Part shown: positions 1-64,000 of the stretch, piece after piece
Layout of the letters: the number at the start of each line of letters is the position of its first letter
How positions within the stretch are numbered: the stretch's first letter is position 1
From: the human T2T-CHM13v2.0 reference genome, Homo sapiens
Length of the DNA: 64,000 bases
Strand: one strand, 5' to 3'
NCBI RefSeq assembly: GCF_009914755.1
Contig: NC_060948.1
Translations under genes and position numbers: made by a program
The notes under the pieces: generated by a model
The model's input: only the letters and a program-made list of their open reading frames with translations
Databases searched by the model: none
Told to the model about the DNA's origin: nothing

Positions 1-657
1 GGTGGGTGTTAAATAAATTCAAACCTTGAAACCAAATGGCCACTGGTTTTGAGTCTGTCTTATTCTGGTGGTCCACTATAAACAATAATGTAAACTGGAT
101 AAATTATATATACTACTGTCAACAACAATTCATCCATTATACCAGAGAAGCCATAAAGGAATAGTTAAACAATTAGGTCCTATGAGCCAAATGGCCTGAG
201 AAAATAGAATAACCCTTGACATAATATTAGCCAAAAAGGGTGGAGTCTGTGTCATGATTAGGGTCCAGTGTTGTACATTCATCCCTAATAATACAGCTTC
301 CAATGGGGCAACACAAAAACCTTACAATGCCTTATAACCCAAGCAAATGAATCAGCTGAAAACTATGGAATGGAGTACCCCTTTACAGGCCTGATAGAAA
401 GGATGTTTGGAAAATGAAAGGGACTTATGACATCAATCATTACTTCCCTTGCAATTGTTACAGGTGCACTCATTCTTGTGGGCTACTGTATCATACATTG
501 TATTTGTGAGTTAACAGAAAGGCTCACAAAAACCTCACCTACCTCTCCCACTTGTACACAGATAAGCTTTTGCTCCAAGATGATCAAGAAAAACAACAAA
601 CCAAATCCTGTTAAAGAAATTTGAAGAGGAAGAATTATAAAACAGAAGAAGGGAAAT
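1..657 (+). mobile_element. ERV1 (HERV-I/HERVIP10-like) env TM remnant, decayed
   Basis: ~196-300 reads A*ENRITLDIILAKKGGVCVMIRVQCCTFIPNNT (immunosuppressive domain plus CX6CC); purine tract just before the LTR. Confidence 0.75.
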
Positions 658-1003
658 TGTTGGGACAACTAAGTTCCTCTTCAAAGTCTCAGCTTTCTGG
701 TCATAAATTGTAAACCAATCCTACCCCTCCTTTTCTTTCAAAAACCATGCATTTACCCTATTTGGAAAAGTTTAAGTCTTAGCCAATCAGGATCACCTTA
801 GATTATGTGGTCCAACCCCAGCCAATAGGAGAAGGACACAGAAACAGAAACTGCATTACAAATAAAAAAACCCTTCTCTCCGTTGTTTGGTGTGCTTTTG
901 CAATTGCATCAGGTGCAGACTTTAGAAGTAAAATTGCCTTGCTGAGAAATTTTCTTTCTAAGCATGGATTTCTTTTGGCTATGCTGAGCACTTGTTTTCA
1001 ACA
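658..1003 (+). mobile_element. 3' LTR of the ERV, LTR10-like
   Basis: TGT...ACA ends after the PPT; two CCAAT boxes, AATAAA; resembles LTR10 family. Confidence 0.65.
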
Positions 1004-1101
1004 TACCAAAACCAAGATGGTGTTGACAATGACCTTGGGTCCTTCTCACTGCTACACTTCCAACAGTATCATGACAGTTTACAATGTCAATGTCATGGCA
1101 A

Positions 1102-1571
1102 TGTCAGAAATTTACTCTATATCAAACCAGAAAATCTGAGACAGGTCTCAGTTAATTTAGAAAGTTTATATTGCCAAGGTTTTGCCTGTGACACAGCCTC
1201 AGGAAGTCCTGATGACATGTGCCCAAGGTAGCCAAAGGACAGCTTGATTTTATACATTTTAGGAAGACAGGAGATATCAGTCAGTACATGTAAAAAGTAC
1301 ATTGGTTCAGTCTGGAAAGGTGTGGCATCATGAAGCAAGGGCAGGAAGACTTCAAGCATGGAGGGAGCTTTCAGGTCTTGGATAGATGAGACAAAAACAA
1401 TTGCATTATTTTGACTTTCTCATTAGCTGTTCCAAAGGAGACAATCAGATATGTATCTGTCTTAGTGAACAGAATAACTTTAAATAGACTGAGATGTGGG
1501 TTTGCCCTAAGCAGTTTCCAGCTTGACTTTTTCTTAGTGATTTTGGGGGTCCAAGATAATTTCTTTTCACA
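1102..1571 (-). mobile_element. MER4A-like LTR
   Basis: Reverse complement starts TGTGAAAAGAAATTATCTTGGACCCCCAAAATCACTAAG, close to the MER4A 5' end. Confidence 0.75.
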
Positions 1572-1577
1572 CCTACA

Positions 1578-1822
1578 TGGTCTCAAAAGGGAAGGAATGA
1601 GTAATCCATCCCTTGTTTAGCATATCATCAAGAAATAATGATAAAAATGGGAAATCAGCAGGCCTTGGCACTGCTCTGTCTATGGAGTAGCCAATCTTTT
1701 ATTCTATTACTTTCTTAATAAACTTACTTTGCTTTGCACAATGGATTCACCCTGAATTCTTTATTGTACAAGATCCAAGAACCCTCCTTTGGGGCCTTGA
1801 TTACTACACCTTTCCTTTAACA
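1578..1822 (+). mobile_element. MER41 LTR, 3' part
   Basis: gctctgtctatggagtagcc...ttaataaact...gatccaagaaccctc...taaca matches the MER41 3' end. Confidence 0.8.
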
Positions 1823-1959
1823 AAATGAATGAAGTTGAGCCATGGCAAAGACTGTCTACTTTCTGTTCTTCCTCAATACATAGTGATACCATTGATTTAC
1901 CATTATGAAACCAAATAATTCAATACAACTCTCTGATGATTATTTTTGACTCAGTCACA

Positions 1960-2400
1960 TTTTTATGAAGTCTAAAAATTAAAAGCAGACAAAAGGCAAA
2001 ACTCTAGGGAAAGTCAAAAGATCAGTGTTTGCCAGCGCCCTGGGGGAGAGAGAGGAGGAGGAATACAGGAAGCATAAGTGATTTTGATGGCAGTGAAACT
2101 TCTGTATAATATATGCAGACAGTATCTTGTATCTGCAAGACTTTCTCTGTTTGTCATAACCCATGGGACTGCACAGCACAAAGAGTGAACCCTCATGGAA
2201 CCTGTGAACTCTGGTTAATGATGTGTCCCACTGTCAGCTCAGTAATTGTAACATGTGTACCATAATAAGGCAAGTTGTCAAGCATGGGGCAAACTATGTT
2301 GTATATACAGGAAAGAGGGTCTAGGAGAACACTCTGGACTTCCTGCTCAATTTTTTTATAAACTTGAAACTGCACCCTAAGCAAAGTTTATTCATTTAAA
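1960..2400 (+). mobile_element. Old L1MC-like 3' end
   Basis: agatcagtg...ggcagtgaaact...aagagtgaaccct...attgtaaca motifs. Confidence 0.6.
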
Positions 2401-2454
2401 CAATTGAGTAAGTGGCCTTTGCAGGAACTTGGATGGACTTGGAGGCCATTATTC

Positions 2455-2816
2455 CTTTATTTTTTTTTCTTGAGACTTTTCAGACAACAAAGTTCCTCTT
2501 TAAAGACTCAACTTCCTGGTGATAAGTTGGAAAAGTTGTAAAACCACCCTATCTCCTTCTCCTTCCCTCTTCTCCTTTTCTCATAATTGTGCTTTTACTC
2601 TATTTCAAAAAACGTTAGGCCTAAACCAACTGGGATGAGAAGTAAAGTTGTCTTGCTGAGAAATTTTCTGTCTGAGTGCTATTTTTTTTTTTTGGCTATG
2701 CCAAGCACTTGCTTCTGACAAGGTGGAGTCTTGCTCTGTTACCCAGGCTGGAGTACAGTGGCAAGATCACAGCTCACTGCAATCTCTGCATCCCAGGTTC
2801 AAGTGATTCTTCTGCA
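2455..2816 (-). mobile_element. 5'-truncated Alu with 13-bp TSD, itself carrying an LTR
   Basis: TSD gaggccattattc at 2442-2454 and 2817-2829; poly-T plus Alu right-arm sequence. Confidence 0.8.
2477..2720 (+). mobile_element. Solo LTR10-like element, internally deleted
   Basis: Aligns to both ends of the LTR at 658-1003 but lacks its middle. Confidence 0.7.
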
Positions 2817-3077
2817 GAGGCCATTATTCAAAGTGAAATAACTCAGGAATGAAAAACTAAATATCTGTGATAGTAAGTGGAGTACATTCTTACTTACAAG
2901 TGGAAGCTAAGCCATGAGGATACAAAGACATAAGAGTGACATAATAAACTTTGGGAATTTGTGGGGAAGAGGAGGAAGAGGTGAGGGAAAAAAGACTACA
3001 TATTGGATATAGTGCACACTGGTCAGGTGTCAGGTGCATGAAAATCTCAGAAATGACCACAAAAGAACTTATCTATG

Positions 3078-3434
3078 TGATATGGTTTGGCTATGTCTCC
3101 ACCCATATCACATCTTGAATTGTAGTCCCCATAATTCCCACATATCATGGGAGGACCCAGTGGGAGGTAATTGAATCACCGTGTGGTGTCTTTCCTGTGC
3201 AATTCTCCTAATAGTAAGTCTCATGAGATTTGATGGTATTATAATTGGGAGTTTCCTGTACATGCTCTTTTGCCTGTTGCCATGTAAGACATGAATTTGC
3301 TTCTCCTTTGCCATATGCCATGATTGTGAAGTGTTCCCAGACATGTAGAACTGTGAGTCCTTAAGCCTCTTTCCTTTATAAATTACCCATTCTTGGGTGT
3401 GTCTGTATTAGCAGCATGAGAACAGGCCAATACA
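3078..3434 (+). mobile_element. THE1 solo LTR (MaLR)
   Basis: TGATATGGTTTGGCT...AATACA; 5-bp TSD ctatg/ctagg. Confidence 0.9.
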
Positions 3435-3578
3435 CTAGGTGACAAAAAAACTACTTGTTTCCAAAAAACTATTGAAACAAAATTTTAAAACTTTAAAAAC
3501 TGAAAAATAGAATAAAACTAGAAAACTAAATAAAATAGACAAAAGAAAAACCACCCACCTTGCCCCTGTATATTTTCT

Positions 3579-9757
<6,179 letters not shown>

Positions 9758-9874
9758 CCCCTGTATGTTTTCTAAACAACTCTTTTCATTATAAGAATTA
9801 TGAAACAAATAAAAAATAGTCAAAAAATGCAGAGAGTCAAATTTTTAGTGAAACCAATAGTAATAAAAATAATA

Positions 9875-10178
9875 GGCTAAGTATGGTGGCTCATGCCTGT
9901 AATCCCAGCCCTTTGAAAAGTTGAGCCAGAAGGGACACTTGAGCCCAGGAGTTCAAGACCATCCTGGGCAAGATAGAAAGATGCCAAATCTACAAAAAGA
10001 TTTAAAATTAGCAAGGCATGACAGCACACGCCTGTTGTCCCAGCTACTAGGGAGGTTGAAGAATGAAGATGGTTTGTGTCTGGGAAGTTGAAGCTGCAGT
10101 GAGCCATGATTCACTCCACTGCACTCCAGCATGGGTGAGAGAATGAGATCCTGTCTCAAAAATAATAGTGATAATAAC
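9875..10178 (+). mobile_element. Alu (J-like)
   Basis: Dimeric Alu, cttgagcccaggagttc. Confidence 0.9.
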
Positions 10179-10198
10179 AAGCACACGTGTGACCTTAC

Positions 10199-10340
10199 TT
10201 GGGGACTTTGTATTCAAGCTCTGGGATTCTGAAGTACTTTCAAGAGCAAGACTGGAATTAGTCCCGGTGATGAATTGATCCTCTGGGTAGGTTATGTATT
10301 TGAGCACATTCCCATCAGCTTGAGATTTTTCTGCTTTTGC
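10199..10340 (-). pseudogene. Candidate exon of unidentified decayed gene (phase 0 to 1)
   Basis: tttgtag|...|gtaagg; 142 nt fully open: AKAEKSQADGNVLKYITYPEDQFITGTNSSLALESTSESQSLNTKSP. Confidence 0.55.
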
Positions 10341-10633
10341 CTACAAATTATCAATTTCATGCTTATGGCCATTACAGAGTAATTAACATATCAGATGCTT
10401 AGAAGTTTCAGTCCAATGTTAATGATAAATTGATATCCTTAAAGGGGCTATCTCTGGGCAAATATATTGTTTGTGGTTGTGCAAATGCTGATATTTCTAA
10501 ATACCATTCACTTTTTATTTTGCATTAAAGTGTGAACTTTAAAAGCAACTGTGCTTAGCAAAAAGTGTCCTTAAACTTTGTAAATGCTTACTGACTGGAT
10601 TTTCCTATATTTTTAGAAAAGAACTAATTTTAA

Positions 10634-10934
<301 letters not shown>

Positions 10935-10965
10935 AAAGAATAACATATTTTTAAAAATGGTAACA

Positions 10966-11110
10966 GCCAGGTCCAGTGGCTTAAGACTTAATCCCAGCAT
11001 TTTGGGAGGCTAAGGTGGGAGGTTAGGTTGAGCCTAGGAGTTTGAGACCAGTCTGGACAACATGGCAAAACCCTGTCTCTACAGTAAAATAATAATAATA
11101 ATAATAATAT
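10966..11110 (+). mobile_element. Alu left monomer/FLAM with (AAT)n tail
   Basis: Single monomer then AAT repeats. Confidence 0.8.
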
Positions 11111-11689
11111 TTTAAAATAATAATGACAATAATAAAGCATATTCATTTGAAATGATTGGGCATCCCAAACCAGTCTTCCTTATCTTTACACATTGTCAGC
11201 CAAAGGCAGGTTTTTAGCTACAATACAGATATACATTTTTCCGTCCAAATTCCCACTTTTCAAACCCAAAGCAAGCATACTACTCCAGACATTTAGAAGA
11301 ATTTGACAGAAAGTGTTTTCATTTTGTTAATGACATAAACTCCTGCATAACCATATTCCAAAATACTAAGTTATTGTTTGCTTGGGTGAAAGCATCAATT
11401 TTCTTTTTTATTGGACTCCCCAATAACTGGGATTACAGGTATGCACCACTATGCCCAGGTATTTTGTGTGTTTAGTATAGCTGGGGTTTCCTAATGTTTG
11501 TCAGGTTGGTCTCAAACTCCTCACCTCAGGAGAAAGCATTCTTTGCTTTTTATTTCTTCTTTGACATTATGACTTTCAATCTGAGGCAGGCTCAAACAAG
11601 GTCTGTCAAGGAAAAACATTTGTTACAATGTTGCTTTCAATTCTCTCATGTCATTTCTCATAGTTGAAAAAAAAAAAAAAACTTCAGTT

Positions 11690-13110
11690 AAAGAGTTGAG
11701 ACCTGCTTCATCAAAACTTAAACCTTTATGCTTCAAAGAGACTGCCAAGAAAGGAAATGACAGTTACAGGGTGGGAGAAAATACTTGCACATCATATACC
11801 TGATAAAAGACTCATATCCATCATATAAAAATAATCCCTCTAAGGCGATAATTAAAGTATTTTTTCAATTCAATTTAAAGTGGCTAGGTCCAGGTGCAGT
11901 GACTCCCGCCTGTAATCTCAGCACTTTGGGAGTCTAAGGAAGGTGAATCACATGAGGCCAAGAGTTTGAGATCAGCCTGGCCAGCATGGTGAAACCCTGT
12001 CTCTATAAAAATACAATAAAAATTGGCTAGGTGTGGTGGCATGTGCCTGTAATCCTAGTTACTTCGGAGGCTGAGGCACTAGATTTGCTTGAGCCTGGGA
12101 GGCAGAGGTTGCGGTGAGGCAAGACAGTGCTATTGGACTCCGACCTGGATGACAGAGCAAGACTGTGCCTCCAAAAAATAAGAAATAAATAAAAATATAG
12201 GTCAGTAAAAGATTTGAATTGTACATTCTTCCAAAAAAGATATATAAGTAGCCAATAAACACATCACAAAATGTTATTAATAGCATCAATGACATGCAAA
12301 TTAAAGACACCATCTGAACACTTACACACTGCTAGTGAAAGTATAAATTAGTTCAGGCCTTGTGGAAAGCAGTTTGGAGATTTCTCAAAGAACTAGAACT
12401 AAAACTAACCCTTGATCCAGAAATTGCATGATTGAGTATCTGCCTAAAGAGAAAGAACTCATTCTACCAAAAATATATCTGCACTCACATGTTTATAGTA
12501 GTACTATTCACAATAGAAAAGACATGGCATGAAGCCAGGTGCCCATCAATGGTGGATAAAGAAAATGTGTTAAATACACATCATGCAATGCTACACATTC
12601 ATAAGAAAGAATGACATATTGCCTTTTGCAGCAATATGGATAGAGCTAGAGGACATTATTCTAAGTGAACTAACTAAAAAACAGATAATCAAATAATGCA
12701 TGTTCTTATTTCTAAGTGAGAGCTAAGCATTGGGTTCTCATTGGACACAAAGATGGAAACATTAGACACTGGAGACTTCTAGAAAGAGGAGAGAATGGAG
12801 CAAGGGTTAAACATCTAAACATTGGGTATTTTGTTCACTATGTGGGTGACATGTTCAACAGATGCTCAAACCTCAGCGTCATGCAATATAGCCATGTAAC
12901 AAACCTGCATATGCACCCCCTGTATCTAAATTCTTAAAAAAATCCAACATCAGATTCACTTCATTTCTGGCCCCTAGAATGGCTAGAGACAAAGTCAGAT
13001 AATAACACTTGCTGGGGAGGATGTGTAGAAATCAGAGCCCTCCTACAGTGTTGGTGAGGATGTAAAATTGTGCAGCCACTGTGGAAAACAGTCTGATGGC
13101 TCCTTAAAAT
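11690..13110 (+). mobile_element. Old L1M fragments incl. an L1PB/L1MA-type 3' end (12320-12940), with Alu at 11882-12190
   Basis: ORF2 C-terminal/3' UTR motifs (tgtggaaagcagtttggag, catgtaacaaacctgca). Confidence 0.7.
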
Positions 13111-13544
13111 GGGATCCTTTGTAATTATTAAGGATATAAAGGGGTCCTGAGACTAAAAATTTGAGACCCACTACTTAATAAAAATATTGTCTAATACATA
13201 ACTTGAATTTGTTGAATTGTTTTGAATTCAATTGTTGTATTCAATAAAAAAGGGGAGACATCCTTTCTCTACAGAGAACTTGAATTTTGTCTTTATTTTC
13301 TCACCAAAGTCAATGAGAAAGACATATGAAGCCTCCTGTAATAGCCCCTAAATTATAAGAGACCAGATGAAATCCAGGTGATGACAGCATGAAACAGACA
13401 GTCTAAACAAAGTCATTTGCTAACATGGAGCTGTAACTATTTGTAAGCCAATGTTAAGTACTTTTCTTTACCATACTGTATGCTACAAAGTCAACTCTGA
13501 GATTGAAACTGGCTCTACCTCTGTTCAACACTAAGTACAGTTGT

Positions 13545-13725
13545 TACACAAGCCAGTGATTTTTTTTTATGAATAAAATTTTAAGAGAACACAAATACTC
13601 CTGTTGATTTAAGTATTGTCTATGTCTGTTTTCTGCTTCCTGGACAGAGTTGACCTGTTGCTACAGAGACTGCATGGCCTGCAAAGCCAAAAATATTTAG
13701 CATGTAGGCCTTTAGAGAGAAAGGC
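13545..13725 (+). mobile_element. MER58A-like hAT DNA transposon
   Basis: aataaaatttta...tattgtctatg...catggcctgcaaagccaaaaatattta. Confidence 0.65.
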
Positions 13726-13744
13726 TAAATGATATGAATTATAC

Positions 13745-13920
13745 CCAGATTTTGCAGAAATTGCAAGTGTAAGCTTGCAGAATGGAGATGCAAAAGGTAG
13801 AAATGGGCAGATCTGAGTTCAACAGGAATTTCAATGTTAGGGTGAGATCACTGGCCAAAGGGGCTTGCCCAGCTATGAAGTCATGCCAGGTCTGGTTTTG
13901 CTACATCAGAACACAGTCTG
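13745..13920 (-). pseudogene. Candidate exon (phase 1 to 0), one in-frame stop
   Basis: catgcag|...|gtataa; 176 nt: xDCVLM*QNQTWHDFIAGQAPLASDLTLTLKFLLNSDLPISTFCISILQAYTCNFCKIW. Confidence 0.5.
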
Positions 13921-13939
13921 CTGCATGGGGCTGGGAGAC

Positions 13940-14700
13940 TGAAAATAAAATCAGTTAATGGCCAGGTCGTATATAAAAATAGAATCCTGGGGTGGGCAGG
14001 GTGGCTCAGGCTTGGAATCCCAGCACTTTGGAGGTCGAGACAGATGGATCAGGAGGTCAGGAGATTGAACCATCCTGGCTAACAAGGTGAAACCCTGTCT
14101 CTACTAAAGGAAAAAAAAATACAGAAAAATTAGCCGGGCATGGTGGTAGGCACCTGTAGTTCCAGCTACTTGGGAGGCTGAGGCAGGAGAATGGCTTGAA
14201 CCTGGAGGCAGAGCTTGCAGTGAGCTGAGATTGCACCACTGCACTCCAGCCTGGGGGACAGAGCAAGACTCCATCTCAAAAAAGAAAGAAAGGAAAAAAA
14301 ATAGAACCCTGACCCAAGATCTCTAGCAACCAGCCTGGAAATCAATCCATTGACTGTAATAGCCAGTCCAGAAAGCCAGCTTACTAACTATGAGTTACAC
14401 TTGTAGTGAGACAGACCAATGTCTGCAGTAGCAGTCCAGGGAGCTAAACAACAACCCCTGTAATCATTGGCCCCAAATGACCACGACTTGTTTAATATCT
14501 GAGAGCTTCCCTATTTTTGTCTTCACTTAGGGCCAACAAGTGACTGCCACATATGCACTTGTAACCAATAGCAAAGAATGTCCTGCCTCTAGTGAGCCTC
14601 CTATGGCTCCCTGTGCCAGCCACCTCCAGTCAGGGCACACCTGAAACCTTTCCTTTTCTCCTCTATGAAGCTGTCCTGCTTCTTTTTATGCCTGTGAGTC
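13940..14700 (+). mobile_element. Old LTR (family uncertain) interrupted by AluY
   Basis: LTR-like repeated agcaaccagcc/agccagtccag units continuing across the Alu TSD. Confidence 0.45.
13990..14296 (+). mobile_element. AluY-like with 15-bp TSD
   Basis: gagaatggc and gagcttgcag diagnostics; TSD aaaaatagaa(t/c)cctg at 13975-13989 and 14297-14311. Confidence 0.9.
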
Positions 14701-14715
14701 TGCAAAATGCTTTTA

Positions 14716-15505
14716 ATAGATGAATAGGTGGATAGAAGGATGAATAGATATTGAATGGATAGATAAATGAATGATGGGTGGATTGATAGATCAATGGACA
14801 GAAAGATGCATAGATAATGGATGATTGGATGAACAGAAAAGGATAAATGGATGGATGGATGGTGAATAAATAGATAATCTGTAAATTAATGTATTGATGG
14901 ATGAATAGAAAATGGTCTAATGATGGATGAATGAATAGATGAAAGGAAGGATGGATATATAATGGATTGGTGAGTGATAGAATGACTGATAGATTGATGA
15001 ATGAAAATCTTCTGGATGGGTAAATGAACAGATAGGAGAATAGATTGATGGATGATTGATGGATGAATTGATAAATATATAATGAATGAATGGATGGATG
15101 AGTGGGTGGATTGATGGGTGAATGGATGTGTGGGTGGGTGGATGGGTGATTGATGGATGGAGGGAAGGATAAATGGTTAAGTGGCTGGACTGATGGATTA
15201 ATGGATGGATGATGGACAGATGAATAGATAATGTACACATGAATGGATGATGAATAAATCGGTGGGTGAATGGATAAATAGGTAATTTACAAATCAATGG
15301 GTAGATAGGTATATAACAGGTGAACAAATGGATAAACAGATGGGTGGTTGGATAGATATATAATGGGTGGATGGATGAATATATAATGAATGAATGAATG
15401 GATGGATGGATGGATTATGGGTGGGTTGACAGATGGATATATAATGTATGCATTAATGGATGGGTGGATGGAAAAATGGATGGATGGAAACATAGATGGA
15501 TGATG
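14716..15505 (+). repeat. Degenerate (GGAT/GAAT/AGAT)n block
   Basis: About 790 bp of tetramer-derived repeat. Confidence 0.95.
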
Positions 15506-15747
15506 TGGCTGAACCCCTTGCCACAGAAGTCTCTGAAGAGACAAACTTCATATGTTCTCATGTTCTTGGTCTTTGTTTATTTCCACAAAGCAAAGCAGCA
15601 AGAGCTAGCAATTGGTGCAAAATTCACAATTGGGTCAGCAGCTGAGTGCTGTACTTAGATGGATGAAGGCCATACATGGCCAAAATGCAGGAGCAAGATC
15701 AAGTTCACCAAGAGAGAGACATAAGGACCAAGTCTGACATCTCTATT

Positions 15748-15938
15748 CTAGCATGGAAATTGGTTGATATGGTGATAGGGAGAAGAACGTAGAGCTACAT
15801 ATGGATGAGGAATTTCTGCGTTATCAGATACTGACAAGTCCTGGCCCCAGTCTTTGATTCTTCCAGCTGGTGAAGGCATCCTTAGAGCCTGTTGAGGCCT
15901 AATCAGAGCAGAACACAAAGGCAGGAGGGCTGTAGTAT
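15748..15938 (-). pseudogene. Candidate exon (phase 1 start; donor not defined)
   Basis: Pyrimidine tract, ctgccacag|; open 63 codons DTTALLPLCSALIRPQQ...NQFPC*. Confidence 0.45.
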
Positions 15939-16699
15939 CTGTGGCAGGGAGAGGCTGAGAATGGTGGCAAAACACACAAATAAACAATAAAAAAGAGGAA
16001 ACCTCCAAGTTTGACACATCCATAGACAAGTGAGAAAGAAGAGTAGCTTAAAAAACAGAAATGCTTATAAAATAGTTATTTTTTTTCCTTAAAGGAACTG
16101 ACTGCTTTTAAAAGGAACTTAGAAATTAGGAAACAGACTAGAGCTGAGTTACAAATAGAAATATCAATAGATATTTATAATCCCAAGTAGACTACCTATG
16201 TTAGGTGTTACAGCTTCTCTACTTATATTAGGTATTGAAGCTTCTCTCAAACAGCAAGGTACCACACAACTCACACTTTATCTCAATATTGGGGGACTCT
16301 GTCCACTTTCAGAGGATTAGATATTGTATAACTTAAAATGCTCATGATTCTTCACATTCATCTGCAAATGCAGAGACAATATTTTAAGACTTTATTTTGA
16401 CACCTAGAAAAATGGTACTTAATTCTGCAACATCCAATTGAAAAGCATTGGCTTATGTTAGAGGGCACGGGGAGCTATTAAAAATGTATAAAACATATGC
16501 ATATTAATATAATGACTAGATTTTTATCTATTACTAAGCAGAAAAATAAGAAAATATATTATTATTGATGTTAAGTAGTGCTTATCATTGATTAGTCACT
16601 AAATGCCAAATATTATGATAAATTCTTTACATAAAATGCCTTGATTTCACAAAAATCCCCTGAGATGCAGGACCAGGATCTAAGACCACATCAATTGGA

Positions 16700-17003
16700 T
16701 TTTTTGTCTCTTTATTTTGAGACAGGGTCTTTCTCTGTTGCCCAGACTGAAGTACAGTGGTACAATCACTGCTCACTGCAGCCTCAATCACCTGGGCTCA
16801 AGTGATCTTCCCACCTCAACCTCTGAGTTGCTGATACTACATGTGTGTACCACTATGCCTAATGTTTTATTTTTGTAAATTTTTGTAGAGACAGGGTTTC
16901 ACTATGTTGCCTTGGCTGGACTGAGACTTCTGGTCTCAAGCAATCCTCCTGCCTCAGGCTTCTGAAGTGCTGGGATTACAGGCATGAGCCACTATGCCCA
17001 GCC
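16700..17003 (-). mobile_element. Alu (J-like)
   Basis: Dimeric Alu. Confidence 0.9.
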
Positions 17004-17105
17004 TTAATTTGATTTTCAGACTAATTTTCCTAACATTGACAGTCTATTGGAAACATACACGGAAAACAGGAAAAAAAATAATGCTGCTTTTAGAACCACA
17101 ACTAC

Positions 17106-17247
17106 CTTTGAAGAAGAGAGAATCAACTTGAATGGCAACCCTGATGTTCCACTGGGTGCCCCAGTGGGCTAGAAGTGTGTTTTGGGAGCAGAAGCTGTAG
17201 AGGGCTGGGTGAATTTTCAGAATCAATGATAGAGGAGAAGAAGGAAA
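17106..17247 (-). pseudogene. Candidate exon, 142 nt
   Basis: Strong acceptor tttttctcccctctttggttccctgcag|, donor aaag|gtagtt; open in phase 0 (FPSSPL...WNIRVAIQVDSLFFK), or phase 1 with one frameshift. Confidence 0.55.
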
Positions 17248-17784
17248 CTGCAGGGAACCAAAGAGGGGAGAAAAACAGAATAATGCATTGTAAACTCTTT
17301 CTCTGCTTTCTCTCTCAGCACTATATTTGCTGTCTGCTGTGATACACTGAGAGGACTGCATCAGTGTGGTGTGTTTGCTTGAAACTTGCGGAAGAGGATT
17401 TCTTTCCTTTCATTTCAGATTCTGGGGGGTTGGGGGCAGGGTGTGCAAGCAGATATCCAGAAGACAGGGCTTCTATAAAAAGGTAACCTTCCTTCCAGCC
17501 CCTAGGAAATTCACAAAAATGGAGGAACAGATATAAATTTTCATGCGAAGTAAAAATCAGAGCATGAGACAATTTTGTCTCCACTTAAGGGTGCCAAAGT
17601 CTCCAGCTGACATTGGTACACAAATGTTTCTGTAGAAACATACACAAACACAACTTTCTGTAGAGCCTTGTCCATAATCACAATTTAGATACAAAGGGGT
17701 TTGCCTAAATTAATTACAAAGGAATAAAATATTAGTGTCAGGGCCAGAACTGGAGCTTTTAGAACACTGGGTCATTTTCCATTA

Positions 17785-18240
17785 GGCCATCCATATTACG
17801 TCTAAGTATTCATCTATGCATTCATTTACCTAACATCCATCCATCCATCTATCCTTCCATCCATCCATCCATCCATGTATCCATCCATCCATCCATCCAT
17901 CCATCCATCCATCCATCCATCCATCTGTATTCCATCATCCATTCAATCCATTTGTCCATCTATCATCCTTTTATGCATACAACTATCAATCAATCCATTT
18001 ATCCATCTATCATCCTTTTATGCATACATCTATCAATCCATCAACATGTTAGCTATTCATTCATCCAACCTCCATTCAATCATTCATTATTCATCTATCT
18101 ATCCAACCATCCACTACCCATCTATCAATTCATCCGTTATCAACCATCCATTCATCCATATTTTATATATACATCCATCATCTATCCATTGTCTTCCATC
18201 TATCCATCTACCTGCATGCATCCATCATCTATTTATTTAT
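17785..18240 (-). repeat. (CCAT)n block, i.e. (GGAT)n on the minus strand
   Basis: Near-perfect CCAT run decaying rightward. Confidence 0.95.
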
Positions 18241-18402
18241 CATAGTCCTTGGTCATGGTTCTGAATAAGAAAATCCTTGACGGTCTTGAACAGGAATTAG
18301 TCCTCTCATCGACCAAGTCCAGCAGGCTGGAACCTGGACACAGAACAGGTTCATAAGAGTGGTTCCACATTGGAGCAACCATGGACATAGGCAAAGCCCT
18401 GC
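18241..18402 (-). pseudogene. Candidate exon, 162 nt (phase 1 to 1), donor apparently mutated
   Basis: gtaacactatacttccctag|; open GRALPMSMVAPMWNHSYEPVLCPGSSLLDLVDERTNSCSRPSRIFLFRTMTKDY; ends at g|ataaat. Confidence 0.45.
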
Positions 18403-18427
18403 CTAGGGAAGTATAGTGTTACTAGTT

Positions 18428-19440
<1,013 letters not shown>

Positions 19441-19624
19441 AGATGCCAATATAAGTGTGTTTAAAGTGAAAAAAGAGAAAAAAGAGTATAGAAATATGTA
19501 GAAAGTAAATACTGAAAACATTAAAGAAAATATGTTTAATATATTAAATATATTTAATAATATATTTATGCAAAATAATTAAAATGAATAATTTCAATTT
19601 CTGAAATTGAAATGAATAATTTCT

Positions 19625-19947
19625 GCCTGGGAGGCAGAGGTTGTGATGAACCAGGAGAGTGTCATTTTACTCCTAACTGGGCAACAAGAGTGAAACTCTA
19701 TCTCAAAAAAAAAAAAAAAAGAAAAGAAAAAGAAAAAGAAAAAAGAAATCCTGGGCTCAAGTTTTCTCCTACCTCAGCCTCTTGAGTAGTTGGGACCACA
19801 GACATGCCCAACCAATTTTAAATTTTTCATAGAGACAGGGTGTTACTACATTGTCCAGACTGGTTTCAAACCTCCAGCTTCAAGGTATCCTCCTACCTCT
19901 GCCTCTAAAACACTGAGATTGCAGACATGAGCCATCATGCTTGGCCT
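19625..19947. mobile_element. Two partial Alus (+ 19625-19745, - 19748-19947)
   Basis: Alu 3' end with A tail abutting an antisense Alu fragment. Confidence 0.75.
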
Positions 19948-20824
19948 TTAATTTTAAGTTTAATTTTTAGTCTTGTCAAAGTGATAGATGTATAAGGCTC
20001 AAAAGTGAAGCAGTACCTCTTGCCCTCAATGTTCACTCTTATATTTTTTTTTCCTGGGATGTATTTCTATTTTGAAATAACATATTTGTTCAGAAATCTC
20101 GAGTGTGTTTCTTTTTTTTAGATGGTGCCTATTAATTTTCTATTTTCATCTTCCTGATGTGGCTACATCACTAATGTTTACTAAATGAATAGTCAAGCTT
20201 ACATTATGTGAATTCTCTAAATACTGAGATGTGCTTAACTTCCCTTCTTTGTATAAATTCTTGCATTTTCTAAACTTGCTTCCAGTTCATGTCTTCCCTA
20301 TTAAAATTATTTTCACAGACTTACGATGAGCCTGCCAATCCCTTCCAAATACAATCAGCCACCTAAGGTAGTCACAGGATGATGTTAAACACAGTCTCCT
20401 GGGGTCCTACAGTTCCTTTTCCAACCTGGACTCACCACTTTCTAAGACATCCACAGAGACATCAACCCTAGTATGTCCTGTTTCCAAGTGCCTTGAGTTT
20501 GTGTCCTGGCTTGCTTCTTCTGGTATCTTAGTCAGATAAGTTGGCCTTTCTGCAACTCAGCTTCCATAGCTGGCTGGAAAGTGGGAATAGTAATAGTCAT
20601 GAGCATTAAATGTGATCACAGTTGTAAAATGTTAAGGTCAGTTTCCTACTAATTGTACACAGGATGTTTATTTTTGTGGTCATCTTGAAAATTCCCCAAT
20701 AATTCCTTCATGTTAGCAATGTCAGTTTCTAAATTTCATGTCTCCCTCATGCTCAAATTGCCTTCCCTCATTTCCTCAAATCCAATATTCAAAGACATTA
20801 CCATCAAGAGTGCATGGAGATTAC

Positions 20825-20918
20825 CGTTATGAAGCATTCTGCATGTACAAGAGTTCTGACCTTCATGCTCAGCTACTCTTGGGTCACGGCTGGGTTCTAT
20901 ATGCAATCCTAGACATTC
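20825..20918 (-). pseudogene. Candidate exon (phase 0 to 1)
   Basis: Branch-like ttaac, ccttcacctgttgcag|...aacg|gtaatc; 94 nt open ECLGLHIEPSRDPRVAEHEGQNSCTCRMLHN. Confidence 0.55.
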
Positions 20919-21095
20919 CTGCAACAGGTGAAGGTATCACTGTTAATGTTGGGCTTCCAGTGCTGCTGAGCCTAAGGCAAAGTCCAATCCCCTTTTTATT
21001 TCTCAAGACTTTGCATCTCTTTCTTTTTCTTTCTCTTTCTTTTTCTTTCTCTTTCTTTTCCTTCCTGTCCACTCCTCTCCTCTTCTCTCTTCTCT

Positions 21096-21376
21096 TTTTC
21101 TTTTTTTTGATGGAGTCTCACTCTGTTGCCCAGGCTGGAGTGCAGTGACATGATCTTGGCTCACTGCAACCTCTGCCTCCTGAGTTCAAATGATTCTGTC
21201 CTAAGTAGCTGGAATTACAGGTGTACACCACCACACCCAGCTAATTTTTGTATTTTTAGTGGAGATGAGGTTTTGCCATTTTGGCCAGGCTGGTCTCAAC
21301 CTCCTGACCTCAGGTGATCTGCCCTCCTCAGCCTCCCAAAGTGCTTGGATTACAGGCATAAGCCACGGTGCCTGGC
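21096..21376 (-). mobile_element. Alu (S-like) within a CT-rich tract (21020-21600)
   Basis: Dimeric Alu, low-complexity flanks. Confidence 0.9.
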
Positions 21377-21754
21377 CTCTCATTTTGTTTCTCACTTTCT
21401 CTATCTCTTATTCTCCCTTTCATTTTCTTTCTGTCTTCCAGTCTCTTTCTCTCTTTTTCCCTGCCACTCTGTCTTTGTGTGCATACTTCTGTCATTCTCT
21501 TAGTCTCTCATTCTCTCTTGCATGATCTCTTTTTCTCCCTCTCTCTTTTTGAATTACTCTGTCATTCTCTCTCTCTCTGTCTTTCTCCTTCTGCCTTCCC
21601 ACTCCCCAAACTATTCTAGAGTCCTTTCTCTTCACCCTTCACACTCTAAAATATCACAACAATGTTCCCTCATGTGAGTCATTTGCCTCCCTGTCTCCTG
21701 GGGACCCAGAAACTTAGAGGTTCTTCTATACTTTCATAAAACATTCTCATTTCA

Positions 21755-22067
21755 AGCTGGGCATAGTGGCTCATTACTGTAATCCCAGTGCTTTGAGAGG
21801 TTGAGAAGGGCAGATCTCTTGAGTCCAAGAGTTTGAAACCAGCCTGGCAACATGGTGAAACCCTGTCTGCTAAAAACACAAAACAAATTTCCCTGGCATG
21901 GGGGTGAACACCCATGGTCCCAGCTACTCAAGGGGCTGAGGTGGGAGGATCACTTGAGCCTGGGATGTCAAAGCTGCGGTGAGGCATGATTGCACACTGC
22001 ACTCCAGCCTGGACAACAGAGTAAGAACCTGTCTCCAAAAAAAAAAAAAAAAAGAGAGAGAGAGAGA
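21755..22067 (+). mobile_element. Alu (J-like)
   Basis: Dimeric Alu, A/(GA)n tail. Confidence 0.9.
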
Positions 22068-22572
22068 AAAACCATTCTCATTTCCAGCCATTTACCCCTT
22101 CTTTTCTTAAACATAGAAGCAACCTTGGTTTAATTTCTCTAATTTTCAATGTAGCATGTTTAAAGAGTAGAAGAGATACCTTGACCTCTAGAAGCAAATT
22201 AACATAGGCATTGATGAGTCTCATCTTCCTACTTAATGAACATGTTCTGATTGATGGCTCATGTTTTGAGGCAGCGCACTGAGGATCAGAAATAAAAAGG
22301 CTGACAGAAACATGTTTTCCTTTTAAGCTCAGATAGTCTAATGGGAAATTCAGATTTATAAATGAAGAACTGGGACTTACCATTAGGCATAGCAGGTTTA
22401 ATAGAGTGGTTTATATTAATCCCCTTGTGTATGTGTGTGCGTGTGTGTCCACATGGGTGTCTGCCTCCTTTTTCTCTTTTTACCCCTCCTCAAAATGGAT
22501 GTAGGCTGGAATTAAAAGGAAAACAAGGACAGAGAGAATGTGTGAGAACAGGGCAAACAAAAGATGAGGATG

Positions 22573-22880
22573 GGGTGGGGCACAGTGGCTCATGCCTGTA
22601 ATCCCAGCACTTTGGGAGGCCAAGGAGAGCAGAACACCTGAGGCCAGGAGTTTAAGAGGAGCCCGACCAACACGGTGAAACTCAGTCTGTACTAAAAACA
22701 CAAAAATTATCCAGGCTCCTTGGTGTGTGCATGTAGTCTCAGCTACTCAGGCAGCTGATGTAGGAGAATTGCTTGAACCCAGGAAGCAGAGGTAGTAGTG
22801 AGCTGAGATCATGCCCCTGCACTCCAGCCTTGGCAACAGAGTGAGGCTTTGTCTCAAACAAACAAACAAACAAACAAAAA
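22573..22880 (+). mobile_element. Alu (S-like) with 14-bp TSD
   Basis: TSD aaaagatgaggatg at 22559-22572 and 22881-22894. Confidence 0.9.
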
Positions 22881-22922
22881 AAAAGATGAGGATGACCTTT
22901 TGAAGGCTTGGATGCGGATAGA

Positions 22923-23248
22923 TGCTGTGGTCTGAATGTGCGTATCTCCTGAAAATTACTATGTTGAATCTTCGTCCCCAAAGTGATGGTGACAGGAGGT
23001 GGTATCTATGGAAGGAGATGAGATCATGCATGTGGAGCCTCATGAAAGGATGAATGCCCTTTTAAAAGAGAAACTAGAGAGCTTCCTCATCGTTTCTACC
23101 ATGAGAGGACACAGCAAGAAGGTGCTGTCCATGAAACCAGGAAGCAGATCCCCACCAGATACTGAATCTGCCACACCTTGATCAGCCTCCAGAACTGTAA
23201 GCAAAAATATTTGTTGTCTATAATCCTCCCAGCCCAAATGGACTAAGA
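22923..23248 (+). mobile_element. MLT1A-like LTR
   Basis: tgctgtggtctgaatgtg...ggacacagcaagaagg...cagcctccagaactgt...ggactaaga. Confidence 0.8.
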
Positions 23249-23306
23249 ACCTAAGCTATAGTAACTGTCATGGCAGGCAGGAGAAAGAAGGAGGCAATGA
23301 ACTCAC

Positions 23307-23523
23307 AGCAGTGGACAGGAAAAGCCAATGAAAAGCTACAGAGCTCTTAAAAATTTCAGGAATTGGGGGCAGCATGTGGCTTTCCAGATGCAGACACAGA
23401 CAGGGCTGGAAGCAGGAGTAGTGCTTGTCAGAAGAATTCTCCTCCCACTCTTAGCAGCCAGATGAATAAACTGCTTGGAAATATAATCAGTGATGAACAA
23501 GCAGAGATCTAGATTCATGGAAG
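23307..23523 (-). pseudogene. Candidate exon, 217 nt, one probable frameshift
   Basis: ctttactctcagctctccccag|...gct|gtgagt; SMNLDLCLFITDYISKQFIHLAAKSG / ENSSDKHYSCFQPCLCLHLESHMLPPIPEIFKSSVAFHWLFLSTA ending in phase 0. Confidence 0.55.
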
Positions 23524-23721
23524 CTGGGGAGAGCTGAGAGTAAAGGTGAGATACTGTGCCCAAGGCGAGACATTAAGACAAAGCCTGACCCTCCCAAATA
23601 TGTACCCCAAAGAAATAAAAACAGACACAAAAAAGTACACACACATCCACCTTCATAGCAGGGACTGAAGTAGCACATTTTAGTGTTCACTATTCCAGAG
23701 ATGCTCACTCTCTCTATGTAT

Positions 23722-24031
23722 ATTTTTTGAGACAGGGTCTCACTCTGTTGCCCAGGCTAAAGTACAGCAACCCAACCACAGATCACTTCAACTTCAATCT
23801 CCCAGGTTCAAGCCATCCTCCTATTTCACCCCCCCAACCCTGCCCCCACCGCAAGTATCTGAGACTACAGGTGCACTCCACGACACCAGGCTATTTTTTA
23901 TATTCTCTTTTTTTAGAGATGAGGTTTCACCATGTTACCCAGACTGGTCTCAAACTCCTGAGCTCAAGCAATCTGCCTGCCTTGGCCTTCTAAAGTGTTG
24001 GGATAACAGGTGTGAGCCACTGCATCTGGCC
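23722..24031 (-). mobile_element. Alu (J-like)
   Basis: Dimeric Alu. Confidence 0.85.
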
Positions 24032-24044
24032 CATGCTCTATATT

Positions 24045-24300
24045 TTTCTTTCTTTTTTTTTTTTAACATTTTTTCATTTTTATTTTAGATTTGATGGTAC
24101 ATGGGAAGTTTTGTTACATAGGTAAACATGTGTCATGGGAGTTTTTGCACAGATTGTTTCATCACCCAGGTATTACGCCCAGGACCCAATAGCCATCTTT
24201 CCTGCTTCTCTCCCTCCCCCGATTCTCCACCCTCAAGTAGGCCCCAGTATCTGTTGTTTCCTTCTTGGTGTTCATAAGTTCCCATCATTTAGCTCACAGC
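24045..24300 (-). mobile_element. Short L1 3' end (old L1PA/L1PB)
   Basis: ttgttacataggtaaacatgtgtcatgg...catcacccaggtatta. Confidence 0.75.
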
Positions 24301-24719
24301 TCTATTTTTTTTTTTTTTCTGAGACAGGGTCTCACTTTTTTACTTTATACATATATATATTTATATATATAAAATATATATACACACAAATACAACACAA
24401 ATATATGTGGAAAGATAGAGGTGTGTGTATATATACACAAAAAATCTACTTTATATATGTAAAGTACATTTTTTTACATATATATATATATATATGAGAG
24501 AGAGAGACAGAATATTAGATTCATTGGGGGTGATGTAGAAATGAATTAACTTCTTGTTACTTTCACTCCATAAAATACATTTAAGAGTCTGGAGATTTTA
24601 CAAGGAAAGAGTAAGAATTAAGGAAGTCTTTTAAGTTCCACTTGAAAATCATGTTATATTGGATCATGTTATATTGGAAGTATTCCACTCACTTGCTTCA
24701 ATATTCGAGACTCTCATTT

Positions 24720-25179
24720 TTTTTCTTTTCTTTTTTTTCTTCCTTCCTCCCAACCTCCCCATCCCCTCCTCTCCCTTCCCTTCCCCTTCACTTCTGTTCC
24801 CTTCTTTTATGTTATGATATGTTATGTTATGTTATGTTATGTTATGTTATGTTATGTTATGTTATGTTATGTTATGTTATTATTTTTGAGATGCATTATC
24901 ACCCTGTAATGCAGGTTAGAGTGCAATGGCTGGATCATGGCTTGCTGCAGCCTTGACTTCCCCACTTGAGAGATCTTCCAACCTCTGACTCCTCAGTAGC
25001 TGGGACTAGCTGGGACTACGGGCCCATGCCACCATGCCCAGCTTATTTTTGTATTCTTTGTAGAGATGGAGTCTCACTATATTGCCCAGGCTAGTCTCAA
25101 ACTCCTGGGCTCAAGCAATCCTCCCACCTTGTCCTGCTAAATTTCTGGGATTATAGAAGTGGGCCACTGTGTCCAGCTA
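24720..25179 (-). mobile_element. AluJ-like with tail expanded into a compound microsatellite incl. (TGTTA)n
   Basis: TSD agactctcattt at 24708-24719 and 25180-25191. Confidence 0.85.
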
Positions 25180-25278
25180 AGACTCTCATTTCTTACCAAG
25201 AACTGATAGTATGTCTTATTTTGGTTATTAGTTGAATTTTAGGATATTTCATTAATACACAAAAATAATTAAAATTGA

Positions 25279-25600
25279 TGGCCAGGTGCAGTGGCTTACA
25301 TCTGTAATCTCAGCACTTTAGGAGGCTGAAGTGGGTATACTGCTTGAGTCCAGGAGTTCGAGACCAGCCTGGGCAACATAGCAAGAACCCATTACTAAAA
25401 AAGTATTTTTAAAATAGCTTGGTGTGGTGGTGCATTCCTGTAGTCCCACTACTCAGAGACTGAGGTGGGAGGACCATCTGAGCACAAGAGATAGTGGTTG
25501 CAGTGAGCCATGATGGCACCACTCTACTCCAGCTTGGGTGACAGAGTGAGATCCTATCTCAAAAATAGATAAATAAAATACACATAAAATAAAATATGTA
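25279..25600 (+). mobile_element. Alu (J-like)
   Basis: Dimeric Alu. Confidence 0.9.
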
Positions 25601-25827
25601 AATACACATAAAATAGTAAGCTGTTTTCATTCTTAAAGAGACAATATGTTTTAAAATAGCTTCACATGACATGAAGTCTAGTGGTTTTCTTGTCTAGAGA
25701 AAGATCAAAGTTAACACCTTTAAGAGGTGACCAGTGGTATACAGGATGTGTTGCTTCACAAAACAGTGAGGAGGAAATATAAAAAGAAAAACAAGCTCAT
25801 TCTCAACCTATTCTACCACTAACATGG

Positions 25828-26196
25828 TAAAGTCTGTTTTTAAAAAACACACAGGCCAGGAGTGTTGGCTCACGCTTATAATCCCAGCACTTTGGGAAGC
25901 TGATCCAAGAGGATTGCTTGAGTTCAGGAGTTCAAGACCAACCTGGGCTACACAATGACACCCTGTCTCAATGAAAATAAAGATAAAAGTAGCCAGGCAT
26001 GGTAGCAGGAGCCTGTAACCCCAGCTACTCAGGAGACAGAGGTTGCAGTGAGCTGAGATGGCACTGCTGTACTTCAGCCTGGGTGGCAGAGCAAGACTTT
26101 GAAAACACACACACATACAAACACACACAAACACACACACACACAGTGACTCAAATGTGAAAAGATGCTCAAAATTACTCATGATGAAAGAAATTT
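25828..26196 (+). repeat. Left arm of local inverted duplication (Alu plus flanks)
   Basis: Reverse complement of 26771-27113, including non-Alu flanks and the same internal Alu deletion. Confidence 0.9.
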
Positions 26197-26770
26197 CAAA
26201 ACAATGCCACTAACGCTATTTTTGAATTTATTTTCTTCATGGATATTTCTGTTCCTGGTCTGTTCCAGTTCTGAAATTCTAATTGACTTCTTGGTACAAT
26301 CATGTGATATCAAAAATGCTGAAAACGTCCCACCACTACAGTGTAAATAAATCAGCTGTTAGAATTATTTTCTTTTTCTTTCATGCATAGGTGAGTATAT
26401 CATATTTTCTGTAGATCAAGAATAATAGAATAAACACCATGTACCATGCAATTTAAATCAAAACATGTATCTCATACCTTAAAAGCACCTCGTGTGTCTC
26501 TTAACCCTGCATTTATGTTAACCACATATGGTATTCATCAACGTGTTTTATATATAGCTTAGTGATATGTTTCATCTCTACACTGCATATTATGTTCTCT
26601 CTCTGTGTTTTTGTTTTGTGTTGTTTTTTAGAGGCAGGGTCTCACTGTGTTGCCCATGCTGGAGTAGAATGGCACAATCAGCCTCCCAAGAAGCTAGGAC
26701 TACTGGCGGCACAACCATGCTGGGATAATATTTTTATTTACTTCTTAGATATACCTGTAGCAGTTTTAAA

Positions 26771-27094
26771 AAATTTCATTCATCATGAGTAATGTTGAGC
26801 ATCTTTTTATATGTTTGAGTCACTGTGTGTTTGTATTTTCAAAGTCTTGCTCTGCCACCCAGGCTGAAGTGCAGCAGTGCCGTCTCAGCTCACTGCAACC
26901 TCTGTCTCCTGAGTAGCTGGGATTACAGGCTCCTTCTACAATGCCTGGCTACTTTTATTTTTATTTTCGTTGATACAGGGTGTCATTGTGTAACCCAGGC
27001 TGGTCTTGAACTCCTGGACTCAAGCAATCCTCTTGGATCAGCTCCCCAAAGTGCTGGGATTATCAGTGTGAGCCAACACTCCTGGCCTGTGTGT

Positions 27095-27113
<19 letters not shown>
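26771..27113 (-). repeat. Right arm of local inverted duplication
   Basis: Matches the left arm; continues into the L1MC 3' end. Confidence 0.9.
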
Positions 27114-28930
<1,817 letters not shown>

Positions 28931-28944
28931 ACTTCTCCTTGAAT

Positions 28945-29267
28945 TGTTCTTGTTTTTTTCTTTTTTTCTTTTTGTTTTGTTTTTTGAGACAGGTCTCACT
29001 CTATTGCCCAGACTGGAATTCCTTCGTGTGTTCATAGCTCATTGCAGCCTTGACTTCCCGAGCCCAAGTGATCCTCCCACCTCAGCCTTCCAAGTAGCTG
29101 GGACTACAGGTACATGCCACCACACCCAGCTAATTTTTGTATTTTTGTAGAGATGGGGCCTCACTCTGTTGCCCAGGCTGGTTTCAAACGCCTGCACTCA
29201 GGCAAACCAGCCACCTCAGCCTCCAAAATTTCTGGGATTACAGGAGTGAGCAACCATGTCCCACCTG
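28945..29267 (-). mobile_element. Alu (J-like)
   Basis: Dimeric Alu. Confidence 0.9.
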
Positions 29268-30000
29268 TTCCTGACTTTAAAGAGACCACTTTTAATATTC
29301 CACTCTTTATTATGTCATGCATTTTTCTGCAGAAAGCTTTTATCAGATTAAGGAAGTTTGTATTTATTCCTAGTTTGTTATATCCTGAATGGGTGTTCAA
29401 TTTTATCACAGCTGCTTTCTGCATCAATTGATATGAGAAATATTTTGTTTTTATTTGCTTTTTTCTCCTTTAATCTGTAAACATTTAAAGTACAATTATA
29501 GATTTGTCTATTGTTGAAACTTGCTGACATTTGTACCCCACAAAGGGTACATAGAGAGATTGGTCTATAATTTCTTTTCCCATGCTATATTTTTTGAGTT
29601 TGTTGAGTTTGAATATCAAAATATCCTTGGCCTCAAAATACATTGCAGATGTTGCTTCTTTTTCTGTTGTATGAAGGAGTTTAGGTAATACATGAATTTT
29701 CTTCTTCCTAATAATACAAGCTAGGTCTAGCATTCTCTTGGTGAGAAGCTTTTTAACCACTCACTCAATGTATTACATTGCTACAATACCATTTTGGTAG
29801 TCTATATTTACTTGAGTCAGTTTGGGTAAAACATACTGTTCCATGAATGTGTCCATTGTGTCTAAAGTTTTTAAATACACTGGAATAATTATTCCTACTA
29901 TCATCTTATTTTCCTTATAAACTCAGCTACATCCAGAGTTATATTCCTTTTTTCTTCTTAATATTATTTATTGGCATATGCTGTTTATTTTTATTTGCAA
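29268..30000 (-). mobile_element. Ancient L1M ORF2 fragments
   Basis: Degenerate RT-like translation (KLGINTNFLNLIKA, IIKSGILKVVSLKSGT). Confidence 0.6.
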
Positions 30001-30019
30001 TCTTAGCAGATTTTATTAA

Positions 30020-30460
30020 TTCTATTATTTTTATTGTCATTTATTTTTAATGTTACTACAAATTAAAATTTGATTTAAAGTAAAATGAAGTTTATTAAAT
30101 GTTAATTAAAATAAAATTAAACTAATTTAAGCTATTGCATTATTTTAATTTGATTTTTATTATATTATTATTACTTATCAATTTTATGTTACAAAAACTT
30201 CCACTTACACCAAAATCCAAGGATGTTCAAGGCCCTTATATAAAATCATGCTATGAAATGTTTATGTTATAAAATGTTATCTAATAACATTTACTAATAA
30301 CTAATAAAATAACAAAAAATTAAAGTGATAAAAATAAATTTTAACTAATTTTATTTAAATTAACAGTTAAAGTAAGCAATTAAGTGTTTAAATGCATTTT
30401 TACCCCTTAAAAAACAATTCTACTGAAATTACCTTAGTAAAATTAAATAATTTTTTAACT
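30020..30460. repeat. AT-rich low complexity with a short MER2 fragment (~30200-30250)
   Basis: Very A/T rich; accaaaatccaaggatgttcaag. Confidence 0.7.
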
Positions 30461-30707
30461 TTGTCTATTTTGATCTCTCTTTTATTTTCTCCTCTAATTT
30501 AGTGAATTCTACTGTTTTTGTTTTATTTTCTTCTACTCTTTCTTGTTATTCTTCATTTCTTTTCTAACTTCTTGAGTGGGATGCTTAGTGTATTTTTCTG
30601 TGCTGTTTATTTTCCTTTAGGTAAGAGAATTAAAGTTTGAAAGGCACATCAATGACACATCAGTTGCATTCCATCGCTTCTGAGCTGTGCATCTGAGTTC
30701 CAAGGAG

Positions 30708-30929
30708 TCATGAAAGCAGCTTGAAAATGTTTTCTTCCGGAACCAAAAGTGTCTGTGTCAATACAATGGTAGGTGGGTATAAAAGAGAAAACCTCCACAT
30801 GGGAAGCCCACTCTGTTCTCCTCCACTCTCTGCAGGTGAATTTGGAAAGAAGAACTGACATTCTGAATACTTTTCAGAAAGTATCCAGGCACTGGAGAGC
30901 TGGAAGCAAGAAGAAGATGCCATCGGATC
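30708..30929 (-). pseudogene. Candidate exon (end undefined)
   Basis: ttccctgtttag| after a 104-nt GT-AG intron (31033-30930); long open stretch in two frames. Confidence 0.4.
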
Positions 30930-31033
30930 CTAAACAGGGAATCCAGTAATTTGTTGAAAATGAAAACAGTCTGGGGGAAGTGTGTCCCTTCAACTTTGTA
31001 CTCAAAGTATCTCCAACCACATGGCAAAATTAC

Positions 31034-31159
31034 CTAACTTGGCACAAATAAATCCCATGTGGGAAGAAGACAGTCCCAAGGGGCAGAAGTCATCAGGCCT
31101 GCATTTTTGCACATGGTTTAGACTAATCTCTGACAATTCCCCTTGCATCCCAGGCACCT
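31034..31159 (-). pseudogene. Candidate exon, 126 nt, with stops
   Basis: tcctctgcccag|...ttag|gtaatt; length divisible by 3. Confidence 0.4.
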
Positions 31160-31371
31160 CTGGGCAGAGGATTGGGTGCATGGCTTAAGCAGGCTTGGAA
31201 GAACAGGGGACTAGGGCAAAGAGGCCTGGGGAAGGGGCCTGGGTGGAGTGCACTGAGTCAAAGATGGTAACTTGGCCTGTTCTCCCTGAAGGAGAGGAGT
31301 GAGGAGGATCTTCTCAGCCTGAGTACACACCTGTTTTGTCTTTTAGGCCAAAGAAAGGACCTCAATAGCCT

Positions 31372-31550
31372 CAGGGAGTTGGTTCTAGGACTTCCACTAA
31401 TACCAGAATCCAAGAATGCTCAAGTACCTTATGTAAAATGATGCAACATTTCCATACCACCTAAGCATGTCCTCCCATACACTTTAAACCATCTACCATC
31501 ACTACTTTACTTAATACAGTGTTACTGTTATAAAAATTGTTGATAAACAG
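31372..31550 (+). mobile_element. MER2 (Tigger-group) fragment
   Basis: ttggttctaggac...aatgctcaagtaccttatgtaaaatg...catgtcctcccatacactttaaa. Confidence 0.75.
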
Positions 31551-31625
31551 TATCTTTTTTTGTTTGCTTGTTTAGACACAGGTTCTCACTGTCACTGAGG
31601 CTGGAGTGCAGTAGCACCATCAAAG

Positions 31626-31907
31626 AGAGAGGTGAAGCCAGATGGGCTTCCTGGGTCAAGTGGGAATTGAAGACACAAATAAGGGAATAAAAGTTAGCCA
31701 CCCCAGCCAGCAGTGGCAACCCACTTTGGTCCCCTTCCACGATGTCGAAGCGTTATTCTTTCACTCCTCACAGTAAATTTTGCTGTGGCTCACTCTTTGA
31801 GTCTGTGCCATCTTTAAGAACTCTAACACTCACTGCAAAGGTCCGCAGCTCCATTCTTGAAGTCAGCGAGACCATGAACCCACTGGAAGGAACAAACTGT
31901 TGACACA
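31626..31907 (+). mobile_element. 5' LTR12(F-like) lacking the U3 repeat region
   Basis: Colinear with the 3' LTR apart from a ~155-bp gap; followed by PBS-like tggagaccagaaagggac (31911-31928). Confidence 0.85.
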
Positions 31908-32452
31908 TCTTGGAGACCAGAAAGGGACTATGACCAAGCGGTGAGTACCATTTGACCCCTTTCAATTGCTATTCTGTCCTATTTTTCCTTAGAATTTGGG
32001 GGTTAAAATTCAGGCACTATCAGCCAGTTAAAAGGAATTAGCTTGGCCACCAGACTAAAGACACGGGTGTCAGGCTTTCTGGGAAAAGGCTCTTTTACAA
32101 CTCCCGAGTCTTCAGAGTTGGGAGTGTTAGTTTGCCTGGAACCAGCTTCCCATTTTCTTGCATTTCCAGGCTGAGCCAAGGGTTGACAGAGAGGAAAGCC
32201 ATTCAGTTCCAGGGTACTGACAAAAAGTTCGTTGACCCCGTAGCCATGAGCAGATCTCTCAAAGTCATGTCACCCAAGCAAGACTCACCCAACTATCCTA
32301 TCTATCCTGACTCTTGCCTCCTGGGTCCTAACGCCTGTAAGATACACTTCCTCACACCTCTCTTCTCCGAGGCTAGTCCTACTTCTAAAAACCACTCCCT
32401 GTCATTGGTGCTTTTCTAGTTTCTCCTATATGAATGATTTCTGTTATAAATT

Positions 32453-37722
<5,270 letters not shown>

Positions 37723-38177
37723 TCTGTTGATTGGAATAGTTTCAGAAGGAATGGTACCAGTTCCTCCTTGTACTTCTGGTAGAATTTGGCTGTGAATCCA
37801 TCTGGTCCTGGACTCATTTTGGTTGGTAAGCTATTGATTATTGCCACAATTTCAGAGTCTGTTATTGGTCTATTCAGAGATTCACCTTCTGTCTGGTTTA
37901 GTCTTGAGAGGGTGTATGTGTCGAGGAATTTATCTGCCTCCAATAAGTCAAATATCTAGGCCTAATCTTAGCCAGAGGAACCAGGATCTAATTAAACTCA
38001 AGAGCTTCTGCACAGCAATAGAAACTACCACCAGATGCCACAGAAATACAAACTACCATCAGAGAATACTACAAACACCTCTATGCAAATAAACTAGAAA
38101 ATCTAGAAGAAATGGATAAATTCACTATCACCAGAGTGAACAGGCATCCTACAAAATGGGAGAAAATTTTCACACCT
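37723..38177. other. Templated-insertion mosaic at the L1/HERV9 deletion junction
   Basis: Four pieces copied from the adjacent L1 in both orientations plus one pol piece. Confidence 0.85.
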
Positions 38178-38178
38178 C

Positions 38179-39270
38179 CCAGGGCCCTCAGCAAGGAATG
38201 AATACAGCCTATACTGGCTTATCCTAGCCCCAAGACATTAAAACAGTTGCAAGTGTTCCTTCGAATCACGGGCTTTTGCCAACTATGGATCCATAAATAC
38301 AGTGAGATGGCCAGGCCCCTCTACTCTAACCAAGGAGACTCAGAGGGCAAATACTCATCTAGTAGAATGGGAACCAGAGGCAGAAACAGCCTTCAAAACC
38401 TTAAAGCAGTCCCTAGTACAAACTCCAGGCTTAAGACTTCCAACAGGAAAAAACTTCTCTTTATACATCACAGAGAGAGCAGGAATAGCTCTTGCAGTAC
38501 TTTCTCAGACTTGTGGGACAATCCCACAACCAGTGGCATACCTAAGTAAGGAAATTGATATAGTAGCAAAAACCTGGCCTCACTGTTTATGGGTATTTGT
38601 GGCGGTGGCTGTCTTAGTGTCAGAGGCTACCAAAATAATAACAAGGAAAAGATCTCACTGTCTGGACTACTCATGATGTAAATGCCATACTAGGTGCCAA
38701 GGTAGTTTATGGCTATCTGACAACCACCTGCTTAGATAACAGGCACTACTCTTTGAGGGACTTGTGCTTCAGATATGCACATGTGTGTCCCTTAACCCTG
38801 CCACTTTTCTCCCAGAGGATGGAGAATCAATCGAGTATGACTGCCAACAAATTATAGTCCAGATTTATGCCACCCAAGATCCTCTCTTAGAAGTCCCCTT
38901 AGTCAATCCTGACCTTAACCTATATACCAATGGAAGTTCATTTGTGGAGAATGGGATACAAAGGCAGGTTATGCCATAGTAATGTAACAGTACTTGAAAG
39001 TAAGCCTCTTCCCCCAGGGATGAACTCCCAGTTAGCAGAACTAGTGGCACTAACCTGAGCCTTATTATTGGGAAAGCAAAAAAGAATAAATGTGTATACA
39101 GATAGAGAGCAAGTATGCTTATCTAATCCTACATGCCCATGCTGCAATATGAAAAGAAAGGGCGTTCTTAACCTCTGAGGGAACCCCCATTAAGTACCAC
39201 AAGGGAATCATGGAGTTATTGCACACAGTACAAAAACCCAAGGAAGTGGCTCTCTTACACTGCTGAAGCC
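38179..39270 (+). pseudogene. pol: HERV9 pol remnant (RT 3' part, tether, RNase H)
   Basis: FLRITGFCQLWI, PVAYLSKEID, LYTNGSSFV; frameshifts and stops. Confidence 0.85.
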
Positions 39271-39989
39271 ATCAAAAAGGGGAAGGAGAGGGGAGAAGAG
39301 CAGCATAAGCAGCTGGCAGAGTCAGGGAAAGACCAGCAGAGAAGAAAGAAAGAGAGAAAGAGAGAGATGGAATTAGTAAGGAAAAAACAGCATACCCAAT
39401 TTATTTAAAAGCCAGGGTAAATTTAAAACCTATAATTGATAATTGAAGGTCTTCTCTGTAATCCTATAACACTCTAGTGCCACCTTGTTGTCAGTGTAAA
39501 CAAGGGTGCAGCCCAAAAGCACTGTGGCCATTGACAACCAATAGCTTTCCTATCAAAAATCCTTAACGCAGCATGTTTCCTAACCCAGGCTCTACATATT
39601 AATTAATTACCATACAAAGGTCTGACCAGACCTAGGAGGTGCTCCTTTCAGGACAGGAGGATAGATGGTTCCTCCTGGACTATTTAGGGAAAATGACACT
39701 ATGTATATTGAGTAAGTGATAAGGAAACTCTTTTAGAAGCAGAGTTAGGAAAATTGCCTAATAATTGATCTGCTCAAACGTGAGAGCTGTTTGCACTCAG
39801 CCAAACCTTAACATACATACAGAATCAGGGAAGAGACATCTATACCAATTCTAAGTTAATATGGACTGAATGAGGTCTTATTAATAGCAAAGAATAATTG
39901 AAATCTCACACTTACAAGGTTTTCAACAAAAGTAAAGTTTGCTAAAAGTTAACAGCGTAACATGTATTATCCTAACATAATCTTATGGA

Positions 39990-40620
39990 AATCAGACCCT
40001 ATCAGTGCCCCTCAAAGCTCAAGTCCATCATCACAGAGCCATACAACTAATACCCTTACTTATAGGATTAGGAATGGCCAGTGCTACAGGAAACTGAATA
40101 GCAGGTTTATCTACTTCATTATCCTAGTACCACACACTCTCAAAGGATTTCTCAGACAGTTTGCAAGAAATAACAAAATCTATCCTTACTTTATAATCTC
40201 AAATAGACTGGCAGCAGTGACTCTCCAAAACCACCAAGGCCTAGACCTCCTCACTGCTGAGAAAGGAGGACTTTGCACTTTCTTTGGGCCTTTGGGCAAG
40301 GGTATTGTTTTCACACTAAGCAGCCAGGGACAGTACAAGTTGCCACCTGGCATTTACTGATAAAGGCTTCTGAAATCAGACAATGCCTTTCAAACTCTTA
40401 TATTGACCTTTAGGGTTGGGCAACAAAGCTTTTCCCCTTTCTAGGTCATGACAGCCATCTTGCTATTACTTGCTTTCCGACCCTGTATTTTTAAACTCCT
40501 TATCAGATTTGTTTTCTCTAGGATCAAGGCCATTGAGCTACAGATGGTCTTACAAATGGAATCCAAAATGAGCGCAACTCATAACTTCTACCCATGACCT
40601 GTGGTTCAACCCACTGACCC
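39990..40620 (+). pseudogene. env: HERV9 env TM remnant
   Basis: LAAVTLQNHQGLDLLTAEKGGLC immunosuppressive domain. Confidence 0.85.
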
Positions 40621-40757
40621 TTTGGCCTAAAAAATTCCCCTCTGGAGGACACTAAAACTGCAGGGCCCCTTCTTTGCCCCTATCCAGCAGGCAGTAGCTA
40701 CAGCGGTCATCACTCGATTCCCAACAGCAGTTGGGATGTCCTGTTAAGAGGGGGAAT

Positions 40758-41195
40758 TGAGAGGTGAAGCCAGCTGGACTTCTTGGGTCAAATAGGGATT
40801 TTGGGAACTTTTCAGTAGCTAGCCAGAGGTGTGTAAAATGCACCAAACAGTGCTCTGTAAAATGGACGAATCGGCACTCTGTAAAATGGATTAATCATCA
40901 CTTGGTAAAATGGATGAATCAGCCCTCTTTAAAATGGGCCAGTCATCAGGACATGGACAGGGACAAATAAGGGAATAAAAGCTGGCCACCCCAGCCAGCA
41001 GTGGAAACCTGCTCGGGTCCCATTCCACGCTGTGGAAACTTTTTTCTTTCACTCCTCACAATAAAATTTGCTGCTTGTCACTCTTTATGTTTGTGCCATC
41101 TTTAAGAGCTGTAACACTCACCTCAAAGGTCCGAGGCTCCGTTCTCGAAGTCAGGGTGACCACAAATCCACTCTCAGGAAAAAATTCTGAACACA
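40758..41195 (+). mobile_element. 3' LTR12(F-like) with five 24-bp tandem units (40835-40950)
   Basis: PPT then TGAGAGGTGAAGCCAGC...GAACACA; AATAAA. Confidence 0.9.
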
Positions 41196-41340
41196 ATAGC
41201 TCATTGTAGCCTCCAACTCCTGTACTCAAATGATCCTCCCTGCTCAGCTTCCTGAGTAGCTGGGACTCAGTGGCAGATATCACCACTTCTGGCTAATTTT
41301 TTGAATGTAATTTTTGTACAGAGAGGATCTCACTATATTT

Positions 41341-41702
41341 TCATGCCTCAGCCTCACAAGCATCTGGTAGCACATGCCTGGGATATATATATATTTATTT
41401 TATTATATTATATATATTTTTATTATACTTTAAGTTTTAGGGTACATGTGCACACCGTGCAGGTTTGTTACATATGTATACCTATACCATGTTGGTGTGC
41501 TGCGCCCATTAATTCATCATTTACATTAGATATATTTATATCTATGTATCTATCTATCTATCTACCTATCTATACAGTATTTCTAGGAATGATGGAGTTT
41601 GTCATATTGGCCAGGCTGGCCTCGAATTCATGACTTCAAGTGATCCATCCACTTTGGCCTGCAAAGTCCTGGGACAACAAGTGTGAGCCACTGTGCTTGG
41701 CC
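41341..41702 (-). mobile_element. Partial Alu with a short L1PA 3' tail (~41395-41530) in its linker
   Basis: ttatactttaagttttagggtacatgtgcac between Alu halves. Confidence 0.7.
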
Positions 41703-41917
41703 ATATATTCCATCTTTTCATACAGCTGTGAGTGGGGCAAGTTCCTTGTTAATTATTTTTTCCTATCAATATTGCTTTCAACATCACCTGAGCACTAATT
41801 ATTTGAAGATGTAACCATTTGTGCATTTATCTAATTTCTGCAACAAAGCAGCCTCTTTCTCTGCTTGCACAAAGAGCAGACATAAAGAATGAAATAGCGC
41901 AACCTTGGGGGAAATAC

Positions 41918-42053
41918 CTCCTGGAGAGACTCCTGATATTCATTCCTCTCTTTTTCCAATGCATTGCTCCTTGGACACAACACTTGGCTTCTTGGAGTCA
42001 GGATACCATGCCCCTCACTTCCTTGCAGCTGGAAGGACTTGGGACCCAGATGT
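41918..42053 (-). pseudogene. Candidate exon (phase 2 to 0)
   Basis: ttttttcattatgcaccag|...gag|gtattt; 136 nt open HLGPKSFQLQGSEGHGILTPRSQVLCPRSNALEKERNEYQESLQE. Confidence 0.55.
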
Positions 42054-42139
42054 CTGGTGCATAATGAAAAAAAGTATTGCCCTGGGACATCTTCCAGAGG
42101 CCTCTTAGGAAGAACTGCTTCACATCTTTTCTATTTGTC

Positions 42140-42565
42140 TACATTTTATTTTATTTGTAGGGTGGGGGTCTCACTTTGTTGCCCAGGCTGTTGTTGAACT
42201 TTGAGATCAAGTGGTCCTCCTGAGTCAGTCTCCTAAATAGCTAGGACTACAGTGTGCACCACCATGCCCAGCTAATTTTATTATTTTGTGTGTATGCATG
42301 TGTAGGGATGGGATTTCACTTTGTGCCCAGGCTGGTGTCAAACATCTCAGCTCAAGTGGTCTCCCTTCTCAGCCTCCTGAGTAGCTAGGACTATGAGCTT
42401 GCACCACCATGTCTAATGGCTAATTTTACTATTATTGTGTGTGTGTGTAGAGACGGGAATCTGTTATGTTGTCCAGGCTGGTCTTGAAATCTTAAGCTCA
42501 AGCAATCCTTCCACCTAAGCCTCCCAAAGTGCTGGTATTATAGATGTGAAACATTGTACCCTGAG
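42140..42565 (-). mobile_element. Trimeric Alu-monomer array
   Basis: Three head-to-tail units of ~140 bp. Confidence 0.7.
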
Positions 42566-42619
42566 TCAACTTTTTCTATTGGCCCACTTCTATCCTCCCA
42601 TCAGAAAGAGGGACACCAC

Positions 42620-44318
42620 CTTGGGCCAACAGAACCAAGACTAGCCTCCCTCCCCCAGTGGTGGATCACTCAGGAGGCTTTGGTCTGCATGCCTGGGGAC
42701 TGGCATGGGCAGGAGAAGGGTGAAACACATATATATCTTTTTTGCAACACTGTTCATTTGGATTTCTGTGTTTCACAGATGAACTTTTATTATTATTATT
42801 ATTATTATTATTATATTGTATATATACATACTATATATATAATAATATAATATATTATATATATTATTATAATGCTTTACATTCTGGGTTACATTTGAAG
42901 AACATGCAGGTTTGTTACATAGGTATACATGTGTCAAGGTGGTTTGCTGCACCCATCAGCCCATCATCTACCTTAGGTATTTCTCCTAATGCTATCTGTC
43001 ACCAGCCTCTCCATCCCCTGACAGGCCCCTGTGTATGATGTTCCCCTCTATATATCCATGTGTTCTCATTATTCACCTCCCACTTATGAGTGAGAACATG
43101 CAGTGTTTGATTTTCTGTTCTTGTGTTGGTTTGCTGAGAATGATGGTTTCCAGCGTGATCCATGTCCCTGCAAAGGACATGAACTCATCCTTTTTTATGG
43201 GTGCATAGTATTTCTTGTGGTATATGTGCCACGTATCCTTTATCCAGTCTGTCATTGATAGGTTGGTTCCAAGTCCTTGCTGTTGTGAACAGTGCCGCAA
43301 TAAACATACATGTGCCTATGTCTTTATAGTAGAATGATTTATAATTCTTTGGGTATATACCCAGTAATGGGATTACTGGGTCAAATGGTATTTCTAGTTC
43401 TAGATCCTTGAGGAATCGTCACACTGTCTTCCACAATGGTTGAACTAATTTACACTCCAGCAACAGTGTAAACACCTTCCTATTTCTCCACATCCTCTCC
43501 AGCATCTGTTGTTCTCTAACTTTTTAATGATTGTCATTCTAACCGCTGTGAGATGGTATCACATTGTTTTTTTAATTTGCATTTCTCTAAAGACCCATGA
43601 TTATGAGCTCTTTTTCATATGCTTACTGACTGCATAAATGTCTTCTTTTGAGAAGTGTCTGTTCATATGCTTCACCAAATTTTTAATGGGGGTGTTTTTT
43701 TTCTTTTAAATTTGTTTAAGTTCTTTGCAGATTCTGGCTATTAGCCCTTTGTCAGATGGGTAGATTGCACAAAATTTCTTCCATTCTGTAGGTTACCTGT
43801 TCACTCTGATGATAGTTTCTTTGGCTGTGCAGAAGCCCTTTAGTTTAATCAGATGCCATTTGTCAATTTTGGCTTTTTCTTTGCCTTTGCTTTTGGTGTT
43901 TTAGTCATGAAGACTTTGACCATGCCTATGTCCTGAATGGTATTGCTTAGGTTTTCTTCTAGGATTGTTATGGTTTTAGGTCTTACATTTAAAGCCCTAA
44001 TCCATCTTCAGGCATATTATAATTTTTGTATAAGGCGTAAGGAAGGGATCCAGTTTCAGCTTTCTGCTTATGGCTAACAAGATTTCCCAACACCATTTAT
44101 TATATTGGGAGTCTTTTCTCCATTGCTTGTTCTTGTCATGTTTGTCAAAGGAACTGAATCTTAATGGAGGTGGGACTCCCTATCCATTTTGCAAATGTTT
44201 GCAGTAAAATAACATTTTGGTTAATGCACAGGGCATTGCATTTATAACAGTAAGAAGTGTGGTATGAAGGTGCAGTGGTGAAAGACAGGTGAGCATTCAC
44301 ATGTGATAAAATCTTTAT
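42620..44318 (-). pseudogene. Candidate 329-nt exon (phase 0 to 2) split by an L1
   Basis: ctttatctctggttcag|; 44318-44151 open 56 codons; frame continues 42780-42620 (two TGA) to ccaag|gtggtg. Confidence 0.55.
42786..44150 (-). mobile_element. 5'-truncated L1PA (about L1PA7-8)
   Basis: 3' UTR and ORF2 end, (TAT)n tail; short TSD gaact at 42781-42785 and 44151-44155. Confidence 0.9.
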
Positions 44319-44489
44319 CTGAACCAGAGATAAAGTCGAGAATAGTAACAGGTGGATTATGAGTTTCCCTGTTCCTTGATGCTCTCTTCTGTCCACTGGG
44401 CTTCTCCTACATGCCACAGAAGCCACCTGAATCCACACTACCTCACCCCATCTCCATCCCACCTCACTGCCTTCTCTCTCTCTTTTTTC

Positions 44490-44855
44490 CTTGATAAATG
44501 GTTCCAACCCATCACCCAGGCTGGATGTGACCATGGCTCACTGCAGCCTCCTCCTTCCAGGCTCAAGCAATTCTCCCACCTCAGCTTCCTGATTAGCTAG
44601 GACTACAGGCATGTACTGCAATATCTGGCTTATTATTTATTTATTTATTTTTTTGGATATAGTGTCTCACTCTATCACCCAGGCTGAAGTGCAAGGATAT
44701 GATTTTGGCTCACTGCTGCCTCAACCTCCCAGGCTCAGGTGATACTCCTACATCAGCCTCCCAAGTAGTTGAGACCACAGAAGGATGCAACCACAGCTGG
44801 CAAATTTTGTTTATTTTTCAGTAGGGATAGGGTCTCACCATTTTGTCCAGGCTCC
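44490..44855 (-). mobile_element. Alu fragments (J-like)
   Basis: Two right-arm units and a partial left arm. Confidence 0.75.
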
Positions 44856-44933
44856 CACTGTGTTTTCATGTGGTCCTTGAGTGGGTATAAGTTTCAGCCT
44901 TCATGCATATTTCAACAAATTGCAAATGTTTAC

Positions 44934-45089
44934 ATTTTTGTACTGTATGGATGCCACTCCAAAGATTTGCAAAAAACTGATCTGGAAATGCAGACAGGGT
45001 TGACCACCTGGAGTAATTGTCATGCCATTTCTTGTTCCCTTCTCCCAATTAAAGCCTACCCAGTCTGGGCCAATAACTGAATCAAAGAC
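44934..45089 (-). pseudogene. Candidate exon (phase 0 to 0)
   Basis: tgtatag|...aat|gtaaac (acceptor weak, Alu adjacent); 156 nt open VFDSVIGPDWVGFNWEKGTRNGMTITPGGQPCLHFQISFLQIFGVASIQYKN. Confidence 0.55.
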
Positions 45090-45104
45090 CTATACATGTA
45101 ACAA

Positions 45105-45582
<478 letters not shown>

Positions 45583-45599
45583 AATATGTCTATTTTTAA

Positions 45600-46130
45600 A
45601 GATGCTCATACATATTTATTTTAAAAGTTTGCAGAATGAGAAATGAAAACATATTTCCATGCAAAAACTTGGACACAAATGTTCTTAGCAGCACTATTCA
45701 CAATCGTTTTCAAAAGATGGAAACAACATAATTGTCTGTTAATAGATGAACTGGATAAACAAAATACAGTCTATGCAATGGAATAATATTCAGCCATTAC
45801 AAATGAATAAAGTTCTTATTCATTCTAAAATGTGGATGAACCTTGAAAACAACACGCTTAGTGAGAGAAGCCAGAAACAAATGGTCACATAGCATAGGAT
45901 TCCATTTATATAAATGTCCATGGCAGGCCGATCCATAGGGACAGAAAGTTGATTGCTGGTTGCTAGAGACTGAGAAGGAGGAATAGAGAGTGAGTGCTTA
46001 ATGGGTACCAGATCTCTTTTGGGCGTGATGAAAATGTTCCAGAACTAGATAAAAGTGATTTTTGAACAAGTCTGTGAAAAGGCTGATAGTCGTTACACTA
46101 CACCATTTAACAAAGTGAATTGTATACTAT
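45600..46130 (+). mobile_element. L1MB-like 3' end
   Basis: tggatgaaccttgaaaac...gattccatttatata...gatgaaaatgttc. Confidence 0.75.
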
Positions 46131-46133
46131 TAA

Positions 46134-46621
46134 CATTACTGGTCTGGTCCCAGTACAGACCCCAAGAGAGGTTTCTTGGACTTCAAGTGAGGAAGAATTC
46201 ATGAAAACTCCACAGAGTAAAGTGAAAGCAAATTTATTAAGAATGTAAGGGAATTAATGAATGGCTACTCCATAGGCAAAGCAGCAGCATGAGCTGCTCA
46301 CTGACAATTTTTATGTTACTTATTGATTATATGCTAAACATGGCCTATATTATTCATGAGTTTTCCAGGAAAGGGGTGGGCAATTCCTGGAACTGGAGGT
46401 TCCTCCCCAACTTTAGACCATATGGGGTAACTTTCTGACATTGTTATGGCGTTTGCAATCTCTCATAGCACTGGTGGGAGTGTCTTATAGCATGCTAATA
46501 CATTATAATTAGCATATAATGAGCAGTGGGCACTACCAGGGGTCACTCTCATCACCATCTTGGCTTTGGTGGGATTTGGCTGGTTTCTTTGTTGCATTCT
46601 GTTTTATCAGCAAGGTCTTTA
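46134..46621 (-). mobile_element. MER41B-like LTR, 5' end truncated
   Basis: cagaccccaagagagg...gaatggctactccatagg...ctgttttatcagcaaggtcttt. Confidence 0.85.
46363..46392. promoter_or_regulatory. Tandem GAS-like (STAT) motifs TTCCAGGAA and TTCCTGGAA
   Basis: Two TTC-N3-GAA sites, starts 21 bp apart, inside MER41B; activity unknown. Confidence 0.5.
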
Positions 46622-46753
46622 TCAGTGGCAGAAGAAGGTGCAGGTGTTTTGTCCATCGTATGTCCAGGCTCAGGTTGCTGCTTCAGAAGGCATCATTCTC
46701 CTAGGGAGTCAGGAATTCAACCTTGGGGTTATTCTTGAAAAGCATCCTTGGCT
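46622..46753 (-). pseudogene. Candidate exon fragment (phase 1 start), cut by MER41B
   Basis: EPRMLFKNNPKVEFLTP*ENDAF*SSNLSLDIRWTKHLHLLLPL; weak acceptor. Confidence 0.3.
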
Positions 46754-46769
46754 CTCAGCCATGAAGTTA

Positions 46770-46890
46770 GTTCAGTGTTGAACTTCACCCCTAGAGTTTC
46801 TGACCCAGCAAATCTAGAAGTAACCCAAGAATCTGCATTTTGAAGATATCACCAGGTGCCACTGTTGCTGGTGGTCTTTGAGAATTGCCC
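46770..46890. mobile_element. MER5A-like fragment
   Basis: cccctagagtttctga...cccaagaatctgcatttt...ctttgagaa. Confidence 0.6.
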
Positions 46891-46958
46891 AAATCTAAGG
46901 TTCTGTGCTACATTTATCACCCAAGGGGAAAGGTTGGTCTTTCAAGTGGAAACCAAAC

Positions 46959-47087
46959 CTGAAGGCATCATGTCATCCAGGTATTCAGGAAGTAGATAAA
47001 AGAGAGAGGGCAGAAAGACAGCTAGAGAGTAGCTGTCCAGTAGAGTGGAAAAAATTGACATGCACATTATGAATGAATAAGCTGCTT
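46959..47087 (-). pseudogene. Candidate exon (phase 1 to 1)
   Basis: tcttctgctatgtttgcag|...tcag|gtttgg; 129 nt open EAAYSFIMCMSIFSTLLDSYSLAVFLPSLFYLLPEYLDDMMPS. Confidence 0.55.
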
Positions 47088-47164
47088 CTGCAAACATAGC
47101 AGAAGAGTCAGAGACAGGCATGTTCACAAGGCCTGTGGTTAGTGATCGTTGGATGTTAAAGATT

Positions 47165-47475
47165 GTTTTTTTCTCTAATAGAGACACAATCTTGCTCTGT
47201 CACTCAGGATGGAGTACAGTCGCACCATCATAGCTCAATGTAGCCTCAAATTCTTGAGCTGAAGAAATCCTCCCACCTCAGTTTCCTGAGTAGCTAAGCG
47301 AACAGGTATGCATCACCATGCCTGGCTACTATTTTATTTTATTTATTTATTTATTTTTATTTTGTGTAGAGTCGGGATCTTGTTATTTTGTCCAGGCTGA
47401 TCTCAAATTCCTAGCCTCAAGCCATTATTTCATCTTGGCCCTTGGGATTATAGGCATGGACCACCTTGCCTGGCC
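47165..47475 (-). mobile_element. Alu (J-like)
   Basis: Dimeric Alu. Confidence 0.85.
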
Positions 47476-47517
47476 AAATTCAGGATTTTAAAGAAAATCA
47501 TCACAAATTTCTATTGC

Positions 47518-47635
47518 CTGTTGACATAGTCTTATATTCACTTCTCATCCTCAACTTTCCAGTTTTGTGCTCCATGAAGTCAATCCTGGTGGGTACTGGT
47601 AATGAAGCCTTTTCCCATCACATGACCAAGAAGAT
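47518..47635 (-). pseudogene. Candidate exon with frameshift and non-GT donor
   Basis: attctag|...cag|gcaata; xLLGHVMGKGFITST / RIDFMEHKTGKLRMRSEYKTMST. Confidence 0.3.
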
Positions 47636-47918
47636 CTAGAATCTAAAATTCCCAAATGCACCCTCAACCATCTGCATGGGACCTTCAGCTTGCCTGAGAG
47701 CTAGACTCTAGCAACTCCATGGAGGACATGGGACTCCAGTTCCCACTTAATATTCTGAATCTCTGCTGTATGCTGTGCTATAATCCCAGTACTTTGGAAA
47801 GCTGAAGCAGGGTGATGGCTTGAGCACAGATATTCAACACTCCAGCAAGCTGCAATAGCACCACTGTATTCCAGCCTGGGAAACAAAGGAAGTCCCTGTT
47901 GAAAACAAATCTGAGTCT

Positions 47919-48490
<572 letters not shown>

Positions 48491-48571
48491 GGCTTTTTAA
48501 CTTCCTCGTGTCTTGTGAGTGGTTTTTCTCTGCAACAATCTTCCTTATTATTTGTTCTTAGCCTCACTCAC

Positions 48572-48657
48572 AAAGACATAAGCAAATGCCCTCTCTACCA
48601 CCTATACCTCTAACTTTCACAAACGATTCCACCTGGAGGAAGCCCTGGTCGCCAGTT
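48572..48657 (-). pseudogene. Candidate exon (phase 2 to 1)
   Basis: gtttttag|...ttt|gtgagt; 86 nt open TGDQGFLQVESFVKVRGIGGREGICLCL. Confidence 0.5.
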
Positions 48658-48699
48658 CTAAAAACTATTCACATAATCTCCCTTTGTGCAAATGAGCTG

Positions 48700-48820
48700 C
48701 ATGCATTTTCCACAGATGCTTTCATCAAGTACGACAGACTGGGTGACGTCCATAACAGAAAGCTACTGTTTTTACAGTTCTGGAGGCCAGAAGAAGTCTG
48801 AGCACAAAATGTCAGTGGGT
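48700..48820 (-). mobile_element. MLT1 fragment
   Basis: acagactgggtg...acagttctggaggccagaa. Confidence 0.55.
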
Positions 48821-51463
48821 TTATAGTCCCTTGGGTATATACCCAGTAATGGGATGGCTGGGTCAAATGGTATTTCCAGTTCTGGATCCCTGAGGAGTCA
48901 CCACACTGATTGACAGTTGGGTGTTAATGTCTCCCATTATTATTGTGTGGGAGTCTAAGTCTCTTTGTAGTTCCGTAAGGCCTTCCTTTATGAATCTGGA
49001 TCCTCCTGTATTGGGTTCATATGTATTTAAGATAGTTCGATCTTCTTGTTGTATTGATCCCTTACCATTATGTAATGGCCTTCTTTGTCTCTTTTGATCT
49101 TTGTTGGTTTAAAGTCTGTTTTATCAGAGACTAGAATTGCAACCCTTGTCTTTTTTTCTTTTCAATTTTCTTGTTAGATCTTCCTCCATTACTTTATGTT
49201 GAGCCTATGTGTGTCTCTGCACGTGAGATGGGTCTCCTGAATACAGCACACTGATGGGTCTTGACTCTTTATCTAATTTGACAGTCTGTTTCTTTTAATT
49301 GGAATATTTAGTCCATTTATATTTAAGGTTATTATTGTTATATGTGACATTGATCCTATCCTTGTGATGTTAGCTGGTTATTTTGCTCATTAGTTGATGC
49401 AGTTTCTTCCTAGCATTGACGGTCTTTACAATTTCTCTTGTTTTTGCAGGGGCTGTTACTGGTTGTTCCTTTCCATGTTTAGTGCTTCCTTCAGGAGCTC
49501 TTGTAGGGCAGGCCTGGTGGTGACAAAATCTCTCATTTGCTTGTCTGTATATGGTTTTATTTCTCTTTCACTTATGAAGCTTAGTTTGGCTGGATATGAA
49601 ATTCCAAGTTGAAAATTCTTTTCTTTAAGAATGTTGAATATTGGCCCCCACTCTTTCCTGGCTGTAGAGTGTCTTTGAGTGATCCACTGTTAGTCTGATG
49701 GGTTTCCTTTCATGGGTAATCCGACCTTTCTCTCTGGTTTCCCTTAACATTTTTTCCTTCCTTTCAACTTTGGTGAATCTGACAATTATGTGTCTTGGAG
49801 CTGCTTTTCTTGAGAATTATCTTTGTGGCATTCTTTGTATTTCATGAATTTGAATGTTGGCTTGCCTTGCTAGGTTGGGGAAGTTCTCCTGGATAATATC
49901 CTGCAGAGTGTTTTCCAACTTGGTTCCATTCTCCCCATCACTTTCAGGTACACCCATCCAACATAGATTTGGTCTTTTTACATAGTCTGATATTTCTTGG
50001 AGGCTCTGTTCATTTCTTTTTACTCTTTTTTTCTCTAAAATTCTCTTCTCACTTCATTTCATTTATTTAATCTTCAATCACTGATACCCTTTCTTCCAGT
50101 TGATTGAATCAGCTATTGAAGCTTGTGCATTCATCACATAGTTCTCATGCCATGGTTTTCATCTCCATCAGGTCTTTTAAGGACTTCTCTACACTGGTTA
50201 TTCTAGTCAGCCATTTGTCTGATCTCTTTTCAAGGTTTTAGCTTTTTTGCGTTGGGTTCAAACTTCCTCCTTTAGCTCAGAGAATTTTGATCATATGAGG
50301 CCTTCTTCTCTCAATTGGTCAAAGTCATTCTCCATCCAGCTTTGTTCCTTTGCTGTCAAGGAGCTGCATTCCTTTGGAGGGGGAGAGATGTTCTGATATT
50401 TAGACTTTTCAGCTTTTCTGCTCTGTTTTTTCCCCATGTTTATGGTTTTATCTACCTTTGGTCTTTGGTGATAGTGAGGTACACATGTGGTTTTGTTGTG
50501 CATGTCCTTTCTATTTGTTAGTTTTCCTTCTAACAGTCAGGGCCCTCAGCTGCAGGTCTGTTGGAGCTTGCTGGAGGTCCACTCCAGACCCTCTTTTCCT
50601 GGGTATCAGCAGCAGAGGCTGCAGAACAGTGAATATTGCTGAACAGCAAATGTTGCTTCCTGATCATTCCTCTGGAAGCTTCATCTCAGAGGGTTACCCA
50701 GCCATGTGAGTTATCAGTCTGCCCCTGCTGGGCAGTGCCTCCCAGTTAGGCTACTCGGGGTTCAGGGACCCACTTGAGGAGGCAGTGTGTCCATTCTCAG
50801 ATCTCAAACTCCGTGTTGGGAGAACCTCTACTGTATTCAAAGCTGTCAGACAGGGACATTCATGTCTGCAGAGATTTCTGCTGCCTTTTGTTCAGCAGTG
50901 CTCTGCCCCGAGGTGGAGCCTACAGAGGCAGGCAGGCCACCTTGAGCTGTGGTGAGCTCCACACAGTTCAGGCTTCCTGGCTGCTTTGTTTACATACTCA
51001 AGCCTCAGCAATGACGGGCACCCCTCCCCCAGCCTCACTGCTGCCTTGCAGTTTGATCTCAGACTGCTGTGCTAGCAATGAGTGAGGCTCCGTGGGCATG
51101 GGACCCTCCAAGCCAGGTGCTGGATGTAATCTCCTGTATGTCCCATTTGCTAAGACCGTTAGAAAAGCGCAGTTTTAGGGAGGGAGTGACCCAATTTTCC
51201 AGGTGCCCTCTGTCACCCCTTCCCTTGGCTAGGAAAGGGAATTCCCTGACCCCTTGCACTTCCTGTTTGAGGTGATGCCTCACCCTGCTTCAGCTCACAC
51301 TCAGTGGGTTGCACCCACTGTCCTACCCCCACTGTCTGACAAGCCAGTGAGATGAACCTGGTACTGCAGTTGGAAATGCAGAAATCGCTTATCTTCTGTG
51401 TCACTCACACTGGGAGCTGTAGACTGGAGCTGTTCCTATTTGGCCATCTTGGAACCGCGCCCC
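48821..51463 (-). mobile_element. L1PA with intact 5' end, most of ORF2 deleted (junction ~48910) and tail lost
   Basis: 5' UTR, ORF1 and EN start joined to 90 bp from near the ORF2 end. Confidence 0.9.
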
Positions 51464-51464
51464 C

Positions 51465-51619
51465 ACACACATTTTCTTTATCAAGCCTATTATTGATGGA
51501 CATTTGGATTGGTTCCAAATCTTCCCTATTGTGAATAATGCCACAATAAACATACATGTGCATGTGTCTTTATAGTAGCACGATTAATAATCTTTTGAGT
51601 ATATACCCAGTAATGGGAA
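51465..51619 (-). mobile_element. Separate L1 3'-region fragment
   Basis: cacattttctttatc...tatatacccagtaatggga. Confidence 0.8.
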
Positions 51620-53098
51620 CTTTTCTGTAGACATGAGGACAGATGGTATGAAGCTCCATGTGTGCACACTTTCTATACCTTGCAAGGCAATCCAGACCTT
51701 TGCTGACCATGCAGGTTTGATCTAGCCCTCCTGTTTGCCATTCCAGGGAAGGCTGCAAGGGGAAAGCCCGGGGAATTCAAGATATGAATCACATAGGCAC
51801 CTCCAGCAGAGGAGCAAGCTCCCTCCAGCCCTGCTTCTCTGGGGGAACCCCAACCTCCCTATACAGCTTCAGCCTCTCACTTGTCCCCTCCTAAAAATCA
51901 TGGCCCTAAACATGCCCCAATATCACTCTTGCCCCTCCAACTGATGCCTGGTGAATTTTGCCCCAGGAAGGTCCAGGTACCCTTCTCCCTATAGTACTTG
52001 AAGCAAATCCGGGGAGGTCTTGGCAAGTTTTCAGATAAGCCTGACAGATATACAGAAGCTTTCAAGAACTCACCCAAATATTTGAACTCTCCTAGAGAGA
52101 TGTTATAACCCTAATGGACACTTTAAAGCAGGCCACTCTGCAAGCAGCAGAGGGATTTGGGGATGAGCATTGTATCACATGTAGCATCAAGGAAGGGGTC
52201 AAAGATTATCTAAGTGGAAGAGAAACAGTACCAGTGAATAACCCTAAGTTGGATCACAATGATGTGATGGGAGACGGGAAAAGGAGACACTTTCAGGAAA
52301 ACATAATGGAGTGCTCACGTCTGACCCACACCAAGCATCTTAATTATACTAAGTTGTGTATGACTGACCAGGCATTTGATGACAAGTCCACTGCTTCCCT
52401 GGAAAAGCTAAGAGAAGCCTTGGTAAAAACTCCTCTCTATATTCTGATTCAGTTGAGGGACAGCTAATCCTAAAGGATAAATATATTACACAGGCAGCCC
52501 CTGATGTTAGGATAAAGTTGCAAAAATGGACCCTGGGACCAGATAGTACATTAGAGGACCTCCTGAAAGTGGCCACCTTTGTCTTTTACAATAGAGAAAG
52601 GTAGACACAAGAAAGAGACGGAAACTCTAATGGCCACTGTGCAAACCCCCAAGCCCCAGAATTTCCCGGGTATACCTGTTAACTACTAAATAAATGGCAA
52701 GAACAGCTACCTCTCTTCTAAGGTTTAACCACTCCTATACTAGGTTTAATTTTTTCACCAGGTGAAACAGCTCAGGGTACAATGTTATTATTTGTATATT
52801 TCCCTTCTTATCTTTGCAATCTTTCACACTGAATATTTTTCTTATATAATACACATGTTTAAGACATGAATATTTAACCTTATAAAACTTATTTTTTATC
52901 TCTTACTTAAAGGCCATCAAACTTCAAATGGTCAGGCAACTGTAGCTTCAGACAATGGCCCCCTTTGCCAGGATCCCTTGGAAGGAATCTGATTGCCATT
53001 TTCCCCAAAACAATGCCCATTGTCAATAGGAAGCAGCTAAGACCTGTTATTAACTATATTCTAATGGCAGTTAGATGTACCTCTTTAGAGAGGGAAAA
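51620..53098 (+). mobile_element. ERV1 internal remnant with gag (HUERS-P2-like)
   Basis: Capsid-like PFSL*YLKQIRGGLGKFSDKPDRY, YITQAAPDVRIKLQK; PPT before the LTR. Confidence 0.75.
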
Positions 53099-53885
53099 TG
53101 ATACAGGATTGGGGGAAGGAAGTGCTGGGTAGAAAACAAGAAGTTCCCAGGTGAGGGTCCACCCTTGAGTGTGTACCTATGGACCTAAACGAGAACAGGT
53201 ATTGCTCCAAAAGTTGCCTATTGGCCCACCATGTCTCCCATCCTGTGCCCATAAAAACCTGAGACCATAGCGGGAACAGACACAGACACAAAAGCAGCTG
53301 GACTTTGAGAGGAACAGAAGAAAACACTGGCAGCAACCAGCAGACACAAGAAGACACTGGCAGGCCATCAACAGCAGAAAATGTGAATGCCAATGGGAAT
53401 ATGGCAGGGAACAGTCAGAGGAGAGTTTGGCTGCTGGGTGACTCGACTCCAGGGGAAGACCACCTTCCCATCCCACCTGTCTTTTGGCACCCCACCCATC
53501 TCACTGAGAGCTACCTTGACCACTCAGTAAAATTTTGCATTTATCGTCCAAGTCCTCGATCTAATTTTTTTGGTATGCTGGGGGAAAAACTTGAGGTACA
53601 GAAAGCCCTCTCTCCTTGTGATGGCAGAGAGTCTAATTGAGCTGGTTAAAAAAAACCCACCTGCAGACAGAAAAGCTGGAAGTGCACAGTGTAACATATG
53701 TCCACTGGGGCTCTGAGAGCTGTAAACGTTCAAGCCTAGACATGGGGTCAGAGCCCAAAAATGTTTTCCATGATATGCTTGTCTGCATTCTCCTCCTAGG
53801 AATTGAAACAGTGGGACACTGAGGTAGCAAGCCACCCTCCTGTTACAAATTCTCTGAGGGCTATAAAGACACTTTTCCCATTTCA
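53099..53885 (+). mobile_element. 3' LTR, LTR1-family-like; followed by an Alu right half (53886-54020)
   Basis: TGATAC...gaagtgctggg...cccataaaaac...TTTCA. Confidence 0.75.
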
Positions 53886-54174
53886 CTCAGGAGGCTGAGG
53901 AAGGAGCATCACTTGAAACTAGGAGGCAAATGTTTAAGTGAGCCAAGATCAGGCCACTGCATTCCAGTCTGGGTGACAGAGCAAAACTCTATCTCAAAGT
54001 AAATAAATGTATGAATCAATAAATAGTTACCTAATTTTTATTTGTGAAAAAATTCAAGTTACACCTACACATATGTGTGTGTAAATGTATATGTACACAG
54101 ACATACATAAAAAAGTCCTAGTATACTTTATTTTAAAGAAAATAATATAAAAAGATACTTAATAAAAAGGACCT

Positions 54175-54445
54175 GGGAAAGATGGATTATGCCTTTAATT
54201 CTAGCACTATGGTAGGCCTAAGGCCAGATATTTGAGGCCAGTCCGGGCAACATAATGAGATCTTACCTCTATAAAAGATTAATAAATTAGCTAGACATGA
54301 TGGCATGTGGGTCTGTAGTCCCAGCTGCTCAGGAAACCTAGACAAGGAAATTACTGAGCCAAGGACCTTGAAGCTGCAGAGTGCTATGAATGTACCCATG
54401 CACTCCAACTGGTATGACAGAGTTAGACCTTGTGTTAAAAAAAAA
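54175..54445 (+). mobile_element. Alu (J-like, diverged)
   Basis: Dimeric Alu. Confidence 0.8.
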
Positions 54446-55197
54446 GTGAAGAAGTGAAAGTTTAATATGAGCTAAGCAATTTTCTAAACGCCTCAATGAC
54501 CTAGTGTATTAAAAAAATTAAGAAGTAGGTAGATACATTAAAATATAATATAATTTAATAATTAATTGAGACATACAGAGGTTAATTTATTAATCTCAGT
54601 TTACACTAAAAGTATAACATTATTCAGAAAAACAATATTACAGTTTTTTACATTTAGGAAGTCTTAGTGTTCTGATAAAATTACTGAGTAGAATTTTAGT
54701 AGAATCACATTGAAACCTCCTTAGAAAAAACAAAACAAAACAGAAATATGTGGAAACATAGAACATCTATTCAGTGTGGTCGTGAGGATTTTTACTGTCA
54801 TGTATTTCAGACATGATGCAGAAAATTTTAAATAATTAGTTTAACATAGAGTTTATCAAATTATAAATAGTCTTATGTTTCCAAAAATAATGGAAGAGGA
54901 GTCAGGTCATTAAGTGCCATATAATCTATAAAGAAAACTTTGGTTCTCACTATAAAAGAAAGATTACTTAAGGAGAAGTAGAGTCCTTGGAGAATTTTAG
55001 AATATATTACAGAAGGTGATCATATAAGACAGAAAGAGACAGAGTAACCCTGCCTTCTTAGAAATTATTTTCATTGGAAAATAGCTTTCTCAAACACGTT
55101 GCAAGGCCTGGCTGTTTCCTTGATTTTTGAAGCTGTCACTAATTTCATCTGCTTCATTCACTCCTATTTACCCAGATGCTTGGCAGTTTAAAAAAAA

Positions 55198-55354
55198 TTT
55201 TTTTTTAATTATACTTTGAGTTCTGGGATACACATGCAGAACGTGCAGATTTGTTACATAGGTATACTTGTGCCATGGTTGTTTGCTGCACCTGTCAACC
55301 TGATATCTACATTAGTTATTTCTCCTAATGCTATCCCTCCCCTAGCCCCCCACT
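55198..55354 (-). mobile_element. ~160-bp L1PA 3' tail
   Basis: ttatactttgagttctgggatac...cctaatgctatccctccc. Confidence 0.85.
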
Positions 55355-56254
55355 AGAATTTAAAAAATAATAATTTCAGATAAGTGATCAGGTCTAGCTT
55401 AGAGTAAGCAAGATGTATTTTATTATGAAAATATAATGACTAGAATTCACTAATTACAAACCTAGTACCTCAATCAACAGAGAAGAAAGAATATTATGGA
55501 AGACTCTAACAGATTAATTCTAAAATAATCTTTTAACAGAATCTTTATAATATTTTGGAAGTATTTCAAATGTATGGGTTCTTGGCTTTGCTTCCCAGTA
55601 CTACTGAATCAAACAAAAAATGATGGTTGAAATGGAATTTTAAGGTATGAGTACAGACATTTTATGTTACTAAATTTTAACAAGTACTACAAAAGTAGAA
55701 TGAAGAATATAGATCAGCTCAAGGAAGGGAAAGATTTATGTCAAAAGAAAACAGCTTGAATATTTCACATAAAGATGTCTTCAATAATTTATTGAAGGCA
55801 GTAATCTGAAATCTATGCAAAGTGAATACTCCCAGAAAATATTCACCAAAAATAAATAAATAAGTAAAACCCTTAGTGTTTATCTTAACCCAGGAGTTAT
55901 CTTAACCCAGGAAGATCAAGTTTTTGTAGTTTAAGGTAGATCAGATCTCCGACATAGGCAGAGGTATTAATTCTACTCCAGATGAAAACTAAAAGAATTG
56001 GCTCTGTCTTATATGAGTGACTGGAATCACTCAATAAGATAATTTTTAACACAGAAATATTTTCTAATGTATTCTGTAACACTGAGAAAAGATGGCATGA
56101 AATCTACAGAACTAAAGCAAATAATATGCTTTTATAGATTAGACAGCATAAAATTCAATGCATCAACACAGTAATTTTTTTTACTGATTTATTTATTTGC
56201 ATCATACAGGGTAAGTTGTAAATATTTCTCATAGAGAAGTCATGGCAGGTTAGG

Positions 56255-56410
56255 AGGTACGTCTCAAATTTTAATGTGTAAAACAATAAACTAGAGAGCT
56301 TGTTAAAATGCATGTTTTGACCCAGGAGATTTGAGATAGACCCTGAATTTCTGAATTTCTAATGAGTTATCTAGAGATGTCAGTCCTTCTGCCCCAGGAG
56401 AATATTTTGT
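56255..56410. mobile_element. MER5-like fragment
   Basis: tctcaaattttaatgtg...gagagcttgttaaaatgca. Confidence 0.5.
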
Positions 56411-57124
56411 CAAAGAGTGAAAAATGGCATAATCATGGTTTATGTTAGGTCATTTGACCAGTAAACAAAGACGACAATCTTCATTTTCTAAAGCATGCTA
56501 TAAGCTAAGAGATTCTGAAAAGGATGTTGAGCTTCCAGGTTAAATGTCATAATTTATTTAAGTCAGCTAGTATATATCCTCAAGTACATTATTAATAATA
56601 AAAAAGAAAATTAATGCTATAGAAAAAAATCTACCAGCAATTTATTGAGGTAAATAAAATTAACATACACTATAGTAAAAAATTTGTATCAAGGGTGAAT
56701 TAATGCATACACAGGGCAGAGCATCACTGCCAGAATTCTACTGGTAAAAAAGCAGTACATTATAATCAAAATCTAATTTTTTTACAAAAATAGTTTTACA
56801 AAATGCTGAAGATACAGATGCCTCCCAGATTCTGCTATCCCTAAGAGTGTATTTAAATAGCTTTTCCTTAGCATCCTAGAAATCAATTCACTTCTAATTA
56901 TTATTCTCATTGAGAACTTTCTGAATAATTTTGGGCAGTTAATGCCGTGCTGGTAACATGTGCATTTTTAAAATCGGTTCTGTATACAGTTAATGGAGCA
57001 TCCAGATGGATCCTAAACAGCCCTTGTTTTTCTTCTTCACTAATATCTAAAAACTGTACTCATTCTCAATAGAAATCTTGGGTGTCCACACCTCTCCAAG
57101 TTAATCTGTCACAAAAAGATCACT

Positions 57125-57410
57125 TTTCTGAGACAGTGTCACCCAGGTTACAGTGGAGTGGAACAATGATGATACACTGAAACCCCATCCTACTGGGCTA
57201 AAGCAATTCACCCACCTCAGCCTTCTAAGTTTCTGAAACTGCAAGCATGTGCCGCCACATTAGCTAAACTTTATCTTATTTAATACTATTTTTTAGAGAT
57301 GGGTCTTTCTATGATCCTTATACTGATCTCAAGCTCTTGGAAATCAAGGAGATTTCCATCTTGACTGCAAAAGTGCTGGGATTACAGGTGTGAGCAAGCA
57401 TACCTAGCCA
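57125..57410 (-). mobile_element. Alu (J-like, strongly diverged)
   Basis: aaagtgctgggattacaggtgtgagc. Confidence 0.8.
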
Positions 57411-58009
57411 AAAGTCACCGATTTTAAATATTGCATGTTATACATTTATAATGATATTTAATCATTGAATGTAAGAAGTGTGAACAGAGAGAATGAAAGG
57501 AAGGTTCTGTTATTAAGATAGGAGGAATTTTACAGAGCTCTTTGGCTAACAGAAGAATTTTTAAAAATCATTTGAAACAATCACATTAGGCAGGAACATC
57601 ACCAGTTATGGAGTAAAGGTTTGTGAGTTCTAAAAACATAATGTTTTGGGAGGAAAAGTGGACACACTAAACTGGGGCAAATTCATCTGAAAACATGACA
57701 TTTTATTATTTTTCCTTCTCTGAAATTTCCTCTCAAGTGAGAGCCTCTAAACAAACCACACATTCATTTTGAGAATATATTTTAAAAGTTTCAGCACCAC
57801 CGCTTCACCAGCTACCACCACACCCCCAGGCAGAAGTACCTAGCGATAAATAAAATATTTAATCTTTTCTGTTGTTTATTGCAGAAATGAGTCAGAAACA
57901 ATGAACTCCTACATAAAGATCAAAATGTGCTTCTCCTTTCCTGCCTTCAAGTTCCCTCTCCTGTCAAAGACTCCATCAAGTTTTTCTGCTGCTATGGAAG
58001 TATTCAGCT

Positions 58010-58793
58010 CTTTCATCACAGGCCTGAAGACCTAGAAAGGAAAGATGATTTTGTGAGCAAGGAGCAGGGTCCCACTGCTCTGTGAAGCCTCAGGACATGG
58101 CACCTTGCATTACAGCCACTCCTCCAGCTGTGGCTAAGAAGGGCCAAGTTACACCTTGGCCCATGGCTTCAGAGGGTGCAGGCCTCAAGCCTTGGAAGCA
58201 CACATATGGTGTTGGGTCCGTTGGTGCACAGATTGCAAGAATTGAGGTTAGGGAACCTCCACCTAGATTTCAGAGGATATATGAAGAATGCTGAATGTCC
58301 AGGCGGAAGACTACTGAAGGGTCAGAATTCTCATTGAGAACCTTTACTAGGGCAGTGAAGAGGAGAAATGTGAGCTTAGAGTCCCCCACAGGATCTCCAC
58401 TAGGACACTGTTTAGTGGTGCTGTAAGAAGAAGACCACCATCTTCCAGACCCCAGAATGGTAGATCCAATGTTTGCAGAATGGTAGATATGTTTGCCTAA
58501 ACCATATGCTGGAAAAGCCACAGACACTCAACACCAGCCCTTGAAAACAGTCACAAAATCTTCAGAGCCACATTGATGGAGCTGTCCAAGACCTCAGGAA
58601 CTCACCCCGTTGTGTAAGTATGCCCTGAATGTAAGACAGGAGTCAAAGGAGATTGTTTAGGAAATTATAAATGTAATTGCTGTCCTGCTGGGTTTTGGAC
58701 TTTCATGGAGCCTGCAGCTCCTTTGTTTTGGTCACTTTTTTTCTTTCTGGAATGAGAGCATTTATCCAATACTCATACTCCCATTGTATACTC

Positions 58794-58837
<44 letters not shown>

Positions 58838-59487
58838 ACAGGCTCATAGGTGAAAGGGACTTGCTTTGTCTCAGTGAGCCTTTTGATGTAGACTTTTGAG
58901 GTAATACTGAGGTGACTTAAAACTCTGTGAAATGATTGGGAATGTGTTACTGTGTTTTAAAATGTGAAAAGGACATGTGATTTGGGAGAGGCCAGGTGCA
59001 GAATGGTATGCTTTGGCTGTTTGTCCCCACCCCAATCCAATGAAAAATTGTAATTCCCAGTGTTGGTGTGGGGGTGCTCATGGGAGGTGATTGAACTGTG
59101 GGAGTGGACTTTCCCCTTGCTGTTATTGTGATAGAGTTCTCAGAAGACCATGGGAGGTGACTGAATTGTGGGGGTGGACTTCCCAGTTGCTATAATTATG
59201 ACAGAGTTCCCAGGAGATCTGTTTGTTTGAAAGTGTAACACTTCCTCTGTCACTTGTGCATGCTCTCTCTCTTTCTCATTGTCTCTTTCTTTTGCTCTTT
59301 TTCCTCCTGGCAATGGGAAGATATTTTTGCTTTCCCTTCACCATTGGCCATAATTGTATGTTTCCTGATGCCTTGCCAGACCTACCTTTTATATAGTTTG
59401 TGGAACTATGAGTCAATTAAATTTTCACTTCATCAATTACACAGTCTCAAGTAGTTCTGTATAACAACGGGAGAATGAACTAATACA
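58010..59487 (+). mobile_element. MST-type MaLR: internal part plus 3' LTR (59004-59487)
   Basis: MaLR-int motifs (ggaacctccacctagatttcagaggat), PPT, LTR ending ctaataca; ~70-bp tandem duplication in the LTR; poly-T ~58796-58832. Confidence 0.85.
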
Positions 59488-59605
59488 AAATGTCACACTC
59501 ATCTGCCCCTATCAAAATCAAGTACAGGAAGCCTTGTGTGCCCTCCCTTTGAAAGACAGGCTGAATTCTACTTTCATCACTGTATCTTGGAGTCCTTATT
59601 CATGA

Positions 59606-59950
59606 CTAATATGGTCAGGCTTATCTTAAATTGTAATCCCCAGGTGTTGTGAAAGAGACCTGGTGGAAGGTAATTCAATTATGAGAGCAGTTTTTTCCAT
59701 GCTGTTCTTTTGATGGTGAGTTTTCATGAGATCTGATGGTTTTACAAGGAGCACTTCCCTCTTTTTTACCTTTACTCTCTCTGTCACCTGCCACTATGTA
59801 AGACATACCTGCTTTCCCTTCAGCTATGGTTGTAAATTTCCTTAAGATCCCCTGTCCATGAGAAAATTTGAGTAAATTAAACCTTTTTTTCTTGATAAAT
59901 TACCCAGGCTCAGGCAATTCTTTACAGTAGTGTGGGAACAGACTAATACA
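59606..59950 (+). mobile_element. THE1/MST solo LTR
   Basis: catgagatctgatggtttta...aattaaacc...gactaataca. Confidence 0.8.
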
Positions 59951-59985
59951 GCAACCCAGATCTCACATTAGAATTACAAAGGGCA

Positions 59986-60285
59986 GGCCAGGTGTGCTGG
60001 CCCATGCCTGTAATTTTAGCACTTTGGGAGGCCTAGGAAGGTATATTGCCTGAGTTCAGGAGTTCATGATCAGCCTGGGCAACATTATGAAACCCCATCT
60101 CTATGAAAATACAAAAAATTAGCCAGGCTTGGTGACATGCACCTATAATCCCAGCTACTCAGGAGGCTGAGAGAGGAGAAATGCTTGAACCCAGGATGTA
60201 GAGGATGCAGTAAACTGAGATTTCACCACTGCACTCCAGCCTGGGTGACAGACTGAGATTGTGTCTCCAAAACAACAACATTAAA
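59986..60285 (+). mobile_element. Alu
   Basis: Dimeric Alu. Confidence 0.9.
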
Positions 60286-60617
60286 AGAATCACAGGAGAC
60301 ATTTAATTAAGCAGCATGGATGCTCCCATCCAGGGTAGAGTACATAGTTGATGGTATTTATTTAAACTGACCGTGTGTTTCTTACAGAGAGACTGGGCTG
60401 AAAACCACTTAGCTAAGCACTGTCTCTGAAGCTCTAATGTACATTTGAATTATATGATGTAGGCCCCATTCTAAATACTGTGATCCTACAAGTTTGAAGT
60501 GAGTTTATGAGTTAGTTTATGCTGCTCTCCTCACCCCATTATCAGCAGCACTCAGGCAGTGAAAAGAGATACAGTACGCAGTCCATTAACCTAACACTCT
60601 TATCACAACTCAGATAC

Positions 60618-60677
60618 TTATGATCAAAACTGAAGACCACCAATCACGAGCCAGAAACATGACATTCTCTGGTAGCC
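60618..60677 (-). pseudogene. Candidate exon (phase 1 to 1)
   Basis: ctaac branch-like, ctttatag|...taa|gtatct; GLPENVMFLARDWWSSVLII. Confidence 0.3.
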
Positions 60678-61195
60678 CTATAAAGTTTACAGAGGTTAGA
60701 GAAGACAGCAATGTGTGAATAAGTCTGCTTTTGAAAAAGGATATATGCACAGACATTAATGCAATTTTTACTGAGAATGTGCTATGTGCTCAGGAGTATG
60801 TTGCAAAGCACTGTGCTTGGAACTGTACATTATATGGACTAATTTTCATAACACCCTGGGAGGTTGTTATTCAGTGTAACATATTTCCCACAAATAAAAT
60901 AGAAAGCCTCTTCTTTCTGTTTCTTTTTCTATGTCGCTAACTTTATTTTCAAGAAGATAACACATAGAATAAAATATAATACAGACAGGTGTGAGGAATA
61001 AAGAAATAATTAAGTGTAGTTCAAAGGAAATTATTATTGTTTTAATTATATTTACATTTTTCTGACTTGTGTGGCAACTAGCAAATCCCTGGGAGTGGAG
61101 AGTAGGTTGCTGGGTGCCATGTCTCTAGAAAGACTTGTATTAATAAAGACAAATCAAGAACAAAATACAGTCTTGCTTCCATTTATTTACATTAC

Positions 61196-61272
61196 CTTCA
61201 AAAATTAGGAGTAGCAGCTCTGGAGTTGCAGCAGGAGCATCCACCTCACTCTCTAATCTCCTTTAATCAATT
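61196..61272 (-). pseudogene. Candidate exon (phase 2 to 1), one stop
   Basis: ttttccactcatag|...gaag|gtaatg; ID*RRLESEVDAPAATPELLLLIFE. Confidence 0.35.
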
Positions 61273-61419
61273 CTATGAGTGGAAAATTTCAAGGTGGTAC
61301 AATACCTTGATAAGGCCTCAGAATAGGCTAGATCTAAGCAAGGAGAGGGCAGGGAGGGAGCCCTAAAGTTATTATGTCTGTGTTGCAGGGTAATTACAGG
61401 TCTTTGTTTTCTAAGCCCG

Positions 61420-61540
61420 ACCATCAGATCTCATAAAAACTCACTCACTATCACAAGAAAAACATGGAAAAGACTGCCCACATAATCCAATTACCTTCCA
61501 CCAGATTTCTCTCACAACACCTAGGGATTACAGTTTAAGT
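61420..61540 (-). mobile_element. THE1/MST LTR fragment
   Basis: accatcagatctcat...actcactcactatcacaagaa. Confidence 0.7.
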
Positions 61541-62322
61541 TTGTATAATTGTAATTCATTTTCGTCATTTTCCTGTCCATTTGATAATATACAGCAACAG
61601 GCAATTTAACCAAATTATGGTTTTTTAGAACATTTCCATTAGAAGCTAAAAATGTATTCTTAGTAAGGTAAAGACAGTATAAATAATACTAACAATAACA
61701 ACTTTTCTGCTTCTGATGGTGGCAATGAGAACTCCCAATAATATAAAGAAATTGGCTCAAATAAAGCCTAAGTTTTCTCTAGATTTTTCTTCTCATTCCT
61801 GACAACATCATGCCAAATTTAACAATTTATCCACTTGTTCTAGACTGAAAGTTTCTGAATTATAGGAAGCATGACTTCCTTGTATGTTTTCTAATGCTCA
61901 TATTAAATGGAAGCAATTGATTTATTAATTTACATCTTTATACCTACTTCTTCATTTTCAAGAAGGTCCCAGAAATTCCAACTGGGTATCAACCAATGAG
62001 ATTCCGTCCAAGAAGGGAAAAACAAACCCTGCATGACTCATTCCTCTTTGTTTAAAATGGAAGCAGAATTAGACCATGTTGTTAGTCTGACAACAATCTG
62101 CAATGGATGTCCCAAATAGCTCAAAGACTCCCTTGTACTAGTGCAAAAGTCTCCAGTGAGCCTGGGCTGAAGCCTCCATGGTGATCTAGGAAGAATAGAT
62201 TCAAGTTAACTCTGCAGGGTTAAAGTAAATAATAAATCTAACTTTGTGGAACTGTAGATTCTGGATTCAGGTGCGGTATTGTTGGTCACTGATCAGCTAA
62301 CTCTAGTTTAAAAGGAAGAACA

Positions 62323-62715
62323 AGGCCAGGCTTGGTTGCTCACATCTGTAATCCCAGCACTTTGGGAGTCTGAGGTGGGTGAATCACGAAGTCAGGAGTT
62401 CGAGACCAGCCTGGCCAACATGGTGAAAAACCTTCTCTTCTAAAAATGCAAAAAAAAAAAAAAATAAAAAAATAACTGTGTGTCATGTTGGGTGCCTATA
62501 ATCCCAGCTACCTGGGAGGCTGAAGCAGAATTGCTTGAACCCAGGAGGTGAAATTTTTGGTAAGCTGATATTGTGCCATTGCATTCCAGCCTGGGTAACA
62601 GGAGTGAATCTCCATCTGAAAGGAAGGAAGGAAGGGAGGAAGGAAGAAGTGAAGGAAGGAAGGAAGGAAAGAAGGAAGGAAGGAAGGAAGGAAGGAAGGA
62701 AGGGAAAGAAGGAAA
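62323..62715 (+). mobile_element. AluS with (GGAA)n tail (62618-62715)
   Basis: Dimeric Alu then GGAA repeat. Confidence 0.9.
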
Positions 62716-63196
62716 AATATCCCAGCAGCACAGTTTTCAGCTGTTTTTAGCTGTGGTCATGGGGTAGTTTTTGGCTGGGTTTAGCTGTGGTCATGGCTCA
62801 GGATATTGTGTGACCATGACTTCTCATAGCTAAGGTGATTGTTTTCACTTACAAATTCCACCCCCAGATTCTGTACACACTAGGAACCTCTCATAGAACT
62901 ATCTCTAACAGATCACTGAACAAGATCATGGGAGCTTAAAAGAACTTACTCTGATAAAAGATCATTAAGATTTCTGTGTTCACTCAGTCTTTTTCTTTTT
63001 AAGCCCCAGTAGGTTTTCTGTATATTCTCAATCTAAAGTCTTGACTTTTCTTGTGATTTTCATGTGAAGGCCAGAAATTGTGTACAAAATTTAGGTGGAA
63101 TCTACCTGGATCTGCATTCTTTAGGTTATAGCAAGTGGAGTAAAACCAGAGGAAAGAGACCCTAATGGAGGTTACTCTAAAACATTCGAAGGAATA

Positions 63197-63565
63197 CGTC
63201 AACCTGTAAAAAATGAGATGAGATGAAAGTAATATGAGTAGAAAGTTTATGTGGGCCAAGCTTAAGAATTATAACATGAGAGCATAGATTTAAATTGTCC
63301 TAAATATACCCTTTAGTGATAGTTACAAGTGGATTCTTAAAGGCAAATATGAAGGACAAGTTATGGGTTCACAAAACATTGTTGGTCAAAATTTTTATTG
63401 GCCTACAGAAATAACATTTATTAGTAATTGGCTATATATGGTGTAGGCTATGACATCCCCTATGGTATTATGGCATCAGGTAGTTTAAAATGTAGCTCCT
63501 CCTGGCAGAAGCTAGCTGTTTCAACAAATGAATACATAGTTCAAAAAAGGAATTAAGACATGATT
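63197..63565 (-). mobile_element. ERV1 (MER4-group) LTR, family uncertain
   Basis: gtcaacct...agaaagtttatgtgggccaagctt...gagcatagatt. Confidence 0.45.
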
Positions 63566-63569
63566 ACAA

Positions 63570-64000
63570 GAAGGCTGGCAAGATAGCCAAATAGAAACAG
63601 ATCCGGTCTGCAGCTCCTGGCAAAACAAGCACAGACGGTGGGTGACTTCTGCATTTCCAACTGAGGTATGCAGTTCATCTCACTAGAACTTGTTAGACAG
63701 TGAGTGCAGCCCACAGAGGGTGAGCAGAAGCAGGGTGGGGAGTCCCCTAACAGGGGAAATGCAAGGGGCCAGCCCAGATACTACACTTTTCCCATAGTCT
63801 TCACAACCCACAGACCAGGAGATTCCCTTGCATGCCTATACCACCAGGGCCCTGGGATTCAGACACAAAACTGGGCAGCTGTTTAGGCAGACATTGAGCT
63901 AGCTGCAGTTTTTTTTTTTCCCCATACTCTACTGGCACCTGGAATGCCAGTGAGACAGAACCATTCACTTCTTTGGAAAGGGGGCCGAAGCCTGGGAGCC
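63570..64000 (+). mobile_element. L1PA7/8-like 5' UTR running off the window
   Basis: ggctggcaagatagccaaatagaaacag...ttctgcatttccaactgagg. Confidence 0.85.

What the first reader, a model, noticed from the sequence alone, without database searches (positions are those of the whole stretch)
37723..38185. Five-piece templated mosaic at the L1/HERV9 deletion junction
Seen: the L1 stops inside its 5' UTR at 37722. Then follow A 37723-37934 (direct copy of 35004-35215), B ~37933-37985 (HERV9 pol), C 37984-38035 (inverted copy of 33422-33473), D 38034-38123 (inverted copy of ~35207-35295) and E 38124-38177 (inverted copy of ~33380-33433). Pol then resumes with ccagg repeated. The copies share variants with this L1 (gtacttctgg, ttcaccttctgtctg, tctattgctg, ctcttgag), whereas the L1 at 3579-9757 reads differently at these sites. 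Several joins have 2-bp microhomology, and C and E overlap by ~12 bp. Gag, pro and 5' pol are missing. Inference: a fossil of serial template switching (FoSTeS/MMBIR or Pol theta repair), not independent L1 insertions.
Basis: partly seen in the sequence, partly recalled or inferred. Interest (0 to 1): 0.7.

Follow-up and report, generated by a model that had tools for sequence, protein, structure and literature searches.

The report
Fossil DNA-repair patch on human Y
In a gene-free stretch of the human Y chromosome, four short pieces copied from the neighbouring L1 element sit at and beside an old deletion, likely left by a repair polymerase that jumped between nearby templates millions of years ago; this is a clear but ordinary example of a known kind of mutation.

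Summary
The mosaic is real. A, C, D and E are 94-98% copies of two spots in the adjacent L1, 2.4-4.3 kb away. Raw best-hit ranking does not single out that L1 for A or E, but private variants do: a 33-nt four-variant haplotype occurs at 2 places in 3.1 Gb (donor and A) against 8,734 for the ordinary form. Correction: B is not a foreign piece. It is retained pol, contiguous with the resumed pol apart from a 5-nt repeat in 19 of 19 related copies. So the structure is a deletion junction bridged by A, plus a 193-nt C-D-E insert 53 nt further on. About 60% of the donor's private variants are shared, 9 of 11 of them amino-acid-changing, so copying happened long after the L1 inserted. Best reading: one replicative template-switching repair event; the enzyme cannot be identified. 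Donor ends pair up with 5-, 9- and 12-nt overlaps, which is unexplained. Known class, no function, low interest.

The parts
31625..32454 (+).
   Evidence: collinear with 7 of 8 fetched related proviral loci; LTR pair 233/284 = 82% identical
32455..37722 (-). L1 inserted in the proviral leader; poly(A) end at left, 5' UTR cut at 37722; donor of all four pieces
   Evidence: 4.4-5.4% from the majority base of 28 relatives; 865-890 nt of 5' UTR present beyond this point in 4 of 4 relatives
33383..33473 (-). Donor of C (33473-33422) and E (33433-33383), 12-nt overlap
35004..35296 (.). Donor of A (35004-35215, direct) and D (35296-35207, inverted), 9-nt overlap
37723..37934 (+). Piece A, 212-nt direct copy bridging the deletion; blunt left join, 2-nt microhomology at right
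37933..37985 (+). B: retained pol, true right flank of the deletion
   Evidence: contiguous with the resumed pol in 19 of 19 related copies
37984..38035 (+). Piece C, 52-nt inverted copy
   Evidence: neighbour is the top non-self hit; 2 private variants shared
38034..38123 (+). Piece D, 90-nt inverted copy; carries no diagnostic variant of its own
   Evidence: only a CpG site shared (12 of 28 relatives also have it); assigned by adjacency to A's donor
38124..38178 (+). Piece E, 51-54-nt inverted copy plus 1-4 linker bases
   Evidence: 1 strictly private variant shared (0 of 17 relatives)
38179..39365 (+). Resumed pol, starting with a 5-nt repeat of the end of B; carries stops and frameshifts
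   Evidence: Pfam RT_RNaseH_2 at E 1.1e-08 for 38350-38658
40756..41195 (+). 3' LTR

Best explanation
Four short pieces copied from the adjacent L1 lie at and 53 nt beyond a junction where about 3.2 kb of the provirus is missing, likely produced in one germline repair event by a polymerase switching templates long after the L1 had inserted. Order of events: provirus first, then an ordinary L1 insertion into its leader (inferred from nesting and divergence), then millions of years of decay (shown by shared private variants), then a break or stalled fork. Repair synthesis likely ran L1 - A - pol(B) - C - D - E - pol, or the reverse, twice returning 5 and 12 nt behind a point it had left. The 3.1-3.3 kb of provirus, and up to 0.9 kb of L1 5' end, were likely lost in the same event. 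The product has no evident function.
For: Shown: haplotype at 2 places genome-wide against 8,734 for the ordinary form. 11 variants shared by copies and donor against the family majority, 4 of them in none of the relatives examined. 9 of 11 change an ORF2 amino acid, as expected from neutral decay in place, not from an active parent. 7 donor-only and 3 copy-only interior changes accumulated since. Donors intact, so this is a copy gain. Mixed orientations, no poly(A), 0-2 nt microhomology. A/D and C/E donors pair end to end, 53 of 200,000 in a random draw, and A sits at the deletion while D sits in the insert, which ties the two joins to one event. No target-site duplicate of the L1's left flank near 37722.
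Against: Microhomology is not clearly above chance (p = 0.05-0.12). Three other L1s match A better by raw identity (8 vs 9 mismatches) and nine match E better. D has no diagnostic variant. The undeleted allele was not seen, so the deletion may predate the patch. No test separates template switching from ligation of copied fragments. The comparison sets were the best hits to A, not a curated subfamily.
Confidence: 0.72

Rival explanations
1. Same local donor, but two or three separate events: a deletion patched with A, and a later C-E insert with a 5-nt duplication into which D was placed with a 12-nt duplication.
For: B is contiguous pol, so C-D-E reads as an insertion with a short duplication. 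C and E both carry a base at donor position 33426 that neither donor nor family has, as a duplication from one intermediate would give.
Against: A and D donors abut with a 9-nt overlap although they sit in different joins; independent events would not be expected 53 nt apart. The shared base can also come from near-homology with the sequence just upstream of D's donor.
Confidence: 0.08
2. Fragment capture: a sister-chromatid copy was cut with staggered ends, and filled-in fragments were ligated into the break by end joining.
For: All three donor pairs overlap by 5, 9 and 12 nt rather than leaving gaps; two joins are blunt.
Against: Needs three staggered cuts and loss of the rest of the cut chromatid. 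Return to a paused template gives the same overlaps. Copy-specific changes cluster within 8 nt of joins (5 of 64 vs 3 of 341 sites, p = 0.003; p = 0.053 if two ambiguous sites are dropped), which fits error-prone priming.
Confidence: 0.09
3. The mosaic formed during L1 integration (twin priming with switching, plus target-site deletion), and the shared variants came from the parent element or from later gene conversion.
For: L1 5' ends do acquire inversions, switches and templated inserts, and truncated insertions have target-site deletions (passages of 10.1101/2024.08.27.596794 and PMC11702581). The missing duplicate flank fits this too.
Against: No parent or sibling with the haplotype exists in this genome at up to 1 mismatch; best relatives of the whole L1 among 40 scored of 38,155 candidates are 90-95% identical. 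9 of 11 shared variants are amino-acid-changing. Conversion would have to hit two donors in both orientations. Inserts described at L1 junctions come from within 15 bp of the site. A and D are not joined as twin priming predicts.
Confidence: 0.07
4. Assembly artefact or independent small L1 insertions.
For: L1 fragments of this age are abundant; D and E alone match many copies as well as the neighbour. No reads were available.
Against: Copies differ from donors at 15 of 405 sites with changes on both sides, including CpG decay; a misassembly would give near-identical copies. Unique haplotype. No poly(A) tails.
Confidence: 0.02

Closest known systems
FoSTeS/MMBIR complex non-homologous deletions with templated inserts
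   Same: Germline deletion with several joins, little or no microhomology, nearby sequence copied in both orientations, donors intact (PMC4937565, passages). Recalled, not read: Abyzov 2015 reports insert templates 2-6 kb from deletion breakpoints, which matches 2.4-4.3 kb here; the paper was not held.
   Different: Old and fixed in a reference rather than a patient or polymorphic variant; all templates inside one L1; datable by shared decay.
Tandem short template (TST) jumps / chains of templated insertions
   Same: Chained short inserts (median 183 bp), breakpoints clustered in 2-3 kb hotspots, infrequent microhomology with blunt or ambiguous joins (10.1101/835058, passages).
   Different: Only four pieces, all within 4.4 kb, no sign of a larger rearrangement in the window; described in broken bridges and tumours. 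Templated insertion threads have over 50 units and self-concatenate (10.1101/2022.02.20.480758, passages); this does not.
Pol theta templated insertions (TMEJ)
   Same: Inserts at a deletion join, sometimes from templates many kb away (PMC7454005, passages).
   Different: Those inserts are 2-35 bp and begin and end with microhomology; here 51-212 nt with two blunt joins.
L1 twin priming with switching; L1 insertion-mediated deletion
   Same: Inverted L1 pieces at an L1 5' end with loss of target sequence.
   Different: Pieces postdate the insertion, duplicate sequence already present in the element, and three of them lie inside pol rather than at the L1 end.

Membership tests
Replicative template-switching rearrangement (FoSTeS/MMBIR type) | Two or more joins with copied segments whose donors remain in place | tested here: met
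   Six joins, four copies, donors intact
Replicative template-switching rearrangement (FoSTeS/MMBIR type) | Templates are local and identifiable as the source | tested here: met
   Haplotype at 2 places only; control 8,734; C top hit; D by adjacency only
Replicative template-switching rearrangement (FoSTeS/MMBIR type) | Microhomology at joins above chance | tested here: inconclusive
   3 of 6 joins with 2 nt, p = 0.05-0.12; near-homology at C|D
Replicative template-switching rearrangement (FoSTeS/MMBIR type) | All joins arise in one event | not testable with these tools
   Needs ape orthologues; donor pairing supports it indirectly
Pol theta templated insertion | Short inserts (about 2-35 bp) started and ended at microhomology | tested here: not met
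   51-212 nt, two blunt joins (size range)
Pol theta templated insertion | Dependence on POLQ | not testable with these tools
   Fossil event
TST jumps | Tandem chain of short inserts from clustered breakpoints | tested here: met
   C-D-E tandem, two donor clusters; sizes at the low end of the described range
TST jumps | Several hotspots megabases apart, linked to bridge breakage or chromothripsis | tested here: not met
   All donors within 4.4 kb of the join
Product of L1 integration (twin priming / target-site deletion) | Pieces as old as the insertion, sharing no later mutations with it | tested here: not met
   11 of 18 donor-private variants shared, 9 of 11 amino-acid-changing
Independent L1 insertions | Poly(A) tail and source elsewhere in the genome | tested here: not met
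   No tail in 37723-38178; haplotype is local

The most novel reading that the evidence does not exclude
The chain records a rule of germline template switching: the polymerase returns 5-12 nt behind each point it left, and the choice of the two L1 donors was steered by a 15-nt internal repeat of L1 ORF2 (33421-33435 and 35266-35280), which lies exactly under the C/E overlap and inside D's donor. If so, old L1s genome-wide hold datable fossils of such chains, with the same pair of L1 sites recurring as donors.
Probability: 0.12. Interest if true: 0.5.

Novelty: new member of a known kind. Interest (0 to 1): 0.2.

Why it matters
As one locus it matters little: no gene, no annotated element, a dead provirus. 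Its use is as a worked case. Chains of short templated inserts are mostly described from tumours and patients; here one was inherited and can be dated, because copies and donor share some of the donor's decay and not the rest. Repeat annotation would list the pieces as separate L1 fragments, so a genome-wide screen by private-variant sharing could count how often germline template switching leaves such chains, and test whether donor ends overlap as a rule.

Tried and rejected
Best-hit ranking as the test of origin: fails for A (3 loci better) and E (9 loci better), passes for C; only 40 candidates are scored per search (of 2,531, 470 and 1,110), so ranks are partial. B as a transported piece: rejected. 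Target-site duplicate of the L1's left flank: 8- to 15-mers searched in 32000-42000, none near 37722; one 10-mer recurs inside the L1 at 35599. Hairpin link between donors: no inverted repeat of 15 nt with up to 1 mismatch or 13 nt exact in the L1. An indel or anomaly in the donor around C/E: none against 6 relatives shown. Twin-priming geometry for A and D: the joined ends do not fit (inference). Rows dropped: 3 of 20 fetched stretches did not align to C and E, 4 of 20 for E and 1 of 28 for D; 1 of 8 long proviral loci had no leader match and 1 gave a 2.0-kb rather than 3.1-3.3-kb gap. Literature: a search for 'Y chromosome' + 'HERV9' + 'templated insertion' found 0 papers; that is the only locus-directed search, so absence from print is not established. 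Abyzov 2015 could not be read. No supplements were read. L1 subfamily and repeat names were not tested against a repeat library.

Full report
Setting. The hub places the window on human chrY in a stretch with no annotated gene. An LTR-leader segment (31625-32454), a pol segment and a 3' LTR (40756-41195) are collinear with related proviral loci elsewhere in the genome, and 38350-38658 matches Pfam RT_RNaseH_2. The two LTRs are 82% identical; ERV9 entered the lineage more than 30 million years ago (PMC8767690, passages). A minus-strand L1 interrupts the leader at 32454. In 7 related copies the leader continues where the window turns into the L1's poly(A) end, after a T-rich flank that resembles an L1 endonuclease site (site consensus recalled).

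Observation. The L1 match ends at 37722; four relatives carry 865-890 nt more 5' UTR. Between the leader end and B, 6 of 8 long related loci have 3.1-3.3 kb, one has 2.0 kb and one gave no leader match; that this stretch holds gag, pro and 5' pol follows from retroviral gene order and was not annotated here.

Correction to the anatomy. In 19 of 19 related copies B runs straight into the resumed pol, with the 5-nt word present once. B is therefore the deletion's right flank. The structure is L1 | A | 53 nt of pol | C-D-E (193 nt, 5-nt duplication) | pol. Joins: L1|A blunt; A|B, B|C and C|D 2-nt microhomology; D|E blunt; E|pol 1-4 extra bases. Three of six joins with 2 nt is marginal (p = 0.05-0.12).

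Is the neighbour the donor? By raw identity not clearly: three other L1s match A with 8 mismatches against 9, nine match E better, and only C ranks the neighbour first; each search scored 40 candidates. Private variants decide it. Against 28 relatives, A and the neighbour share non-majority bases at 37774 (4/28), 37885 (1/28), 37891 (0/28), 37892 (2/28) and 37907 (0/28), and 37816 is best read as a shared change followed by CpG decay. Against 17 usable of 20 relatives, C shares 37999 (1/17) and 38019 (0/17), E shares 38147 (0/17) and a CpG site at 38172 (4/17). D shares only a CpG site (12/28). A 33-nt pattern covering four of A's variants matches 2 places in 3.1 Gb at up to 1 mismatch, donor and A; the ordinary form matches 8,734. 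No paralogue of A exists elsewhere in this assembly.

When? The L1 differs from the majority base of its relatives at 4.4-5.4% of sites. Within the copied segments 11 private variants are shared and 7 are donor-only, so 39% of the L1's decay (95% interval 17-64%) came after copying. Nine of the 11 shared variants change an ORF2 amino acid, as neutral decay would, which argues against inheritance from an active parent. Post-copy divergence is 1.5-1.9% per lineage. With a recalled age of 12-20 million years for L1s with this long 5' UTR, the event is roughly 5-12 million years old; this range is inference and no ape sequence was available. Independent change on both sides also rules against misassembly.

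One event? Donor ends pair: A and D overlap by 9 nt in opposite orientation, C and E by 12 nt, B and pol by 5 nt. Two such pairs within 12 nt arise in 53 of 200,000 random draws from this L1. Because A bridges the deletion and D lies in the insert, the two joins probably belong together. A single synthesis path with six switches, two of them returns to a paused template, accounts for everything; this step is inferred. Copy-specific changes concentrate within 8 nt of joins (p = 0.003, or 0.053 on the stricter count), though piece ends were set by alignment, which can inflate this.

Unexplained. The C/E overlap lies on one copy of a 14-of-15 direct repeat whose partner is inside D's donor, one of 5 such pairs in this L1; a post hoc chance estimate is about 7e-4, yet the C|D join is out of register with the repeat. 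At donor position 33426 the family has one base, the donor a second and both C and E a third; sequence just upstream of D's donor could supply it.

Comparison. It works like FoSTeS/MMBIR-type complex deletions (PMC4937565, passages) and resembles a small, local version of tandem short template jumps (10.1101/835058, passages). It fails the size and microhomology features of Pol theta inserts (PMC7454005, passages), the scale of templated insertion threads (10.1101/2022.02.20.480758, passages) and the timing of L1 integration products (PMC11702581 and 10.1101/2024.08.27.596794, passages). The report that deletion inserts often come from 2-6 kb away (Abyzov 2015) is recalled; the paper was not held and PMC9069542 gave only its citation (passages). 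One locus-directed search found nothing.

Verdict. Real, well supported as local copying after L1 insertion, probably one template-switching repair event, functionally inert. New member of a known kind; interest 0.2.

Noticed in passing
window 31553-31624 and 41196-41300: The provirus appears to sit inside an Alu-type repeat: the two flanks match Alu-like stretches in fetched loci as consecutive halves.
   Followed up: no
window 31625-31908 vs 40756-41195: The 5' LTR lacks about 155 nt present in the 3' LTR, and the pair is only 82% identical, so this is an old integration or the LTRs have mixed ancestry.
   Followed up: partly
window 39290-40120: The 3' part of the provirus aligns in broken fashion to related loci, with gaps of 0.1-1.8 kb depending on the copy; pol-env region is shorter than in several relatives.
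   Followed up: no
window 37700-37722: The L1 is cut just inside the 5' UTR segment that, from recall, younger L1s deleted to escape ZNF93 binding; probably coincidence, not tested.
   Followed up: no
window 25828-26196 vs 26771-27113; 59625-59740 vs 61420-61539: Two short inverted duplications (87% over 371 nt; 84% over 120 nt) in the self-comparison.
   Followed up: no
window 14713-15511 vs 17833-18241: Two related degenerate tandem arrays in inverted orientation.
   Followed up: no
window 48820-51618: Another rearranged L1: short segments matching L1 3' regions (48820-48909, 51468-51618) flank a 2.5-kb 5' portion; may be a twin-primed or similarly patched element.
   Followed up: no
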